Made by a program: the position numbers and the translations under genes
NCBI RefSeq assembly: GCF_054482595.1
Contig: NZ_CM137008.1
Length of the DNA stretch: 64,000 bases
Reading direction: 5' to 3' (one strand)
Shown here: piece after piece, positions 1 through 64,000 of the stretch
Position numbering within the stretch: position 1 is the stretch's first letter
Layout: the number at the start of each line of letters is the position of its first letter
The notes under the pieces: generated by a model
Database searches by the model: none
What the model was told of the DNA's origin: nothing
The model's input: the letters and a program-made list of their open reading frames with translations, nothing else

Positions 1-390
1 ATTAACATAATTATTAATATTGGCCTGATACCACGGCAAATCGCCCTTGCTGAGCCGATTATTCATCTCCAGCCAGTTGGCATTCAGATGCGCATAGCGA
101 GTTTTTACTGCTTCTGGCACATACCAGACGTTGAGATTGGTTAATACCGGTGAATGCAGTGCCTGCTGAAATAACTGGCGATGTGCATTGAGTTGTGGAC
201 TGCCACTTTGCAAGTCGTAGCCCAGGCGGTAACTCTGCATACGCAGCGATCCGGCAATATTGATAGCCTCAGCGTCGCGCAAACTGCTCGCCAGAGTTAG
301 CAGAGCGATACCCGTGGAAAGAATCGACAGCAGCACAATGTAAAAAAAGGCCCGGGCCAGACTGGCCGAGACGGGTCGTTTAACAATCAC
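1..390 (-). CDS. narQ: Nitrate/nitrite sensor histidine kinase NarQ, N-terminal 130 codons only; gene continues past the window start
   Basis: Reverse-complement of 241-390 translates to VIVKRPVSASLARAFFYIVLLSILSTGIALLTLASSLRDAEAINIAGSLR, matching the NarQ N-terminus; GTG start at 388-390 with GGAGA RBS upstream; runs off the window edge so absent from the ORF track. Confidence 0.85.
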   Translation of the reverse strand, partial: MIVKRPVSASLARAFFYIVLLSILSTGIALLTLASSLRDAEAINIAGSLRMQSYRLGYDLQSGSPQLNAHRQLFQQALHSPVLTNLNVWYVPEAVKTRYAHLNANWLEMNNRLSKGDLPWYQANINNYVN

Positions 391-595
391 ACGCGTCTTC
401 TCCACAAAAAATCATTAATGTTCCAGTTCGCTGAAACGCAATTTAGTCAGTGATGGGATTATTTGATCTGCCACAGTTTATAGCGAAATAGTTACTTATT
501 CTGGGCACATGAACATTGCCGATTCCCCTGTAAGTCGGGTAATAACAACACTCATATAAAGAATAAGGTTTTTACAACCAAAAAAGAAGGTCGTT

Positions 596-2575
596 ATGAA
601 TCGTTTTATTATGGCCAACAGTCAGCAATGTCTGGGTTGTCATGCTTGTGAAATCGCTTGTGTCATGGCTCACAATGATGAGCAACATGTCCTGAGCCAA
701 CATCATTTTCATCCCCGAATTACGGTTATCAAACATCAGCAGCAACGTAGTGCAGTGACCTGTCACCATTGTGAAGATGCGCCCTGCGCCCGTAGCTGCC
801 CTAATGGCGCAATCAGCCACGTTGATGACAGCATTCAGGTCAATCAGCAAAAGTGTATTGGCTGTAAATCCTGCGTGGTGGCCTGTCCGTTTGGTACGAT
901 GCAAATCGTCCTGACACCCGTCGCAGCGGGCAAAGTTAAAGCCACGGCGCATAAATGCGACCTTTGTGCAGGGCGCGAAAATGGTCCTGCCTGTGTCGAG
1001 AATTGCCCGGCGGACGCGCTGCAACTGGTCACTGATGCCGCACTCTCCGGCATGGCGAAATCCCGCCGCTTGCGCACCGCACGTCAGGAACATCAACCGT
1101 GGCATGCCAGTACCGCTGCACAAGAAATGCCGGTAATGAGTAAAGTCGAACAAATGCAGGCAACGCCCGCGCGTGGCGAGCCGGATAAACTGGCGATTGA
1201 AGCGCGAAAAACCGGTTTTGATGAAATTTATCTGCCATTCCGTGCCGATCAGGCACAACGGGAAGCCTCGCGCTGCCTTAAGTGCGGCGAGCATAGCGTT
1301 TGTGAATGGACCTGCCCGCTGCATAACCATATTCCGCAGTGGATTGAACTGGTGAAAGCCGGAGATATCGACGCCGCCGTCGAGCTTTCTCACCAGACCA
1401 ACACCCTGCCTGAAATTACCGGGCGCGTTTGCCCGCAAGACCGGCTGTGCGAAGGTGCCTGCACCATTCGCGATGAGCACGGCGCGGTAACTATCGGCAA
1501 CATTGAACGCTACATTTCGGATCAGGCGCTGGCGAAAGGTTGGCGCCCTGACTTAAGCCATGTCACCAAAGTGGACAAGCGGGTGGCGATTATCGGTGCA
1601 GGTCCGGCAGGGCTGGCCTGTGCGGATGTTCTGACCCGCAATGGCGTGGCGGTGACGGTGTACGATCGCCATCCAGAAATCGGTGGCTTGCTCACTTTCG
1701 GCATTCCTTCTTTCAAACTGGATAAATCCCTGCTGGCACGCCGTCGGGAAATCTTCAGCGCGATGGGGATTCACTTCGAACTCAATTGTGAAGTGGGTAA
1801 AGATGTCTCTTTGGATTCGCTTTTGGAACAATACGACGCGGTCTTCGTTGGCGTAGGCACTTACCGTTCCATGAAAGCGGGTTTACCCAATGAAGATGCG
1901 CCGGGCGTTTATGACGCGCTGCCGTTCCTCATCGCCAACACTAAACAGGTGATGGGGCTCGAAGAGCTACCGGAAGAGCCGTTTATCAATACCGCCGGAC
2001 TTAACGTCGTGGTACTGGGCGGCGGCGACACCGCGATGGACTGTGTGCGTACTGCGCTGCGCCACGGCGCGAGTAACGTCACCTGCGCTTATCGTCGTGA
2101 TGAAGCTAACATGCCAGGCTCGAAGAAAGAGGTGAAGAACGCCCGCGAAGAGGGGGCCAACTTCGAATTTAACGTCCAGCCGGTGGCGCTTGAGCTGAAT
2201 GAACAAGGTCACGTCTGCGGGATTCGTTTCCTGCGCACGCGTCTTGGCGAGCCGGATGCCCAGGGGCGTAGGCGTCCAGTGCCGGTGGAAGGCAGTGAAT
2301 TTGTCATGCCAGCCGACGCGGTGATTATGGCGTTTGGCTTCAATCCGCACGGGATGCCGTGGCTGGAGTCGCACGGTGTAACGGTAGACAAATGGGGCCG
2401 CATCATCGCGGATGTGGAAAGCCAGTACCGTTACCAGACCACCAATCCGAAAATCTTCGCCGGTGGCGACGCCGTGCGTGGTGCGGATCTGGTGGTTACC
2501 GCAATGGCAGAAGGACGTCATGCGGCACAGGGGATTATTGACTGGCTGGGGGTAAAATCAGTCAAATCTCACTGA
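596..2575 (+). CDS. aegA: Putative Fe-S oxidoreductase AegA (N-terminal 4Fe-4S ferredoxin Cys clusters, C-terminal GltD-like FAD/NAD(P) domain)
   Basis: 659-aa ORF; multiple CxxCxxCxxxCP motifs; GAGPAG Rossmann motif; position divergent from narQ. Confidence 0.9.
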   Translation: MNRFIMANSQQCLGCHACEIACVMAHNDEQHVLSQHHFHPRITVIKHQQQRSAVTCHHCEDAPCARSCPNGAISHVDDSIQVNQQKCIGCKSCVVACPFGTMQIVLTPVAAGKVKATAHKCDLCAGRENGPACVENCPADALQLVTDAALSGMAKSRRLRTARQEHQPWHASTAAQEMPVMSKVEQMQATPARGEPDKLAIEARKTGFDEIYLPFRADQAQREASRCLKCGEHSVCEWTCPLHNHIPQWIELVKAGDIDAAVELSHQTNTLPEITGRVCPQDRLCEGACTIRDEHGAVTIGNIERYISDQALAKGWRPDLSHVTKVDKRVAIIGAGPAGLACADVLTRNGVAVTVYDRHPEIGGLLTFGIPSFKLDKSLLARRREIFSAMGIHFELNCEVGKDVSLDSLLEQYDAVFVGVGTYRSMKAGLPNEDAPGVYDALPFLIANTKQVMGLEELPEEPFINTAGLNVVVLGGGDTAMDCVRTALRHGASNVTCAYRRDEANMPGSKKEVKNAREEGANFEFNVQPVALELNEQGHVCGIRFLRTRLGEPDAQGRRRPVPVEGSEFVMPADAVIMAFGFNPHGMPWLESHGVTVDKWGRIIADVESQYRYQTTNPKIFAGGDAVRGADLVVTAMAEGRHAAQGIIDWLGVKSVKSH

Positions 2576-2642
2576 TAGCCTGCGCAGACAAACCCGACTT
2601 CACAGCGTAAGATAATTGTTCATTTCGCGCTGTGGAGTCGGT

Positions 2643-3218
2643 ATGACGCAACAAATCACCCTCATTAAAGACAAAATTCTCTCCGATAACTATTTCACCC
2701 TGCACAACATTACTTACGATCTCACGCGCAAAGATGGCGAAGTTATCCGCCATAAACGTGAAGTTTACGATCGCGGTAATGGTGCGACGATCCTCCTGTA
2801 CAACGCGAAGAAAAAGACCGTGGTTCTGATTCGTCAGTTCCGTGTCGCTACCTGGGTTAATGGCAATGAAAGCGGGCAGCTGATTGAAACCTGCGCCGGG
2901 CTGCTGGATAACGACGAACCGGAAGTGTGCATTCGCAAAGAAGCGATTGAAGAGACGGGCTATGAAGTGGGTGAAGTGCGAAAATTATTTGAACTGTATA
3001 TGTCGCCAGGCGGTGTGACTGAGCTAATCCACTTTTTTATCGCCGAATACAGTGACAATCAGCGCGCTAACGCCGGTGGCGGTGTCGAAGATGAAGATAT
3101 TGAAGTGCTCGAGCTGCCGTTCAGCCAGGCGCTGGAGATGATCAAAACCGGCGAGATACGTGACGGTAAGACGGTGTTATTGCTTAACTATTTGCAAACG
3201 TCACATTTAATGGACTGA
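2643..3218 (+). CDS. nudK: GDP-mannose pyrophosphatase NudK (Nudix hydrolase)
   Basis: 191 aa from ATG 2643 ([11 protein letters not shown]...); Nudix box region [22 protein letters not shown]; the track ORF has a 9-codon upstream extension. Confidence 0.9.
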
Positions 3219-3343
3219 AAAATAACAATAATATTTCGTTGTTTATTGTTGGCTCAATCCGACAAATCCGATTGAGCCGCGCTACCTGCGCAACGAAGAT
3301 ACGACTTGTGCTGTTTGTTTGAACTTCTGGGGTCGTACCGTCC

Positions 3344-4387
3344 ATGCGCTATCGCATTTTCCTTCTCTTTTTTTTCGCTTTGTTGCCGACGTCTTTGGTG
3401 TGGGCGGCACCAGCGCAACGGGCGTTTTCCGACTGGCAGGTCACCTGTAATAACCAAAACTTCTGCGTGGCGCGTAATACGGGCGATCATAATGGACTGG
3501 TGATGACCCTGAGCCGCAGCGCCGGGGCGCATACCGATGCCGTTTTACGTATTGAGCGCGGCGGGTTGAAGTCGCCGGATGCGTCTGAAGGGGAGATAGC
3601 GCCACGGCTGCTGTTAGATGGTGAGCCGTTGGCGTTAAGTGGTGACAAGTGGCGGATTTCACCATGGTTATTAGTAACCGATGATACGGCAACCATCACC
3701 GAGTTTTTGCAGATGATTCAGGAAGGGAAGGCGATCACCTTACGCGACGGCAATCAGACCATTTCTCTGAGTGGCTTAAAAGCGGCGTTGTTGTTTATTG
3801 ATGCTCAGCAAAAGCGCGTTGGCAGTGAAACCGCGTGGATCAAGAAAGGGGACGAACCGCCGCTCAGCGTACCGCCCGCGCCTGCGCTGAAAGAGGTCGT
3901 GGTGGTTAACCCAACGCCGACGCCACTCTCACTCGAAGAACGCAACGATTTGCTGGATTATGGAAACTGGCGGATGAATGGTCTGCGCTGCTCGCTTGAT
4001 CCATTGCGTCGTGAGGTGAATGTCACTGCGCTGACTGATGATAAAGCGCTGATGATGATTAGCTGTGAGGCAGGGGCCTATAACACCATTGATTTGGCAT
4101 GGATTGTGTCGCGTAAAAAGCCACTAGCCTCGCGTCCGGTTCGGTTGCGTTTGCCGTTCAACAACGGTCAGGAGACGAATGAACTGGAACTGATGAACGC
4201 AACATTTGATGAGAAATCGCGTGAGCTGGTGACCTTAGCGAAAGGGCGCGGATTAAGCGATTGTGGCATTCAGGCGCGCTGGCGCTTTGACGGTCAGCGT
4301 TTTCGCCTGGTGCGTTACGCCGCAGAACCGACCTGCGATAACTGGCATGGGCCAGATGCCTGGCCCACGTTGTGGATCACCCGTTAA
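3344..4387 (+). CDS. ypfG: Uncharacterised periplasmic protein YpfG (DUF1176), signal peptide
   Basis: 347-aa ORF with N-terminal hydrophobic signal sequence (FLLFFFALLPTSLVWAAP); conserved synteny between nudK and tktB. Confidence 0.85.
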   Translation: MRYRIFLLFFFALLPTSLVWAAPAQRAFSDWQVTCNNQNFCVARNTGDHNGLVMTLSRSAGAHTDAVLRIERGGLKSPDASEGEIAPRLLLDGEPLALSGDKWRISPWLLVTDDTATITEFLQMIQEGKAITLRDGNQTISLSGLKAALLFIDAQQKRVGSETAWIKKGDEPPLSVPPAPALKEVVVVNPTPTPLSLEERNDLLDYGNWRMNGLRCSLDPLRREVNVTALTDDKALMMISCEAGAYNTIDLAWIVSRKKPLASRPVRLRLPFNNGQETNELELMNATFDEKSRELVTLAKGRGLSDCGIQARWRFDGQRFRLVRYAAEPTCDNWHGPDAWPTLWITR

Positions 4388-4404
4388 ACAAAATGGCGGG
4401 ACAT

Positions 4405-4474
4405 GTAGGCCGGATAAGACGCGTCAGCGTCGCATCCGGCAATCAGCATCCGGCAATCAGCATCCGGCAATCAC
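4405..4474. repeat. REP (repetitive extragenic palindrome) followed by three tandem copies of a 14-bp unit (catccggcaatcag) at 4433-4474
   Basis: gtaggccggataagacgcgtcagcgtcgcatccggc is a REP consensus; tandem units directly visible; located between convergent ypfG and tktB. Confidence 0.6.
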
Positions 4475-4476
4475 CA

Positions 4477-6480
4477 TCAGGCACCTTTCACTCCCAGCAC
4501 CTTATGCGCTTTTGCCACAATATTCTCGGCGGTAAAGCCAAAGAACGGGAACAGCTTATCCGCCGGAGCAGATTCCCCGTAACCCGTCATCCCGACAATT
4601 GCCCCTTTCAGACCAACATACTTGTACCAGTAATCGGCAATACCTGCTTCCACCGCCACGCGAGCCGCAACGTTAGAAGGCAACACCGACTCCCGATATT
4701 CCTCATCCTGGGCGTCGAAAATATCGGTCGAGGGCAGGGAAACTACGCGAACATTGCGACCTTCTCCCGCTAATTTCTCTGCCGCTTGCAGGGTGATTTC
4801 CATCTCTGAACCGGTGGCAATCAAAATAATATCTGGCTTACCGCCGCTGTCTTTCAGCACATAACCGCCACGAGCAATCTCTTTAACCTGATCCGGCGTA
4901 CGTTCCACCTGGGCCAGATTCTGCCTGGAGAGAATCAGTGCCGTCGGTCCGTTGTGGCGCTCAACCGCCAGCTTCCAGCCCACCGCCGCTTCCACCTGAT
5001 CGCACGGTCGCCAGGTGCTGAAATTTGGCGTTAAGCGCAGACTGGCCAGTTGCTCAACAGCCTGGTGCGTCGGACCATCTTCGCCCAGACCAATTGAGTC
5101 GTGGGTATAAACCATAATCTGCCGCGCTTTCATCAGTGCCGCCATCCGCGCGGCGTTACGGGCGTATTCAACAAACATCAGGAACGTTGCGGTATAAGGC
5201 ACAAAGCCGCCGTGGTGCGCGATGCCGTTGGCGATAGCGGTCATGCCAAATTCACGCACCCCGTAGTGAATGTAGTTGCCCGCCGGATCTTCCTTCAGCG
5301 AAACAGAACCTTTCCAGATGGTCAGGTTGCTGGGAGCCAGATCCGCCGAACCGCCGAGCAACTCAGGCAGCATTGGCCCGTAAGCGTTAAGCGTATTTTG
5401 CGAAGCCTTACGGGTAGCGATTTTCGCCGGATTCGCCTGCAACTCATTGATATATTTCTGAGTCGTTTTCTCCCAGTCCTTCGGTAAACCACCGCTCATC
5501 CGACGGGTAAACTCTTCTGCCAGTTGCGGATGAGCCTTTTTATAGGCGGCAAACTTCTCATTCCAGCTCTGCTGCGCTTTTTCGCCTTTTTCGCGGGCAT
5601 CCCAGGCGTGATAAATCTCTTTAGGGATTTCAAATGGCGGATGGTGCCAGCCCAGTTTTTGCCGTGCCAGCGCCACTTCTTCTTCCCCCAGTGGTGCGCC
5701 GTGCGCCTCTTCCTTACCTGCTTTATTCGGCGATCCAAAGCCAATCACCGTACGACAGATAATCAGCGACGGCTTATCTTTCACGCTTTGCGCTTCAAGG
5801 ATCGCTTCCTTCACCGCCTGCGGATCGTGACCGTCGATTTCATGGATCACATGCCAGTGATAGGCTTCAAAACGTTTTGCCGTATCGTCGGTAAACCAGC
5901 CTTCGGTTTCTCCATCAATCGAAATACCGTTGTGATCGTAAAAACCAATCAGCTTGCCCAGTCCCAGCGTGCCCGCCAGCGAACAGACTTCGTGGGAAAT
6001 ACCTTCCATCAGGCAGCCGTCGCCCATAAACACATAGGTGAAGTGATCGACAATTTCATGATCCGGCTGGTTAAACTGCGCCGCCAGTGTACGCTCTGCT
6101 ATCGCCAGTCCGACGGCGTTCGCCAAACCTTGTCCAAGTGGACCGGTGGTGGTTTCAACACCGGGCGTATAGCCGATTTCCGGGTGGCCAGGGGTTTTCG
6201 AATGCAACTGACGAAAGTTCTTCAGCTCTTCCAGCGGCAGGTCGTAACCGGTCAGATGTAGCAAACTGTAGAGCAGCATCGACGCGTGACCGTTGGAAAG
6301 AATAAAGCGGTCGCGATCATACCAGGTTGGGTCGGTAGGGTTATGTTTAAGAAAATCGTTCCACAGCACTTCGGCAATATCAGCCATGCCCATCGGCGCG
6401 CCGGGATGACCAGAATTGGCTTTTTGTACCGCATCCATACTGAGTGCGCGAATCGCATTGGCAAGGTCTTTTCGGGACAT
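4477..6480 (-). CDS. tktB: Transketolase 2
   Basis: 667 aa from ATG at 6480 ([27 protein letters not shown]...); TPP-binding motifs; the track ORF includes a 21-codon in-frame upstream extension. Confidence 0.95.
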
Positions 6481-6499
6481 ATAACACTCCGTGGCTGGT

Positions 6500-7450
6500 T
6501 TATAGTTTGGCGGCAAGAAGATCTTCCAGTTTGCGTTGATCAACGGCGAACAGACGAATGCCTTCAGACAGTTTTTCTACCGCCATCGCATCCTGATTGT
6601 GCTCCCAACGGAACTCCGCTTCGCTCATGGGAGCTGGGCGTGGGAACGTCTGAGAAGGTGGGATTAATTTACGTACCACTGGCGAAACTTTTTCCTGCAG
6701 CTCCTTCAGCAAATTCGGTGCGATAGTCAGTCGATCGCAGCCGGTTAAGGCGAGGATTTGTTCGGTGCGACGGAAGCTCGCGCCCATCACAATGGTTTCA
6801 TAGTGGTGTTGCTTATAGTAGTCGTAGATATTGCGCACCGATTTAACGCCCGGATCTTCTTCCACCACATACGGGTCCATCGGCTTGCGTGCCTGATACC
6901 AGTCATAAATACGCCCGACAAACGGCGAAATCAGAAAAACGCCTGCTTCTGCACAGGCCCGTGCCTGGGCAAAAGAAAACAGCAGCGTCAGGTTGCAGTT
7001 AATACCTTCTTTTTCCAGCTCTTCTGCCGCGCGAATTCCTTCCCAGGTCGAAGCCAGCTTGATCAGAATGCGTGATTTCTCAACGCCTTGTCGCTGATAC
7101 AAGTCCACCAGATGGCGCGCCTTCTCAATACTCTTTTCTTTATCAAAAGAGAGGCGTGCATCAACTTCTGTTGACACGCGACCGGGTACGATTTTGAGGA
7201 TTTCAGCACCGAAATTGACCGCCAGTTTGTCACACGCTGCGACCACCTGTTGTTCCTGGGTCTTGCCATTTTTTTTACCCCAGGCGATAGCATCGTCTAT
7301 TAAATGCTCATATTGTGATAATCCGGCAGCCTTGAGTAACAGCGAAGGATTGGTGGTGGCATCCTGGGGATGATAATGGCGAATGGACTCAATATCGCCG
7401 CTGTCTGCCACGACAGTGGTGAACTGTTTGATGCCGTCTAACTCGTTCAT
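6500..7450 (-). CDS. talA: Transaldolase A
   Basis: 316-aa ORF, classic transaldolase sequence; immediately upstream of tktB on the same strand (talA-tktB operon). Confidence 0.95.
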
Positions 7451-7738
7451 AGGAAATACTCCTTGAAAAGTAAAGTGTTAGATGAGTGCGTTAATTCACA
7501 CTTCTGAGAAATTTCGCTAAACGCATCAAAAAAGCATAGCAGACAGGCATGGTATTGCTGGATTAAGCAGGTAACATCAGTGTTATAGGATTATTACCAA
7601 AACATTATATTAATGGTGAGAGTTTGGACTTGCTCAAAGTCTGTAGACTCCGGCAGGGTAATAATGTGCGCCACGTTGTGGGCAGGGGCTGTTGCCCACA
7701 CACTTTATTTGTGAACGTTACGTGAAAGGAACAACCAA

Positions 7739-10018
7739 ATGGATGACCAGTTAAAACAAAGTGCACTTGATTTCCATGAATTTCCAGTTCCAGGGAAAAT
7801 CCAGGTTTCTCCAACCAAGCCTCTGGCAACGCAGCGCGATCTGGCGCTGGCCTACTCACCAGGCGTTGCCGCACCTTGTCTTGAAATCGAAAAAGACCCG
7901 TTAAAAGCCTACAAATATACCGCGCGCGGTAACCTGGTGGCGGTGATCTCTAACGGTACGGCGGTGCTGGGGTTAGGCAACATTGGCGCGCTGGCGGGCA
8001 AACCGGTGATGGAAGGCAAGGGCGTTCTGTTTAAGAAATTCGCCGGGATTGATGTATTTGACATTGAAGTTGATGAACTCGACCCGGACAAATTTATTGA
8101 AGTCGTCGCTGCGCTCGAACCGACCTTCGGCGGCATCAACCTCGAAGACATTAAAGCGCCAGAATGTTTCTATATTGAACAGAAACTGCGCGAGCGGATG
8201 AATATTCCGGTATTCCACGACGATCAGCACGGCACGGCAATTATCAGCACTGCCGCCATCCTCAACGGCTTGCGCGTGGTGGAGAAAAACATCTCTGACG
8301 TGCGTATGGTGGTTTCCGGCGCGGGTGCTGCAGCAATCGCCTGTATGAACCTGCTGGTGGCTCTGGGGCTGCAAAAACATAACATCGTGGTTTGCGATTC
8401 AAAAGGCGTTATCTATCAGGGCCGTGAGCCAAACATGGCGGAAACCAAAGCCGCATATGCGGTGGTGGATGACGGCAAACGAACCCTCGATGATGTGATT
8501 GAAGGCGCGGATATTTTCCTCGGCTGTTCCGGCCCGAAAGTGCTGACCCAGGAAATGGTGAAGAAAATGGCTCGAGCGCCAATGATCCTGGCGCTGGCGA
8601 ACCCGGAACCGGAAATTCTGCCGCCGCTGGCGAAAGAAGTGCGTCCGGATGCCATCATCTGTACCGGCCGTTCCGACTACCCGAACCAGGTGAACAACGT
8701 CCTGTGCTTCCCGTTTATCTTCCGTGGCGCGCTGGACGTTGGCGCAACCGCCATCAACGAAGAGATGAAACTGGCGGCGGTACGTGCGATTGCAGAACTG
8801 GCCCATGCGGAACAGAGTGAAGTGGTGGCTTCTGCGTATGGCGATCAGGATCTTAGCTTTGGCCCTGAATACATCATTCCAAAACCGTTTGATCCGCGTC
8901 TGATAGTCAAGATTGCTCCTGCGGTCGCGAAAGCGGCGATGGAGTCGGGCGTGGCGACGCGTCCGATTGCTGATTTCGACGTCTACATCGACAAGCTGAC
9001 TGAGTTCGTTTACAAAACCAACCTGTTTATGAAGCCGATTTTCTCCCAGGCTCGCAAAGCGCCGAAGCGCGTAGTTCTGCCGGAAGGGGAAGAGGCGCGC
9101 GTTCTGCATGCCACTCAGGAACTGGTAACGCTGGGACTGGCGAAACCGATCCTTATCGGTCGTCCGAACGTGATCGAAATGCGCATTCAGAAACTGGGCT
9201 TGCAGATCAAAGCGGGCGTTGATTTTGAGATCGTCAATAACGAATCCGATCCGCGCTTTAAAGAGTACTGGACCGAATACTTCCAGATCATGAAGCGTCG
9301 CGGCGTCACTCAGGAACAGGCGCAGCGTGCGCTGATCGGTAACCCGACAGTGATCGGCGCGATCATGGTTCAGCGTGGGGAAGCCGATGCAATGATCTGC
9401 GGTACGGTGGGCGATTATCATGAACATTTTAGCGTGGTGAAAAATGTCTTTGGTTATCGCGATGGCGTTCACACCGCAGGTGCAATGAACGCGCTGCTGC
9501 TGCCGAGTGGTAACACCTTTATTGCCGATACATATGTTAATGATGAACCGGATGCAGAAGAGCTGGCGGAGATCACCTTGATGGCGGCAGAAACTGTCCG
9601 TCGTTTTGGTATTGAGCCGCGCGTTGCTCTGTTGTCGCACTCCAACTTTGGTTCTTCTGACTGCCCGTCGTCGAGCAAAATGCGTCAGGCGCTGGAACTG
9701 GTCAGGGAACGTGCGCCAGAACTGATGATTGATGGTGAAATGCACGGCGATGCAGCGCTGGTGGAAGCGATTCGCAACGACCGTATGCCGGACAGCCCTT
9801 TGAAAGGTTCCGCCAATATTCTGGTAATGCCAAACATGGAAGCTGCCCGCATTAGTTACAACTTACTGCGCGTTTCCAGCTCGGAAGGTGTGACTGTCGG
9901 TCCGGTGCTGATGGGCGTGGCGAAACCGGTTCACGTGTTAACGCCGATCGCATCGGTACGTCGTATCGTCAACATGGTGGCGCTGGCCGTGGTTGAAGCG
10001 CAAACCCAACCGCTGTAA
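7739..10018 (+). CDS. maeB: NADP-dependent malic enzyme (malic enzyme domain fused to a phosphotransacetylase-like C-terminal domain)
   Basis: 759-aa [26 protein letters not shown]...; divergent from talA. Confidence 0.95.
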
Positions 10019-10035
10019 TTCTTTTTTAACTCTCA

Positions 10036-10063
10036 CGCTTACCCTGAATATTCAGGGTAAGCG
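10036..10063. terminator. Perfect 13-bp-arm palindrome just downstream of maeB; possible terminator or protein-binding site (no clean U-tract)
   Basis: cgcttaccctgaa-ta-ttcagggtaagcg, 18 nt after the maeB stop. Confidence 0.4.
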
Positions 10064-10308
10064 GTCCAGCTGCAATATATTAGTAAAGCTTATTACTGAG
10101 TTTACGAATAATAAAAAAAGCAATATAAAATATCTCGATATTATTTTATTTATATTCATGCGTCGCATATGAAAGTTTATTCATAACAGTAAATATCTCT
10201 CCATTCTTAGTGATCTACCTCACCTTTTAAACGCGCTTGCCGAATTTTGTTATTTACTCTGACGAAAAATTGTCACGATACACGCAAGTTTTTCACAGGC
10301 GGCGACTC

Positions 10309-10644
10309 ATGGATAAAGAACGCATCATTCAGGAATTTGTGCCCGGCAAACAGGTCACACTGGCGCATCTCATCGCGCATCCCGGCGAGGAACTGGCGAA
10401 GAAAATCGGCGTTCCGGATGCTGGCGCAATCGGCATTATGACGTTAACTCCTGGCGAAACGGCGATGATCGCCGGTGATTTAGCACTGAAAGCCGCCGAT
10501 GTGCATATCGGTTTTCTCGACCGTTTTAGCGGCGCGCTGGTGATTTATGGCTCGGTGGGTGCAGTAGAAGAAGCATTATCACAAACCGTCAGTGGTTTAG
10601 GTCGCTTATTAAATTATACGCTTTGTGAAATGACCAAAAGTTAA
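10309..10644 (+). CDS. eutS: Ethanolamine-utilisation microcompartment shell protein EutS
   Basis: 111 aa from ATG 10309 ([15 protein letters not shown]...); BMC-domain protein; first gene of the eut operon, preceded by an AT-rich promoter region. Confidence 0.9.
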
Positions 10645-10656
10645 TACGAGGCATTC

Positions 10657-11136
10657 ATGAAACGAATTGCGTTTGTGGGTACCGTCGGGGCAGGAAAAAC
10701 AACGTTATTTAATGCGTTGCAGGGGAATTATACCTTCGCCAGAAAAACACAGGCCGTGGAATTTAATGATAAGGGCGATATTGATACGCCGGGTGAATAT
10801 TTTAGCCATCCCCGCTGGTATCACGCCTTAATTACCACGCTACAGGATGTGGACATGCTGATCTATGTCCACGGCGCAAATGACCCGGAAAGTCGGTTGC
10901 CTGCCGGGTTGCTGGATATTGGCGTCAGCAAACGGCAAATCGCCGTCATCAGTAAAACGGACATGCCAGATGCTGACGTCGCCGCAACGCGAAAGTTATT
11001 GCTTGAGACGGGCTTCGAAGAGCCGATTTTCGAGCTAAACAGCCACGACCCGCAAAGCGTGCAGCAACTGGTGGATTATCTGGCATCTCTCACCAAACAG
11101 GAGGAAGCAGGTGAAAAAACTCATCACAGCGAATGA
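10657..11136 (+). CDS. eutP: EutP, P-loop NTPase (acetate kinase-type) of the eut operon
   Basis: 159 aa, Walker A GTVGAGKTT. Confidence 0.9.
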   Translation: MKRIAFVGTVGAGKTTLFNALQGNYTFARKTQAVEFNDKGDIDTPGEYFSHPRWYHALITTLQDVDMLIYVHGANDPESRLPAGLLDIGVSKRQIAVISKTDMPDADVAATRKLLLETGFEEPIFELNSHDPQSVQQLVDYLASLTKQEEAGEKTHHSE

Positions 11137-11812
11137 TATTCGTGAAGCACACGCGCGCGGCGAACAGGCAATGTCCGTGGTTCTGCGCGCCAGCATTATT
11201 ACCCCGGAAGCCCGAGAAGTGGCGGATTTACTGGGTTTTACCATCACCGAATGTGATGAATCGATCCCGGTAACGGCGTCCGTGCCCGCCAGCGTGCCAG
11301 CCGATAAAACCGAAAGCCAGCGCATCCGCGAAACCATCATTGCCCAGCTGCCGGAAGGCCAGTTTACCGAAAGCCTGGTCGCGCAGCTGATGGAAAAAGT
11401 GATGAAGGAAAAACAGTCGCTGGAGCAGGGTGCAATGCAGCCGAGCTTTAAATCGGTGACCGGCAAAGGCGGCATCAAAGTTATTGATGGTAGCAGCGTC
11501 AAGTTTGGTCGCTTTGATGGCGCACAACCGCATTGCGTGGGCTTGACTGATCTTGTGACCGGAGACGACGGCAGCAGCATGGCCGCCGGTTTTATGCAGT
11601 GGGAGAACGCATTCTTCCCGTGGACCCTGAACTACGACGAAATCGACATGGTGCTGGAAGGGGAGCTGCATGTTCGCCACGCAGGCGAAACCATGATCGC
11701 TAAAGCAGGCGACGTGATGTTTATCCCGAAAGGCTCCAGCATCGAATTTGGTACGACATCCAGCGTGAAATTCCTGTATGTCGCCTGGCCGGCTAACTGG
11801 CAATCCCTATGA
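11111..11812 (+). CDS. eutQ: EutQ, cupin-fold ethanolamine-utilisation protein (acetate kinase activity)
   Basis: 233-aa ORF; start overlaps the eutP 3' end by 26 nt. Confidence 0.88.
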   Translation: MKKLITANDIREAHARGEQAMSVVLRASIITPEAREVADLLGFTITECDESIPVTASVPASVPADKTESQRIRETIIAQLPEGQFTESLVAQLMEKVMKEKQSLEQGAMQPSFKSVTGKGGIKVIDGSSVKFGRFDGAQPHCVGLTDLVTGDDGSSMAAGFMQWENAFFPWTLNYDEIDMVLEGELHVRHAGETMIAKAGDVMFIPKGSSIEFGTTSSVKFLYVAWPANWQSL

Positions 11813-12612
11813 AAGATTTCATCACCGAAGCATGGCTAAGAGCGAACCATACGCTCAGCGAAGGCGCAGAGATCCATCTCCCTGCGGACAGTCGCCTGAC
11901 GCCCTCTGCCCGGGAGTTGCTGGAAAGCCGCCATCTGCGCATCAAGTTTATTGACGAGCAGGGCCGCCTGTTTGTTGACGATGAACAGCAGCAGCCGCAG
12001 CCCGTTCATGGGCTGACCAGCAGCGATGAACATCCGCAGGCGTGCTGCGAACTGTGCCGCCAGCCGGTGGCAAAAAAGCCGGATACGCTGACTCACCTGT
12101 CGGCGGAAAAAATGGTCGCCAAAAGCGATCCGCGCCTGGGTTTTCGCGCGGTTCTCGACAGCACCATTGCGCTGGCAGTGTGGCTGCAAATTGAACTGGC
12201 GGAACCGTGGCAGCCGTGGCTTGCGGATATGCGTTCGCGTCTTGGCAACATTATGCGTGCCGATGCGCTGGGGGAACCGCTGGGCGATCAAGCGATTGTC
12301 GGGCTTTCTGACGAAGATCTGCATCGGCTTTCTCATCAGCCGCTGCGTTATCTTGGTCACGATCATCTGGTGCCGGAAGCCAGCCACGGGCGCGATGCGG
12401 CGTTGCTGAATCTGCTACGCACCAAAGTGCGGGAAACCGAAACCGTAGCGGCGCAGGTGTTTATCACTCGCAGCTTTGAAGTATTACGCCCGGATATCTT
12501 GCAGGCGCTGAACCGCCTTTCCAGCACGGTCTACGTGATGATGATCCTGAGCGTAACGAAGCCGCCGCTAACGGTGAAGCAGATCCAACAACGACTGGGG
12601 GAAACGCAATGA
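11809..12612 (+). CDS. eutT: EutT, ATP:cob(I)alamin adenosyltransferase
   Basis: 267 aa; ATGA overlap with the eutQ stop; conserved Cys cluster (CCELC). Confidence 0.9.
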
Positions 12613-13625
12613 TTATTGAACGTTGTCGTGAACTGGCGTTGCGAGCGCCCGCCAGAGTGGTTTTTCCGGATGCGTTAGATCAACGTGTGCTGAAAGCGGC
12701 GCAATATTTACATCAACAAGGTCTGGCAACGCCCATTCTGGTCGCCAATCCGTTTGAACTTCGTCAGTTTGCGCTCAGTCATGGCGTAGCGATGGACGGG
12801 CTACAGGTGATTGATCCGCATGGCAACCTCGCAATGCGGGAAGAATTTGCTCAGCATTGGTTGGCCCGTGCGGGCGAAAAAACGCCGCCGGATGCGCTGG
12901 AAAAACTCACCGAACCGCTGATGTTCGCCGCCGCAATGGTCAGCGCCGGTAAAGCGGATGTCTGTATCGCGGGCAACCTCTCTTCCACGGCGAATGTGCT
13001 GCGTGCCGGATTACGCATTATTGGCTTGCAGCCTGGCTGTAAAACGCTCTCATCCATTTTCCTGATGCTGCCACAGTACAGCGGTCCGGCGTTGGGTTTT
13101 GCCGATTGCAGCGTGGTGCCACAGCCGACGGCGGCGCAGCTGGCGGATATCGCACTTGCCAGCGCTGAAACCTGGCGCGCCATCACCGGAGAAGAGCCGC
13201 GCGTGGCGATGTTGTCGTTTTCCAGCAACGGTAGCGCCCGTCACCCCTGCGTAGCCAACGTCCAGCAGGCGACAGAAATCGTCCGTGAGCGCGCGCCGCA
13301 GCTGGTAGTCGATGGCGAGTTGCAGTTTGACGCCGCCTTCGTGCCGGAAGTGGCGGCGCAAAAAGCGCCTGCCAGCCCGCTACAGGGCAAGGCCAATGTG
13401 ATGGTTTTTCCGTCGCTGGAAGCCGGAAATATTGGCTACAAAATCGCACAACGACTCGGCGGATATCGTGCCGTCGGGCCATTGATACAAGGACTTGCCG
13501 CGCCGATGCACGATCTCTCTCGTGGTTGTAGCGTGCAGGAAATTATCGAGCTGGCGCTGGTGGCAGCTGTGCCGCGTCAGACAGAAATGAACCGCGAAAG
13601 CAGTTTACAAACACTGGTTGAATGA
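12609..13625 (+). CDS. eutD: EutD, phosphotransacetylase
   Basis: 338 aa; ATGA overlap with eutT; Pta-family sequence. Confidence 0.92.
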
Positions 13626-13663
13626 ACGGTCCCGTTCTGGACCCTGATAAAGAGGAAAGCACA

Positions 13664-13957
13664 ATGGAAGCATTAGGAATGATCGAAACCCGGGGCCTGG
13701 TTGCACTGATTGAGGCTTCTGACGCGATGGTGAAAGCTGCGCGCGTCAAGCTGGTTGGTGTTAAGCAGATTGGCGGCGGCCTGTGTACTGCCATGGTTCG
13801 TGGTGATGTTGCAGCCTGTAAAGCGGCGACCGATGCAGGTGCCGCAGCGGCACAGCGTATCGGCGAGCTGGTATCTGTACACGTTATCCCGCGTCCGCAC
13901 GGCGACCTGGAAGAAGTGTTCCCGATCGGCCTGAAAGGCGATAGCAGCAACCTGTAA
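13664..13957 (+). CDS. eutM: EutM, major BMC shell protein (hexamer)
   Basis: 97 aa from ATG 13664 ([28 protein letters not shown]...), canonical BMC domain; AGAGGAAAG RBS. Confidence 0.95.
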
Positions 13958-14063
13958 TCACCCTGTGTGACGTCGATTCGGGCGTCACGCTCTCTCATTT
14001 TTCATTTTACCTTCCGCGGAGGGTAGGGGGAGCTTTTACCTGAAATACGCCACGGAGGCGGGT

Positions 14064-14351
14064 ATGAAACTGGCAGTCGTCACTGGACAAATTGTTTGTA
14101 CCGTACGCCATCACGGACTGGCGCATGACAAATTGCTGATGGTGGAAATGATTGATCCACAAGGTAATCCTGACGGGCAATGTGCCGTCGCCATCGACAA
14201 TATTGGCGCGGGAACCGGGGAGTGGGTGTTGCTGGTGAGTGGCAGTTCCGCCCGCCAGGCGCATAAAAGCGAAACGTCACCGGTCGATCTGTGCGTGATT
14301 GGCATCGTCGATGAGGTGGTGTCTGGCGGTCAGGTAATTTTCCACAAATAA
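14064..14351 (+). CDS. eutN: EutN, BMC vertex (pentamer-type) shell protein
   Basis: 95 aa, MKLAVVTGQIVCTVRHHGL...; EutN/CcmL family. Confidence 0.92.
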   Translation: MKLAVVTGQIVCTVRHHGLAHDKLLMVEMIDPQGNPDGQCAVAIDNIGAGTGEWVLLVSGSSARQAHKSETSPVDLCVIGIVDEVVSGGQVIFHK

Positions 14352-14362
14352 GGCAGAACATC

Positions 14363-15766
14363 ATGAATCAACAGGATATTGAACAGGTGGTGAAAGCGGT
14401 ACTGCTGAAAATGCAAAGCAGTGACACGCCGCCCGCCGCCGTTCATGAGATGGGCGTTTTCGCGTCCCTGGATGACGCTGTTGCGGCAGCCAAAATTGCC
14501 CAGCAAGGGTTAAAGAGCGTGGCAATGCGCCAGTTAGCCATTGCTGCCATTCGTGAAGCAGGCGAAAAACACGCCAGAGATTTAGCGGAACTTGCCGTCA
14601 GTGAAACCGGCATGGGGCGCGTTGAAGATAAATTTGCAAAAAACGTCGCTCAGGCGCGCGGTACACCAGGCGTTGAGTGCCTCTCTCCGCAAGTGCTGAC
14701 TGGCGACAACGGCCTGACCCTAATTGAAAACGCACCCTGGGGCGTGGTGGCTTCGGTGACGCCTTCCACTAACCCGGCGGCAACCGTAATTAATAACGCC
14801 ATCAGCCTGATTGCCGCGGGCAACAGCGTCATTTTTGCCCCGCATCCGGCGGCGAAAAAAGTCTCCCAGCGGGCGATCACGCTGCTCAACCAGGCGATTG
14901 TTGCCGCAGGCGGGCCGGAAAACTTACTGGTTACTGTGGCAAATCCGGATATCGAAACCGCGCAACGCTTGTTCAAGTTTCCGGGTATCGGCCTGCTGGT
15001 GGTGACTGGCGGCGAAGCGGTAGTAGAAGCGGCGCGTAAACACACCAATAAACGTCTGATTGCCGCAGGCGCTGGCAACCCGCCGGTAGTGGTGGATGAA
15101 ACCGCTGACCTCGCCCGTGCTGCTCAGTCCATCGTCAAAGGCGCGTCTTTCGATAACAACATCATTTGTGCCGACGAAAAGGTACTGATTGTTGTTGATA
15201 GCGTAGCCGATGAACTGATGCGTCTGATGGAAGGCCAGCACGCGGTGAAACTGACCGCAGAACAGGCGCAGCAGCTGCAACCGGTGTTGCTGAAAAATAT
15301 CGACGAGCGCGGAAAAGGTACTGTCAGCCGTGACTGGGTAGGTCGCGATGCAGGCAAAATCGCGGCGGCAATCGGCCTTAAAGTTCCGCAAGAAACGCGC
15401 CTGCTGTTTGTGGAAACCACCGCAGAACATCCGTTTGCCGTGACTGAACTGATGATGCCGGTGTTGCCCGTCGTGCGCGTCGCCAACGTGGCGGATGCCA
15501 TTGCGCTGGCGGTGAAACTGGAAGGCGGTTGCCACCACACGGCGGCAATGCACTCGCGCAATATCGAGAACATGAACCAGATGGCGAATGCCATTGATAC
15601 CAGCATTTTCGTTAAGAACGGACCGTGCATTGCCGGGCTGGGGCTGGGCGGGGAAGGCTGGACCACCATGACCATCACCACGCCAACCGGTGAAGGGGTA
15701 ACCAGCGCGCGGACGTTTGTCCGTCTGCGTCGCTGTGTATTAGTCGATGCGTTTCGCATTGTTTAA
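14363..15766 (+). CDS. eutE: EutE, CoA-acylating acetaldehyde dehydrogenase
   Basis: 467 aa; aldehyde dehydrogenase family with N-terminal encapsulation-peptide-like region. Confidence 0.95.
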   Translation: MNQQDIEQVVKAVLLKMQSSDTPPAAVHEMGVFASLDDAVAAAKIAQQGLKSVAMRQLAIAAIREAGEKHARDLAELAVSETGMGRVEDKFAKNVAQARGTPGVECLSPQVLTGDNGLTLIENAPWGVVASVTPSTNPAATVINNAISLIAAGNSVIFAPHPAAKKVSQRAITLLNQAIVAAGGPENLLVTVANPDIETAQRLFKFPGIGLLVVTGGEAVVEAARKHTNKRLIAAGAGNPPVVVDETADLARAAQSIVKGASFDNNIICADEKVLIVVDSVADELMRLMEGQHAVKLTAEQAQQLQPVLLKNIDERGKGTVSRDWVGRDAGKIAAAIGLKVPQETRLLFVETTAEHPFAVTELMMPVLPVVRVANVADAIALAVKLEGGCHHTAAMHSRNIENMNQMANAIDTSIFVKNGPCIAGLGLGGEGWTTMTITTPTGEGVTSARTFVRLRRCVLVDAFRIV

Positions 15767-15776
15767 GGAGTAACAG

Positions 15777-16613
15777 ATGGCGCACGACGAACAATGGCTC
15801 ACCCCACGTCTGCAAACGGCGGCAACGCTGTGTAACCAGACGCCCGCCGCGACGGAATCTCCGCTGTGGCTGGGGGTGGATCTGGGCACCTGCGATGTGG
15901 TGTCGATGGTTGTCGACCGCGACGGTCAGCCGGTGGCGGTATGCCTCGACTGGGCCGATGTGGTTCGCGACGGCATCGTCTGGGATTTCTTCGGCGCGGT
16001 CACCATTGTTCGTCGCCATCTTGACACGCTCGAGCAGCAATTCGGTCGTCGTTTTAGCCATGCGGCGACTTCATTTCCTCCAGGTACGGACCCGCGTATT
16101 TCCATCAACGTGCTGGAATCTGCCGGGCTGGAAGTGAGCCATGTGCTGGATGAGCCAACCGCAGTCGCGGATCTGCTGCAACTGGATAACGCAGGCGTAG
16201 TGGATATCGGCGGTGGCACTACCGGCATTGCCATCGTGAAAAAGGGCAAAGTGACGTACTCGGCGGATGAAGCCACCGGCGGACATCACATCTCTCTGAC
16301 TCTCGCCGGAAATCGCCGTATTCCGCTGGAAGAGGCAGAGCAGTACAAGCGCGGTCACGGTGAAGAGATTTGGCCTGCGGTGAAACCGGTGTACGAAAAA
16401 ATGGCGGACATTGTCGCCCGGCATATTGAAGGGCAGGGCATTACTGATTTATGGCTGGCGGGCGGCTCCTGTATGCAACCGGGCGTGGCAGAACTGTTTC
16501 GCAAACAATTCCCGGCGTTACAGGTGCATTTACCGCAGCACAGTTTGTTTATGACCCCGCTGGCGATCGCCAGTAGTGGGCGAGAGAAAGCGGAGGGGCT
16601 ATATGCAAAATGA
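15777..16613 (+). CDS. eutJ: EutJ, DnaK/actin-fold chaperone-like protein
   Basis: 278 aa; ATPase-fold motifs (LGVDLGTCDV, DIGGGTTGIA). Confidence 0.9.
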   Translation: MAHDEQWLTPRLQTAATLCNQTPAATESPLWLGVDLGTCDVVSMVVDRDGQPVAVCLDWADVVRDGIVWDFFGAVTIVRRHLDTLEQQFGRRFSHAATSFPPGTDPRISINVLESAGLEVSHVLDEPTAVADLLQLDNAGVVDIGGGTTGIAIVKKGKVTYSADEATGGHHISLTLAGNRRIPLEEAEQYKRGHGEEIWPAVKPVYEKMADIVARHIEGQGITDLWLAGGSCMQPGVAELFRKQFPALQVHLPQHSLFMTPLAIASSGREKAEGLYAK

Positions 16614-17790
16614 ATTGCAGACCGCGCTCTTTCAGGCGTTCGATACCCTGAATCTGCAACGGGTAAAAACATTTAGCGTTCCACCGGTGACGCTTTGCGG
16701 TCCGGGCTCGGTGAGCAGTTGCGGACAGCAAGCGCAAACGCGTGGGCTGAAACATCTGTTCGTGATGGCAGACAGCTTTTTGCATCAGGCAGGGATGACC
16801 GCCGGGCTGACGCGTAGCCTGGCCGTTAAAGGTATCGCCATGACGCTCTGGCCATGTCCGGTGGGCGAACCGTGCATTACCGACGTGTGTGCAGCCGTGG
16901 CGCAGTTGCGTGAGTCAGGTTGTGACGGGGTGATCGCATTTGGCGGCGGCTCGGTGCTGGATGCGGCGAAAGCCGTGGCGTTGCTGGTGACGAACCCGGA
17001 TAGCACGCTGGCAGAGATGTCAGAAACCAGCGTTCTGCAACCGCGCTTGCCGCTGATTGCCATTCCAACTACCGCCGGAACCGGCTCTGAAACCACCAAT
17101 GTAACGGTGATTATCGACGCGGTGAGCGGGCGCAAGCAGGTGTTAGCCCATGCCTCGCTGATGCCGGATGTGGCGATCCTCGACGCCGCATTGACCGAAG
17201 GTGTGCCGTCGCATGTCACGGCGATGACCGGCATTGATGCGTTAACCCATGCCATTGAAGCATACAGCGCCCTGAACGCTACACCGTTTACCGACAGTCT
17301 GGCGATTGGTGCCATTGCGATGATTGGCAAATCGCTGCCGAAAGCGGTGGGCTACGGTCACGACCTTGCCGCGCGCGAGAGCATGTTGCTGGCTTCATGT
17401 ATGGCGGGAATGGCGTTTTCCAGTGCGGGTCTTGGGTTGTGCCACGCGATGGCGCATCAGCCGGGCGCGGCGCTGCATATTCCGCACGGTCTGGCGAACG
17501 CTATGTTGCTGCCAACGGTGATGGAGTTTAACCGGATGGTATGTCGCGAACGCTTTAGTCAGATTGGTCGGGCACTGCGAACTAAAAAATCCGACGATCG
17601 TGACGCTATTAACGCGGTAAGTGAGCTGATTGCGGAAGTTGGGATTGGTAAACGACTGGGCGATGTTGGCGCGACATCTGCGCATTACGGTGCATGGGCG
17701 CAGGCCGCGCAGGAAGATATTTGTCTGCGCAGCAACCCGCGTACCGCCAGCCTGGAACAGATTGTCGGCCTGTACGCGGCGGCGCAATAA
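16603..17790 (+). CDS. eutG: EutG, iron-containing alcohol dehydrogenase
   Basis: 395 aa from ATG 16603 (MQNELQTALF...); overlaps the eutJ 3' end by 11 nt. Confidence 0.9.
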   Translation: MQNELQTALFQAFDTLNLQRVKTFSVPPVTLCGPGSVSSCGQQAQTRGLKHLFVMADSFLHQAGMTAGLTRSLAVKGIAMTLWPCPVGEPCITDVCAAVAQLRESGCDGVIAFGGGSVLDAAKAVALLVTNPDSTLAEMSETSVLQPRLPLIAIPTTAGTGSETTNVTVIIDAVSGRKQVLAHASLMPDVAILDAALTEGVPSHVTAMTGIDALTHAIEAYSALNATPFTDSLAIGAIAMIGKSLPKAVGYGHDLAARESMLLASCMAGMAFSSAGLGLCHAMAHQPGAALHIPHGLANAMLLPTVMEFNRMVCRERFSQIGRALRTKKSDDRDAINAVSELIAEVGIGKRLGDVGATSAHYGAWAQAAQEDICLRSNPRTASLEQIVGLYAAAQ

Positions 17791-17792
17791 AT

Positions 17793-17857
17793 GCCGCGTC
17801 TTATCCGGTCTGTGGGATTGCACATGTAGTGCGGATAAGGCTTCACGCAGCATCCGC
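17793..17857. repeat. Degenerate REP element(s) in the eutG-eutH intergenic spacer, inside the operon
   Basis: gtagtgcggataaggcttcacgcagcatccgc resembles the REP consensus gtaggccggataaggcgttcacgccgcatccggc; a second partial copy lies upstream. Confidence 0.5.
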
Positions 17858-17889
17858 TAATAAATAACAACTAACAGGGAGTAAAGGCG

Positions 17890-19116
17890 ATGGGAATTAA
17901 CGAAATCATCATGTACATCATGATGTTCTTTATGCTGATAGCTGCCGTAGACAGGATCCTGTCACAGTTCGGCGGTTCTGCTCGTTTCCTCGGTAAGTTC
18001 GGTAAAAGTATCGAAGGATCAGGCGGTCAGTTCGAAGAAGGCTTTATGGCAATGGGCGCTCTGGGTCTGGCGATGGTCGGTATGACCGCGCTGGCACCGG
18101 TACTGGCTCACGTACTCGGGCCGGTAATTATCCCGGTTTACGAAATGCTCGGCGCAAACCCGTCAATGTTCGCCGGAACGCTGCTGGCGTGCGATATGGG
18201 CGGCTTCTTCCTCGCCAAAGAGCTGGCGGGCGGCGACGTAGCAGCGTGGCTATACTCTGGGTTAATTCTCGGGTCGATGATGGGGCCAACGATTGTGTTT
18301 TCCATTCCGGTGGCGCTCGGCATTATCGAACCTTCTGACCGTCGTTATCTGGCGCTCGGCGTGCTGGCGGGCATTGTGACCATTCCGATTGGTTGTATCG
18401 CTGGTGGTCTGGTAGCTATGTACTCCGGTGTTCAGATCAACGGCCAGCCGGTGGAATTCACTTTCGCCCTGATCCTGATGAACATGATCCCGGTGATCAT
18501 TGTTGCGATTCTGGTGGCGCTGGGGCTGAAATTCATCCCGGAAAAAATGATCAACGGCTTCCAGATCTTCGCCAAATTCCTCGTTGCATTGATCACCCTC
18601 GGTCTTGCCGCTGCGGTAGTGAAATTCCTGCTTGGCTGGGAACTGATCCCCGGTCTGGATCCTATCTTTATGGCCCCTGGCGATAAACCCGGTGAGGTGA
18701 TGCGCGCCATTGAAGTTATCGGTTCTATCTCCTGCGTTCTGTTAGGGGCGTATCCGATGGTGCTGCTGCTGACCCGCTGGTTTGAAAAACCGCTGATGAG
18801 CGTCGGTAAGGTACTGAATATGAACAACATCGCGGCAGCCGGCATGGTGGCAACGCTTGCCAACAACATTCCGATGTTCGGCATGATGAAGCAGATGGAT
18901 ACCCGCGGCAAAGTGATCAACTGCGCCTTCGCCGTTTCCGCGGCTTTCGCCCTGGGCGACCACTTAGGCTTCGCCGCTGCCAACATGAACGCCATGATCT
19001 TCCCGATGATTGTCGGCAAATTGATCGGCGGCGTAACGGCGATTGGCGTGGCGATGATGCTGGTGCCAAAAGAAGACGCGACCACGGCTAAAACCGAAGC
19101 GGAGGCGCAATCGTGA
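17890..19116 (+). CDS. eutH: EutH, ethanolamine permease (multi-pass membrane protein)
   Basis: 408 aa, highly hydrophobic. Confidence 0.92.
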   Translation: MGINEIIMYIMMFFMLIAAVDRILSQFGGSARFLGKFGKSIEGSGGQFEEGFMAMGALGLAMVGMTALAPVLAHVLGPVIIPVYEMLGANPSMFAGTLLACDMGGFFLAKELAGGDVAAWLYSGLILGSMMGPTIVFSIPVALGIIEPSDRRYLALGVLAGIVTIPIGCIAGGLVAMYSGVQINGQPVEFTFALILMNMIPVIIVAILVALGLKFIPEKMINGFQIFAKFLVALITLGLAAAVVKFLLGWELIPGLDPIFMAPGDKPGEVMRAIEVIGSISCVLLGAYPMVLLLTRWFEKPLMSVGKVLNMNNIAAAGMVATLANNIPMFGMMKQMDTRGKVINCAFAVSAAFALGDHLGFAAANMNAMIFPMIVGKLIGGVTAIGVAMMLVPKEDATTAKTEAEAQS

Positions 19117-20516
19117 ACACTCGCCAGCTATTGAGCGTCGGTATCGATATCGGCACCACCACCACCCAGGTGATTTTCTCCCACCTGGAGCTGGTTAACC
19201 GTGCGGCGGTGTCGCAGGTGCCGCGCTACGAATTCATTAAACGCGAAATTAGCTGGCAAAGTCCGGTGTTCTTTACCCCTGTCGATAAACAGGGCGGTTT
19301 AAAAGAAGCGGAACTGAAAACCTTAATACTCGAGCAATATCAGGCTGCGGGTATTGAGCCGGAAAGCGTTGATTCTGGTGCCATCATCATCACCGGTGAA
19401 AGCGCGAAAACCCGCAATGCTCGCCCGGCGGTGATGGCGCTCTCTCAGTCGCTGGGCGATTTTGTCGTTGCCAGCGCCGGGCCGCACCTCGAATCCGTGA
19501 TCGCCGGTCACGGAGCCGGGGCACAAACCCTTTCTGAACAACGGCTGTGTCGGGTACTGAATATCGACATCGGCGGTGGCACCGCGAACTACGCCCTGTT
19601 CGATGCCGGAAAAATCAGCGGCACCGCCTGCCTCAACGTCGGTGGTCGCCTGCTGGAAACCGACAGCCAGGGGCGCGTGGTTTACGCTCATAAACCGGGG
19701 CAGATGATTGTGGATGAGTGCTTCGGTGCAGGCACTGACGTCCGTTCGCTGACCGGCGCGCAGCTGGTGCAGGTTACCCGGCGGATGGCAGAACTGATTG
19801 TCGAAGTGATTGACGGAACGCTCTCACCGCTCGCGCAGGCATTGATGCAAACCGGTTTGCTGCCCGCAGGTGTTACGCCCGAAATCATTACGCTTTCTGG
19901 CGGCGTGGGCGAATGTTATCGCCACCAGCCCGCCGACCCGTTCTGTTTTGCCGATATTGGCCCGCTGCTGGCAACGGCGCTGCATGACCATCCGCGCCTG
20001 CGTGAGATGAACGTACAGTTTCCGGCGCAAACCGTGCGCGCCACGGTGATTGGCGCGGGCGCGCATACCCTTTCGCTCTCTGGCAGCACAATCTGGCTTG
20101 AGGGCGTACAACTGCCGCTGCGCAATTTGCCGGTGGCGATCCCGATTGATGAAACGGATCTGGTGGGTGCCTGGCAACAGGCGCTGATTCAGCTGGATCT
20201 TGATCCCAAAACTGACGCGTACGTGCTGGCGCTTCCCGCCTCGCTGCCTGTGCGTTACGCCGCGGTACTGACGGTCATCAACGCGTTGGTCGATTTCGTC
20301 GCGCGTTTTCCGAATCCGCATCCCCTGCTGGTGGTGGCCGGGCAGGACTTTGGTAAAGCTCTGGGCATGTTGTTGCGCCCACAGCTACAACAACTCCCGT
20401 TGGCAGTCATTGACGAAGTGATTGTCCGCGCGGGGGACTATATCGACATTGGTACGCCTCTTTTTGGCGGATCGGTTGTGCCGGTGACGGTGAAATCACT
20501 CGCATTTCCTTCCTGA
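19113..20516 (+). CDS. eutA: EutA, reactivating factor for ethanolamine ammonia-lyase
   Basis: 467 aa; GTG start overlapping the eutH stop (GTGA). Confidence 0.9.
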   Translation: MNTRQLLSVGIDIGTTTTQVIFSHLELVNRAAVSQVPRYEFIKREISWQSPVFFTPVDKQGGLKEAELKTLILEQYQAAGIEPESVDSGAIIITGESAKTRNARPAVMALSQSLGDFVVASAGPHLESVIAGHGAGAQTLSEQRLCRVLNIDIGGGTANYALFDAGKISGTACLNVGGRLLETDSQGRVVYAHKPGQMIVDECFGAGTDVRSLTGAQLVQVTRRMAELIVEVIDGTLSPLAQALMQTGLLPAGVTPEIITLSGGVGECYRHQPADPFCFADIGPLLATALHDHPRLREMNVQFPAQTVRATVIGAGAHTLSLSGSTIWLEGVQLPLRNLPVAIPIDETDLVGAWQQALIQLDLDPKTDAYVLALPASLPVRYAAVLTVINALVDFVARFPNPHPLLVVAGQDFGKALGMLLRPQLQQLPLAVIDEVIVRAGDYIDIGTPLFGGSVVPVTVKSLAFPS

Positions 20517-20527
20517 GGGAACGACTT

Positions 20528-21889
20528 ATGAAACTAAAGACCACATTGTTCGGCAATGTATATCAGTTTAAGGATGTAAAAGAGGTGCTGGCTAAAGCCA
20601 ACGAACTGCGTTCGGGGGATGTGCTGGCGGGCGTCGCAGCGGCAAGCTCACAGGAGCGCGTGGCGGCAAAGCAGGTGTTGTCGGAAATGACCGTAGCGGA
20701 CATCCGCAATAATCCGGTGATTGCCTATGAAGATGACTGCGTGACGCGGCTGATTCAGGACGATGTTAACGAAACGGCCTACAACCAGATTAAAAACTGG
20801 AGCATCAGCGAACTGCGTGAGTATGTGCTGAGCGATGAAACCAGCGTGGACGACATTGCCTTTACCCGCAAAGGGCTGACCTCGGAAGTGGTCGCGGCGG
20901 TAGCGAAGATTTGCTCCAACGCGGACCTGATCTACGGCGCGAAGAAAATGCCGGTAATCAAAAAGGCCAATACCACCATCGGTATTCCGGGCACCTTCAG
21001 CGCCCGTTTGCAGCCAAATGACACCCGTGACGACGTGCAAAGTATCGCCGCGCAAATCTACGAAGGGCTTTCCTTCGGGGTGGGCGATGCGGTGATCGGC
21101 GTCAACCCGGTAACTGACGACGTGGAAAACTTAAGCCGCGTGCTGGACACCATCTATGGCGTGATCGACAAATTCAACATCCCAACTCAGGGCTGCGTAC
21201 TGGCGCACGTCACCACCCAGATCGAAGCGATTCGTCGTGGCGCACCAGGCGGGCTGATTTTCCAGAGTATCTGTGGCAGTGAAAAAGGGCTGAAAGAGTT
21301 TGGCGTGGAACTGGCGATGCTCGACGAAGCGCGCGCAGTGGGTGCAGAGTTCAACCGTATCGCCGGGGAAAACTGCCTCTACTTCGAAACCGGACAAGGC
21401 TCTGCGCTGTCGGCGGGTGCCAACTACGGCGCAGACCAGGTGACCATGGAAGCGCGTAACTACGGGCTGGCGCGTCATTACGATCCGTTTATCGTCAACA
21501 CCGTGGTCGGCTTTATTGGGCCGGAGTATCTCTACAATGACCGCCAGATTATTCGTGCGGGCTTAGAAGATCACTTTATGGGTAAGCTGAGCGGCATCTC
21601 TATGGGCTGTGACTGCTGCTACACCAACCACGCTGACGCTGACCAGAACCTCAACGAAAACCTGATGATCCTGCTCGCCACCGCAGGCTGCAACTACATC
21701 ATGGGGATGCCGCTGGGCGATGACATCATGCTCAACTACCAGACCACGGCCTTCCACGACACCGCCACTGTGCGTCAGTTACTCAACCTGCGCCCGTCAC
21801 CGGAGTTTGAACGCTGGCTGGAAAGTATGGGCATTATGGCAAACGGTCGCCTGACCAAACGGGCGGGCGATCCGTCACTGTTCTTCTGA
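20528..21889 (+). CDS. eutB: EutB, ethanolamine ammonia-lyase large subunit
   Basis: 453 aa; starts 11 bp after the eutA stop. Confidence 0.95.
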   Translation: MKLKTTLFGNVYQFKDVKEVLAKANELRSGDVLAGVAAASSQERVAAKQVLSEMTVADIRNNPVIAYEDDCVTRLIQDDVNETAYNQIKNWSISELREYVLSDETSVDDIAFTRKGLTSEVVAAVAKICSNADLIYGAKKMPVIKKANTTIGIPGTFSARLQPNDTRDDVQSIAAQIYEGLSFGVGDAVIGVNPVTDDVENLSRVLDTIYGVIDKFNIPTQGCVLAHVTTQIEAIRRGAPGGLIFQSICGSEKGLKEFGVELAMLDEARAVGAEFNRIAGENCLYFETGQGSALSAGANYGADQVTMEARNYGLARHYDPFIVNTVVGFIGPEYLYNDRQIIRAGLEDHFMGKLSGISMGCDCCYTNHADADQNLNENLMILLATAGCNYIMGMPLGDDIMLNYQTTAFHDTATVRQLLNLRPSPEFERWLESMGIMANGRLTKRAGDPSLFF

Positions 21890-21909
21890 TGACGCGGAGA
21901 TAACACATC

Positions 21910-22797
21910 ATGGATCAAAAACAGATTGAAGAAATTGTACGCAGCGTGATGGCGTCAATGGGACAAACGGCCCCCGCGCCGTCAGAAGCAAAGTGCGCCA
22001 CTACCACCTGTGCGGCACCGGTGACCTCGGAAAGCTGCGCGCTGGATTTAGGTTCCGCTGAAGCAAAAGCGTGGATTGGTGTTGAAAACCCACATCGTGC
22101 GGATGTGTTAACAGAACTGCGTCGCAGCACCGTGGCCCGCGTTTGTACCGGTCGTGCCGGTCCGCGTCCGCGTACCCAGGCGTTGCTGCGTTTCCTGGCC
22201 GATCACTCTCGTTCGAAAGATACCGTACTTAAAGAAGTGCCGGAAGAGTGGGTGAAAGCGCAGGGCTTGCTGGAAGTACGCTCCGAAATTAGCGACAAAA
22301 ATCTCTACCTGACTCGCCCGGATATGGGCCGCCGCCTGTGTGCAGAAGCTGTTGAAGCGCTGAAAGCACAGTGTGTTGCTAATCCGGACGTACAGGTCGT
22401 TATTTCTGATGGCCTGTCAACTGATGCCATCACTGTGAACTACGAAGAGATCCTGCCGCCGCTGATGGCGGGCCTGAAACAGGCCGGGCTGAAAGTCGGC
22501 ACGCCATTCTTTGTTCGTTATGGTCGCGTGAAGATTGAAGATCAGATCGGTGAGATCCTCGGCGCGAAAGTGGTGATCCTGCTGGTGGGGGAACGTCCGG
22601 GGTTAGGGCAGTCAGAAAGCCTCTCCTGCTACGCCGTTTACTCGCCGCGTATGGCGACCACCGTTGAGGCCGATCGCACCTGCATCTCTAACATTCACCA
22701 GGGCGGCACGCCGCCGGTTGAAGCCGCAGCCGTCATTGTGGATTTGGCGAAACGTATGCTGGAGCAGAAAGCATCCGGCATCAACATGACCCGATAA
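21910..22797 (+). CDS. eutC: EutC, ethanolamine ammonia-lyase small subunit
   Basis: 295 aa; N-terminal [17 protein letters not shown] is an encapsulation-peptide-like helix. Confidence 0.95.
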
Positions 22798-22806
22798 GGA
22801 GGCATC

Positions 22807-23466
22807 ATGCCAGCTTTAGATTTGATTCGACCGTCGGTAACCGCCATGCGGGTGATTGCCTCCGTTAACGCCGAATTTGCGCGTGAACTGAAATTGCCGC
22901 CGCATATTCGTAGCCTCGGGCTGATTTCTGCTGATTCCGATGACGTCACCTACATTGCCGCTGATGAAGCGACCAAGCAGGCGATGGTGGAAGTGGTGTA
23001 TGGCCGCTCGCTGTATGCGGGCGCTGCACACGGCCCGTCACCGACTGCCGGTGAAGTGCTGATTATGCTTGGTGGGCCAAACCCGGCGGAAGTGCGTGCC
23101 GGTCTGGATGCGATGGTTGCGCATATTGAAAATGGCGCTGCTTTCCAGTGGGCTAATGATGCGCAAGATACGGCATTCCTGGCACATGTAGTTTCGCGTA
23201 CCGGTTCTTATCTCTCATCAACCGCCGGGATCACGCTTGGCGATCCGATGGCGTATCTGGTGGCACCGCCGCTGGAAGCGACCTACGGCATTGATGCAGC
23301 GTTGAAATCTGCCGACGTACAGCTGGTGACCTATGTCTCGCCACCGTCTGAAACCAACTACTCGGCAGCATTTTTAACCGGTAGCCAGGCAGCGTGTAAA
23401 GCGGCCTGTAACGCCTTTACCGATGCAGTGCTGGAAATCGCGCGTAATCCAATCCAGCGTGCGTAA
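22807..23466 (+). CDS. eutL: EutL, BMC shell protein (tandem-BMC trimer)
   Basis: 219 aa. Confidence 0.95.
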
Positions 23467-23478
23467 TGGAGGTTGCCG

Positions 23479-23979
23479 ATGATCAATGCACTGGGATTGC
23501 TGGAAGTGGACGGCATGGTCGCTGCGATAGATGCAGCGGATGCCATGCTCAAAGCAGCTAACGTTCGTCTGCTCAGTCACGAAGTGCTTGACCCTGGTCG
23601 CTTAACGCTGGTGGTGGAAGGCGATCTAGCGGCGTGTCGTGCGGCGCTGGACGCAGGTTGTGCTGCCGCGATGCGTACCGGGCGTGTCATCAGCCGTAAG
23701 GAGATCGGTCGGCCAGACGATGACACCCAGTGGCTGGTTACTGGCTTTAACCGCCAGCCGAAGCAACCCGTAAAGGAACCCGACGCGCCAGTTATCGTCG
23801 CGGAATCTGCTGACGAGTTGTTGGCGCTGTTAACATCAGTACGTCAGGGAATGACGGCAGGAGAAGTGGCTGCCCACTTTGGCTGGCCGCTGGAAAAAGC
23901 CAGAAATGCGCTCGAACAGCTCTTTTCTGCCGGGACGTTACGTAAACGCAGTAGTCGTTATCGTCTCAAGCCCCATTAA
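23479..23979 (+). CDS. eutK: EutK, BMC shell protein with C-terminal helix-turn-helix-like extension
   Basis: 166 aa from ATG 23479 (MINALGLLEVDGMVAAIDAADAMLKAA...); GGAGG RBS at 23468-23472. Confidence 0.9.
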   Translation: MINALGLLEVDGMVAAIDAADAMLKAANVRLLSHEVLDPGRLTLVVEGDLAACRAALDAGCAAAMRTGRVISRKEIGRPDDDTQWLVTGFNRQPKQPVKEPDAPVIVAESADELLALLTSVRQGMTAGEVAAHFGWPLEKARNALEQLFSAGTLRKRSSRYRLKPH

Positions 23980-24024
23980 CCTGTCGGAGGTGCCGGGTGT
24001 CCTACAACACCCGGCATTAACATC

Positions 24025-25077
24025 ATGAAAAAGACCCGTACAGCCAATTTGCACCATCTTTATCATGAACCCTTACCCGAAAACCTGAAGCTCACGCCGA
24101 AGGTCGAAGTGGATAATGTTCATCAACGACAGACAACGGATGTCTATGAACATGCTTTGACGATTACCGCCTGGCAGCAGATTTACGATCAGCTGCATCC
24201 GGGCAAGTTTCATGGTGAATTTACGGAAATTCTACTCGATGATATTCAGGTTTTTCGTGAATACACCGGTCTGGCGCTGCGTCAGTCGTGTCTGGTCTGG
24301 CCGAACTCGTTCTGGTTTGGCATTCCGGCGACGCGCGGTGAGCAGGGATTTATCGGTTCGCAATGTCTGGGAAGCGCAGAAATAGCGACGCGCCCTGGTG
24401 GAACCGAGTTTGAATTAAGTACGCCGGACGATTACACGATCCTGGGCGTAGTGCTTTCTGAAGATGTCATCACCCGGCAGGCTAACTTTTTGCATAATCC
24501 GGATCGGGTATTACATATGTTGCGTAGCCAGTCGGCGCTGGAAGTGAAAGAGCAGCATAAAGCCGCGCTGTGGGGCTTTGTCCAACAGGCGCTGGCGACG
24601 TTTTGCGAGAACCCGGAAAATCTTCATCAGCCTGCAGTGCGAAAAGTGCTGGGGGATAATTTGCTAATGGCGATGGGGGCGATGCTGGAAGAAGCGCAGC
24701 CAATGGTGACGGCGGAAAGCATCAGTCATCAGAGTTACCGTCGGTTGCTTTCCCGCGCCCGTGAATATGTGCTGGAAAACATGTCCGAACCGGTGACGGT
24801 GCTGGACTTGTGTAATCAACTGCATGTCAGCCGCCGCACGCTACAAAACGCGTTTCACGCTATTTTAGGAATTGGCCCGAACGCGTGGCTGAAACGCATT
24901 CGCCTGAACGCCGTACGCCGCGAACTGATAAGCCCGTGGTCGCAAAGCACAACGGTAAAAGACGCCGCCATGCAGTGGGGATTCTGGCATCTGGGGCAAT
25001 TTGCCACGGATTACCAGCAGCTGTTTGCCGAGAAGCCGTCGTTGACGTTGCATCAGCGGATGCGGGAATGGGGGTGA
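24025..25077 (+). CDS. eutR: EutR, AraC-family activator of the eut operon
   Basis: 350 aa; C-terminal AraC-type HTH; last gene of the eut cluster. Confidence 0.92.
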
Positions 25078-25082
25078 GGGAG

Positions 25083-25985
<903 letters not shown>

Positions 25986-26855
25986 TTATCGCTTTTTCGA
26001 ATGTGCTTTCTGGTTGTCGAACCAGTGGAAATAACTGATCACGCCTTCAGCAATCGCTGTGGCGATTTTCTGACGAAACGCCGCCGTGCCTAACAGTCGC
26101 TCTTCTTCCGGGTTGGTGATAAACGAGGTTTCCACCAGCACCGAAGGAACCGACGGCGATTTCAACACCACAAACGCGGCTTGTTCGGTGTTGCGGCTGT
26201 GCAGTTTATGCACCGGCTTAATCTTTTTCAGAATATGCGAGCCAAGCGTCAGGCTGTTTTTAATAGTATCGGTTTGCACCAGATCAAACAGCACTTGCTG
26301 CAATAGGTGATCCTTGTCAGTCGCCTTTTTACCGGCAACTTCATCGGCGCGGTTTTCGCGTTCAGACAGGTATTTCGCCATTGCGCTACTTGCCCCACGG
26401 TTAGAGAGGGCAAATACCGAAGCACCGGCAGCTTTCGGGTTGGTAAAGCCATCGGCATGAATTGACATAAACAGATCTGCGCCATGTTTATGGGCGATTT
26501 CAACGCGATCGTAAAGTGGGATAAACGTATCGCCAGAACGCGTTAAACGCGCATCAATCCCATGATTACGCAAAATGGAACGGACGTTTTTAGCAATCGC
26601 CAGCACCACATGTTTTTCTTTCGAACCGTTGCGTCCGATCGCTCCGGTATCAATTCCGCCGTGGCCTGGATCGAGAACAACGACACGTTTGCCGCCAGAT
26701 TTTTTGGCTTTCGGCTTGCTGTGTCCGTTGCTGGTTTTTAAAGGTTCGTCTTTGGCGATGGCTTGCGACATTCCTGACAACGTCAGGGCAGCCAAACCGG
26801 CTTTCAGCACCTGGCGGCGCGAAGTGAGTGTTTTTAGTGGTTTAAAAGTGCTCAT
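25986..26855 (-). CDS. amiA: N-acetylmuramoyl-L-alanine amidase AmiA (Tat signal peptide)
   Basis: 289 aa; twin-arginine motif SRRQVLKAG; amiA-hemF spaced by 3 bp. Confidence 0.95.
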   Translation of the reverse strand: MSTFKPLKTLTSRRQVLKAGLAALTLSGMSQAIAKDEPLKTSNGHSKPKAKKSGGKRVVVLDPGHGGIDTGAIGRNGSKEKHVVLAIAKNVRSILRNHGIDARLTRSGDTFIPLYDRVEIAHKHGADLFMSIHADGFTNPKAAGASVFALSNRGASSAMAKYLSERENRADEVAGKKATDKDHLLQQVLFDLVQTDTIKNSLTLGSHILKKIKPVHKLHSRNTEQAAFVVLKSPSVPSVLVETSFITNPEEERLLGTAAFRQKIATAIAEGVISYFHWFDNQKAHSKKR

Positions 26856-27068
26856 ACGGCCTGAGTTGTAATAATAAAGTTCCAGATGTTATATCGTATC
26901 GCGTAATCCGTTACGACCGTTTGCTGTTGAGAATTGTTTTACTTTTCATTTCAATAGTTGACAACTCCCCATTATGCCACTTTTTCAACCGATTTTCGTC
27001 AGATATTGGCTAATTCGACCGTTCACGCCATAATCAGCCTTTTAACCCGCAAAAAGGTAACGAATACC

Positions 27069-27494
27069 ATGGAGATACGCGTATTTCGCCAGGAAGATTT
27101 CGAAGAGGTCATCACCCTTTGGGAGCGTTGCGACTTGCTGCGTCCGTGGAACGATCCGGAAATGGACATCGAGCGTAAGATGAACCATGACGTCAGTTTG
27201 TTTCTGGTCGCTGAGGTAAACGGTGAAGTGGTCGGAACGGTGATGGGCGGTTATGACGGGCATCGCGGGTCCGCTTATTATCTTGGCGTGCATCCAGAGT
27301 TTCGTGGGCGTGGAATTGCCAATGCGTTGCTTAACCGGCTGGAGAAAAAGCTGATTGCTCGCGGCTGCCCGAAAATTCAGATCAACGTGCCGGAAGATAA
27401 CGACATGGTGCTCGGAATGTATGAACGCCTGGGATATGAACACGCCGACGTGCTGAGTCTGGGTAAGCGTTTGATTGAAGATGAAGAGTACTGA
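27069..27494 (+). CDS. ypeA: GNAT-family N-acetyltransferase YpeA
   Basis: 141 aa from ATG 27069 ([14 protein letters not shown]...); acetyl-CoA-binding motif [10 protein letters not shown]. Confidence 0.85.
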
Positions 27495-27930
27495 GTTTCA
27501 TCCTGTCCATTATGATGCGCACGGTCGCCTGCGTTTACCCTTGCTCTTCTGGCTTGTGCTATTGCTTCAGGCGCGAACCTGGGTGCTGTTTGTCATTGCC
27601 GGTGCGTCGCGCGAGCAGGGTACTGCGCTGCTAAATCTGTTTTATCCCGATCACGATAATTTCTGGCTGGGGCTGATTCCTGGCATTCCGGCGGTGCTGG
27701 CATTTTTGTTGAGCGGTCGGCGGGCTACGTTTCCTCGCACCTGGCGTGTACTCTATTTTCTGTTGCTGTTGGCGCAGGTGGTTTTACTTTGCTGGCAACC
27801 GTGGCTGTGGCTGAACGGTGAATCCGTTAGCGGTTTCGGTCTGGCGCTGGTAGTGGCGGATATTGTGGCGTTAATCTGGCTGCTGACCAATCGACGTTTA
27901 CGCGCTTGTTTTAATGAAGTAAAAGAATAA
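27481..27930 (+). CDS. yfeZ: Inner-membrane protein YfeZ
   Basis: 149 aa from ATG 27481 (track ORF starts 2 codons earlier at TTG); multiple hydrophobic segments; overlaps the ypeA 3' end by 14 nt. Confidence 0.8.
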
Positions 27931-27990
27931 CGGCACTTTTTGGTGAATTTGCACTCCAAGCAACGTTATTGAATAACCAAAGGAAGTGAC

Positions 27991-28566
27991 ATGAAATCGC
28001 TGCGTTTAATGTTATGCGCTATGCCGTTGATGCTGACCGGCTGTTCCACGATGTCGTCAGTTAACTGGTCTGCCGCTAATCCGTGGAACTGGTTTGGATC
28101 GTCCACCAAAGTGAGCGAGCAGGGCGTGGGTGAATTAACGGCGTCCACACCACTGCAAGAACAAGCCATTGCTGATGCGCTTGATGGCGATTATCGCCTG
28201 CGCAGCGGAATGAAAACCGCGAACGGCAACGTGGTGCGCTTTTTTGAAGTGATGAAAGGCGACAACGTGGCGATGGTGATTAACGGCGATCAAGGCACGA
28301 TCAGCCGCATTGATGTGCTGGATAGCGATATTCCTGCTGACACCGGTGTTAAAATCGGTACACCGTTTAGCGACCTTTACAGCAAAGCATTTGGCAATTG
28401 CCAAAAAGCTGATGGTGATGATAATCGTGCCGTCGAATGTAAAGCCGAAGGCAGTCAACATATTAGCTACCAGTTCAGCGGGGAATGGAGTGGTCCTGAA
28501 GGGTTAATGCCTTCGGACGATACCCTGAAAAACTGGAAAGTCAGTAAAATTATCTGGCGGCGTTAA
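27991..28566 (+). CDS. yfeY: Lipoprotein YfeY
   Basis: 191 aa; lipobox LTGC in signal peptide (MKSLRLMLCAMPLMLTGCS). Confidence 0.85.
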   Translation: MKSLRLMLCAMPLMLTGCSTMSSVNWSAANPWNWFGSSTKVSEQGVGELTASTPLQEQAIADALDGDYRLRSGMKTANGNVVRFFEVMKGDNVAMVINGDQGTISRIDVLDSDIPADTGVKIGTPFSDLYSKAFGNCQKADGDDNRAVECKAEGSQHISYQFSGEWSGPEGLMPSDDTLKNWKVSKIIWRR

Positions 28567-28577
28567 TTTGCGTCTGA

Positions 28578-29561
<984 letters not shown>

Positions 29562-29581
29562 GCGTTTCTGATTCATTGATT

Positions 29582-29618
29582 AAAGGCCAGGCAGTAACAT
29601 TACTGACTGGCCTTTTTA
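29582..29618. terminator. Bidirectional rho-independent terminator between convergent yfeX and yfeW
   Basis: Long hairpin aggccaggcagtaa-cat-tactgactggcct followed by TTTTT. Confidence 0.55.
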
Positions 29619-30923
29619 TTACTTTTGTTTTAACGCCGCATACACCTGATCAACTACCCAACCATACGTTGCAATCGGCAGCTGACCGCTTTCGAACATA
29701 TTGGGATTCTGTTGCGGATCGGCAACCGGCGAATGTGGCTTGTTGCTTAACATCACAATCGCCATATGATTCACCGGATCGATAACGGTCACCGTTCCGG
29801 TCCAGCCAGTGTGACCGTAGGTTTGCGGGCTTGCCAGCGTGCCAAACGTCGGCGTCATGGTGGCATTACCATTCACGCGCCAGCCGAGGCCAAAAGTGGC
29901 ATCTTCCTTAGAGCTGGTGGTGAACATCTTCACCGTTTCCGCACTGAACAGCTGCACATCGCCATAGCCCCCGCCGTTCAGCATCGTTTGCATTAACACC
30001 GCAATATCGCCGGTATTGGAAAACAAACCTGCGTGCCCGGAAACGCCGCCCATCGAATAAAAGGCTTTTTCATCGTGTACCTGACCCCAAATCGTGGTGG
30101 TGCGGATATTCGGGAAGTGGATCACGCCATCGCGGGTATTGCCGTTCAGTTCAGTCGCGGCAATTTGCTGCGGTTTAAAGCCTTTCAGCAGTGGATTAAA
30201 CATTGTGTGCGTCAGGCCGAGCGGGCGATAAATCGACTCTTCAACATAGCGGTCAAGCGGCTGACCGGTGACCGACTCGACGATAAATCCAAGCAGCATG
30301 TAATCGACATCGCTGTAGATATGCTTGCTGCCGGGCTGATACTCCAGCGGTGTACGTTTAATCATCTCCAGCGTCTGGCCTTTATCCTGGGAATATAACG
30401 CGCCCGCGACCGCTTTATTAGGGTATTGTGGATCTGCCGGGAAACCGCCGCTGTGATGCAGCAGGTCGGCTATCCGCAGCGTGTTTTTGCCTTTAATCGT
30501 ATCGCTCGGGCTATCGGCAAACCCTGGAATATATTTCGCAATCCGATCGTCAGGATGCAGTTTGCCTTCGCTCATTAGCTTTTGCAGGGCGAAGTTAGTG
30601 GCGTACATTTTTGTGTTTGAGGCCAGGTCATACAGTGTATCGGTGGTGGCTTTTACAGGCTGTGCCATCAATACGCTGCCATCGTATTTTTTCGCCGCTC
30701 CCCAGGCTTTGCGATACACAATCTGATTATCTTTAATAATCAGCAGGTTTACGCCGGGATAACCGGCTTCAACTTGCTGGCTTATCCAGTTCGACATCTG
30801 GTTAAGCCGTTCGACGTTGAACCCTGCTTTCTCTGGCGAACTTTCTGTCAGAACAGGGTATTTTGCGGCGCTGACGCTACAGCTGACAGCCAGCAGAGAA
30901 AGATAGAGCATTGTCCGTTTCAT
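29619..30923 (-). CDS. yfeW: Penicillin-binding protein 4B (class C beta-lactamase-like)
   Basis: 434 aa; signal peptide; SxxK-type serine motif region (LASNTKM). Confidence 0.85.
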   Translation of the reverse strand: MKRTMLYLSLLAVSCSVSAAKYPVLTESSPEKAGFNVERLNQMSNWISQQVEAGYPGVNLLIIKDNQIVYRKAWGAAKKYDGSVLMAQPVKATTDTLYDLASNTKMYATNFALQKLMSEGKLHPDDRIAKYIPGFADSPSDTIKGKNTLRIADLLHHSGGFPADPQYPNKAVAGALYSQDKGQTLEMIKRTPLEYQPGSKHIYSDVDYMLLGFIVESVTGQPLDRYVEESIYRPLGLTHTMFNPLLKGFKPQQIAATELNGNTRDGVIHFPNIRTTTIWGQVHDEKAFYSMGGVSGHAGLFSNTGDIAVLMQTMLNGGGYGDVQLFSAETVKMFTTSSKEDATFGLGWRVNGNATMTPTFGTLASPQTYGHTGWTGTVTVIDPVNHMAIVMLSNKPHSPVADPQQNPNMFESGQLPIATYGWVVDQVYAALKQK

Positions 30924-30925
30924 AA

Positions 30926-32350
<1,425 letters not shown>

Positions 32351-32353
32351 GGG

Positions 32354-33250
32354 TTATTCCTTGTCTAAAACCTGACGAATAAAGCCGCCGTGTTGATCCA
32401 GGCGTTTTTTAGCTTCTGCGGCATCGAGATTTTTCAGTACCATCACAATGGCCGTTTTACAGTTGCGCTCGCAGGCAATTAACGCCGCTTCCGCTTGTTC
32501 GGCATTACATCCGGTGGCGTTTTTAACAATATTGACCTGGCGCACATGCAGTTTTTCGTTGGTGGCGACCACATCGACCATCAGGTTGCCGAACACTTTG
32601 CCAGATTTAATCATCAGCCCGGTGGAGAGCATATTGAGCACCAGTTTCTGCGCTGTACCTGCTTTCATCCGCGAAGAACCGGTAACCACTTCGGCACCTA
32701 CAATCGGTGTAATGGCAAACTCTGCGGTGGTTGAAACGGCGCTCCCCGGATTACAGGAAATTCCCACTGTGCGGCAGCCGAGCTGGCGTGCGTATTCCAG
32801 TCCGGCAATTACATACGGCGTGCGACCACTGGCCGCAATGCCAACCACCACATCCTGCGCGGTTAAGCCGATGTTTTTCAGGTCGTTAACACCACCTTCC
32901 CGGCTATCTTCAGCGCCTTCCACCGCGTGCTGAATGGCATATTCGCCTCCAGCAATCAAACCAACCACCAAACCCGGTTTCACGCCATAGGTGGGCGGAC
33001 ATTCGCTGGCATCCAGAATCCCCAGACGACCGGATGTTCCCGCACCGAGATAAATCAGACGACCGCCGCCGCTGACCTGGGCGTGGATAACATCGATCGC
33101 CGCGGCGATATCCGGCAGTACGCGCTCAACGGCGAGTGGTACAGTTTTATCTTCATCGTTGATAATCCGGCACATTTCCAGCGTTGATACGCGGTCAATT
33201 TCAGCCGAGGCGGCGTTCGAGCCTTCGGTAATCATCTTTTCAAGTTGCAT
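32354..33250 (-). CDS. murQ: N-acetylmuramic acid 6-phosphate etherase
   Basis: 298 aa; SIS domain; 3 bp upstream of murP. Confidence 0.95.
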
Positions 33251-33413
33251 CGGTGGTGACCTTACTATTTACGATCAAATAATTGCAGATGTATGGAATC
33301 ATATATCCCGAATTGACAGACTTAAAGGAATCATTGAGTCTACACTCGCAGAGTGTGAAGAGCGTCATAAGAACTTAAGCGGAATTTTTGCTGCCAGCCC
33401 AGGAGAGTGGAAG

Positions 33414-34271
33414 ATGTTGTACCTGACGAAAATACGCAATGCGGAAAGTGAATTTACCGAGAACGAGCAAAAAATTGCTGACTTTCTGCGGGCCAACGTG
33501 AGTGAGCTGAAATCCGTCTCTTCGCGCAAGATGGCGAAACAGCTCGGCATCAGCCAGTCGAGTATTGTGAAGTTTGCCCAGAAGCTCGGCGCACAAGGAT
33601 TTACTGAATTGCGTATGGCGTTAATAGGCGAATACAGTGCCAGCCGGGAGAAAACGAATGCCACTGCGCTGCACCTGCACAGTTCGATTACCAGTGATGA
33701 TTCGCTGGAAGTGATTGCCCGCAAACTGAATCGCGAAAAAGAGCTGGCGCTGGAGCAAACCTGCACGTTGTTCGACTACGCGCGGCTGCAAAAAATCATT
33801 GAGGTCATCAGTAAAGCACCGTTTATCCAGATAACGGGCCTGGGCGGATCGGCGCTGGTGGGGCGCGATCTGTCGTTCAAACTGATGAAAATTGGCTATC
33901 GCGTGGCCTGCGAAGCCGACACGCACGTACAAGCCACCGTTTCCCAGGCGTTGAAAAAAGGCGATGTACAAATCGCTATCTCTTACAGCGGCAGTAAAAA
34001 AGAGATTGTCTTGTGCGCAGAAGCGGCACGAAAGCAGGGGGCAACGGTGATTGCCATTACTTCTCTGGCTGACTCTCCGCTGCGGCGGCTGGCGCATTTC
34101 ACGCTCGATACCGTTTCCGGTGAAACCGAATGGCGTAGCTCGTCGATGTCTACCCGCACGGCGCAAAATTCTGTTACCGATTTACTGTTTGTTGGTCTTG
34201 TGCAACTCAATGATGTGGAGTCATTGAAAATGATTCAGCGCAGCAGTGAGCTAACACAACGCCTGAAATGA
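33414..34271 (+). CDS. murR: MurR, RpiR/SIS-family repressor of murQP
   Basis: 285 aa from ATG 33414 ([11 protein letters not shown]...), AGGAGAG RBS; divergent from murQ. The track ORF start at 33159 is an unsupported extension overlapping murQ. Confidence 0.9.
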
Positions 34272-34399
34272 TGCATAAAGCAGCGACTGGATTGAGATTT
34301 TCCTGAATTAGTGAGCTGATCCGCAGCAATATTTTGTTTATCCTGTATTTTCAGAGGGAATGGAGTGTAACGCTCTGTATTAACAAGGAGAGCATTAAA

Positions 34400-35191
34400 A
34401 TGGGTAAACTCACGGGCAAGACAGCACTGATTACGGGCGCATTGCAGGGAATTGGCGAAGGAATTGCCAGAACTTTTGCGCGTCATGGCGCAAACCTAAT
34501 CTTGCTGGATATCTCCCCTGAGATCGAAAAGCTGGCGGACGAACTGTGTGGTCGTGGTCATCGCTGTACGGCGGTTGTCGCCGATGTGCGTGACCCGGCG
34601 TCGGTAGCCGCAGCTATCAAACGCGCGAAGGAAAAAGAAGGGCGCATTGATATCCTGGTGAATAACGCAGGCGTTTGTCGTCTGGGCAGTTTCCTCGATA
34701 TGAGCGATGACGATCGCGATTTCCATATTGACATCAATATTAAAGGCGTATGGAACGTCACGAAGGCGGTGCTGCCGGAGATGATTGCCCGCAAAGATGG
34801 TCGCATTGTGATGATGTCTTCGGTCACTGGCGATATGGTGGCCGATCCGGGTGAAACGGCGTACGCCTTAACGAAAGCGGCGATTGTTGGCCTGACAAAA
34901 TCGCTGGCGGTGGAGTATGCGCAGTCTGGTATTCGCGTTAACGCCATATGCCCTGGATACGTTCGCACACCAATGGCGGAAAGCATTGCCCGCCAGTCGA
35001 ACCCGGAAGATCCAGAGTCAGTGCTGACTGAAATGGCAAAAGCAATCCCGCTGCGTCGCCTCGCCGATCCGCTGGAAGTCGGCGAACTGGCGGCCTTCCT
35101 CGCATCGGATGAATCCAGCTATTTAACCGGTACACAGAATGTGATTGATGGCGGCAGCACACTGCCGGAGACGGTTAGCGTCGGTATCTGA
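34400..35191 (+). CDS. ucpA: Short-chain dehydrogenase/reductase UcpA
   Basis: 263 aa from ATG 34400 (MGKLTGKTALITGALQGIGEG...); SDR Rossmann motif. Confidence 0.9.
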   Translation: MGKLTGKTALITGALQGIGEGIARTFARHGANLILLDISPEIEKLADELCGRGHRCTAVVADVRDPASVAAAIKRAKEKEGRIDILVNNAGVCRLGSFLDMSDDDRDFHIDINIKGVWNVTKAVLPEMIARKDGRIVMMSSVTGDMVADPGETAYALTKAAIVGLTKSLAVEYAQSGIRVNAICPGYVRTPMAESIARQSNPEDPESVLTEMAKAIPLRRLADPLEVGELAAFLASDESSYLTGTQNVIDGGSTLPETVSVGI

Positions 35192-35203
35192 TTCACCTCT
35201 GTT

Positions 35204-35232
35204 TCCTCCCTGCATGTGTGGGGAGGATTTCG
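35204..35232 (+). terminator. Terminator-like hairpin downstream of ucpA
   Basis: tcctccc-tgcatgtgtg-gggagga followed by a T-rich tract. Confidence 0.4.
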
Positions 35233-35348
35233 TCTTATTCCCTTTTCAACTTCCAAATCACCAAACGGTATATAAAACCGTTACTCCTTTCACGTCCGTT
35301 ATAAATATGATGGCTATTAGAAAGTCATTAAATTTATAAGGGTGCGCA

Positions 35349-36365
35349 ATGGCCGTTAACTTACTGAAAAAGAACTCACTCGCGCTGGTCGCTTCTCTGC
35401 TGCTGGCGGGCCATGTACAGGCAACGGAACTGCTGAACAGTTCTTATGACGTCTCCCGCGAGCTGTTTGCCGCCCTGAACCCGCCGTTTGAACAGCAATG
35501 GGCCAAAGATAACGGCGGCGACAAACTGACGATAAAACAATCTCATGCCGGGTCATCAAAACAGGCGCTGGCAATTTTGCAGGGCTTAAAAGCCGACGTT
35601 GTCACTTATAACCAGGTGACCGACGTACAAATTCTGCACGATAAAGGCAAGCTTATCCCGGCGGACTGGCAGTCGCGCCTGCCGAATAATAGCTCGCCGT
35701 TCTACTCCACCATGGGCTTCCTGGTGCGTAAGGGCAACCCGAAGAATATCCACGACTGGAACGACCTGGTGCGCTCCGACGTGAAACTGATTTTCCCGAA
35801 CCCGAAAACGTCGGGTAACGCGCGTTATACCTATCTGGCGGCATGGGGCGCAGCGGATAAAGCTGACGGTGGCGACAAAGCCAAAACCGAACAGTTTATG
35901 ACCCAGTTCCTGAAAAACGTTGAAGTGTTCGATACTGGCGGTCGTGGCGCGACCACCACTTTTGCCGAGCGCGGCCTGGGCGATGTGCTGATCAGCTTCG
36001 AGTCGGAAGTGAACAACATCCGCAAACAGTATGAAGCGCAGGGCTTTGAAGTGGTGATTCCGAAAACCAACATTCTGGCGGAATTCCCGGTGGCGTGGGT
36101 CGATAAAAACGTGCAGGCCAACGGTACGGAAAAAGCAGCAAAAGCCTACCTGAACTGGCTCTACAGCCCGCAGGCGCAAACCATCATCACCGACTATTAC
36201 TACCGCGTGAATAACCCGGAAGTCATGGACAAACTGAAAGATAAATTCCCGCAGACCGAGCTGTTCCGCGTGGAAGACAAATTTGGCTCCTGGCCGGAAG
36301 TGATGAAAACCCACTTCACCAGCGGCGGCGAGTTAGACAAGCTGTTAGCGGCGGGGCGTAATTAA
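35349..36365 (+). CDS. cysP: Thiosulfate/sulfate-binding periplasmic protein CysP
   Basis: 338 aa with signal peptide; first gene of cysPUWA. Confidence 0.95.
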
Positions 36366-37198
36366 TGTTTGCAGTTTCTTCAAGACGCGTGCTGCCGGGC
36401 TTTACCTTAAGCCTCGGCACCAGTCTGCTGTTTGTTTGCCTGATTTTGCTGCTGCCGCTTTCCGCGCTGGTGATGCAGCTTTCTGAGATGAGCTGGGCGC
36501 AGTACTGGGAAGTGATCACCAACCCGCAGGTGGTCGCGGCCTACAAAGTGACGCTGCTGTCGGCGTTTGTGGCATCAATTTTTAACGGCGTTTTCGGCCT
36601 GCTGATGGCGTGGATTTTAACCCGTTATCGCTTTCCGGGCCGCACGCTGCTTGATGCGCTGATGGATTTACCCTTTGCGCTGCCAACGGCAGTCGCCGGT
36701 TTAACGCTGGCCTCGCTCTTTTCTGTAAACGGTTTTTACGGTGAATGGCTGGCGAAGTTTGATATCAAAGTCACCTATACATGGCTGGGGATTGCGGTGG
36801 CGATGGCCTTTACTAGCATTCCGTTTGTGGTACGTACCGTGCAGCCGGTGCTGGAAGAGTTAGGCCCGGAATATGAAGAAGCGGCGGAAACGCTTGGTGC
36901 AACGCGCTGGCAGAGTTTCTGCAAAGTGGTGCTGCCGGAACTTTCTCCGGCGCTGGTGGCGGGCGTGGCGTTGTCGTTTACCCGTAGTCTTGGTGAGTTT
37001 GGCGCGGTGATATTTATCGCCGGGAACATCGCCTGGAAGACGGAAGTGACGTCGCTGATGATTTTTGTGCGCTTGCAGGAGTTTGATTACCCGGCGGCGA
37101 GCGCGATTGCTTCGGTGATCCTCGCGGCATCCCTGATACTGCTGTTCTCAATTAACACTCTGCAAAGTCGCTTTGGTCGGCGTGTGGTAGGTCATTAA
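36365..37198 (+). CDS. cysU: Sulfate/thiosulfate ABC transporter permease CysU (CysT)
   Basis: 277 aa; TAATG overlap with the cysP stop. Confidence 0.95.
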   Translation: MFAVSSRRVLPGFTLSLGTSLLFVCLILLLPLSALVMQLSEMSWAQYWEVITNPQVVAAYKVTLLSAFVASIFNGVFGLLMAWILTRYRFPGRTLLDALMDLPFALPTAVAGLTLASLFSVNGFYGEWLAKFDIKVTYTWLGIAVAMAFTSIPFVVRTVQPVLEELGPEYEEAAETLGATRWQSFCKVVLPELSPALVAGVALSFTRSLGEFGAVIFIAGNIAWKTEVTSLMIFVRLQEFDYPAASAIASVILAASLILLFSINTLQSRFGRRVVGH

Positions 37199-38073
37199 TG
37201 GCGGAAGTTACCCAATTGAAGCGTTATGACGCGCGCCCGATTAACTGGGGCAAATGGTTTCTGATTGGCATCGGGATGCTGGTATCGGCGTTCATCCTGC
37301 TGGTGCCGATGATTTACATCTTCGTGCAGGCATTCAGCAAGGGGCTGATGCCGGTTTTACAGAATCTGGCCGATCCGGACATGCTGCACGCGATTTGGCT
37401 GACGGTGATGATCGCGCTGATTGCCGTACCGGTAAACCTGGTGTTCGGCATTCTGCTGGCCTGGCTGGTGACGCGCTTTAACTTCCCTGGACGCCAGTTA
37501 CTGCTGACGCTACTGGACATTCCGTTTGCCGTATCGCCGGTGGTTGCCGGTCTGGTGTATCTGCTGTTCTACGGCTCTAACGGCCCGCTGGGCGGCTGGC
37601 TGGATGAACATAATCTGCAAATTATGTTCTCCTGGCCGGGAATGGTGCTGGTCACCATCTTTGTGACGTGTCCGTTTGTGGTGCGCGAGCTGGTGCCGGT
37701 GATGTTAAGCCAGGGCAGCCAGGAAGACGAAGCGGCGATTTTGCTTGGCGCGTCTGGCTGGCAGATGTTTCGCCGCGTCACATTGCCGAACATTCGCTGG
37801 GCGCTGCTTTATGGCGTGGTGTTGACCAACGCCCGCGCAATTGGCGAGTTTGGCGCGGTGTCGGTGGTTTCCGGCTCGATTCGCGGCGAAACCCTGTCGC
37901 TGCCGTTACAGATTGAATTGCTGGAGCAGGACTACAACACCGTCGGCTCCTTTACCGCTGCGGCGCTGTTAACGCTGATGGCGATTATCACCCTGTTTTT
38001 AAAAAGTATGTTGCAGTGGCGCCTGGAGAATCAGGAAAAACGCGCACAGCAGGAGGAACATCATGAGCATTGA
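37198..38073 (+). CDS. cysW: Sulfate/thiosulfate ABC transporter permease CysW
   Basis: 291 aa; TAATG overlap with the cysU stop. Confidence 0.95.
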
Positions 38074-39160
38074 GATTGCCAATATTAAGAAGTCGTTTGG
38101 TCGCACCCAGGTGCTGAACGATATCTCACTGGATATTCCTTCAGGTCAGATGGTCGCGTTGCTGGGGCCGTCCGGTTCCGGGAAAACCACGCTGCTGCGC
38201 ATTATCGCTGGGCTGGAGCATCAAACCAGCGGGCATATTCGCTTCCACGGCACCGACGTGAGCCGCCTGCACGCACGTGATCGTAAAGTCGGTTTCGTGT
38301 TCCAGCATTACGCGCTGTTCCGCCATATGACGGTGTTCGACAATATCGCTTTTGGCCTGACGGTGCTGCCGCGTCGCGAGCGCCCGAATGCCGCAGCCAT
38401 CAAAGCGAAAGTGACAAAATTGCTGGAAATGGTGCAGCTTGCCCATCTGGCGGATCGTTATCCGGCGCAGCTTTCCGGCGGCCAGAAACAGCGTGTGGCG
38501 CTGGCGCGCGCGCTGGCTGTGGAACCGCAAATTCTGCTGCTTGATGAACCGTTTGGCGCGTTGGATGCGCAGGTGCGTAAAGAGCTGCGTCGCTGGCTGC
38601 GTCAACTCCATGAAGAGCTGAAATTCACCAGCGTGTTCGTGACCCATGACCAGGAAGAAGCGACCGAAGTAGCTGATCGTGTAGTGGTGATGAGCCAGGG
38701 CAATATCGAGCAGGCTGATGCGCCGGACCAGGTATGGCGCGAACCAGCGACCCGTTTTGTACTCGAATTTATGGGCGAAGTGAACCGCCTGCAGGGAACC
38801 ATTCGCGGCGGGCAGTTCCATGTTGGCGCACATCGCTGGCCGCTGGGCTACACACCTGCGTATCAGGGGCCGGTGGATCTCTTCCTGCGCCCGTGGGAAG
38901 TGGATATCAGCCGCCGTACCAGTCTCGATTCGCCGCTGCCGGTACAGGTACTGGAAGCCAGCCCGAAAGGTCACTACACCCAATTAGTGGTGCAGCCGCT
39001 GGGGTGGTACAACGAACCGCTGACGGTCGTGATGCATGGCGACGATGCCCCGCAGCGTGGCGAGCGTTTATTCGTTGGTCTGCAACATGCGCGGCTGTAT
39101 AACGGCGACGAGCGTATCGAAACCCGAGATGAGGAACTTGCTCTCGCACAAAGCGCCTGA
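38063..39160 (+). CDS. cysA: Sulfate/thiosulfate ABC transporter ATP-binding protein CysA
   Basis: 365 aa; Walker [13 protein letters not shown] signature LSGGQKQR; 11-nt overlap with cysW. Confidence 0.95.
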
Positions 39161-39181
39161 TAGGTTGAGTGAATGTTAAAC

Positions 39182-39214
39182 GCCCGGAGGCGCTTCCCGC
39201 GATCCGGGCTTTTT
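39182..39214 (+). terminator. Terminator-like hairpin between cysA and cysM
   Basis: cccgga-N14-tccggg followed by CTTTTT. Confidence 0.45.
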
Positions 39215-39234
39215 AATGGCAAGGTTTGTAACCT

Positions 39235-39270
39235 GTAGGCCTGATAAGACGCGCAAGCGTCGCATCAGGC
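39235..39270. repeat. REP element between cysA and cysM
   Basis: gtaggcctgataagacgcgcaagcgtcgcatcaggc. Confidence 0.55.
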
Positions 39271-39293
39271 AACACCACGTATGGACAGAGATC

Positions 39294-40205
39294 GTGAGTA
39301 CATTAGAACAAACAATAGGCAATACGCCTCTGGTGAAGTTGCAGCGAATGGGGCCGAATAACGGCAGTGAAGTGTGGTTAAAACTGGAAGGCAATAACCC
39401 GGCCGGTTCGGTGAAAGATCGTGCGGCGCTTTCGATGATCGTCGAGGCGGAAAAGCGCGGGGAAATTAAACCGGGTGATGTGTTAATCGAAGCCACCAGT
39501 GGTAACACCGGCATTGCGCTGGCAATGATTGCCGCGCTTAAAGGCTATCGCATGAAATTGCTGATGCCCGACAACATGAGCCAGGAACGCCGTGCGGCGA
39601 TGCGTGCTTATGGTGCGGAACTGATTCTTGTCACCAAAGAGCAGGGCATGGAAGGTGCGCGCGATCTGGCGCTGGAGATGGCGAATCGTGGCGAAGGAAA
39701 GCTGCTCGATCAGTTCAATAATCCCGATAACCCTTATGCGCATTACACCACCACCGGGCCGGAAATCTGGCAGCAAACCGGCGGGCGCATCACTCATTTT
39801 GTCTCCAGCATGGGGACGACCGGCACTATCACCGGCGTTTCACGCTTTATGCGCGAACAATCCAAACCGGTAACGATTGTCGGCCTACAGCCGGAAGAGG
39901 GCAGCAGCATTCCCGGCATTCGCCGCTGGCCTGCGGAGTATATGCCGGGGATTTTCAACGCTTCGCTGGTGGATGAGGTGCTGGATATTCATCAGCGCGA
40001 TGCGGAAAACACCATGCGCGAACTGGCGGTGCGGGAAGGAATATTCTGTGGCGTCAGCTCCGGCGGCGCGGTTGCCGGAGCACTGCGGGTGGCAAAAGCT
40101 AACCCTGACGCGGTGGTGGTGGCGATCATCTGCGATCGTGGCGATCGCTACCTTTCTACCGGGGTGTTTGGGGAAGAGCATTTTAGCCAGGGGGCGGGGA
40201 TTTAA
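39294..40205 (+). CDS. cysM: Cysteine synthase B (O-acetylserine sulfhydrylase B)
   Basis: 303 aa from GTG 39294 (V/MSTLEQTIGNTPLVKL...); PLP-lysine region SVKDR; the track ORF start at 39216 runs through the REP and is not credible. Confidence 0.9.
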   Translation: MSTLEQTIGNTPLVKLQRMGPNNGSEVWLKLEGNNPAGSVKDRAALSMIVEAEKRGEIKPGDVLIEATSGNTGIALAMIAALKGYRMKLLMPDNMSQERRAAMRAYGAELILVTKEQGMEGARDLALEMANRGEGKLLDQFNNPDNPYAHYTTTGPEIWQQTGGRITHFVSSMGTTGTITGVSRFMREQSKPVTIVGLQPEEGSSIPGIRRWPAEYMPGIFNASLVDEVLDIHQRDAENTMRELAVREGIFCGVSSGGAVAGALRVAKANPDAVVVAIICDRGDRYLSTGVFGEEHFSQGAGI

Positions 40206-40207
40206 GA

Positions 40208-40576
40208 TTATTGCGCAGGCACTGTTTTATCCGTCTGCGCAATTAACGCATGTAAAAAAGGCTGTGCATTCTCATCGCTCTTACCGGGCATCTTCACGAT
40301 ATACGGCTTCCCGGTAATCGATGATGACGAAGCAACCTTATCAATAAACTGCTCGGCAGTGTTAATGCGGTTACGGGTATTGCCGAGCTTCAGACGCAGA
40401 TGAGAAACCGCTTCATCGCAGGTATGTTCATCACCGTTGCGCACAAATATCAAATCCTTTTTCTGTGCTAATCCCTCCAGCATGGCGTTGATGCGGGCTT
40501 CTTCATGGGCAGTTAACTTCGCGTAAGCGGGGAGTGTCATTAGTAGTGTAATGACCAGACAAATGATTTTCTTCAT
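40208..40576 (-). CDS. yfeK: Small secreted protein YfeK (signal peptide)
   Basis: 122 aa, [19 protein letters not shown] signal sequence; divergent from pdxK; stop is 2 bp from the cysM stop. Confidence 0.75.
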
Positions 40577-40601
40577 TGAATTACCTTATCCTTGTTTTGT
40601 G

Positions 40602-40667
<66 letters not shown>

Positions 40668-40680
40668 GAGAAAAAATTAA

Positions 40681-41532
40681 ATGAGTAGTTTGTTGTTGTT
40701 TAACGATAAGAGCAGGGCACTGCAGGCGGATATCGTCGCCGTGCAGTCGCAGGTAGTGTACGGCAGCGTAGGCAACAGCATTGCGGTGCCTGCTATCAAA
40801 CAGAACGGTCTGAATGTCTTTGCCGTGCCGACGGTATTGCTGAGCAATACGCCGCATTATGACACTTTCTACGGTGGTGCGATTCCGGACGAATGGTTTA
40901 GCGGCTATTTGCGTGCGCTTCAGGAGCGTGATGCGCTGCGCCAACTTCGAGCTGTAACCACGGGCTATATGGGAACGGCATCGCAAATCAAAATCCTTGC
41001 CGAGTGGCTGACTGCGCTACGCAAAGACCATCCTGACCTATTGATCATGGTCGATCCGGTGATTGGCGATATTGATAGCGGAATTTATGTCAAACCTGAC
41101 CTTCCCGAGGCGTATCGACAATATTTACTGCCACTAGCGCAGGGAATTACCCCCAATATCTTTGAGCTGGAAATCCTGACCGGTAAAAATTGCCGCGATC
41201 TCGACAGTGCCATTGCTGCCGCAAAAAGTCTGCTTTCAGACACATTAAAATGGGTGGTGATTACCAGCGCCTCCGGTAATGAAGAAAATCAGGAGATGCA
41301 GGTGGTGGTGGTCAGTGCCGACAGCGTGAATGTCATTTCCCATTCACGGGTAAAAACCGACCTTAAAGGGACTGGCGACCTGTTTTGTGCTCAGCTCATC
41401 AGTGGCTTGCTGAAAGGGAAGGCGTTAACCGATGCAGTGCACCGAGCGGGGTTGCGCGTACTGGAAGTGATGCGCTACACCCAGCAGCATGAGAGCGATG
41501 AATTGATTTTGCCGCCGCTGGCGGAAGCATAA
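40681..41532 (+). CDS. pdxK: Pyridoxal/pyridoxine/pyridoxamine kinase
   Basis: 283 aa; ribokinase-like PdxK family. Confidence 0.9.
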
Positions 41533-41560
41533 AAAAATGGCGCCGATGGGCGCCATTTTT
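41531..41560. terminator. Bidirectional rho-independent terminator between convergent pdxK and crr
   Basis: AAAAAA-atggcgcc-gatg-ggcgccat-TTTT. Confidence 0.65.
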
Positions 41561-41574
41561 CACTGCGGCAAGAA

Positions 41575-42084
41575 TTACTTCTTGATGCGGATAACCGGGG
41601 TTTCACCCACGGTTACGCTACCGGACAGTTTGATCAGTTCTTTGATTTCGTCCATGTTGGAGATAACAACCGGAGTCAGGGTAGACTTGGCTTTCTCTTC
41701 CAGCAGCGGCAGATCAAATTCAATGACAGTATCGCCAACTTTCACGCGCTGACCTTCTTCAGCAATACGCTTGAAGCCTTCGCCTTTCAGTTCAACGGTG
41801 TCGATACCGAAGTGGACGAACAGTTCAACGCCGCTATCAGATTCGATAGAGAATGCGTGGTTGGTTTCAAAGATTTTACCAATGGTGCCGTCTACAGGCG
41901 CGACCATTTTGTTACCCGTTGGTTTGATAGCAATACCATCACCAACGATTTTTTCCGCAAAAACGACATCCGGCACGTCTTCGATATTGACGATCTCGCC
42001 AGAGAGCGGAGCAATGATCTCAATAGTTCCGGTATCCTTCTTGTCGTCGGAAACCAGAGATTTCAGTTTATCGAACAAACCCAT
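41575..42084 (-). CDS. crr: PTS glucose-specific EIIA component (EIIA-Glc)
   Basis: 169 aa, [39 protein letters not shown]... Confidence 0.97.
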
Positions 42085-42124
42085 GATCTTCTCCTAAGCA
42101 GTAAATTGGGCCGCATCTCGTGGA

Positions 42125-43852
42125 TTAGCAGATTGTTTTTTCTTCAATGAACTTGTTAACCAGCGTCATTAACTCGTCCGTTGTCGGTTGAGCAAGAGCC
42201 TGCTCTGCTAACACCTTCGCATCTTCGAAGTTCGTGTTACGGATAATCTTCTTAATGCGCGGGATAGAAATGGCGCTCATAGAGAATTCGTCCAGACCCA
42301 TCCCCAGCAACAGAAGTGTAGCACGTTCATCGCCAGCAAGCTCACCACACATGCCAGTCCATTTGCCTTCAGCATGAGAAGCATCAATAACTTGCTTGAT
42401 CAAGTTCAGCACGGACGGTGACATTGGCTGGTAAAGGTGTGAAATCATATCATTACCACGGTCAACTGCCAGAGTGTACTGCGTTAAATCATTGGTGCCG
42501 ATACTAAAGAAATCAACTTCTTTGGCTAAATGACGTGCAATTGTTGCGGCAGCCGGTGTTTCCACCATTACGCCGATTTCAATTGACTCGTCAAACGCTT
42601 TACCTTCGTCGCGCAGTTCCTGTTTGTAGATTTCGATCTCTTTGCGCAGTGCACGCACTTCTTCAACAGAGATGATCATCGGGAACATAATGCGCAATTT
42701 ACCGAAAGCCGAGGCACGCAGGATAGCGCGGAGCTGATCGCGCAGGATCTCTTTACGATCCATCGCGATACGGATAGCGCGCCAGCCGAGGAACGGGTTC
42801 TCTTCTTTCGGGAAGTTCATGTATGGCAGCTCTTTGTCGCCGCCGATGTCCATGGTACGAACGATAACCGCCTGCGAGCCACACGCTTCAGCCACTGCTT
42901 TGTAAGCAGCAAACTGTTCTTCTTCAGTGGGCAGCGCGTCGCGGTCCATGAACAGGAACTCAGTACGATACAGACCAACGCCTTCAGCGCCGTTACGCTC
43001 TGCACCTTCAACGTCACGAACCGTACCAATGTTAGCGCATACTTCTACCTGGTGACCGTCCAGCGTAATAGCTGGCAGATCTTTCAGTTTAGCAAGCTCT
43101 GCTTTTTCAGAAGCCACTTGCTCCTGAACAGCGCGCATTTTATCAATAACTTCGTTGGTTGGATTGACGTAAACCTGATTATTTACGGCATCCAGAATCA
43201 GATAGTCGTCATTTTTCACCTGAGAGGTGACGCTACCGGTACCCACGATAGCAGGCAGTTCCAGAGAACGCGCCATGATAGAGGTGTGGGAAGTACGGCC
43301 ACCCGCGTCGGTGATGAAACCCAGCACCTTCTTCAGGTTCAGCTGTGCGGTTTCGGACGGCGTCAGGTCAGCGGCAACCAGAATGACTTCATCCTGAATG
43401 GCGCTCAGGTCGATAATCTTCAGGCCCAGGATGTTGCGCAGCAGGCGCTTACCGATATCACGTACGTCAGCCGCACGTTCTTTCAGGTATTCATCATCCA
43501 GCTCTTCCAGGGCAGAAGCCTGACCTTCGATAACTTCATGAGCAGCTGCGTCAGCTGTCATGTGTTTATCTTTAATCAGGGCTATGATTTCCTGCTCCAG
43601 CTCCTCATCTTCGAGCAGCATAATATGCCCTTCAAAGATGGCTTCTTTTTCTTCACCGAACGTTTCACCAGCTTTCGTTTTGATCGTTTCCAGCTGGGCT
43701 GATGCCTTGGCACGACCGCTCAGAAAACGTTCAACTTCCTGATCAACCTGGTCGGCAGAAATTTTTTTCCGGTCAATGACAATTTCGTCTTCTTTCAGAA
43801 GCAGAGCTTTACCGAAAGCGATACCCGGGGATGCTAAAATGCCTGAAATCAT
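42125..43852 (-). CDS. ptsI: PTS Enzyme I (phosphoenolpyruvate-protein phosphotransferase)
   Basis: 575 aa, [19 protein letters not shown]... Confidence 0.97.
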
Positions 43853-43896
43853 AACCCTACCTTACTTGTGACTGATTTTTAAAAGAACCCGGGAAA

Positions 43897-44154
43897 TTAC
43901 TCGAGTTCCGCCATCAGTTTAACCAGATGTTCAACCGCTTTCTGCTCGTCTTCGCCTTCTGCGGAGATAGTCACAACGGTACCTTGAGTCAGGCCCAGAG
44001 TCTGCAGTTTAAACAGGCTTTTCGCGCTGGCGCTTTTGCCGTTGGAAGTCACAGTAATTTCAGAAGTGAAGCCCTTAGCTTCTTTTACAAACTGGGCAGC
44101 AGGGCGGGTGTGCAGACCGTTCGGAGCGGTAATGGTAACTTCTTGCTGGAACAT
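43897..44154 (-). CDS. ptsH: PTS phosphocarrier protein HPr
   Basis: 85 aa, [23 protein letters not shown]... Confidence 0.97.
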
Positions 44155-44486
44155 TGTATTTCCCCAACTTATAGGTTTAGTGTTGTGGAACTAAAGTCTA
44201 GCCTGGCGGTTCGACTTTAGCCTGTATTGTTAGCGCCAGTTTTTAACAGACGCGACGCACGAAGAGCGCAATACAGTCCATTGCTGGCGGGTGTTGACCG
44301 CTGACGTTTCGTACGTCATTAAACATTATGCCGCTAAAGGAAGAATTGAACCAAATCATAAAATCGATTCAGCTTTGGCTTTTCCTGTAACGATTAATTT
44401 CGCGCATCAAAATAATTAGTCTGGTTAAATACCAGTTCCGACAGGCTGAATCAATGCCAGGAGGGGCGAAAGTTTGAAGCAGGCCA

Positions 44487-44516
44487 CAAAAAAGCACCTA
44501 AAAAGGTGCTTTTTTA
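44487..44516 (-). terminator. Rho-independent terminator downstream of cysK (bidirectional-capable hairpin flanked by A- and T-runs)
   Basis: AAAAAA-agcacc-taaaaa-ggtgct-TTTTT, 22 nt after the cysK stop. Confidence 0.6.
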
Positions 44517-44537
44517 CGCATTTTTAACAAGCTGGCA

Positions 44538-45509
44538 TTACTGTTGCAATTCTTTCTCAGTGAAGAGATCGGCAAACAATGCGGTGCTTAAATAACGCTC
44601 ACCCGATGATGGTAGAATAACCACAATATTCTTGTTGGTAAAGCTTTCATCTTCTTGTAGTTTCAACGCCGCGGCAACAGCTGCTCCAGAAGAGATACCT
44701 GCAAGAATACCTTCTTCTTCCATTAGACGACGGGCGGTAGAAATGGCTTCTTCATTGGTGATGCCAATGACTTTATCGACCAGCTTGAGATCGAGGTTAG
44801 CCGGGATAAAACCAGCGCCAATACCCTGAATTTTATGCGGGCCAGGTTTAATCTCTTCACCTGCCAGCGCCTGGGCGATAACTGGAGAATCGGTTGGCTC
44901 AACGGCGACAGAGATAAGATCGGTCTTACCTTTGGTGCCTTTAATGTAGCGGCTGACGCCAGTCAGCGTACCGCCAGTCCCAACGCCAGCAATAAATACA
45001 TCAACCTGACCGTCGGTATCTTCCCAGATCTCCGGACCGGTGGTTTTTTCGTGAATTTCAGGGTTTGCCGGATTGCTGAATTGTTGCAGCAGCAGGTATT
45101 TCTCTGGATTGCTGGCGACAATTTCTTCTGCTTTTTGGATTGCGCCTTTCATGCCTTTAGCACCTTCGGTCAGCACCAGGTTTGCACCTAACGCTTTCAG
45201 CAGCTTGCGGCGTTCAATACTCATGGTTTCTGGCATGGTCAGGGTGAGTTTGTAACCGCGAGCGGCAGCTACATAGGCCAGTGCAATCCCGGTATTACCG
45301 CTGGTCGGTTCAACCAGTTCAACGCCTGGTTTCAGCACGCCGCGCTTTTCGGCATCCCAAATCATGTTGGCACCGATACGGCACTTAACGCTGAAGCTGG
45401 GGTTACGAGATTCCACCTTCGCCAGAATGCGTCCGTTACCGATGCGATTCAGGCGAACCAGCGGCGTGTGACCGATAGTCAGCGAGTTATCTTCAAAAAT
45501 CTTACTCAT
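44538..45509 (-). CDS. cysK: Cysteine synthase A (O-acetylserine sulfhydrylase A)
   Basis: 323 aa, [44 protein letters not shown]... Confidence 0.97.
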
Positions 45510-45693
45510 GGCCTGTCCTTAACTGTATGAAATTGGGATACAACAGGTAGCATACCCGCTCAGAGAATATGCGGAAGTAAGGATTTAGCATATCTATATA
45601 CAGAAGGGAAATAATGACATGCAAGATGGAATAAGGGGCGGCATAAGCTACCCCTGTTTCACACAAACGGTTTACAAAATAACCGGTAGATTG

Positions 45694-46455
45694 TTACCGC
45701 CACATCGCGTGTTTATCGCGATAGCAATCGACCCACATCGCCGTCGCGCCACAAACGGCAACGGGCATGATGAACAGATTAAGCAGCGGGATCATCGTAA
45801 ACAGGCTGGTTAAAGCACCAAACTGCATATTGGTGATTTTGCGTGTGCGCAGGGCGGTGCGCATCTCTTTAAACGGCACTTTGTGGTTATCGAAGGGGTA
45901 ATCGCAATACTGGATGGCTAACATCCAGGCGCTAAACAGGAACCACAGTACCGGCGCGACGGTTTGCCCAATACCAGGGATGAAGTAAAGAATTAGTAAT
46001 ACAATTGCGCGTGGCAGATACCAGGCAAATTTTTGCCATTCGCGTTTCATGATTCGCGGCACATCTTTCATGATACCGAAAATCCCGGTATCTGGCGGTG
46101 TAGCGCCAGTCAATCGTGCTTCCAGTTGTTCAGCCAATAAACCGTTGAACGGAGCGGCAATCCAGTTAGCAATCGTGGAGAAGAAATAGCCAAACACTAA
46201 CAGCACAGAGATGACAGCCAGAGGCCACAACAGATAGCTCAGCCATTGTAACCAGTCCGGAACATAACTCATGAGAGTCGGGATCCAGACATCGAGTTGC
46301 GTAAAGAGCCACCAGAATGCGCCCCCCATCAACAAAATATTGACCAGCAGCGGTAAAATAACGAAACGCCGAATCCCAGGTTGCGAGACGAGCTTCCAGC
46401 CTTGCGCAAAATAGTAAAAACCGCTGCGTGGGGCAGATGTGAATGATGAAACCAT
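45694..46455 (-). CDS. cysZ: Sulfate transporter CysZ (inner membrane)
   Basis: 253 aa, hydrophobic; upstream of cysK on the same strand. Confidence 0.9.
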
Positions 46456-46684
46456 AATCAGGATGAGCTCCTTTTGACCAATCCCAGGAAAATTGTGCGT
46501 ATTTTACCGGGTAATTGCGCAATGGACAGTTAGGATATGTTCGAAAAAACAGCAAAAAGCACGATTTCATCTATCTTTGTGCTGTGAAAGTTAATAGTGC
46601 ACTTGCACTTGAGGTAATCGGCAAATACTCTTAGTGAGTAAATGTTTGCCGTGGTGGCAAGGTGTTAGAACAACAGAGAATATA

Positions 46685-47683
46685 ATGATGCAGGATTTGC
46701 GTCTGATATTAATCATTGTTGGCGCGATCGCCATAATCGCTTTACTGGTACATGGTTTCTGGACCAGCCGTAAAGAACGATCTTCTATGTTCCGCGATCG
46801 GCCATTAAAACGAATGAAGTCAAAACGTGACGACGATTCTTATGACGAGGATGTCGAAGATGATGAGGGCGTTGGTGAGGTTCGTGTTCACCGCGTGAAT
46901 CATGCCCCGGCTAACGCCCAGGAGCATGAGGCTGCTCGTCCGTCGCCGCAACACCAGTACCAACCGCCTTATGCGTCTGCGCAGCCGCGTCAACCGATCC
47001 AGCAGCCGCCTGAAGCGCAGGTACCGCCGCAACATGCTCCGCGTCCAGCGCAGCCGGTGCAGCAACCCGTGCAGCAGCCTGCCTATCAGCCGCAACCTGA
47101 ACAGCCGTTGCAGCAGCCAGTTTCGCCACAGGTCGCGCCAGCGCCGCAGCCAGTGCATTCAGCACCGCAACCGGCACAACAGGCTTTCCAGCCTGCAGAA
47201 CCCGTAGCGGCACCACAGCCTGAGCCTGTAGCGGAACCGGCTCCAGTTATGGATAAACCGAAGCGCAAAGAAGCGGTGATTATCATGAACGTCGCGGCGC
47301 ATCACGGTAGCGAGCTAAACGGTGAACTGCTTCTTAACAGCATTCAACAAGCGGGCTTCATTTTTGGCGATATGAATATTTACCATCGTCATCTTAGCCC
47401 GGATGGCAGCGGCCCGGCGTTATTCAGCCTGGCGAATATGGTGAAACCGGGAACCTTTGATCCTGAAATGAAGGATTTCACTACTCCGGGCGTCACTATC
47501 TTTATGCAGGTACCGTCTTACGGTGACGAGCTGCAGAACTTCAAGCTGATGCTGCAATCTGCGCAGCATATTGCCGATGAAGTGGGCGGTGTCGTGCTTG
47601 ACGATCAGCGCCGTATGATGACTCCGCAGAAATTGCGCGAGTACCAGGACATCATCCGCGAAGTTAAAGACGCCAACGCCTGA
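46685..47683 (+). CDS. zipA: Cell-division protein ZipA (N-terminal TM anchor, charged region, P/Q-rich linker, C-terminal FtsZ-binding domain)
   Basis: Starts [26 protein letters not shown] at ATG 46685; P/Q-rich low-complexity linker about 46900-47230; the track ORF start at 46634 is an extension. Confidence 0.9.
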
Positions 47684-47712
47684 TACACTTAAGGCAAATT
47701 AACTCCTCTTCG

Positions 47713-47737
47713 AACCCCCGCTTGTCGGGGGTTTTTA
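47713..47737 (+). terminator. Rho-independent terminator after zipA
   Basis: acccccg-cttgt-cgggggt followed by TTTTT. Confidence 0.6.
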
Positions 47738-47744
47738 GCATTGA

Positions 47745-49769
<2,025 letters not shown>

Positions 49770-49770
49770 G

Positions 49771-49989
49771 ATGGAAAAAGAGCAGCTGATTGAAATAGCC
49801 AATACGATAATGCCGTTTGGCAAATACAAAGGGCGTCGCTTAATCGACCTGCCGGAGGAGTATCTGCTGTGGTTTGCCCGCAAAGATGAGTTTCCGGCAG
49901 GGAAGCTCGGTGAGCTAATGCAAATCACGCTGCTGATTAAAACCGAGGGGCTGACGCAACTGGTCCAGCCCCTGAAGCGTCCGCTTTAA
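49771..49989 (+). CDS. ypeB: Small conserved protein YpeB (DUF3820)
   Basis: 72 aa from ATG 49771, 1 nt after the ligA stop (MEKEQLIEIANTIMPFGKYKGRRLIDLPEEYLLWF...); 3' end overlaps convergent yfeH by 4 nt. Confidence 0.8.
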   Translation: MEKEQLIEIANTIMPFGKYKGRRLIDLPEEYLLWFARKDEFPAGKLGELMQITLLIKTEGLTQLVQPLKRPL

Positions 49990-50984
49990 GCTTTATCGGT
50001 GCTGCTTTCCTGCTGCGCCTGTAACTGTTCGGTCTGGCGTTTGTATCGACGCGCCAGCACCGCACAGACCATCAATTGGATCTGATGGAAAATCATCAGG
50101 GGCAGCACCATCATACCGATCACCGATGTGGGGAACAGAATGTTTGCCATCGGGATGCCATTTGCCAGACTCTTTTTCGAACCACAAAAGACGATAGTAA
50201 TTTCATCTGCCTTATTGAAGCCCAGTCGGCGTGCCATAAAGACGTTAACTACAATCACGATAGCCAGAAGAACGCAGCTGACCACCACGATAAACAGCAA
50301 TGATCCCCAGCCAACTTTATGCCAGATACCATTAACGACGGCTTCGCTGAACGCTGTATAAACCACCAACAGAATGGACGTCTGGTCAGTTTTCGCAATC
50401 CATTTTTTATTGCGCGACACCCAGTCACCAATCCACGGCCGGGAAAGATGCCCCAACACAAACGGCAGCAGCAGTTGCAGCATAATTTTACCGACCTGCT
50501 CAAGGCTGCCCCCTGCACCGTGAACATTCATCACCAGACCAACCAGCAATGGTGAAAGGAAAATCCCCAGCAGGCTGGATGCTGACGCAGAACAAACCGC
50601 CGCCGCGACGTTACCGCCCGCCATTGACGTGAAGGCGATTGCAGACTGCACGGTAGCCGGGAGAATGCACAAGTAGAGAAAACCGGAGTAGAGCATCGGG
50701 TCGACATTTACCGGTTTCCACCAGGCAAACAGTACACCCAGAATCGGAAACAGCACGAAGGTGCTGCACATTACCCACAAATGCAGTCGCCAGTGACCAC
50801 CGCCAGCAATAATCGCCTCACGCGACAACTTCGCGCCGTGCATAAAGAACAGCAGGGCAATAGCTGCGGTGGTCAGATTTTCAAAGAAGGGGACGAAATC
50901 GCCTCTGGCCGGAAAGAAAGAGGCCAGCAACACCACCGTGATCAGGGTTAAGGTGAAAGGATCGAGGATACGAAAAAGTTTCAT
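49986..50984 (-). CDS. yfeH: Putative sodium/bile-acid-type symporter YfeH (membrane)
   Basis: 332 aa, polytopic hydrophobic protein; divergent from LysR-type yfeR. Confidence 0.85.
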   Translation of the reverse strand: MKLFRILDPFTLTLITVVLLASFFPARGDFVPFFENLTTAAIALLFFMHGAKLSREAIIAGGGHWRLHLWVMCSTFVLFPILGVLFAWWKPVNVDPMLYSGFLYLCILPATVQSAIAFTSMAGGNVAAAVCSASASSLLGIFLSPLLVGLVMNVHGAGGSLEQVGKIMLQLLLPFVLGHLSRPWIGDWVSRNKKWIAKTDQTSILLVVYTAFSEAVVNGIWHKVGWGSLLFIVVVSCVLLAIVIVVNVFMARRLGFNKADEITIVFCGSKKSLANGIPMANILFPTSVIGMMVLPLMIFHQIQLMVCAVLARRYKRQTEQLQAQQESSTDKA

Positions 50985-51073
50985 AAAGACTCCAGATGAT
51001 CGATGGTTCTATTGTGCTTCTTCCAGTTTGAGAAATAAAATTGATTTATTGCATCCATTCATGAAGAAAACAG

Positions 51074-52000
51074 ATGAATTATTCTTTAAAACAATTAAAG
51101 GTTTTCGTCACAGTAGCGCAGGAGAAAAGTTTTAGTCGTGCAGGAGAGCGTATCGGCCTGAGCCAGTCGGCAGTAAGTCACAGTGTGAAGGAGCTGGAAA
51201 ATCATACTGGTGTTCGCCTGCTGGACAGAACCACGCGTGAAGTGGTGCTTACAGATGCAGGGCAGCAGTTGGCTTTGCGTCTTGAGCGACTGCTGGATGA
51301 ACTTAACAGCACGTTGCGCGATACCGGGCGTATGGGGCAACAACTGAGCGGAAAAGTTCGGGTCGCTGCCAGCCAGACCATTTCCGCGCATCTTATTCCG
51401 CAATGCATTGCTGAAAGCCATCGCCGCTATCCAGATATTCAGTTTGTCCTGCACGATCGTCCGCAGCAGTGGGTGATGGAAAGTATTCGCCAGGGAGATG
51501 TCGACTTTGGCATCGTCATCGATCCAGGCCCAGTGGGCGATCTGCAATGTGAAGCGATTCTTTCCGAGCCTTTCTTTCTGCTTTGCCATCGGGATAGCGC
51601 TTTGGCCGCGGAAGATTATGTACCCTGGCAGGCATTACAGGGAGCGAAATTGGTGTTGCAGGATTACGCGTCAGGCAGCCGACCGCTGATTGACGCAGCG
51701 CTGGCGCGCAATGGTATTCAGGCGAATATTGTGCAGGAGATTGGACATCCGGCGACGCTATTCCCGATGGTAGCCGCAGGCATCGGCATCAGTATTCTTC
51801 CCGCACTGGCGCTACCATTGCCTGAAGGTAGCCCGCTGGTGGTAAAGCGCATTACGCCGGTTGTTGAACGCCAGTTGATGCTGGTGCGCAGGAAGAACCG
51901 TTCACTTTCCACCGCCGCTGAAGCGTTATGGGACGTGGTACGAGACCAGGGCAATGCGCTAATGGCTGGGCGGGAAGGGGATCCGTTGTATCAGATATAG
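51074..52000 (+). CDS. yfeR: LysR-family transcriptional regulator YfeR
   Basis: 308 aa; N-terminal HTH ([23 protein letters not shown]). Confidence 0.88.
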
Positions 52001-52332
52001 ATATCGATATGAGTCGTTTTTTCAACAGGATTTAGAAGGGATACATTCAGAGACAAACGCTGCTCTTTTTCCTGCGCCTTTTCTGCCTGCTGTCTCTGCA
52101 ACTGCGCCAGTTGTGTTTCCAGTAGGGTGATTTGCTGTTGAATCAATTCGGCCTGTTTTTGTTTGTCTTCAGCACTGCCGCTAGTGTCTACAATCTCTTT
52201 AATTTGTTGAGTGAGTTTGATGATTTGCTGACTTATCCGCGCGATTTGTGAAGCAACATCGCTACCTTGTGATGCCATGTTACTACTCTGTGTTTGTATG
52301 GAAGGAATTGAAGTTGAAGAGATAGTGGCCAT
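51991..52332 (-). CDS. FlxA-like small Gln-rich coiled-coil protein (hypothetical)
   Basis: 113-aa ORF; QQ-rich heptad-like region [35 protein letters not shown] resembles the prophage-associated FlxA family (recalled, not searched); overlaps the yfeR 3' end by 10 nt; start codon uncertain (internal Met at codon 19). Confidence 0.5.
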
Positions 52333-52408
52333 TGTTCAGTCCTCGTCACTGTACGAGGTAATATCGGTAGAAGAACAAGGAACTTGAGAAGAAAAATCAA
52401 TCTTACAA

Positions 52409-52469
52409 ATCGCAGATAGCAAAAAAGCGCCTTTAGGGCGCTTTTTTACATTGGTGGGTCGTGCAGGAT
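52409..52469. repeat. 61-bp perfect direct repeat of the lysV 3' end plus downstream terminator region (second copy at 52565-52625)
   Basis: Identical 61-mer atcgcagatagcaaaaaagcgcctttagggcgcttttttacattggtgggtcgtgcaggat at 52409-52469 and 52565-52625; includes the last 18 nt of tRNA-Lys. Confidence 0.75.
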
Positions 52470-52575
52470 GACTCGCTTCGCTCGCCCTTCGGGCCGTCGC
52501 CGCGAGCGGCTCCGTTGTTTCGCTGCGCTCAACTCGAACCTGCTGCAGGTTCGAATCTTTGAGTATCGCAGATAG

Positions 52576-52603
52576 CAAAAAAGCGCCTTTAGGGCGCTTT
52601 TTT
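52576..52603 (-). terminator. Rho-independent terminator of the valU-valX-valY-lysV tRNA operon
   Basis: On the minus strand: aaaaagcgccctaaaggcgctttttt immediately after tRNA-Lys. Confidence 0.6.
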
Positions 52604-52607
52604 ACAT

Positions 52608-52683
52608 TGGTGGGTCGTGCAGGATTCGAACCTGCGACCAATTGATTAAAAGTCAACTGCTCTACCAACTGAGCTAACGACCC
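52608..52683 (-). tRNA. lysV: tRNA-Lys (anticodon UUU)
   Basis: Reverse complement GGGTCGTTAGCTCAGTTGGTAGAGCAGTTGACTTTTAATCAATTGGTCGCAGGTTCGAATCCTGCACGACCCACCA, 76 nt with CCA end. Confidence 0.95.
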
Positions 52684-52687
52684 GAAG

Positions 52688-52763
52688 TGGTGGGTGATGA
52701 CGGGATCGAACCGCCGACCCCCTCCTTGTAAGGGAGGTGCTCTCCCAGCTGAGCTAATCACCC
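52688..52763 (-). tRNA. valY: tRNA-Val (anticodon UAC)
   Basis: Reverse complement GGGTGATTAGCTCAGCTGGGAGAGCACCTCCCTTACAAGGAGGGGGTCGGCGGTTCGATCCCGTCATCACCCACCA. Confidence 0.95.
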
Positions 52764-52809
52764 ACTTCGGTACTTCACATTGTTACAAGAAATTTAGCTG
52801 GCGAGAAAG

Positions 52810-52885
52810 TGGTGGGTGATGACGGGATCGAACCGCCGACCCCCTCCTTGTAAGGGAGGTGCTCTCCCAGCTGAGCTAATCACCC
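52810..52885 (-). tRNA. valX: tRNA-Val (anticodon UAC)
   Basis: Identical 76-nt tRNA-Val sequence. Confidence 0.95.
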
Positions 52886-52929
52886 ACTTCTCAATTTCTT
52901 GCTACACGGCGGAGACTACATAAAGTAGT

Positions 52930-53005
52930 TGGTGGGTGATGACGGGATCGAACCGCCGACCCCCTCCTTGTAAGGGAGGTGCTCTCCCAGCTGAGCTAAT
53001 CACCC
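52930..53005 (-). tRNA. valU: tRNA-Val (anticodon UAC)
   Basis: Third tRNA-Val copy (one base differs from the other two near the 5' end). Confidence 0.95.
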
Positions 53006-53263
53006 CCGCTGTGTGGAGTCGCATTATAGGGAGAGTTCAAAATGAGTCAACGCATTTTCTAAAGAAATTGTTCGTTCGTCGTAAATTTAAGCAAGATGAT
53101 CGCAAAACAGACCGTGTTGCGCAATTTGTCAACGAAAACAATAATGCGTAAGGTAGAAACCCGAACTACATTGAGGAATCAGGCGGGAGTGATAGAATAT
53201 CGCCCACTCAATTTTTCCAGGATTTGCCGGTTGTCGGCATCTTTCTAAACGTAAGGCCATTTC

Positions 53264-54679
53264 ATGAAAATCAAAACTCGCTTCGCGCCAAGCCCAACAG
53301 GCTATCTGCACGTTGGCGGCGCGCGTACTGCTCTTTACTCCTGGCTTTTTGCACGTAACCACGGCGGTGAGTTCGTGCTGCGTATTGAAGACACCGATCT
53401 TGAGCGTTCCACGCCGGAAGCTATCGAAGCCATTATGGATGGCATGAACTGGCTGAGCCTGGAGTGGGATGAAGGTCCGTACTACCAGACCAAACGTTTT
53501 GATCGCTACAACGCAGTGATCGATCAGATGCTGGAGGAGGGCACTGCTTATAAATGCTATTGCTCTAAAGAGCGCCTGGAAGCGCTGCGCGAAGAACAAA
53601 TGGCGAAAGGTGAGAAGCCGCGTTATGACGGTCGCTGCCGCCACAGTCATGAGCATCACGCTGATGATGAGCCGTGTGTCGTACGTTTTGCTAACCCGCA
53701 GGAAGGTTCTGTTGTTTTTGACGATCAGATCCGTGGTCCGATCGAGTTCAGCAACCAGGAGCTGGATGATCTGATTATCCGCCGTACCGATGGTTCCCCA
53801 ACCTATAACTTCTGTGTGGTTGTCGATGACTGGGATATGGAAATCACCCACGTTATCCGTGGCGAAGACCATATCAACAACACGCCACGCCAGATCAACA
53901 TTCTTAAAGCCCTGAAAGCGCCGGTACCGGTTTACGCGCACGTTTCTATGATCAACGGCGATGACGGCAAAAAACTGTCCAAACGTCACGGGGCAGTCAG
54001 CGTAATGCAGTATCGTGATGACGGTTATTTGCCCGAAGCACTGCTGAACTATCTGGTGCGTCTGGGCTGGTCCCACGGCGATCAGGAAATCTTCACTCGT
54101 GAAGAGATGATCAAATACTTCACTCTGAATGCCGTCAGCAAATCTGCCAGTGCGTTCAACACCGACAAGTTGCTGTGGCTGAACCATCACTACATTAATG
54201 CGCTGCCGCCGGAGTATGTTGCTACTCACTTACAGTGGCACATTGAGCAGGAAAATATCGATACCCGTAACGGCCCGCAGCTGGCTGATCTGGTGAAACT
54301 GCTGGGCGAACGCTGCAAGACGCTGAAAGAGATGGCACAGAGCTGCCGTTATTTCTACGAAGATTTTGCTGAGTTCGATGCCGATGCCGCGAAAAAACAT
54401 CTGCGTCCGGTAGCGCGTCAGCCGCTGGAAGTAGTTCGTGACAAACTGGCCGCGATTACTGACTGGACAGCTGAAAACGTTCATCACGCTATTCAGGCGA
54501 CGGCGGATGAGCTGGAAGTGGGTATGGGTAAAGTTGGTATGCCGCTGCGTGTCGCCGTAACCGGTGCGGGGCAGTCTCCGGCACTGGATGTTACCGTTCA
54601 CGCAATCGGTAAGACACGTAGCATTGAGCGTATCAACAAAGCGCTGGCCTTTATTGCTGAACGCGAAAACCAGCAGTAA
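53264..54679 (+). CDS. gltX: Glutamyl-tRNA synthetase
   Basis: 471 aa; class I HIGH motif ([15 protein letters not shown]) and KMSKS-like KLSKR. Confidence 0.97.
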
Positions 54680-54698
54680 TTAGCGTGTAAAAAGATAA

Positions 54699-54729
54699 AC
54701 GGCAGGAGATAATATCCTGCCGTTTTTTA
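54699..54729. terminator. Bidirectional rho-independent terminator between convergent gltX and yfeD
   Basis: acggcagga-gataata-tcctgccgt followed by TTTTTT. Confidence 0.6.
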
Positions 54730-54730
54730 T

Positions 54731-55123
54731 TTATGCTGATTCGTCAATATCGAGACGGGCGAGGAAATTGCGAATTCCTTCACGTGACAAAAATTGCGCG
54801 ACTTTTTCCTGCTCAATGTCTGTCATATTATCTATCGCGTTGATGATTTGTCGATACGCCGGGGCGCGTGCTCCAGGAGCGTATTCAGCAATTCTCTCTT
54901 CAGCTTCCATCAACATTGGTGTGTTATGGAACGCAGGCGTGTTCTGAATAAACTCGCAAACTTGCGTATCGACCAGAATAAGTCTGGCACGACCGCCTTT
55001 CACGCCGGGAAATTTTTCCGTTTTCCAGCCTTTTTCTCTGATCCAACGGTTAACAGTTTGTTTAGCCACACCGAGGCATTCAGCCAGTTCTTCGGTGGTC
55101 ATTTTATTGCGTAATCTTTTCAT
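54731..55123 (-). CDS. yfeD: Small putative DNA-binding protein YfeD (HTH; paralogue of YfeC)
   Basis: 130 aa; N-terminal HTH-like TTEELAECLGVAKQTVNRWIREKGW. Confidence 0.85.
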   Translation of the reverse strand: MKRLRNKMTTEELAECLGVAKQTVNRWIREKGWKTEKFPGVKGGRARLILVDTQVCEFIQNTPAFHNTPMLMEAEERIAEYAPGARAPAYRQIINAIDNMTDIEQEKVAQFLSREGIRNFLARLDIDESA

Positions 55124-55124
55124 A

Positions 55125-55484
55125 TTATTTGCTATCGCGAATCCCTAAGCGTTGTAACAATCCGATAATCCCTTCCCGCAGAAGCAAGGATGTAAACTGT
55201 TTTTGTTCAACTGGCGTCATCTCTTTCGCCAGTGTCACCAGCAATACTTCAAGCGGCGCATCACCAGAAAGGGCAGGCGCTTCTCCCTGACCTTCTGGAC
55301 GTTCAGCATTACGAATATATTCACGAACCTGTTCATTGACGTGAACCAGTCGGGCTTTGCCACCCTGGACGCCTGGTTTTGGTGACGTCGTCCAGCCTTC
55401 CTTGCGTACCCATTTATTAATGGTCTGGCGGCTATAGCCGGTCAGTCTGGCAAGTTCATCTGGCGTCATCCTCTCCTTGAACAT
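55125..55484 (-). CDS. yfeC: Small putative DNA-binding protein YfeC (HTH; paralogue of YfeD)
   Basis: 119 aa; TPDELARLTGYSRQTINKWVRKEGW aligns with the YfeD N-terminus; 1 bp from the yfeD start. Confidence 0.85.
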   Translation of the reverse strand: MFKERMTPDELARLTGYSRQTINKWVRKEGWTTSPKPGVQGGKARLVHVNEQVREYIRNAERPEGQGEAPALSGDAPLEVLLVTLAKEMTPVEQKQFTSLLLREGIIGLLQRLGIRDSK

Positions 55485-55704
55485 AACAATTCCCTGAATG
55501 TATGTGGGTCTATTAGTAGTTCATTTTATAGCACCACTTTACAGGAAACCGTGACATGAATAACTACTGAATGCGAGCGGTTTTCCAAAATTGTTCATTT
55601 GCCTGATTTTTCAGCGATTGAAACTACACGTTGCAATTTGCCGTTGACACATTCGGGCGGAATTCATATGATGCCGCCCGTCAACTCGACAAGCTTTACG
55701 TGAC

Positions 55705-55780
<76 letters not shown>

Positions 55781-55819
55781 AATTTTGCACCCAGCAAATT
55801 TGGTACGTAAACGCATCGT

Positions 55820-55895
<76 letters not shown>

Positions 55896-55904
55896 AATTT
55901 CCAA

Positions 55905-55930
55905 CCCTCGCTGCAAAGCGGGGGTTTTTT
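55905..55930 (+). terminator. Rho-independent terminator after the tRNA-Ala pair
   Basis: ccctcgc-tgcaaa-gcggggg followed by TTTTTT. Confidence 0.6.
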
Positions 55931-56102
55931 GTCTCTGCTTTTTGCCGCTTTTGTAATACAGTCTACGTCCGGGTTAGCGCCGCCTGGTGAAAGCATCATT
56001 GGATGAAAAATCGGCAACAGGCTGGCCCTTGTTTGCTTCGCGATGCGAATAAACTTATTATTTGTGTGCCTGAAAACCCCGATCAGTGAGAGTAGTGTAC
56101 TC

Positions 56103-58292
56103 ATGTTTGTGGAGCATAACCTGATAAAAAATATCAAGATATTCACACTAGCGTTTACGCTCACCGTGGTACTTATTCAGCTTTCCCGTTTTATTTCGCC
56201 ACTTGCCATTATCCATTCCAGTTATATCTTTCTGGCGTGGATGCCACTGTGCGTAATGCTGTCAATCTTGTTTATCTTTGGCTGGCGCGGTGTCGTTCCC
56301 GTTTTATGCGGGATGTTTTGCACCAATCTGTGGAACTTTCATCTCTCTTTTTTACAGACTGCGGTCATGCTCAGCAGCCAGACGTTTGTCGTGTTATGTG
56401 CCTGCGCAATATTACGCTGGCAGCTGGGGACGCGTTGGCGTTATGGATTGACCAGCCGATATGTCTGGCAACGTCTGTTCTGGCTTGGTTTGGTGACGCC
56501 GATCGGCATCAAATGCAGCATGTATCTTGTGGGGAGCTTCTTTGATTTCCCGCTAAAGATATCCACCTTTTTCGGCGATGCGGATGCCATTTTCACGGTC
56601 GTTGATTTGCTAAGCCTTTTCACCGCGGTGCTGATTTACAACATGCTTTTCTACTATCTCACTCGCATGATTGTAAGTCCCCACTTTGCGCAGATATTGT
56701 GGCGCAGGGATATCGCTCCGTCGTTGGGCAAAGAGAAACGCGCATTTACCTTAAGCTGGCTGGCAGCGTTAAGCGTGCTGCTACTTCTGTTGTGCACACC
56801 TTATGAAAACGACTTTATTGCCGGTTACCTGGTACCCGTTTTCTTCATCATCTTTACCCTCGGGGTCGGTAAGCTTCGCTATCCGTTTTTAAATCTCACC
56901 TGGGCTGTTTCAACGCTTTGCCTGCTGAATTACAACCAGAACTTTTTGCAAGGGGTGGAAACCGAATATTCGCTGGCATTTATTCTTGCGGTGCTGATTT
57001 CCTTTAGCGTTTGCCTGCTCTATATGGTGCGCATTTATCATCGCAGTGAATGGCTTAATCGCCGCTGGCATTTGCAGGCGCTGACCGATCCGTTAACGCT
57101 CCTGCCCAACTTTCGTGCGTTGGAACAAGCGCCGGAGCAAGAGGCGGGCAAGAGTTTTTGCTGCCTGCGCATTGATAATCTTGAGTTTATGAGTCGTCAT
57201 TACGGGTTAATGATGCGCGTTCACTGTATCCGATCAATTTACCGTACGCTGCTGCCGTTGATGCAGGAAAACGAAAAGTTGTATCAATTGCCGGGTAGTG
57301 AACTGCTGTTAGTGCTGAGCGGGCCGGAAACGGAAGGGCGACTCCAGCATATGGTTAACATCCTGAATAGTCGGCAAATTCACTGGAACAATACCGGGCT
57401 GGATATGGGCTATGGTGCTGCCTGGGGGCGTTTTGATGGAAATCAGGAAACCCTGCAACCCTTGTTGGGGCAGTTAAGCTGGCTGGCGGAGCAATCCTGC
57501 GCACATCATCATGTGCTGGCGCTGGATAGCCGAGAGGAGATGGTTTCCGGGCAGACCACTAAACAGGTGCTATTGCTGAATACCATTCGCACGGCGTTAG
57601 ATCAGGGTGATTTGCTGCTCTACGCCCAGCCAATTCGCAACAAAGAGGGTGAAGGTTATGATGAGATCCTCGCGCGACTGAAATATGACGGCGGCATTAT
57701 GACCCCGGATAAGTTTCTGCCCCTTATTGCTCAGTTTAATCTTAGCGCGCGTTTTGATTTGCAAGTGCTGGAATCCTTGTTGAAGTGGCTGGCAACACAC
57801 CCTTGCGACAAAAAAGGCCCGCGCTTTTCAGTTAATTTAATGCCGCTCACGCTGCTGCAAAAGAATATTGCCGGGCGGATTATTCGTCTATTTAAGCGTT
57901 ATCACATCTCCCCGCAGGCGGTCATTCTTGAGATCACCGAGGAGCAGGCGTTTTCTAACGCAGAAAGCAGCATGTACAACATCGAGCAGCTGCATAAGTT
58001 TGGTTTCCGGATTGCGATTGATGACTTTGGCACCGGCTATGCCAACTACGAACGGTTAAAGCGTTTGCAGGCTGATATCATCAAAATTGATGGCGTCTTT
58101 GTGAAAGATATTGTCACGAATACGCTGGATGCGATGATTGTGAGATCAATTACCGATCTGGCGAAAGCGAAGTCATTGAGTGTGGTCGCGGAGTTTGTCG
58201 AGACGCAACAGCAGCAGGCGTTATTGCATAAGCTCGGGGTGCAATATCTGCAGGGGTATTTGATTGGTCGCCCGCAGCCATTAGCTGATTAA
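56103..58292 (+). CDS. pdeA: c-di-GMP phosphodiesterase PdeA (YfeA): MASE-type membrane domain, degenerate GGDEF and EAL domains
   Basis: 729 aa from ATG 56103 (MFVEHNLIKN...); hydrophobic N-terminal third; EAL-domain motifs near the C-terminus (QPI...DDFGTGYA). Confidence 0.85.
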   Translation: MFVEHNLIKNIKIFTLAFTLTVVLIQLSRFISPLAIIHSSYIFLAWMPLCVMLSILFIFGWRGVVPVLCGMFCTNLWNFHLSFLQTAVMLSSQTFVVLCACAILRWQLGTRWRYGLTSRYVWQRLFWLGLVTPIGIKCSMYLVGSFFDFPLKISTFFGDADAIFTVVDLLSLFTAVLIYNMLFYYLTRMIVSPHFAQILWRRDIAPSLGKEKRAFTLSWLAALSVLLLLLCTPYENDFIAGYLVPVFFIIFTLGVGKLRYPFLNLTWAVSTLCLLNYNQNFLQGVETEYSLAFILAVLISFSVCLLYMVRIYHRSEWLNRRWHLQALTDPLTLLPNFRALEQAPEQEAGKSFCCLRIDNLEFMSRHYGLMMRVHCIRSIYRTLLPLMQENEKLYQLPGSELLLVLSGPETEGRLQHMVNILNSRQIHWNNTGLDMGYGAAWGRFDGNQETLQPLLGQLSWLAEQSCAHHHVLALDSREEMVSGQTTKQVLLLNTIRTALDQGDLLLYAQPIRNKEGEGYDEILARLKYDGGIMTPDKFLPLIAQFNLSARFDLQVLESLLKWLATHPCDKKGPRFSVNLMPLTLLQKNIAGRIIRLFKRYHISPQAVILEITEEQAFSNAESSMYNIEQLHKFGFRIAIDDFGTGYANYERLKRLQADIIKIDGVFVKDIVTNTLDAMIVRSITDLAKAKSLSVVAEFVETQQQQALLHKLGVQYLQGYLIGRPQPLAD

Positions 58293-58300
58293 CAGGCGTA

Positions 58301-58332
58301 AAAAAACCGGGGAATTATCCCCGGCTTTTTTA
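58301..58332. terminator. Bidirectional rho-independent terminator between convergent pdeA and nupC
   Basis: AAAAAAA-ccggggaat-tatccccgg-cTTTTTT. Confidence 0.6.
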
Positions 58333-58341
58333 TGTATGGTC

Positions 58342-59544
58342 TTACAGCACCAGTGCTGCGATTGACGCAGACAGCACACTCACCAGGGTAGAGCCGTAAA
58401 CCAGTTTCAGACCGAAGCGAGAAACCACATTACCTTGCTCTTCATTCAGGCCTTTAACTGCACCTGCAATAATTCCGATTGAAGAGAAGTTAGCGAAGGA
58501 AACCAGGAACACAGAGATGATGCCTTCAGCACGCGGAGAGAGCGTGGAAGCAATTTTCTGCAGATCCATCATCGCAACGAACTCGTTAGAAACCAGTTTG
58601 GTCGCCATGATACTGCCCACTTGCAGTGCTTCGCTGGACGGAACACCCATCACCCATGCAATCGGATAGAAGATGTAGCCCAGGATGCCCTGGAAGGAGA
58701 TGCTGTAGCCAAACCAGCCAGTCACGGTGGCAAACAGTGCGTTCAGCGCGGCGATCAGGGCGATGAAGCCAATCAGCATTGCGGCAACGATAATGGCAAC
58801 TTTGAAACCTGCCAGAATGTATTCACCCAGCATTTCGAAGAAGCTCTGACCTTCGTGCAGGTTGGACATCTGAATGTTTTCTTCACTGGCATCAACACGG
58901 TAAGGGTTGATCAGCGACAGCACGATAAAGGTGCTGAACATGTTCAGTACCAGCGCCGCAACGACATATTTCGGCTCCAGCATGGTCATGTATGCACCAA
59001 CGATGGACATAGATACGGTGGACATCGCCGTTGCTGCCATGGTGTACATACGATTGCGGGAGATTTTGCCGAGGATATCTTTATAGGCAATAAAGTTTTC
59101 AGACTGACCCAGAATCAGAGAGCTGACGGCGTTAAAGGATTCCAGTTTGCCCATGCCGTTGACTTTGGAGAGCAGGAAACCAATTGCGCGGATAATCACC
59201 GGCAACACGCGAATGTGCTGGAGAATACCGATCAGTGCAGAGATAAAGACGATTGGGCACAGCACTTTCAGGAAGAAGAATGCCAGGCCTTGATCATTCA
59301 TGCTACCAAAGACGAAGTTAGTCCCTTCGTTGGCAAATCCGAGCAGTTTTTCGAACATTTCGGAGAAGCCTTTCACGAAGCCTAAACCAACGTCGGAGTT
59401 CAGGAAGAACCACGCCAGTAACACTTCGATAACAAGCAGTTGAATAACATAACGGATACGAATTTTTTTGCGGTCGCTGCTTACCAGCAGTGCGAGAATC
59501 GCAACAACGGCAAGTGCCAGTACAAAATGAAGGACGCGGTCCAT
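58342..59544 (-). CDS. nupC: Nucleoside:H+ symporter NupC
   Basis: 400 aa from ATG at 59544 ([14 protein letters not shown]...); the track ORF carries a 13-codon upstream extension. Confidence 0.9.
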
Positions 59545-59808
59545 ATTTGCTCCAAATATGAGGCAGGTTAAATTTCCGTGCACATTCTATGTAACATGGT
59601 TAAGGAAAACGAGATCTGACACACACTATAATGACGTCCTGTGACAAGCTTCAAAAATAGTGAGCTGTCATACATTTCTGCTATGTTGTGTATGGAAGCT
59701 GAAAGTTATGTAAATGTGCTAACATTAAACATAACCATAACATTCAAGTCATCAATCTTTTCGTAGTCATAATCCTGGTCTATCAGAGAAATCACCACAA
59801 CCCATTTA

Positions 59809-59830
59809 AATGAATTTGATAATCATTCTC
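59809..59830 (+). promoter_or_regulatory. Putative Fur box in the mntH promoter
   Basis: aatgaatttgataatcattctc resembles the Fur consensus GATAATGATAATCATTATC; about 50 nt upstream of the mntH start. Confidence 0.5.
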
Positions 59831-59845
59831 GTTTGGCATAGCATG

Positions 59846-59867
59846 AAACATAGCAAAGGCTATGTTT
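59846..59867 (+). promoter_or_regulatory. Putative MntR operator (perfect palindrome) in the mntH promoter
   Basis: AAACATAGC-aaag-GCTATGTTT, perfect 9-bp inverted repeat 13 nt upstream of the mntH ATG. Confidence 0.6.
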
Positions 59868-59870
59868 TAG

Positions 59871-61118
<1,248 letters not shown>

Positions 61119-61124
61119 TTGAAT

Positions 61125-61236
<112 letters not shown>

Positions 61237-61258
61237 TGTGCTCCATTGGCGAATGTGT

Positions 61259-61585
61259 TTAATGGCGGTGTCCATGTCCGCGGCCTTTTCCGCGATGATC
61301 GTCACGATCGCGCCAGCCTTCACGATAGCCACGCTCATATGCTTTACGCTTATCCCAGCCACGATGGTAGCCATTATCATGACGCCACCAGCGGTTTTTA
61401 CGCCATTCATAATTGCGATGCCAGTAGTCACGGTCGCGCCAGTGACCACCGTCCCAGTAATTACCGTAATGATCGCGATCGCCAATTTGTAATTTGATTG
61501 ATGGCAGTAGGGTGATTTCGCCTGCGTTTGCTGCAAGCGGGGTAAATGCCATCAGGGCGGCCGCCAGAAACAGTGACCTGAACAT
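61259..61585 (-). CDS. ypeC: Secreted protein YpeC (DUF2502) with Arg/Trp/His/Asp-rich repetitive C-terminal half
   Basis: 108 aa; signal peptide [21 protein letters not shown]; C-terminus [31 protein letters not shown]...GHGHRH. Confidence 0.8.
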
Positions 61586-61699
61586 TGTTATTCTCCTTCA
61601 CGATCGAAGCCGTCAGCGGCCTGTTAACGCAATATTACGGGGAGGTAAAGCCCCGTATCATCGCCATAACTCTTAAATCATAAAGGAGAGCATTTTTTG

Positions 61700-62956
61700 C
61701 TAAACGTTATCGTGGGGGGGCTGTTGCTTCGGACGATTGACCATCATCATCGGCTTACCTGCTAATAACAGCCATGCCGGAAGCATGACGATACAGAGCA
61801 GCGGTAGCAATGTGGTATTGGGTACAACGACTGCCGCCATAAAAAGGCTTAACCAGCCATCGCGTGTTACCACCAGCACGATGCCGAGAATAGCGCAGGA
61901 AACGGTTATTGCCGCTGGAACGGCGGGGACGTGCTCATGCAGCATCAACCCTAATGCCACGCCGACGAACACTGCCGGGAAAATTCGTCCACCGCGAAAG
62001 CCACTGGCGGCAGCAACGACCAGGGCGGTCAGTTTAATCACCGCCAGCAAAAAGTAATCGCTGGTGCTGAAAGCCTGATTTGCCACCATCTGCTGCATCT
62101 CATCCAGCCCTTTAAACAGCGAAACTGGTCCACCAATAACCCCCAGAATACCGAGAATAAATCCGCCAATACCCAGCACGAGCACCGGATTTTTCATTTG
62201 ATGCATCATCGCGTGCAACCGTGGTAAGCACCATACGGCGACCATCCCTGCTGCGATGGCAATCGCCGCGACAATTGCACCGCTGAGAATATCGGTCATT
62301 TCCATCTGTCCGTAATGCGCAATGGGCAGTGAAAAATGGGGATGGAAAAATAATCCGGTAGTAAGTGCACCAGCTGCTGCCGCCATTAACGGCGCAAAAA
62401 GACGATCCCATAGCGGAACTTCACTACTGCCATTTAAGGTTTGCGAAAATATCAACGCCGCCGCAGCAGGTGTACCAAACAGCGCGCCGATGGTTCCGGC
62501 AGAGGCTAAAATAGTCCACTCCATTCGGTTGACGCGCGGTAACAGACGAGCGCCAATGGCAACCGCAAGGGCGATATTGACGGTCATGATCGGATGTTCC
62601 GGCCCCAGGCTGACGCCGCCAGCAAGACCGAGAATTAATGCTACGATAAGTCCTGGTAGCGCAGAGGGCGGAACCGGTGCGCCGATCAGCGGTTCACAGG
62701 CGGGGTCTGGTCCGGCATGACCCTGGCTGAAACGGATAACCAACCCCACCGCAATACCCGTTAGCGTTAATACACCGATGATCCAGAGGGGTGAATCCTG
62801 GGCTATCCCCAGAGTTCCCGGCAGTCGTTGCCAGAGCAAATTCTGTAATACCGAGGCGATTTTCATCACCACAATCAGAATAAGACTGGACGCAATCCCA
62901 ATTGCCACGGCGGGGAGCGATAATAACAACATGGTTCTGGCTCGCGGATGGAGCAT
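61700..62956 (-). CDS. yfeO: Putative ion-channel/transport membrane protein YfeO (ClC-like)
   Basis: 418 aa, polytopic hydrophobic; GxxxP-type motifs. Confidence 0.85.
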
Positions 62957-63159
62957 GTTCTATTCCTTATGCGGGGTCAGATACTTAGTTTGCCCAGCTT
63001 GCAAAAAGGCATCGCTGCAATTGGTGCTGAAACGATAAAGTAATTGTGTGACCCAGATCGATATTTACAGGGAGCCTGCCTTTCCGGCGTTGTTGTTATG
63101 CCCCCAGGTATTTACAGTGTGAGAAAGAATTATTTTGACTTTAGCGGAGCAGTTGAAGA

Positions 63160-64000
63160 ATGACAAAGTATGCATTAGTCGGTGATGTGGGCGGCACCAA
63201 CGCACGTCTTGCTCTGTGTGATATTGCCAGTGGTGAAATCTCGCAGGCTAAGACCTATTCAGGGCTTGATTACCCCAGCCTCGAAGCGGTCATTCGCGTT
63301 TATCTTGAAGAACATAAGGTCGAGGTGAAAGACGGCTGTATTGCCATCGCTTGCCCAATTACCGGTGACTGGGTGGCAATGACCAACCATACCTGGGCGT
63401 TCTCAATTGCCGAAATGAAAAAGAATCTCGGTTTTAGCCATCTGGAAATTATTAACGATTTTACCGCTGTATCGATGGCGATCCCGATGCTGAAAAAAGA
63501 GCATCTGATTCAGTTTGGTGGCGCAGAGCCGATAGAAGGTAAGCCTATTGCGGTTTACGGTGCCGGAACGGGGCTTGGGGTTGCGCATCTGGTCCATGTC
63601 GATAAGCGTTGGGTAAGCTTGCCGGGCGAAGGCGGTCACGTTGATTTTGCGCCGAATAGTGAAGAAGAGGCCATTATCCTCGAAATATTGCGTGCGGAAA
63701 TTGGTCATGTTTCGGCGGAACGCGTGCTTTCTGGCCCAGGGCTGGTGAATTTGTATCGCGCAATTGTGAAAGCTGACAACCGCCTGCCAGAAAATCTCAA
63801 GCCAAAAGATATTACCGAACGCGCGCTGGCTGACAGCTGCACCGATTGCCGCCGTGCGTTGTCGCTGTTTTGCGTCATTATGGGCCGTTTTGGCGGCAAT
63901 CTGGCGCTCAATCTCGGGACATTTGGGGGCGTGTTTATTGCGGGCGGTATCGTGCCGCGCTTCCTTGAGTTCTTCAAAGCCTCTGGTTTCCGTGCCGCAT
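63160..64000 (+). CDS. glk: Glucokinase, 5' portion (gene continues past the window end)
   Basis: ATG at 63160; [52 protein letters not shown]...; ROK-like ATP-binding N-terminus; not in the ORF track because it runs off the edge. Confidence 0.9.

Follow-up and report, generated by a model that had tools for sequence, protein, structure and literature searches.

The yfeS-less cysM/yfeK junction as the common and probably ancestral allele in Escherichia coli

The stretch of DNA analysed here (64 kb, hereafter the window) carries cysM and yfeK in a tight 3'-to-3' arrangement that lacks the yfeS gene known from this position in E. coli K-12. It is the common, and probably the ancestral, 'empty-site' allele of this junction. 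Presence/absence polymorphism at cysM/yfeK is in itself already known and matters little; in practical terms, K-12 should not be taken as the default for this locus.

Architecture of the cysM/yfeK junction

Direct reading of the plus strand at positions 40196-40222 gives CGGGGATT TAA GA TTA TTGCGCAGG, the letters upstream of the cysM stop codon being GGGGATT (Table 1). That the two genes converge at a distance of 2 bp, as stated in a preliminary description of this DNA, agrees with the ORF list and with the RefSeq annotation of E. coli XH990, a human urine isolate that is 100% identical over 1.2 kb and in which cysM and yfeK are called alike, likewise with a spacing of 2 bp. For cysM we adopted the GTG start of RefSeq; the program-made ORF list begins farther upstream, at an ATG at 39216. 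The gene is the final member of the cysPUWAM cluster, and its identity is supported by 98.4% nucleotide identity to K-12 cysM over 912 bp and by its syntenic position directly downstream of cysA. YfeK matches Pfam PF17263 (E=1.1e-31, 109 bits, cut-off 27) and NCBIfam NF007646 (278 bits versus a cut-off of 171, residues 1-122 of 122). Its C-terminus reads ...DKTVPAQ-stop, as compared to ...DKTVPAEGN-stop in the K-12 protein of 124 aa.

Across the window locus, the gene order is that of K-12 with the sole exception of yfeS. The preliminary description had given the K-12 order as pdxK-yfeK-yfeS-cysM, which proved correct for the locus of MG1655-pvir, our K-12 reference (locus L001). It had also allowed that K-12 might show the same 2-bp junction, and this is not the case. 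The absence of yfeS that it had noted at the junction extends to all 64 kb: a tblastn search of the window with K-12 YfeS yielded no relative (best E=1.6), and a blastn search with the extra K-12 segment returned just two unrelated REP copies, at 61146-61180 and 4404-4441. Both copies resemble a REP of the K-12 cysM-yfeS spacer.

Table 1 Features of the cysM/yfeK locus and of its counterparts in other genomes. Positions refer to the window unless a locus (L number) is named.
Feature	Location	Strand	Description	Basis
cysA	38063-39160	+		ORF list
cysM	39294-40205	+	cysteine synthase B, 303 aa, GTG start	ORF list and RefSeq of identical XH990
cysM stop codon	40203-40205	+	TAA	direct reading
Spacer between convergent stops	40206-40207		GA, 2 bp; empty site of the K-12-type REP pair and yfeS	direct reading, K-12 comparison
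yfeK stop codon	40208-40210	-	TTA on the plus strand, reverse complement of TAA	direct reading
yfeK	40208-40576	-	122 aa, DUF5329 / YfeK family, signal-peptide-like N-terminal segment	ORF list, profiles
Inverted repeat, left arm	40210-40218		ATTGCGCAG, perfect 9-bp repeat with a 16-nt loop	
Inverted repeat, right arm	40235-40243		CTGCGCAAT	
Putative sigma-E-type promoter of yfeK	40610-40637	-	GAAACTT-N16-TCAAA, ends 33 nt before the ATG	
pdxK	40681-41532	+	pyridoxal/pyridoxine/pyridoxamine kinase, divergent from yfeK	ORF list and XH990 RefSeq
crr	41575-42084	-		ORF list
ptsI	42125-43852	-		ORF list
P. faecalis junction			TAA-GT-TTA (2 bp), then TTGCGCAGGCAC...; short type as in E. coli	
Enterobacteriaceae UBA5654 junction			1-bp gap	
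Escherichia sp. E1V33 junction	L011 1417-1428		12-bp cysM/yfeK overlap; yfeK 123 aa, ...TVPSNP-stop; cysM stop TGA	
C. amalonaticus and Superficieibacter sp. junctions			gaps of about 30-40 bp	
E. albertii NBRC 107761 cargo	L017 4331-6149		1.84 kb, 34% GC, two ORFs co-oriented with cysM	
SnoaL/DUF4440 gene, Klebsiella and Superficieibacter electus			131-140 aa, between yfeK and cysM	
SnoaL/DUF4440-like gene positions	L032/L033 (Klebsiella) 3398-3793; L015 4398-4805; L020 4473-4895; L029 2481-2888			
Salmonella enterica cargo	L031 3376-3726		116-aa ORF, no family match, and ~320 bp non-coding, between yfeK and cysM	

Distribution of the two alleles within E. coli

We searched 5,426 complete E. 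coli genomes for the short allele with a 97-bp query across the junction, accepting contiguous matches of at least 80% coverage. The short junction was found in 4,036 genomes and K-12 yfeS DNA in 1,387 (26%, a count rather than a population frequency, because K-12 laboratory derivatives and clinical isolates are over-represented among the genomes). K-12 thus has the less common form, which is the outcome of the check on yfeS across E. coli that the preliminary description had suggested. Among the yfeS-matching records, 1,223 showed an identity of at least 99% and 165 one of 95-99%. The two classes total 5,423 of the 5,426 genomes; there are essentially two alleles at this locus, with the yfeS-less one in the majority.

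The short junction was uniform in every yfeS-less genome sampled, including O157:H7 strain 2159, LF82, O157:H16 and the GTDB representative of E. coli, and the four yfeS-positive E. coli loci that were sampled all had the long allele with identical boundaries, two of them differing by 16 bp in the length of the REP region. As a presence/absence polymorphism, the yfeS-less junction is ordinary, and RefSeq annotation already shows it. A literature search on yfeK and the cysM junction found no relevant description.

These counts bear on the earlier suggestion of a strain-specific indel. An indel relative to K-12 does exist, but it is not specific to this strain. A deletion private to this one genome, or an artefact of its assembly, might be entertained given that just 13 records match the 1.2-kb region of the window at 99% identity or more, which points to a sparsely sampled lineage. 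However, the identical junction recurs in the 4,036 independently assembled complete genomes, from many lineages and hosts, and the RefSeq annotation agrees, leaving such an explanation with a negligible probability.

In O157:H7 strain 2159, yfeK is a pseudogene (L003 709-1076), in which a 1-bp deletion in an A6/T6 run (window 40255-40260) shifts the frame to ...NAQPFYMR-stop; the start codon is GTG in place of ATG. Two further O157:H7-like records match at a length of 1,200 rather than 1,201, and the frameshift may be lineage-wide in O157:H7. Moreover, IS150 lies within yfeK in one yfeS-positive strain and IS1A within yfeS in another (L010 ECCTRSRTH03 1584-2953; H41 LR-03). These insertions suggest that yfeK and yfeS are not under strong selection in those two strains.

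Comparison with the long allele of K-12

The corresponding K-12 locus (b2418-b2421 region, with yfeS as b2420) shares the flanking genes, their order and their orientation at 97-99% nucleotide identity. There, cysM is followed by a 188-bp spacer containing two REP elements, by yfeS (735 bp, 244 aa), by a 32-bp spacer and by yfeK (375 bp). Measured between fixed anchors, the interval spans 77 bp in the window as opposed to 1,036 bp in K-12. K-12 therefore differs by 959 extra bases, comprising the REP pair, yfeS and the 32-bp spacer, and by a YfeK of 124 rather than 122 aa.

Both borders of the K-12 segment carry the 8-bp direct repeat GGATTAAT (L001 2007 and 2959, period 952 bp), which is the only 8-mer common to the two boundary regions. 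At the exact boundaries of the segment, this repeat has the appearance of the target-site duplication of a transposable element; a direct repeat this short is equally compatible with illegitimate recombination. We found no terminal inverted repeats in the segment, its ends agreeing at 14 of 40 positions in register, and rejected transposon-like ends on this basis. The segment also contains no mobility gene: its sole gene, yfeS, encodes a WGR domain and no transposase domain.

The difference between the alleles is not a clean indel. A deletion between the GGATTAAT copies predicts the sequence TAAGGATTAATTTCCTTCCGCAGG, a loss of 952 bp and a YfeK that still ends in PAEGN-stop. The window instead reads TAAGATTATTGCGCAGG, is shorter by 959 bp and encodes the tail PAQ-stop, so that the last codons of yfeK differ as well.

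Insertion of yfeS as the likely direction of change

Polarity is not fixed by sequence alone, and the GGATTAAT repeat would also look like a deletion substrate. Judging from the lines of evidence below, we regard it as likely that the short allele is ancestral and that yfeS represents an insertion in the K-12-type lineage. The GC content of yfeS is 39.2%, compared with 56.5% for cysM, 46.4% for yfeK and 52.2% for pdxK (a range of 46-59% is also quoted for the neighbours). Apart from the enteric copies, its nearest named relatives, which are 45-58% identical, occur in Paenibacillus, Lysinibacillus, Clostridium, Dysgonomonas and Bacteroidota.

Some genomes of Pseudocitrobacter hold yfeS in the same position and with GGATTAAT-type boundaries (the MAG locus L013 as well as L029/L030, taken from 14 contigs, an NCBI assembly among them). 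When K-12 is compared with the yfeS-positive Pseudocitrobacter, nucleotide identity amounts to 95-96% for yfeS, 90-91% for cysM and 80-85% for yfeK, and identity at third codon positions to 0.90, 0.76 and 0.58, respectively. Because yfeS is more similar between the genera than the genes that flank it, the cassette would be younger than the split of its hosts and would therefore have moved laterally. No recombination tract reaching from the cassette into the flanks was detected between K-12 and Pseudocitrobacter; identity is at background by the cassette edges.

A yfeK scan of a genome collection did not bring up the closest sister species, E. fergusonii, E. marmotae and E. ruysiae. E. albertii shows no bare junction because a different insert is present there. 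Tight cysM/yfeK junctions are nonetheless found in several genera (Table 1), and that of P. faecalis is of the same short type as in E. coli. Over the ~70 nt of the P. faecalis junction that correspond to window 40193-40262 (L014), there are 1-2 differences from E. coli; yfeK overall is ~87% identical. An identity peak at the E. coli/P. faecalis junction (92-98%, ~40100-40340) was considered as evidence of exchange and rejected, since similar peaks occur in cysM.

In the reverse scenario, the long yfeS allele would be ancestral in E. coli, and the short allele would have arisen through one deletion between the GGATTAAT repeats before spreading to most lineages. This would explain why the sole shared 8-mer sits exactly at both boundaries of the K-12 segment and why the short junction, with its GATTAT, still resembles GGATTAAT, and it would accommodate a long allele with identical boundaries in a second genus, Pseudocitrobacter. 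However, further changes would be needed to arrive at the observed TAAGATTATTGCGCAGG from the predicted TAAGGATTAATTTCCTTCCGCAGG, and the low GC content of yfeS, its relatives in Firmicutes and Bacteroidota and its excess similarity across genera all speak for a late arrival. The short junction shared with P. faecalis and the tight junctions of other genera argue in the same direction. So do the yfeS-less genomes sampled, which include LF82 and O157:H7; these belong to phylogroups B2 and E, respectively, both of which branch outside group A of K-12. Taken together, we judge an ancestral long allele to be quite improbable.

On the preferred reading of an insertion, a foreign segment of ~0.95 kb with yfeS as a solitary, promoterless WGR-domain gene would have landed at the junction and created the K-12-type allele. 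The event would have left GGATTAAT at both ends and rewritten the final codons of yfeK, and the REP pair would now accompany the inserted yfeS segment. Since then, the cassette may have moved between Escherichia and Pseudocitrobacter, presumably spreading by homologous recombination through its flanks; within E. coli it segregates. The strain of the window may never have had the cassette, or its lineage may have gained the empty allele by recombination.

Sigma-E control of yfeK and the properties of YfeS

Where K-12 has its yfeK promoter, the window contains a putative promoter resembling the sigma-E motif GGAACTT-N16-TCAAA (Table 1), and the 104-bp spacer between yfeK and pdxK differs from that of K-12 by one base. 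In earlier work, yfeK was listed among the sigma-E promoters (PMC3326320) and found to be induced by envelope stress, as are yfeK and yfeS jointly in K-12 (PMC6850105), where the two genes are described as one operon that is transcribed from the sigma-E promoter of yfeK (PMC11502571). Because the motif is intact and yfeS is absent, yfeK, a gene for a periplasmic protein, would constitute a single-gene sigma-E unit in the strain of the window. In K-12, the insertion would have placed yfeS second, after yfeK, in a transcript driven by sigma-E and would thereby have put a foreign gene under sigma-E control.

K-12 YfeS is recognisable by its WGR domain (E=6e-18). In a confident structural model (pLDDT 95.7), this domain takes up residues 1-62 and is joined by a C-terminal domain made up entirely of helices; solved structural relatives were obtained for the WGR domain only, namely 2ra8 and the WGR domains of PARP1/2/3. 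The sole NCBIfam match of YfeS, well under the cut-off, was to the WGR portion of an unrelated family of 685 aa. We also considered yfeS as an anti-phage defence gene and rejected this, as PADLOC returned no family for YfeS, YfeK or the two E. albertii ORFs at E<=0.01. In the searchable literature, boric-acid sensitivity is the sole YfeS phenotype: a K-12 yfeS deletion mutant is sensitive to boric acid, the MIC rising from 45 to 65 mM upon partial complementation as compared to 100 mM in the wild type (PMC11502571). Since yfeS is accessory, K-12 phenotypes of this kind are not transferable to about three quarters of the sequenced E. coli.

Outside the enterics, homologs of YfeS are solitary genes with no conserved gene partner. 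The Paenibacillus homolog is located among small Imm10/DUF2199/DUF2750 genes. In Dysgonomonas sp. 25, a homolog of 54% identity (L028 4001-4732) lies within an apparent trp operon, flanked by an MFS transporter gene and trpC/trpF/trpA, and provides a further example of a yfeS-type gene inserted alone into an operon.

An inverted repeat at the 3' end of yfeK

The preliminary description saw room at the junction neither for another gene nor for a terminator. There is indeed no intergenic space, but the 3' end of yfeK itself contains a perfect 9-bp inverted repeat (Table 1). The repeat starts on the final base of the yfeK stop and spans the last 11 yfeK codons, and its left arm is made of bases specific to the short allele. 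The predicted hairpin has a folding energy of about -16 to -18 kcal/mol, with z=-0.14 on the plus strand and z=-2.2 on the minus strand, where 5 of 200 shuffled sequences fold as well. All nine short-form loci examined, including that of P. faecalis, contain it. In eight of them the arms are unchanged, while the ninth has one A>G arm change that keeps a G-U pair in the plus-strand RNA; SNPs among the short forms lie in the hairpin loop and downstream.

It could be asked whether the short allele is kept because of this hairpin. In such a case, the element at 40210-40243 (TTGCG together with the conserved CTGCGCAAT) would act as a bidirectional terminator or 3'-end stabiliser embedded in coding sequence, and the 2-bp spacing would itself be functional. 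The perfect stem that begins at the yfeK stop codon, the minus-strand fold and the constancy of the arms, in which the lone change preserves pairing, would be in keeping with this idea, as would the long form of K-12, which is devoid of the left arm and has the REP pair instead. However, both arms are coding (IAQ and PAQ-stop), and their conservation therefore proves nothing and may be at the protein level. Furthermore, the 9-bp stem is followed by no U-tract on either strand, the plus-strand fold is unremarkable, and the tight junctions of Escherichia sp. E1V33 and UBA5654 are without the hairpin. A scan for intrinsic terminators gave none at 40190-40260, the sole match within 39800-40750 being an unrelated 5-bp stem at 40348-40360 on the minus strand, and a canonical terminator or promoter at the junction was rejected as the scan found none. 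An Rfam E-value search of 38500-42500 identified no family at the junction and only a partial REP/naRNA4 match upstream of cysM, at 39239-39271. On balance, we consider a functional hairpin as the reason for the short allele to be unlikely. The Rfam match itself denotes a REP element on the minus strand of the cysA-cysM spacer, which at 37.9 bits stays below the gathering score of 59.5.

Convergent genes that abut or overlap and use a common bidirectional terminator are a known phenomenon, and flanking A/U tracts are the defining feature of bidirectional intrinsic terminators. The window junction is similar to the former in that the stops are 2 bp apart with a hairpin adjoining, and differs from the latter in that the hairpin has no flanking A/U tracts. 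Overlaps proper are seen in Escherichia sp. E1V33 and in Klebsiella, where a SnoaL gene and the cysM stop overlap over 4 bp. A further comparison is offered by the REP/BIME elements that occur where genes converge: the K-12 REP pair after cysM folds strongly (z=-3.7), whereas the window junction has none and REP copies are located elsewhere in the window, as in the cysA-cysM spacer.

As to how transcription ends here, we infer each step of the following account. Because there is no terminator at the junction, cysM transcripts probably run into antisense yfeK. Such read-through would yield untranslated antisense yfeK RNA that may be ended by Rho and/or the coding-embedded hairpin. Conversely, sigma-E-driven yfeK transcripts would either stop at the hairpin or continue as antisense RNA into the 3' end of cysM.

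The junction as a possible recurrent slot

Insertion hotspots for accessory genes between conserved core genes are a general pan-genome concept in enterobacterial genomes, and typical hotspots house multi-gene islands and prophages. The cysM/yfeK junction resembles them in being one core-gene junction that is empty or, depending on the lineage, filled with unrelated cargo: yfeS, a SnoaL-like gene, a 116-aa ORF or a two-ORF block (Table 1). In contrast to typical hotspots, the cargo consists of one or two genes and comes without integrase, tRNA or IS. As a minor point, this is a small core-gene junction repeatedly struck by single-gene insertions in different genera.

In E. albertii, the first cargo ORF encodes 280 aa without a Pfam match and the second a lipoprotein-like protein of 175 aa, whose N-terminus is lipobox-like and whose match to DKNYY is sub-threshold. 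This block has its own terminator-like GC-rich hairpin and T-run after yfeK. The YfeK tails following ...DKTV vary with the arrangement (PAQ, PAEGN, ELKNK, VAESQ, PDEDK and PSNP), as would be expected from events that each cut into the terminal codons.

We tentatively propose a broader reading, which we hold to be plausible though far from secure. According to this, the junction would be a recurrent slot in Enterobacteriaceae, at which solitary promoterless foreign genes become wired into the sigma-E regulon by read-through from yfeK. The yfeS cassette, with its identical breakpoints, would have been swapped between Escherichia and Pseudocitrobacter, both of which hold filled and empty alleles, and the hairpin of the empty allele would serve both transcripts.

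In Pseudocitrobacter, a similar SnoaL-like gene is found on the opposite side of yfeK, between pdxK and yfeK, and this gene seems to have changed sides of yfeK. Salmonella likewise contains additional genes between pdxK and yfeK, encoding a GntR-aminotransferase and a GATase.

Follow-up and report, generated by a model that had tools for sequence, protein, structure and literature searches.

A common length allele of the proline/glutamine-rich tether of Escherichia coli ZipA and the overlapping reading frames produced by its composition

Over positions 46820-47290 of the window (the whole 64,000-nucleotide stretch of contig NZ_CM137008.1 analysed here), open reading frames are stacked on both strands on top of zipA, and the ZipA encoded there differs in length from that of E. 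coli K-12. This raises two questions: are any of the stacked frames genes, and is the difference in length an error, a novelty of this strain or an ordinary variant? The overall explanation favored here, with little doubt left about it, is that this is the P/Q tether of zipA, that the frames arise from its composition, and that the protein is a common 332-aa length allele.

The identity of the gene is straightforward. The zipA coding sequence occupies 46685-47683 (+), 332 codons and a stop by its reading frame and translation, and opens with ATGATGCAGGAT (MMQDLRL...). The product scores 416.3 bits against TIGR02205 (the NCBIfam equivalog septum_zipA, “cell division protein ZipA”; cut-off 119.65, E 9.5e-125), covering profile positions 1-284 of 284, and residues 198-321 match Pfam PF04354 (ZipA_C) at 156.8 bits (cut-off 23, E 3.2e-46). 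The PDB ZipA chains 1F46, 1F47 and 1F7W match residues 189/193-332 with E about 1e-90. The gene order is cysZ-zipA-ligA (window ORFs 45694-46455 (-), 46685-47683 (+) and 47754-49769 (+)), a layout annotated in the same way in four RefSeq E. coli genomes. Positions 46685-47683 encode ZipA, an ordinary E. coli cell-division protein; the feature is already known, and the window holds an ordinary allele of a well-studied gene.

K-12 ZipA is a protein of 328 aa with a membrane anchor at residues 7-28 and an unstructured P/Q domain at residues 86-185 (PMC6904479), and the window protein can be divided along the same lines. Its translation has a hydrophobic run starting at residue 7 and followed by RKER, with the bulk of the protein lying after this single N-terminal helix; the anchor (residues 7-28, 46703..46768, +) is identical to that of K-12, and a bitopic N-out, C-in orientation is predicted. 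The charged region (residues 29-85, 46769..46939, +; limits from PMC6904479) is also identical to K-12. It is followed by the P/Q-rich linker (residues 86-189, 46940..47251, +), which is recognized by composition and contains all of the E. coli length differences, and by the FtsZ-binding domain at the C terminus (residues 190-332, 47252..47680, +), defined by PF04354 and the PDB chains. From its 100% identity to the K-12 domain and from the literature (PMC8669495), we infer that this last part binds the FtsZ C-terminal peptide and is needed in division. The intrinsically disordered tether joins the anchor and charged region to the domain that binds this peptide.

The preliminary description had called the DNA of the linker repetitive and CAG/CCG-rich over 46900-47230, an interval that corresponds to ZipA residues 73-182 and thereby to most of the P/Q linker. 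The part about composition stands: CAG (18) and CCG (16) are the commonest linker codons, residues 86-189 are 31% P and 25% Q (56% P+Q) with 15.5% A, and the interval is 66% G+C and only 13% T. “Repetitive” is true only loosely. The linker DNA is not a tandem array, because Tandem Repeats Finder (TRF) reports none in 46600-47750 even with a minimum score of 30; a repeat search yields four degenerate copies (76-82% identity) of a 17-nt motif coding QPxQQP, at 46991-47007, 47051-47067, 47063-47079 and 47102-47118 (+). A tandem-repeat contingency locus of the microsatellite kind was also considered and rejected: there is no TRF array, the four motif copies are dispersed, and all of the indels are in frame.

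How does this linker compare with that of K-12? The zipA gene of K-12 MG1655 has 987 nt and encodes 328 aa (WP_001300494.1), against 999 nt and 332 aa in the window, so the K-12 length given in the preliminary description was right. The alignment that it proposed returned unequal rather than equal lengths and placed the suspected indel in the linker: in both DNA and protein alignments the sole length difference is one 12-nt gap, and the rest is colinear. The 12 nt absent from K-12, GTGCAGCAACCC, lie at 47057..47068 (+; the placement within the repeat is ambiguous) and encode V125 Q126 Q127 P128. They are directly followed by GTGCAGCAGCCT at 47069-47080, which matches them at 10 of 12 positions; the VQQP segment is a second adjacent copy of the QPVQQP-coding motif, and its length equals the 12-nt spacing of QPxQQP copies 2 and 3. 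Beyond these four extra linker residues, two substitutions set the window protein apart, I105 in place of V and R120 in place of H; otherwise the two proteins are closely alike: same gene, same cysZ-zipA-ligA locus, same domain order, 99% protein and 98.0% DNA identity, with the anchor and the FtsZ-binding domain identical. A still closer match is the 332-aa ZipA of E. coli O157:H16 Santai (WP_040234854.1), whose 999-nt gene is 100% identical throughout, from the same annotated start to the same stop.

The 332-aa form is not confined to these two strains. A full-gene search found zipA in 5,425 of 5,426 complete E. coli genomes; among 40 evenly spaced sampled rows, the match spanned 999 nt in 17, 987 nt in 22 and 888 nt in one. 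A 101-nt probe across the indel (window 47015-47115), searched against the same 5,426 genomes, separates the two main classes. At 95% identity or more there are 2,376 records (881 + 1,495), up to 64 of them with only partial coverage of the probe, which gives an ungapped count of 2,312 to 2,376; the 26 rows sampled from this class all lack a gap. The 80-90% identity class has 3,036 records, and each of the 33 rows sampled from it spans 89 nt, the length of the probe less the 12-nt gap. The 332-type is present in about 43-44% of the genomes, and the textbook “328 aa” of K-12 fits only about 56% of them. About 47 further genomes have a near-full-length zipA with a partial match or no match to the 101-nt probe, and these would represent additional linker alleles.

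Two much shorter alleles also occur. In ML775 (E. coli O103), zipA has 903 nt and encodes 300 aa (WP_032345459.1), lacking 96 nt between two copies of CGCAGCCNGTGCA. The genomes in which a 47-nt junction probe (20+7+20 nt by design) locates this allele number exactly 30; their sources are humans, cattle, flies and food, and the allele appears to mark a clonal lineage in which a short tether is fixed. The genomes that carry it are about 5.3-5.6 Mb, and years read from strain names only run from about 1999 to 2013. In EM10-18-28, zipA has 888 nt and encodes 295 aa (WP_171876907.1). Here 111 nt are missing between QPxQQP copies 1 and 4, a length that equals the spacing of these two copies, and the repeat at the junction is CAGCAGCC; a junction probe finds this allele in one genome among the 5,426, and its 67-residue linker is the shortest seen. 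Both are the same gene as in the window, with identical anchor and FtsZ-binding domain; relative to the window allele, their linkers are shorter by 32 or 37 residues. Every indel observed keeps the reading frame, lies within the linker and is bounded by short direct repeats. The length variation raised as a possibility in the preliminary description is therefore real, with alleles of 295, 300, 328 and 332 aa in E. coli. We found nothing specific in the literature on natural or engineered variation in ZipA linker length.

Some of the records that carry zipA are filed as plasmids. Most of these are 1.4-4.9 Mb and are clearly chromosomes or pieces of chromosomes. In one of 50 kb (NZ_CP098226.1), zipA spans 992 nt, 7 nt too few and not divisible by three, which suggests a chromosomal fragment with indel errors.

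The linker also varies among species. A degenerate DNA pattern for a conserved peptide retrieved at least 120 species-representative loci, and 103 of these gave a full-length ZipA. Among the matches listed, these 103 Enterobacteriaceae species have a ZipA of 307-353 aa (median 330) and a linker of 75-123 aa (median 100, standard deviation 8.6 aa) with a median of 55% P+Q. The standard deviation of length is 1.8 aa for the anchor plus charged part and 1.1 aa for the FtsZ-binding part, and mean identity to the window protein is 81% and 86% in these parts and 57% in the linker (all among the matches listed). Nearly all of the variance in ZipA length among the listed species matches sits in the linker, and the window linker of 104 residues is unremarkable. 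The remaining linkers of the two short E. coli alleles (72 and 67 residues) are shorter than that of any of the 103 species representatives, where the minimum is 75.

Which of the two common forms came first? One reading is that the 332-aa form is a recent duplication in the lineage of this strain and that the 328-aa form of K-12 is ancestral. With 10 of 12 positions matching, the adjacent 12-nt units are as similar as one would expect after a duplication, and the 328-type is the majority class. Against this, the copies have already diverged at two synonymous sites, so that the event was not recent; the 332-type is found in roughly 2,300 genomes, including O157:H7 and ST131 strains; and three other lineages of Escherichia carry the motif in two or three copies there. 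The indel site reads QPVQQPQPVPQS in E. albertii, QPVQQPQPVQQP in strain SCPM-O-B-8794 and QPVQQPQPVQQPQPVQQP in Escherichia sp. E1V33. These three have two to three QPVQQP copies, the window has two adjacent copies of this type and K-12 has a single one, which makes the K-12 type the shortest of the genus. The phylogroups of O157:H7 and ST131 strains are E and B2, both remote from that of K-12. A recent duplication is on balance unlikely. Because it is the shortest in the genus and because the 332-type occurs in phylogroups distant from K-12, the single-copy form of K-12 is probably a derived deletion, with no gain of a copy in this strain. This polarity is based on three outgroup sequences in which the repeat period is 6 aa, against a 4-aa offset in the window allele, and given that difference independent expansions may have occurred at the site. 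As for SCPM-O-B-8794, its record (NZ_JAATUR010000016.1) is labelled E. coli, and its ZipA of 320 aa has a linker that resembles that of Escherichia sp. E1V33 (326 aa) and not that of typical E. coli; the E. coli label may hide a cryptic lineage of Escherichia.

Whatever the direction of the 12-nt change, the junctions hint at how such alleles could form. The tether carries short degenerate direct repeats coding QPxQQP, and in-frame gains and losses between these repeats would give rise to the length alleles. To judge from the junction repeats, such gains and losses most likely arise by replication slippage or by short-homology recombination. The alleles would persist if the linker is a spacer whose exact length matters little, being tolerated because a tether of this kind has no fold to disrupt, and on this basis we infer that they are functionally near-neutral. 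The tether has been described in print as flexible, but “no structure to disrupt” may be too simple, given that the P/Q region in lipid particles is argued to be more compact than a free tether (PMC6904479). Viable lineages that are missing a third of the tether fit a picture in which the P/Q region acts as a spacer and its length is loosely constrained. A parallel can be drawn within the division ring itself. The disordered C-terminal linker of FtsZ is a low-complexity spacer of variable length that separates a folded domain from an element through which the ring is bound or anchored. By analogy, it would work in the same way as the ZipA linker; it belongs to a different protein and its sequence is unrelated.

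The second question concerns the stacked frames. The preliminary description had reported many overlapping ORFs of 60-110 aa on both strands and had put them down to the low-complexity linker. Four alternative-frame ORFs were found across 46820-47286: 112 aa at 46820-47158 (-), 101 aa at 46902-47207 (+), 101 aa at 46911-47216 (-) and 66 aa at 47086-47286 (-). All four are judged spurious by their codon composition and the absence of a Pfam match. The account of their origin runs as follows. The tether is made up almost entirely of Pro (CCN), Gln (CAG/CAA) and Ala (GCN) codons, which makes its DNA C-rich and T-poor; stop codons are therefore rare in four of the five other frames, leaving mechanical ORFs of 66-112 aa. 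Shuffling bears this out. Permuting the order of the linker codons, which preserves both codon usage and protein composition, gave alternative-frame open runs of which the longest averaged 148 +/- 20 codons, against 112 observed; 76% of shuffles had at least four frames open over at least 60 codons, as the actual sequence does. The outcome was no different when synonymous codons were redrawn, with open runs that were equal or longer. Nor are long alternative-frame ORFs confined to the linker, as ligA has an antisense ORF of 213 aa.

It is hardly credible that, on either strand of 46820-47290, at least one of these frames is a genuine gene, overlapping or antisense. The attraction of the idea is that ORFs of 66-112 aa with start codons are present in four alternative frames, but in 93% of trials shuffled linker codons give a longest run that equals or exceeds the observed one, and the four translations, which are low-complexity strings of Arg/Leu or Ala/Gly/Cys, have no Pfam match at E up to 0.1. 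A promoter scan finds no promoter-like site on either strand in 46400-47800. Furthermore, the natural deletions of 96 and 111 nt remove at least a third of three of the ORFs in viable strains, and about 12% and 37%, respectively, of the 66-aa ORF. The alternative-frame ORFs over 46820-47290 are by-products of composition and not genes, as had been proposed.

The length of 332 aa depends on where translation starts. In the mechanical list of ORFs, the zipA frame runs from a GTG at 46634, and translation from this codon would give a protein of 349 aa. Such a start is improbable in the extreme: the ATG at 46685 is preferred because RefSeq places the start there in the identical 999-nt gene as well as in related zipA genes, because the N-terminus M(M)Q[DEN][LM]R is present in the 103 species representatives, and because the profile and structure alignments fit the shorter form (TIGR02205 aligns from residue 4 of the 332-aa protein, and PDB chain 9IUE, a full-length ZipA of 328 residues, from residue 1). 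The preliminary description had favored the same codon. Finally, the idea that the length difference is a sequencing or assembly artefact, to which low-complexity regions are prone in the form of indel errors, is refuted, as the difference is exactly 12 nt and in frame and over 2,300 independent complete genomes contain the same sequence without a gap, one of them 100% identical over 999 nt.

Two features of the flanking intergenic DNA can be recorded here. Between zipA and ligA, at 47712-47736, there is a strong, G+C-rich hairpin with a T run behind it (GAACCCCCG CTTGT CGGGGGTTTTT), separated from the zipA stop by 29 nt and from the start of ligA by 18 nt. Its folding energy is -15.5 kcal/mol (z = -2.4), and it looks like an intrinsic terminator or attenuator between the two genes; a consensus terminator scan of 46400-47800 missed it, probably because the stem extends into the T run. 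On the other side of the gene, between cysZ and zipA, the scan marks a short palindrome at 46596-46609 (minus-strand sequence AGTGCAAGTGCACT) as terminator-like on the minus strand, at a rate no higher than in shuffles.

For annotation, these findings mean that the correct start of zipA is 46685, that 332 aa is a normal allele and not an error, and that the ORFs stacked over 46820-47290 are to be ignored. For the biology of the division ring, a bolder proposal can be made from the same sequences: the QPxQQP part of the tether would be a recurrent hot spot for in-frame indels, and linkers of 67, 72, 100 and 104 residues would differ measurably, within one species, in the spacing from membrane to Z-ring or in the timing of division. 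This proposal is a long shot. If it were true, the 300-aa allele, fixed in a lineage represented by 30 human, bovine and food isolates, would be a natural experiment on tether length.

Follow-up and report, generated by a model that had tools for sequence, protein, structure and literature searches.

The duplicated tRNA-Lys 3' end downstream of lysV in Escherichia coli: very probably both ends of an RtT unit and not an integration scar

The 3' end of the tRNA-Lys gene lysV occurs twice in the stretch of DNA analysed here (hereafter, the window; 64,000 nt of contig NZ_CM137008.1, RefSeq assembly GCF_054482595.1), which raises the question of whether the duplication records the insertion and loss of a mobile element. 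The original prediction, made from the sequence alone, described a perfect 61-bp direct repeat with 95 bp between its copies, interpreted the duplicated tRNA end as the footprint of an integrase and regarded an adjacent 113-aa ORF as possibly prophage-derived. The description of the repeat was confirmed in all coordinates and numbers by a repeat search and ARAGORN. Two 100% identical copies of 61 nt are located at 52409-52469 and 52565-52625, 156 nt apart from start to start, and the 18-mer of the tRNA-Lys 3' end was found exactly twice in the 64-kb window (0.06 occurrences expected by chance). The features of the operon and its downstream region, in the order of transcription, are as follows.

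53023-53050, minus strand: sigma-70-like promoter upstream of the val genes, TTGACT-16-TATAAT (11/12 positions match)
52688-53005, minus strand: three tRNA-Val(UAC) genes, valU, valX and valY, preceding lysV (ARAGORN)
52608-52683, minus strand: lysV, tRNA-Lys(UUU), last gene of the valU-valX-valY-lysV operon (ARAGORN; Rfam tRNA model, 79.2 bits)
52565-52625, minus strand: proximal 61-bp copy, consisting of the lysV end and trailer, with the first intrinsic-terminator hairpin at 52577-52603 (repeat search, folding)
52470-52625, minus strand: 156-bp unit gained or lost between strains (0, 1 or 2 copies; allele comparison)
52470-52564, minus strand: 95-nt RtT core with a T-arm-like palindromic hairpin (GAUUCGAACCUGC / GCAGGUUCGAGU) and GC-rich hairpins (GGCCC-GAA-GGGC) (RF00391 alignment, folding)
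52452-52577, minus strand: match to the RtT RNA family, RF00391 (51.6 bits against a gathering score of 45, E 2e-9; model positions 1-130)
52446-52532, minus strand: 28-aa Arg-rich frame with a TTG start within the RtT unit, corresponding to that of the 'Tpr' protamine-like peptide at tyrT
52409-52469, minus strand: distal 61-bp copy, with a pseudo tRNA-Lys 3' end (52452-52469) that begins within the T-loop (repeat search)
52421-52447, minus strand: second terminator hairpin, identical to the first, in the distal 61-bp copy

The proximal copy comprises the last 18 nt of lysV (52608-52625) and a 43-nt trailer, which folds into a 13-bp hairpin followed by a U-tract (AAAAAAGCGCCC-UAAA-GGCGCUUUUUU). 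This terminator was missed by a terminator scanner because its A-tract pairs with the U-tract and leaves no free T-run; the hairpin was confirmed by folding.

The element that follows lysV is a member of the RtT family. Its match to the family model, which is on the lysV strand and begins 31 nt past the CCA end of this gene, exceeds the Rfam gathering threshold by only 6.6 bits, and the equivalent of 52452-52577 is annotated as 'RtT sRNA' by PGAP in the RefSeq records of a K-12-like genome and of strain XH990, the latter differing from the window by one mismatch over 12.8 kb. The RNA is predicted to fold with an energy of -67.5 kcal/mol (z = -5.4). Non-pair marks in the cmscan alignment showed that the outer stem of RF00391 is unformed in the lysV variant, a difference from the RtT of tyrT, with the inner hairpins retained. 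Across six lysV/lysQ-type units, RNAalifold detected compensatory change in 2 of 42 pairs; with so few compensatory changes, the conservation of the element could stem from gene conversion with other copies and not from selection on the RNA. The 28-aa frame is probably not a gene, and an RPEGR-containing frame is also found in the tyrT RtT unit.

RtT family members are expected to be freed from the primary tRNA transcript as discrete RNAs and to modulate the stringent response. That RtT repeats follow several E. coli tRNA operons and vary in copy number among strains is already known. The RtT/rttR repeats of the tyrT operon go back to Bosl and Kersten (1991; as cited in PMC4986893 and bioRxiv 10.1101/2024.07.17.603846), and the account of that work in PMC4986893 has the tyrT rtT RNA released by tRNA-processing nucleases. 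RtT elements adjacent to Asn and Lys tRNAs have been reported in Pasteurellaceae (PMC4986893). The unit at lysV and the tyrT RtT/rttR element (RF00391) are alike in that each lies directly 3' of the tRNA gene on the same strand, ends with the cognate tRNA 3' end from the T-loop on, can be tandemly repeated, passes the gathering threshold of Rfam and is called RtT sRNA by PGAP; furthermore, their GC-rich cores are homologous (CGGCCCGAAGGGCGAG...CGAAGCGA). They differ in length (156 bp at lysV vs. 178 bp at tyrT, where each unit ends with the tRNA-Tyr 3' end), in number (one at lysV in the window vs. three plus one at tyrT) and in Rfam score (51.6 vs. ~135 bits). In addition, the lysV repeat includes a complete intrinsic terminator, unlike that of tyrT, so that the RtT core is located between two terminators. 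The 61-bp repeat is thus very likely to be the two ends of a single RtT unit downstream of lysV and not an integration scar.

Similar modules were found elsewhere in the chromosome. The lysQ trailer at the end of the lysT operon (lysT-valT-lysW-valZ-lysY-lysZ-lysQ), a different locus adjoining nadA, carries a near-identical terminator-RtT-terminator module with the same succession of tRNA-Lys, terminator, core and second terminator and a single mismatch over the unit; its distal repeat copy measures 55 nt against 61 nt at lysV, which keeps 7 extra nt (CTGCGAT). An RtT core with a pseudo 3' end is also present in each of the lysT-operon spacers and in the tyrT-tyrV spacer; in the internal spacers of the lysT operon, only the 18-nt pseudo 3' end is present, without the terminator. 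The lys-type core was found at a median of two places per genome.

In the tyrT and lysT operons, complete tandem tRNA genes are separated by the same module, which could suggest that the core derives from a second, decayed tRNA gene and its spacer, with only the last 18 nt of that gene kept identical to the functional one, and the T-arm-like sequence of the core indeed fits the cognate tRNA (CCTGC/GCAGG for Lys, CCTTC/GAAGG for Tyr). This origin is nevertheless very unlikely. The tRNA covariance model gave no match in the lysV or tyrT RtT units even at E <= 10, leaving a degenerate tRNA unsupported, and ARAGORN found no pseudo-tRNA in the lysV unit. Moreover, the 95-nt core does not correspond in length to the 58 nt of tRNA that are missing, and the Lys core is homologous to the Tyr core, whereas neither resembles its own tRNA body. 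Another conceivable, although doubtful, origin is that RtT is a small non-autonomous module, in which a conserved core of ~95 nt is fused to the end of whichever tRNA it adjoins and which has spread among tRNA operons by recombination at the T-loop GGTTCGAATCC; this sequence is near-universal, and selection would, no less speculatively, preserve the module for a role such as processing, decoy or termination. In that case, the lysV repeat would exemplify an undescribed T-loop-directed spreading. The junction always lies in the T-loop, and the Lys and Tyr cores are related to each other and not to tRNAs, which is consistent with such a module, as is the far better conservation of the unit between genera than that of neighbouring spacer DNA.

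The DNA on the far side of the repeat, between lysV and yfeR, differs between strains, as stated in the original prediction, and its features in the window are as follows.

51074-52000, plus strand: yfeR, LysR-family regulator, left boundary of the variable cassette
52002-52405, no strand assigned: flxA-like cassette, 404 bp; K-12-type strains have 4398 bp (yfeN-xapA-xapB-DUF1427-xapR) instead
51991-52332, minus strand: FlxA-like protein gene, 113 aa, convergent with yfeR, whose final 10 nt it overlaps at its 3' end (Pfam PF14282)
52361-52387, minus strand: putative sigma-28 (FliA) promoter of the flxA-like gene, TCAAGTTC-N11-ACCGATAT (upstream alignment)

Homology to the K-12-like locus stops at 52001 and resumes at 52406. 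The statement of the original prediction that yfeN-xapA-xapB-xapR lies between yfeR and lysV in K-12 and is missing from the window proved correct for the K-12-like genome. Among 5426 genomes, the flxA-like cassette was present in 1305 and the 4.4-kb yfeN-xapABR block in 4084. The xap block also adjoins lysV in Salmonella, E. albertii and E. fergusonii, and orthologues of the flxA-like gene occupy the same lysV-yfeR position in Pseudocitrobacter, Kluyvera and Pluralibacter, which have the order gltX-val-lysV-(RtT)-flxA-like-yfeR-yfeH in common. Each cassette is thus found at this position in other genera as well, and the two are old alternative alleles. No att repeats were found flanking either cassette, and the conserved flanks have most likely allowed the cassettes to be exchanged by homologous recombination, with no site-specific mobile element involved.

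The RtT unit varies in copy number on both of these backgrounds. The window carries one unit, the L004 locus none and the L003 locus (strain LAM_HS) two; the latter two alleles correspond to the window minus and plus exactly 156 bp (52470-52625), respectively. At least one unit was present in 379 of the 1305 flxA-type genomes and in at least 1911 of the 4084 xap-type genomes, the second count being a minimum, since megablast may miss divergent xapR alleles; these population counts depend on coverage thresholds. Alleles with 0, 1 and 2 copies exist in exact 156-bp register on both cassette backgrounds, which suggests tandem-repeat gain and loss through recombination between the 61-bp copies. 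Alternatively, the lysV unit may be non-native and pasted from the lysQ module by gene conversion or ectopic recombination, with the identical tRNA-Lys and terminator as homology, in which case presence and absence would reflect repeated conversion and not local slippage. The tRNA and terminator shared with the lysQ module, the single nucleotide that separates that module from the window's unit and the median of two lys-type cores per genome agree with such a transfer, as does a Pseudocitrobacter MAG contig in which a lysT-like array is joined directly to flxA-like-yfeR. However, the seven nucleotides CTGCGAT in the distal copy at lysV are missing from that at lysQ, and the unit is also present at lysV in other genera: the repeats of Kluyvera georgiana (73 nt) and Pseudocitrobacter faecalis (57 nt) begin at the same T-loop position with a spacing of 156-157 bp, and their two copies have diverged locally to 95-98% identity, which indicates that the unit has long been resident at lysV. 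In the alignment of lysV/lysQ-type units, RtT is ~90% conserved across genera, including Kluyvera and Pseudocitrobacter, whereas the nearby spacer upstream of the flxA-like gene is scrambled. An ectopic source is thus improbable, and it would supplement the explanation by an RtT tandem repeat without replacing it.

Under the integrase interpretation, the 3' end of lysV once received an island or prophage through the action of a tyrosine integrase, and most of this element was later lost, leaving the repeats as attL and attR and the flxA-like gene as a remnant. The repeats do share with the attL/attR of tRNA-integrated islands and prophages a duplicated tRNA 3' end with its boundary inside the T-loop, a common crossover position of integrases. 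Moreover, K-12 FlxA is encoded in the Qin prophage, and the flxA-like ORF matches phrog_11044 of PHROG (E 4.4e-8). In contrast to att sites, however, the lysV repeats extend 43 nt past the tRNA, through the terminator, and enclose merely 95 bp, namely an RtT core common to the tyrT and lysT operons. They occur with either cassette and in Kluyvera and Pseudocitrobacter, so the duplication is not confined to one cassette, and their 0, 1 or 2 copies in register indicate tandem-repeat dynamics. The near-identical XH990 record has no annotated integrase, transposase or phage gene across the window.

The position of the copies relative to the variable DNA also argues against the integrase interpretation. 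In the K-12-like locus, this repeat pair also lies beside xapR, towards lysV (8004-8064 and 8160-8220 of that locus sequence), which, by the reasoning of the original prediction itself, makes the duplication something other than a variable scar. In the window and in K-12, the cassette has both copies on its lysV side; the variable DNA is thus not bracketed by them, and the interpretation of the duplicated tRNA end as an integrase footprint is not supported. A variant in which the repeats bracket the xap block was rejected, since the 18-mer and the 61-mer occur solely as an adjacent pair in the window and in K-12; no third tRNA-Lys fragment was found at the yfeR side in either. A literature search for an island at lysV returned nothing relevant. 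Integration at lysV is thus a highly improbable source of the repeats, although the location of the boundary in the T-loop, a typical crossover site of integrases, leaves room for a different role of such enzymes: the RtT family as a whole may have an ancient recombinase-mediated origin.

The assignment of the 113-aa ORF to the FlxA family held. Residues 15-92 match positions 4-82 of the 101-position PF14282 model (E 3.6e-14, 53.2 bits), and BLASTP against K-12 FlxA, a FliA-dependent member of the same family, gave 43% identity over 74 aa (E 3e-12); the C-terminal IDIY(I/V) motif is conserved in both proteins. NCBIfam models yielded only weak coiled-coil noise, and the protein search covered eight close relatives only. 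The supposed prophage origin of the ORF was not borne out. Whereas FlxA of K-12 resides in Qin, the gene in the window is a chromosomal paralogue at a fixed lysV-yfeR site in several genera. A tblastn search against 50,697 phage records gave no match at E <= 1e-3, with the low-complexity filter possibly lowering sensitivity. Given this result and the synteny in three other genera, the prophage-remnant explanation was rejected; the flxA-like gene is an old chromosomal gene and not mobile DNA.

The transcribed (minus) strand carries, in order, lysV, the 43-nt trailer with its terminator, the 95-nt RtT core, the 18-nt pseudo tRNA-Lys 3' end and the same trailer and terminator again, followed by the presumed sigma-28-type promoter and the flxA-like gene converging on yfeR, a layout that corresponds to those of the classical tyrT locus and the lysQ end of the lysT operon. 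Changes in copy number could arise from RecA-type unequal crossing-over or replication slippage between the 61-bp repeats, possibly with a contribution of gene conversion with the near-identical lysQ module, and the same recombination or conversion would explain why the two copies stay identical in E. coli. By analogy with the tyrT rtT RNA, the RtT RNA at lysV would be produced only through read-through of the first terminator and subsequent release by a tRNA-processing nuclease. Given its position behind a strong terminator, this RNA may hardly be made at lysV.

These results caution that a duplicated tRNA 3' end alone is not equivalent to an integration scar. RtT repeats mimic the signature of such scars in enterobacterial tRNA operons and should be masked before tRNA-anchored searches for genomic islands. 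In addition, the polymorphism at lysV, where unit number (0, 1 or 2) differs among thousands of E. coli genomes with two cassette types, offers a convenient natural system for short-repeat recombination.

The putative sigma-28 promoter of the flxA-like gene is suggested by a phylogenetic footprint. In an alignment of 10 upstream sequences, TCAAG...GCCGATA formed the only conserved blocks, and it aligns with the FliA site of K-12 flxA (TAAAGATT-N11-GCCGATAG), at which FliA binding has been detected by ChIP (PMC4183435). The syntenic flxA-like genes of the three other genera share this putative sigma-28-type promoter. A scan of the window with the sigma-28 consensus gave two hits, against a mean of 2.0 in shuffled sequences, and the match to the consensus is thus at chance level; the claim therefore rests on the footprint. 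The chromosomal flxA paralogue, with its conserved, putative flagellar sigma-28-type promoter, replaces the xanthosine (xap) genes in approximately one quarter of E. coli, among them O157:H7 and HS-type strains, and this exchange would make strains differ in nucleoside catabolism and in their predicted FliA regulon.

The sequence between yfeR and lysV in the window contained a real and well-defined feature that is already catalogued, both as an Rfam family (RF00391) and under the PGAP names "RtT sRNA" and "FlxA-like family protein". Its components are as follows.

51991-52332, minus strand: FlxA-like ORF of 113 aa (Pfam FlxA PF14282, E 3.6e-14)
52446-52532, minus strand: 28-aa Arg-rich frame MSAAKQRSRSRRRPEGRAKRVILHDPPM with a TTG start, inside the RtT unit
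52452-52577, minus strand: RtT RNA (RF00391; full-length match, Rfam 51.6 bits vs. a gathering score of 45)
52608-52683, minus strand: lysV, tRNA-Lys(UUU), preceded by three tRNA-Val genes

The direct repeat of the tRNA-Lys 3' end described in the original prediction was confirmed to the base: the two 61-nt copies (52409-52469 and 52565-52625) were 100% identical and lay 156 nt apart from start to start, with 95 bp between them. The proximal copy consisted of the 18 terminal nt of lysV, which had two exact occurrences in the window against 0.06 expected, and a 43-nt trailer in which a 13-bp hairpin followed by a U-tract formed a textbook intrinsic terminator. On the transcribed strand, the order was the 43-nt trailer with its terminator, a 95-nt core with GC-rich hairpins and a palindromic hairpin resembling a T-arm, an 18-nt pseudo tRNA-Lys 3' end starting within the T-loop, and the trailer and terminator again. 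The RtT RNA was predicted to fold well (-67.5 kcal/mol, z = -5.4). The RefSeq/PGAP annotation "RtT sRNA" stood at the same position in strain XH990, whose record showed a single-nucleotide difference from the window across 12.8 kb and differences of 1-3 nt elsewhere. In the literature, RtT is an RNA that is freed from the transcripts of tRNA operons and for which a role in the stringent response has been proposed (PMC4986893; bioRxiv 10.1101/2024.07.17.603846). A protamine-like peptide, 'Tpr', has been predicted in the tyrT repeats (...RRQRPEGRSAQR), and the 28-aa frame matched its frame; the 28-aa frame is probably incidental to the conservation of the GC-rich sequence.

The architecture of the lysV unit was shared with the tyrT locus, where four RtT units scored ~135 bits each; one formed the tyrT-tyrV spacer and three followed tyrV, each ending in a tRNA-Tyr 3' end. 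In the lysT operon of strain Ec-050 (L017:1483-2737), each spacer after a tRNA-Lys gene likewise comprised an RtT-like core and a pseudo tRNA-Lys 3' end. The pseudo 3' end measured 18-19 nt in these spacers and in the tyrT-tyrV spacer (L018:5131-6043). Downstream of lysQ, the last gene of the lysT operon, a terminator-RtT-terminator module differed from the unit of the window by 1 nt. In a Pseudocitrobacter MAG contig (CAJYVI010000110.1; L006:1-1100), a lysT-like array (Lys, RtT, Val, Lys, Lys, Lys) abutted flxA-like-yfeR; either the lysQ and lysV modules recombined, or the assembly is chimeric across the tRNA-Lys and terminator that they share.

The duplicated tRNA end had been interpreted as the footprint of integrase-mediated integration or excision. 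This reading was rejected on five grounds, namely the pair in K-12, its placement, its presence in other genera, the register of the copies and the lack of mobility genes. A K-12-like genome carried the repeat pair and RtT right beside xapR (L002:8004-8064 and 8160-8220, one mismatch); the duplication thus occurs irrespective of whether the xap block is missing. The window and K-12 were homologous up to 52001, one base past the yfeR stop, and again from 52406, three bases short of the distal copy. The variable DNA thus has both copies on its lysV side, and no further tRNA-Lys fragment was found at the yfeR side in the window or in the K-12-like genome. In Kluyvera georgiana and Pseudocitrobacter faecalis, the repeat at lysV began at the same T-loop base with 156-157 bp spacing and 95-98% identity between copies, indicating that the structure is older than E. 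coli. No integrase, transposase or phage gene was annotated across the whole window, as judged from the near-identical XH990 record. The sole att-site-like feature was the T-loop boundary of the repeat, which is common to all RtT units and thus bears on the origin of the family, not on a recent event at lysV.

The number of RtT units at lysV varied among strains (none in MB06233 and CFT073, one in the window and K-12, two in LAM_HS), and the 0- and 2-unit alleles equalled the window sequence with exactly 156 bp removed or added, respectively. Among 5426 complete E. coli genomes, 5389 carried one of two alternative cassettes between yfeR and lysV. At least one unit at lysV was present in 379 of the 1305 genomes with the flxA-like cassette and in at least 1911 of the 4084 with the xap cassette, the latter count being a minimum, since megablast may miss divergent xapR alleles. 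The occurrence of genomes with and without the unit in both cassette groups implies that it was repeatedly gained and lost or was shuffled. Most simply, the changes would arise when the 61-bp repeats undergo unequal crossing-over or slippage, and conversion from the lysQ module may have contributed.

The junction is thus strain-variable, as originally predicted; its variation resembles the replacement of alleles through homologous recombination and not the suggested mobile-element activity. The cassette breakpoints fell at functional limits, one at the yfeR stop codon and the other at the lysV terminator module, and no repeats flanked the cassette. The xap block adjoined lysV, with no flxA-like gene there, in Salmonella enterica, E. 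albertii and E. fergusonii; therefore, neither arrangement is confined to a single species. yfeR was altogether missing from E. albertii and E. fergusonii. The E. coli alleles of xapR (L002:7054-7938; L005:6052-6936, an xap-type locus), a gene absent from the window, were unusually divergent, and identity across the xapR-lysV junction fell into bands of >=99%, 90-95% and 80-90%. K-12 XapR shared 89% identity with some Salmonella XapR proteins and only 76-79% with those of E. fergusonii and E. albertii and with a second E. coli allele, a pattern suggestive of inter-species recombination at the locus. E. coli yfeR (window 51074-52000) was 87% identical to that of P. faecalis at the nucleotide level (95-96% aa) and 73% to that of Salmonella (79.5% aa); the flanking yfeH showed ~80% nucleotide identity to both. 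These values are signs of inter-species exchange in the lysV-yfeR region. In xap-type strains, the stretch separating the xapR stop from the distal terminator copy (L002:7940-8003, L005:6940-7010) contained a palindrome that we take to be REP-like (...CTGATAAGCGAAGCGCATCAGGCA...), right on the cassette boundary.

The proposed FlxA-family resemblance of the 113-aa ORF held, and its protein shared 43% identity with FlxA, a Qin prophage protein of K-12, with a C-terminal IDIY(I/V) motif common to both. The further reading of this ORF as a prophage remnant did not. The protein had no match among 50,697 phage records, and orthologues occupied the same slot (gltX-valUXY-lysV-(RtT)-flxA-like-yfeR-yfeH) in Pseudocitrobacter (81-88% aa identity), Kluyvera (55-70%) and Pluralibacter (~60%); the copy in the window is not prophage-borne. 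Upstream of the gene, the only conserved blocks were TCAAG...N...GCCGATA, which align with the K-12 flxA promoter, bound by FliA in ChIP-seq (PMC4183435). Because the match to the sigma-28 consensus was at chance level within the window, we infer a putative sigma-28 promoter here from conservation. The only other sigma-28-like match in the window, again a chance-level count, was in the yfeO-glk intergenic region (63509-63535, plus strand; TTCAGTTT-N11-GCCGATAG, 13/16 positions).

The lysV-yfeR junction is not the sole spot in the window that varies relative to K-12, contrary to what had been supposed, since an IS4-like IS421 transposase separates pdeA from nupC in the K-12-like genome (L002:14088-15200) and is missing from the window (~57950-58300). 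Taxa also differed in how many tRNA-Val genes precede lysV (window 52688-53005; loci L020, L021 and L010), with three in E. coli, Salmonella, P. faecalis, Pluralibacter and three Kluyvera species, two in E. albertii and E. fergusonii, and at least four in Kluyvera sichuanensis, whose contig begins inside the array. The 50.9-kb E. coli plasmid NZ_CP195334.1 carried 101 bp of the yfeR 3' end (22748-22848) at 99% identity, annotated as a LysR family regulator.

Follow-up and report, generated by a model that had tools for sequence, protein, structure and literature searches.

The pdeA-nupC spacer of a Santai-like Escherichia coli is the unoccupied form of the K-12 IS186C site

Introduction

Work of SaiSree and colleagues from 2001 is said to describe the lon promoter as a target site, or hot spot, of IS186. 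A detailed account of the target comes from mutation-accumulation lines, where 68 new IS186 insertions pointed to a target of high specificity, 5'-GGGG(N6/N7)CCCC-3' (Lee et al., 2016, PMC5009759). The K-12 genome holds only 19 target sites of the N6 type and 35 of the N7 type, with fimA, menC and others serving as targets; some sites were hit repeatedly in these lines, and, the motif being palindromic, the inserted element could face either way (Lee et al., 2016, PMC5009759). The presence of IS186 beside nupC in K-12 goes back to Craig, Zhang and Gallagher (1994, Mol Microbiol 11:1159, pmid 8022285), as that work is cited in PMC3454398, and in a full-text literature search we found no paper mentioning IS186 together with nupC.

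Here we describe the spacer between pdeA (formerly yfeA) and nupC in a 64,000-nucleotide stretch of E. coli DNA, hereafter the window, which is compared with three described systems. The closest is the IS186C locus of K-12 MG1655, with which the window shares the position, the convergent flanking genes and the hairpin sequence found on both sides of the element; it differs in lacking the 1339-bp element, in holding one copy of GGAATTATCC, in having its terminator intact, and by about 1-2% in the flanks. With the known IS186 hot spots the locus shares the same perfect GGGG-N6-CCCC motif, the occurrence of both orientations in natural isolates and a duplication centred on the N6 core. Those hot spots lie in promoters or coding sequence, whereas the motif described here forms the stem of a terminator between genes and is vacant in the window; moreover, the duplication has 10 bp here when 23 bp are assigned to each terminal repeat, whereas Lee et al. 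describe a duplicated core of 6-7 bp. The third system comprises the known bidirectional Rho-independent terminators of convergent genes, which show the same single G+C-rich hairpin with an A-run and a T-run just past both stop codons, and compared with these the window hairpin, as a predicted terminator, has nothing unusual.

Results and Discussion

Structure of the pdeA-nupC spacer

The coordinates of all features are collected in Table 1. XH990 and Santai are near-identical genomes, and their RefSeq annotation supplied the start of pdeA and the names of both genes; the K-12 orthologs are b2395 for pdeA and b2393 for nupC. The sequence of the spacer is CAGGCGT-AAAAAAA-CCGGGG-AATTAT-CCCCGG-C-TTTTTT-ATGTATGGTC, and its hairpin sits between the converging stop codons, that of pdeA ending at 58292 and that of nupC starting at 58342. 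The palindrome is composed of A7 (58300-58306), CCGGGG (58307-58312), the AATTAT loop (58313-58318), CCCCGG (58319-58324), a single C and T6 (58326-58331). Read on the minus strand, the same hairpin is followed by U7, derived from the A7 run, and a terminator consensus scan found a T-run after the hairpin on both strands. The stem has seven pairs, six of them G-C and the seventh a single A-U pair borrowed from the loop. Since A7 and T6 flank this G+C stem, the RNA of either strand finishes with a strong hairpin and, after it, a U-run.

Table 1. Position of the features described for the window and for the genomes compared with it
Feature	Position	Strand	Remarks and evidence
pdeA (formerly yfeA) CDS	56103..58292	+	729 codons plus TAA stop (58290-58292); ORF list
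nupC CDS	58342..59544	-	400 codons plus stop (complement 58342-58344); ORF list
pdeA-nupC spacer	58293..58341	.	49 bp from stop codon to stop codon; the terminator hairpin is its sole feature
Bidirectional intrinsic terminator	58300..58331	both	Terminator scan on both strands and RNA folds
GGGGAATTATCCCC, perfect GGGG(N6)CCCC IS186 target motif	58309..58322	.	Unoccupied; only match in the 64-kb window
GGAATTATCC, 10 bp duplicated beside IS186 in K-12, HS and WS4437A-1	58311..58320	.	Single copy in the window; junction reconstruction
Segment with the inverted IS186 copy in E. coli HS	Locus L005 3030-4454; corresponds to window 58311-58320	opposite to K-12	
CPZ-55 cryptic prophage, absent from the window	K-12 2558691-2565480; window junction eutA-eutB about 20494-20516		
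yfeS (about 960 bp in K-12), absent from the window	Window 40210-40214		Clean junction
xapR-xapB-xapA-yfeN (about 4.4 kb in K-12), absent from the window	Window 52001-52406		Replaced by about 404 bp

The predicted RNA folds are in line with this arrangement. The plus-strand RNA folds with -25.2 kcal/mol (z -4.70) and the minus-strand RNA with -24.4 kcal/mol (z -4.97), and in both cases none of 200 shuffled sequences folded as well. A stable G+C stem-loop on both strands, U-runs directly 3' of it and a position between convergent genes are the features of a bidirectional intrinsic terminator, and on the strength of this canonical structure the hairpin is predicted to end transcription in vivo in both directions. 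The earlier note on this DNA, made from its letters alone, had described the gap between the two genes as 49 bp with a bare terminator hairpin, a description upheld by the open reading frames, the terminator scan and the folds.

An Rfam search of positions 57300-59300 (E up to 1) returned no family at its gathering score. The sub-threshold matches to Leu_leader (28 bits, gathering score 50) and ar35, which overlap the hairpin, and to SNORD22, located inside nupC, were dismissed as chance.

The K-12 insertion and the matching empty site

The gene order in NC_000913.3 is nupC (b2393), IS186C at 2514273-2515617 with insL3 (b2394), and pdeA (b2395), an annotation that confirms what the earlier note had stated for MG1655, namely an IS186 copy between nupC and yfeA. 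In the orientation of the window, the left junction of the K-12 element passes from AAAAAAACCGGGGAATTATCC directly into CATAAGCGCTAACTTAAGGGTTG, and the right junction from CAACCCTTAAGTTAGCGCTTATG directly into GGAATTATCCCCGGCTTTTTT. The distance between fixed anchors on the two sides is 1425 bp in K-12 versus 76 bp in the window, and the excess is accounted for by IS186 itself, 1339 bp long and bounded by perfect terminal repeats of 23 bp, together with the 10-bp target duplication GGAATTATCC. Deleting the element together with one copy of the duplication from the K-12 sequence recreates the window hairpin exactly. When the window was compared to K-12 by blastn, the aligned pieces overlapped at window positions 58310-58321, covering the duplicated bases, and across this overlap K-12 position 2515614 is joined straight to 2514276, with IS186C skipped. 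The window is, then, the precise unoccupied form of the K-12 IS186C site.

The 23-bp terminal inverted repeat of IS186, CATAAGCGCTAACTTAAGGGTTG, had 0 matches across the 64-kb window with up to three mismatches allowed, and the 49-bp spacer contains no gene for an IS4-family transposase (insL). Together with the alignment that skips IS186C, this bears out the claim that the window carries no IS186. The K-12 alignment had been proposed as the comparison by which the claimed insertion difference could fail, and it shows the insertion present in K-12, so the claim stood. Two observations go beyond that note: the stem of the hairpin is itself the IS186 target motif, and the K-12 element splits the hairpin. 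The K-12 copy lies inside the loop; an alternative placement outside the hairpin was checked by alignment and was not borne out.

The IS186 target motif in the terminator stem

The stem-loop of the terminator spells GGGG-AATTAT-CCCC, the sole match to the N6 or N7 form of the target within the 64-kb window. By chance, 0.66 GGGG(N6)CCCC sites are expected per 64 kb, and at least one site was present in 47 of 100 shuffled sequences. A lone motif in a stretch of this length is statistically unsurprising, and its meaning lies in the exact coincidence with a real insertion point: the target has been used in K-12, HS and WS4437A-1, each of which carries here a 1339-bp IS186 flanked by GGAATTATCC.

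Taken as a whole, we hold it to be very probable that the spacer is an intact and unoccupied bidirectional terminator with an IS186 target in its stem, and that the window shows the site as it was prior to insertion. The convergent pdeA and nupC share an intact, predicted Rho-independent terminator, the stem of which happens to spell GGGG-N6-CCCC, a sequence that the IS186 transposase recognises. In K-12 and roughly a sixth of the sequenced E. coli, IS186 has entered the loop, with GGAATTATCC duplicated and the hairpin parted from both U-runs, and the window, whose source is E. coli O157:H16 Santai or a strain nearly identical to it, would show the site before any IS186 insertion. The locus offers a clean natural example of the published rule that IS186 enters GGGG-N6-CCCC in either orientation.

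States of the site across E. coli genomes

The state of the site was surveyed in 5426 complete E. coli genomes, with the uninterrupted state scored on a 1051-bp junction. The junction was uninterrupted in 4460 of these genomes, about four out of five, a count that should not be read as a natural frequency since the sample is inflated by many re-sequenced K-12 laboratory derivatives, as are the counts that follow. The K-12-type junction, from the end of pdeA to the IS186 end nearest the insL stop, occurred in 479/5426 genomes, and the junction of the opposite orientation in 467/5426, including HS, ATCC 8739, ML35 and WG5. Other states, among them IS4 in the hairpin and a deletion, were found in about 18/5426. 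IS186 was present anywhere in the genome in only 2212/5426, so that around 43% of the IS186-bearing genomes have a copy at the nupC-pdeA site and about 1270 (by subtraction, 2212 - 946) carry the element elsewhere and lack it here. Strains with the IS186C insertion of K-12 are a minority, and the empty site by itself, as the state of 4460/5426 genomes, is of little diagnostic value.

The inverted copies in HS and WS4437A-1 occupy the identical position and have the identical 10-bp duplication, with the transposase gene co-directional with pdeA. The HS copy differs from that of K-12 at 1 of 1339 positions and the WS4437A-1 copy at none. WS4437A-1 is close to K-12 around the site as a whole, with 6 substitutions across 37 kb, and has the xap block and yfeS as K-12 does. 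Using a 1-kb query that reconstructs the K-12 empty site, we found at least 40 natural isolates (including NCTC86, UMNF18, ST540 and G3/10) in which the site is empty and the 1-kb flank is 100% identical to K-12. In 23CRST047 and 23CRST049 the site holds IS4 itself, with flanks identical to K-12 over a 3-kb query; in 23CRST047 the element lies within the same hairpin and is flanked by a 13-bp duplication, GGGGATAATTCCC (locus L011 1655-3175). Hence flanks identical to K-12 at the lengths compared are found with every one of the empty, IS186-forward, IS186-reverse and IS4 states, and because the empty and both IS186-occupied states share these flanks, the empty site alone does not separate lineages.

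IS4 prefers the target AAA-N20-TTT. The A-run, hairpin and T-run of the nupC-pdeA terminator would presumably satisfy this pattern, for which our literature search found no source.

Two further genomes depart from these states. In 2020CK-00188, the flanks of which are about 95-97% identical, the pdeA-nupC spacer has 142 bp (locus L008 about 1990-2135) and contains two copies of the hairpin, the first of them degenerate (GCAGGGAATTATCCCCGGC), around a REP-like palindrome (GCCTGATGCGCTACGCTTATCAGGCC); this arrangement may have arisen by an ancient duplication there or by the insertion of a REP element. In ST2747 a deletion has removed nupC completely along with the 3' end of pdeA, leaving pdeA joined to the region upstream of mntH (locus L009 about 4420-4720).

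The biology of the site is already known, the window being the common unoccupied form of a canonical terminator, the K-12 insertion having been known since 1994 and the motif having been published. The additions made here are modest: the two orientations are split almost equally, a single haplotype is found with every state, and IS4 has entered this hairpin too. Apart from bookkeeping, the result as a whole is of little importance.

Probable loss of the terminator in K-12

Of the stem, the 3'-end RNA of both nupC and pdeA in K-12 retains no more than four pairs, and the end of IS186 stands where the U-run was. These 3' ends fold no better than shuffled sequences (z 0.06 and 0.67 for locus L001 5236-5301 on the plus strand and 6594-6659 on the minus strand). 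Judging from the folds, the IS186 insertion has probably cost both nupC and pdeA of K-12 their native intrinsic terminator. If neither gene keeps its native terminator, K-12 transcript-end maps would be unrepresentative of most E. coli at this locus, a practical point for users of K-12 as a reference, in which the nupC and pdeA 3' ends would be atypical.

History of the site

From parsimony, the empty state appears to be ancestral rather than restored by excision; parsimony is the argument used because precise excision would leave an identical sequence. The simplest reading of the several states is that an empty target was hit on separate occasions, in agreement with the experimental behaviour of IS186 (PMC5009759).

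The two orientations might instead go back to a single insertion that was later inverted where it stood, by recombination between its 23-bp terminal repeats, and WS4437A-1 speaks for this: only 6 substitutions from K-12 in 37 kb, it has the K-12-identical IS186 inverted within the same duplication. We consider this unlikely, given that the many isolates with an empty site on K-12-identical 1-kb flanks provide an empty ancestor for separate hits, and that single motif sites were entered repeatedly and in either orientation in mutation-accumulation lines (PMC5009759). The identity of the two copies is uninformative on this point, IS186 copies being at least 99% identical in nearly all records, and the related element IS4 hit the same hairpin independently.

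We give little credence to a bolder proposal, in which the terminator stem would be a place where IS4-family elements land again and again (IS4 as well as IS186 in its two orientations), with at least four allelic states on one K-12-like flanking haplotype. Because both genes are deprived of hairpin and U-run by every such insertion, the site polymorphism could affect how nupC and pdeA transcripts form their 3' ends, how far they read through, or antisense transcription of the two genes; instead of being neutral, it might be maintained or selected again and again.

It is very improbable that an ancestor of the source strain had IS186 at this position and that its precise excision restored the hairpin. 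The empty, forward and reverse states on K-12-identical flanks do show a dynamic site; however, the flanks of the window itself differ from the IS-bearing K-12 haplotype at 20/2206 and 23/1238 positions, the site shows neither a scar nor a partial duplication, and of the 5426 genomes 4460 have the uninterrupted junction and only 2212 contain any IS186. Equally hard to credit is that the hairpin is some other palindromic element (a protein-binding site, a REP-like unit or an RNA-stability element) whose intergenic place is incidental, for although the two hairpin copies around a REP-like element in the divergent 2020CK-00188 suggest a repeat-related history, a G+C stem with a 4-6 nt loop and symmetric A- and T-runs, 7 to 17 nt past two converging stops, is a textbook bidirectional terminator, Rfam gave no match above threshold and the window spacer lacks a REP consensus.

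Comparison of the wider window with K-12 and Santai

The window is colinear, in reverse orientation, with K-12 2508586-2586120, the exception being about 404 bp at 52001-52406, and segment identities to K-12 range from 96.4 to 99.1%. Positions 39001-64000 gave 100.0% identity and the top score to O157:H16 Santai (NZ_CP007592.1), AHM21C2872I and W619, and from 27001 to 64000 the window differs from Santai at 1 of 37,000 positions. These identities agree with the earlier proposal of a non-K-12 source, which can be specified as a Santai-like E. coli. Four segments are extra in K-12 with respect to the window, namely CPZ-55, yfeS, xapR-xapB-xapA-yfeN and IS186C, and the alignment thereby corroborates the reported absence of CPZ-55, yfeS and the xap block. 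The description of the region as IS-poor holds for the 64-kb window, which, being colinear with K-12 over all but those approximately 404 bp, contains no IS element.

As CPZ-55 is absent and the eutA-eutB junction is clean, the eut operon is uninterrupted in the window. The segment in place of the xap block carries a small minus-strand gene, annotated in Santai as 'FlxA-like family protein', which adjoins the lysV-valYXU tRNA cluster and the annotated RtT sRNA. K-12 also has additional intergenic DNA of about 155 bp between yfeW and yfeX (window 29587-29613) and about 140 bp between cysP and ucpA (window 35233-35236), and this extra sequence may represent REP-type repeats.

Follow-up and report, generated by a model that had tools for sequence, protein, structure and literature searches.

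In Escherichia coli the DUF2502 family has two members, ypeC and its paralogue yaaX (b0005). The YaaX protein is 62% identical to YpeC over the signal peptide and the core (residues 2 to 66). Beyond residue 66 the two proteins are unrelated, and a Pro/His-rich tail in YaaX replaces the charged segment of YpeC. Like ypeC, yaaX is Rcs-regulated according to published data, encodes a protein with a His-rich tail, has a REP element downstream and converges on the gene next to it. The two loci differ in that yaaX sits after thrC and converges on yaaA, and neither a marbox nor MarA/SoxS binding was reported for yaaX in the literature that we searched. A DUF2502 gene of Serratia is also reported to be Rcs-controlled, and its promoter is in use as an Rcs reporter.

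REP elements follow both paralogues (at 61147-61236 after ypeC and at 5540-5680 of locus L092 after yaaX), and both genes converge on a stress-related gene, mntH or yaaA. With two cases at hand, this shared pattern could be a coincidence, due to chance or to synteny.

Other genes resemble ypeC in their regulation. Rcs-induced genes such as ycfJ, bdm, ypfG, yaiY, ymgD/ymgG and spy encode small, mostly exported proteins whose roles are unknown or known in part. In the same published data sets, they were induced or lost together with ypeC or, in the case of ymgD/ymgG, with yaaX. However, they have no sequence relationship with ypeC, which belongs to DUF2502 only and has an additional MarA/SoxS site.

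A third group offers an analogy at the level of the protein. ZraP, SilE/PcoE and RcnB are small, exported, partly disordered proteins with clustered histidines, and they are induced by their cognate metals. They may serve as an analogy for the cation-buffering tip that we propose for YpeC, but ypeC is reported to be under Rcs and MarA/SoxS control. Searches of Pfam (E up to 0.01) and NCBIfam returned DUF2502 only and revealed no homology of YpeC to ZraP, Spy/CpxP, RcnB or SilE/PcoE.

Finally, the ypeC promoter can be compared with the promoters activated by MarA, SoxS and Rob, whose classes were reportedly defined by Martin and Rosner. Class I promoters and the ypeC promoter have in common a marbox upstream of the -35, in the backward orientation, that is bound by MarA and SoxS; for ypeC, the distance from marbox to start is an estimate, and the evidence in the portions of the published studies available to us is for binding rather than activation.

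The ypeC gene and the anatomy of its product

The minus-strand open reading frame at 61259-61585 runs from ATG to stop and encodes 108 amino acids, exactly the sequence quoted in an earlier note on this DNA. It is E. coli ypeC, a previously annotated DUF2502 gene to which no biochemical role has been assigned. The region is 100% identical to the annotated ypeC of E. coli chromosomes, and the gene was matched in 5425 of 5426 complete E. coli genomes. The match of YpeC to Pfam DUF2502 (PF10697) scored 85.4 bits against a gathering cut-off of 27, residues 23-106 spanning profile positions 1-90. For this frame, dN/dS was 0.00-0.20 in comparisons with E. albertii and seven further genera, eight enterobacterial taxa in all. 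The low dN/dS, together with a DUF2502 score far over the cut-off, indicates that the frame is truly coding. The features of the locus are collected in Table 1.

Table 1. Coordinates of features at the ypeC locus, numbered along the analysed DNA
Feature	Coordinates	Strand	Basis and remarks
mntH (Nramp Mn2+ transporter), convergent neighbour	59880-61118	+	Pfam and NCBIfam matches
Two REP-type hairpins between the mntH and ypeC stop codons	61147-61176, 61201-61236 (together 61147-61236)		Inverted repeats, RNA fold
ypeC coding sequence	61259-61585	-	108 codons plus stop; ORF list, translation, Pfam DUF2502, E. coli annotation, dN/dS
Gly/His/Arg tip, (Gly-His)n, residues 98-108	61262-61294	-	Orthologue C-termini
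Charged segment, residues 72-97	61295-61372	-	Conservation, dN/dS, predicted disorder (pLDDT <50)
DUF2502 core domain, residues 22-71	61373-61522	-	Family alignment and AlphaFold
Signal peptide, residues 1-21	61523-61585	-	Read from sequence; predicted signal peptidase I cut after A-N-A
Ribosome-binding site GAAGGAG	61593-61599	-	7 nt before ATG; nearly invariant in 17 taxa
Candidate -10 hexamer TAATAT	61632-61637	-	Conservation in promoter alignment
GC-rich inverted repeat GGGG CTTTACCT CCCC, between the -35-like and -10 hexamers	61638-61654	-	Promoter alignment
Weak, putative -35-like hexamer TGATAC	61655-61660	-	Read from sequence, partly conserved; 17 nt upstream of -10
Conserved element GATTTA(A/G)GAGTTA (GATTTAAGAGTTA) adjoining -35	61667-61679	-	Promoter alignment; candidate RcsB half-site
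Marbox GCATTTTTTGCTAAA	61690-61704	+ (backward relative to ypeC)	Centre about 72 nt upstream of the putative start
yfeO (CLC-type ion channel), upstream neighbour of ypeC	61700-62956	-	Pfam and NCBIfam matches

The DUF2502 annotation of ypeC and its regulators were known before, and the locus is not a new kind of system. No functional study of ypeC, yaaX or DUF2502 was found in the searched literature, which yielded expression and binding lists only; a search by locus tags gave no match. What is added here is the three-part anatomy of the protein, the pattern of selection on it, the conserved layout of the promoter, the narrow distribution of the family and a negative result for Fur and MntR.

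Residues 1-21 have the layout of a Sec-type signal peptide. A basic start (MFR) is followed by a hydrophobic core and by A-N-A before a glycine, which places small residues at -3 and -1, and Ala-21 is invariant in an alignment of 43 DUF2502 family members. The description of YpeC as a secreted protein with a signal peptide is thereby upheld, and from this layout YpeC is probably Sec-exported. The protein contains no Cys and hence no lipobox Cys, so it is not a lipoprotein.

The composition of YpeC is unusual. Ten amino-acid types do not occur beyond residue 35, where R (22%), G (15%), D (14%), H (12%), W (11%) and Y (10%) together account for 84% of the residues. Over a stretch of 60 amino acids, W, R, H and D reach 60%, the top value among the 104 ORFs of at least 100 codons in the window, that is, the whole 64-kb stretch of DNA that was analysed (z of about 5). 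The earlier note had described an extremely biased, repetitive C-terminal half. The bias is real, but the first ~35 residues of the supposed tail belong to a conserved and confidently predicted folded domain. The repetition did not hold up. Shuffles that preserve the composition reached a mean self-alignment score of 51, above the best score of 41 for YpeC itself (181 of 200 shuffles scored at least as high as observed), and Tandem Repeats Finder detected no DNA tandem repeat in ypeC.

The core domain is defined by the motif G-D-R-D-x-x-G-x-Y-W-D-G-x-x-W-R-D-x-x-(Y/W)-W. Across 43 diverse members, down to 32% identity, G35, G41, Y43, W44, D45 and G46 are invariant, and W49, R50 and W55 are nearly so (at least 90% conserved in the same alignment). 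In these members the block comes after an N-terminal signal peptide. In the AlphaFold2 model of full-length YpeC, residues 30-70 had pLDDT values of 85-91, and residues 72-108 stayed below 50. Modelled alone (residues 22-72), the core gave a mean pLDDT of 86.5 and was predicted to consist of four short strands, one helix and a hairpin. No relative of this domain was found among PDB structures, either by sequence (profile search) or by fold. Since six of the eight Trp residues of YpeC fall within the predicted core, a good part of the richness in Trp and Arg can be assigned to a folded unit and not to a low-complexity tail. Against the eight other enterobacterial taxa, dN/dS of the core was 0.01-0.20. 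Most His residues within the core are unconserved, which would confine any metal site to the tip.

The charged segment that follows is strongly conserved. From Escherichia to Klebsiella and Yokenella, 22 to 26 of its 26 residues are identical across the eight taxa, and its dN/dS, where dS was computable, was 0.00-0.05; the segment is thus under strong purifying selection despite its predicted disorder. It is absent from YaaX and from distant DUF2502 members. Such near-perfect conservation of the sequence argues for a specific macromolecular partner or interaction surface.

The tip varies in length and keeps its character. Among 51 distinct orthologue C-termini, His makes up 45% and Gly 33% of the final 10 residues, and the median number of His is 5. 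In the wider family, the tails show no sequence relationship. They are rich in His (mean 11%) and Arg (14%), along with Gly, Asp and Pro, family-wide figures that are diluted because many of the 50%-cluster representatives are frameshift artefacts. The net charge of these tails may have either sign, and several distant members have acidic His/Asp tails. The YpeC tail was also considered as an independent module; the proteins matching residues 71-108 alone proved to be chimeric or frameshifted assemblies. A homologue from Pantoea stewartii is named "Zinc ABC transporter substrate-binding protein" in one source, probably an annotation artefact of its His-rich composition.

DUF2502 is a small family. 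We found 278 relatives among 5.8 billion proteins, and an exhaustive profile search of 1.84 billion cluster representatives yielded 116 relatives, many of them frameshift artefacts. The family reaches the Betaproteobacteria, where it occurs in Azonexus and Deefgea. One subfamily, seen in eight proteins and with one member from Azonexus, carries the C-terminal motif CPPGQAKKG(N/R)C, and four members have two copies of the YWDG core; no Pfam family besides DUF2502 matched the proteins of either group. Two database entries probably reflect contamination or mislabelling: a 398-bp "Rhizobium wenxiniae" contig encoding a protein 100% identical to E. coli YpeC, and a "Chryseobacterium sp. 18061" contig with the full enterobacterial glk-yfeO-ypeC-mntH-nupC synteny.

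The ypeC promoter and its regulators

To describe the promoter, we aligned 17 upstream regions, from E. coli, E. albertii and 15 other genera (16 genera in all). All 17 regions align well whatever gene sits upstream (yfeO in Escherichia, gpr elsewhere). Read on the ypeC strand, the marbox element is TTTAGCAAAAA(A/G)TGC at 61704-61690, and it is conserved in 16 of the 17 taxa. It is close to the published consensus gcactaattgctaaa, and the pattern GCAYNNNNTGCTAAA has a single match in the window, namely the ypeC marbox. In Escherichia the marbox overlaps the stop codon of yfeO (TAG, 61700-61702), because the ipdC-gpr segment of other genera is missing there.

Binding of MarA and SoxS to this site has been published. 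In the MarA study, GCATTTTTTGCTAAA is the exact MarA ChIP-seq site listed for ypeC in E. coli, purified MarA bound strongly in vitro, and ypeC is named among the E. coli targets of SoxS identified by ChIP-exo (PMC5684230). The same marbox is a SoxS peak in Salmonella, according to a second study (PMC10268841). By these binding data, ypeC is a direct target of MarA and SoxS in E. coli and of SoxS in Salmonella.

Expression of ypeC also depends on the Rcs phosphorelay. Upon inhibition of LolCDE, ypeC was up 42- to 60-fold alongside the Rcs regulon (wza, bdm, ycfJ, spy; PMC5105897), and upon disruption of rcsB in O157:H7 it was down 23.7-fold (PMC5343319); in both transcriptomes it was among the most strongly Rcs-dependent genes. 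An envelope-stress role, which the earlier note had thought conceivable, fits these published data. The MarA/SoxS-bound promoter and the strongly RcsB-dependent expression together indicate that ypeC is made under envelope stress and under oxidative or antibiotic stress.

Within the conserved element that adjoins the -35, TT..GAGT is invariant in all 17 taxa. The element resembles the left half only (TAAGA/TAGGA) of what we take to be the RcsB box, a comparison made by motif. The promoters of distant DUF2502 homologues were too diverged to inform on an RcsB box. With a half-site as the candidate, the RcsB dependence of ypeC could be indirect. Azonexus and Deefgea are not known to have Rcs; the presence of family members in these Betaproteobacteria suggests that the link to Rcs is not the ancestral context of DUF2502.

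A scan with the sigma-70 consensus detected no ypeC promoter. The poor -35 accounts for this result, which would be normal for a promoter that needs an activator; conservation was used instead to assign the -10. Counting from this candidate hexamer, transcription would start near 61624-61625 and the leader would be about 40 nt long. In the inverted repeat of the promoter spacer, the CTTTAC loop is nearly invariant, and in Salmonella the stem is AAGC/GCTT with the pairing kept. A further conserved element, TTAACAGGCC, lies between TAATAT and the ribosome-binding site. The 5' leader contains a small conserved stem, but no compensatory changes were seen that would support a hairpin.

Proposed function of YpeC at the envelope

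The reading that we prefer, with a probability of roughly 0.45, combines these observations: YpeC would be an exported, stress-induced DUF2502 protein of three parts that is expressed from a MarA/SoxS and Rcs promoter, stands outside Fur and MntR control and buffers cations. YpeC would be made when the envelope or the cell is under stress, from its own activator-dependent promoter, switched on by MarA/SoxS through the upstream marbox and by the Rcs phosphorelay. The mature protein of 87 residues would consist of the aromatic-core domain (22-71), the charged segment acting as a linker (72-97) and the flexible (Gly-His)n tip (98-108). Core domain and linker may dock onto a specific envelope partner, and the His-rich tip may reversibly bind protons or divalent ions of transition metals, with Zn, Ni or Cu favoured over Mn. 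In this way YpeC would act as a cation buffer at the envelope during perturbation of the outer membrane.

Metal binding by the tip is plausible from its sequence, since the (Gly-His)n character is conserved, and His-rich tails recur in distant members of either net charge. The main support for a cation-buffering role is that His-richness is the sole property of the tail that survives across the DUF2502 family. Imidazole-rich sites follow the Irving-Williams series and bind Mn2+ weakly in comparison with Zn, Cu and Ni. A preference of the tip for the latter three metals would weaken a specific tie to MntH. For the paralogue, it has been reported that yaaX expression changes together with that of zraP and the cus genes in silver-resistant cusS mutants. 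Binding of nucleic acids, which the earlier note had also considered, is unlikely for a periplasmic protein.

The chief alternative is that YpeC, as a cationic protein rich in Arg and aromatic residues, binds polyanions or membranes and stabilises the envelope during the damage sensed by Rcs, metal binding being incidental. Its ligands could be lipid A or inner-core phosphates, anionic phospholipids, osmoregulated periplasmic glucans, colanic acid or peptidoglycan. The mature protein indeed has a net charge of +7, excluding its 9 His, and contains 18% Arg, 9% Trp and 8% Tyr. Treatments harmful to the outer membrane or peptidoglycan induce ypeC, and the positional conservation of residues 72-97 would fit a defined binding interface. 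However, the Trp residues lie mostly in the folded core, where they are probably part of the interior, and the acidic His/Asp tails of several distant members show that net positive charge is not a conserved property. In addition, we found no similarity to known carbohydrate- or lipid-binding folds. We regard this explanation as possible but rather unlikely.

The mntH neighbourhood and the remaining alternatives

The earlier note placed ypeC immediately downstream of mntH and linked it to the Fur/MntR regulation of that gene. Neither point was borne out. The two genes lie on opposite strands and converge, 140 bp apart, with the two REP hairpins between them, and ypeC cannot use the mntH promoter; the genes share neither a strand nor a divergent control region. 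The REP hairpin region had an RNA fold z of -4.1 and gave sub-threshold matches to the REP-derived naRNA4 model; in the ypeC region, REP-related sub-threshold matches were all that Rfam returned. A perfect MntR palindrome (AACATAGCAAAGGCTATGTT) is found at 59847-59866, upstream of mntH. It is the sole match within 3 mismatches in the 64 kb, and thus no such match occurs near the ypeC promoter. The best Fur-box match of the window (15/19, at 59812-59830) also lies in the mntH promoter, whereas the best match upstream of ypeC, 12/19, is at background (10.6 per 200 bp, sd 1.1). A distance of 1.7 kb, with mntH in between, separates the ypeC promoter from the MntR and Fur-like sites. Judged from the positions of these sites, a place for ypeC in the Mn/Fe (Fur/MntR) response of mntH is not supported, and ypeC appears to stand outside it.

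A 29-codon ORF at 59810-59899 on the plus strand, "protein YpeD" in RefSeq, extends across the Fur-like and MntR sites and runs into the first 20 bases of mntH.

Conservation of the neighbourhood extends beyond E. coli, a point that the earlier note had left to be checked. The convergent arrangement of ypeC and mntH was kept in 76 of 80 loci of other species, in 66 of these within 400 bp. Chimaeribacter (Yersiniaceae) has it as well, and so does Pantoea (Erwiniaceae), where a methyltransferase gene separates the two genes. Compared with E. coli, these two genera have neighbours of about 80% identity, whereas their YpeC is about 48% identical over the core and has a different tail. The pair is part of a syntenic block, glk-(yfeO)-ipdC-gpr-ypeC-mntH-nupC. 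Only in Escherichia does yfeO adjoin ypeC; elsewhere ipdC and gpr intervene, and the ypeC promoter is unchanged. In some Citrobacter genomes (six loci), about 5 kb of inserted DNA separates ypeC from mntH. On Azonexus-like contigs, DUF2502 members have other neighbours, and Betaproteobacterial members have no Nramp neighbour. Since the whole block from glk to nupC is syntenic, insertions are tolerated and the Azonexus-like members have other neighbours, adjacency by descent is the simpler reading. The conserved adjacency to mntH, even beyond the Enterobacteriaceae, is therefore weak evidence for a functional link between ypeC and Mn uptake.

These data bear on the proposal that YpeC captures or buffers periplasmic Mn2+ or Fe2+ for uptake by MntH, the adjacency of the genes reflecting a partnership. 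In its favour, the pair persists into Yersiniaceae and Erwiniaceae even where the tail of YpeC has fully diverged. The paralogue has a similar arrangement, with yaaX converging on yaaA, whose product is annotated as a peroxide stress response protein; His and Asp abound in the tails, and SoxS targets ypeC. These points are outweighed by the separate convergent transcription units with REP hairpins between them, the confinement of the MntR and Fur sites to the mntH side, the synteny that would be expected to preserve adjacency by descent, the tolerated insertions (about 5 kb or a methyltransferase gene), the Betaproteobacterial members that have no Nramp gene beside them and the weak binding of Mn2+ by imidazole-rich sites in comparison with Zn, Cu or Ni. 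Moreover, the searched literature that mentions ypeC links it to neither Mn nor Fe. We consider such a partnership improbable.

We give just as little credence to a broader proposal, that the DUF2502 proteins share a new small aromatic fold and form an as yet unrecognised class that is induced by stress and handles cations in the periplasm, and that the convergent pairings ypeC-mntH and yaaX-yaaA are functional. The adjacency of ypeC and mntH does persist in three Enterobacterales families despite the divergence of the tails, and SoxS targets ypeC; mntH and yaaA presumably both belong to the peroxide response and act on the Mn/Fe balance. If the proposal were true, YpeC and YaaX would adjust periplasmic metal availability upon envelope or redox disturbance.

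It is very improbable that YpeC is a stress-induced periplasmic chaperone or holdase that, like Spy or HdeA, maintains the solubility of envelope proteins. Its small size, its abundance in the periplasm under stress, its co-induction with spy and degP and its long, charged, disordered region would suit such a role, but it has no similarity to the Spy/CpxP or HdeA families, the near-identity of residues 72-97 is unexpected for a holdase surface, and the absence of aliphatic residues beyond residue 35 leaves no amphipathic or hydrophobic surface for binding clients. Both the chaperone role and the partnership with MntH are less likely than binding to polyanions or membranes.

The preferred reading, cation buffering by a stress-induced envelope protein, concerns one of the remaining E. 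coli K-12 genes that have no assigned function. The Rcs and MarA/SoxS systems, both of which are tied to ypeC, shape antibiotic tolerance and envelope integrity. What had appeared as an odd tail is now a testable layout, in which a folded core with no relative among solved structures and a linker whose strong selection implies a specific partner are followed by a (Gly-His)n tip that predicts responsiveness to metal or pH.
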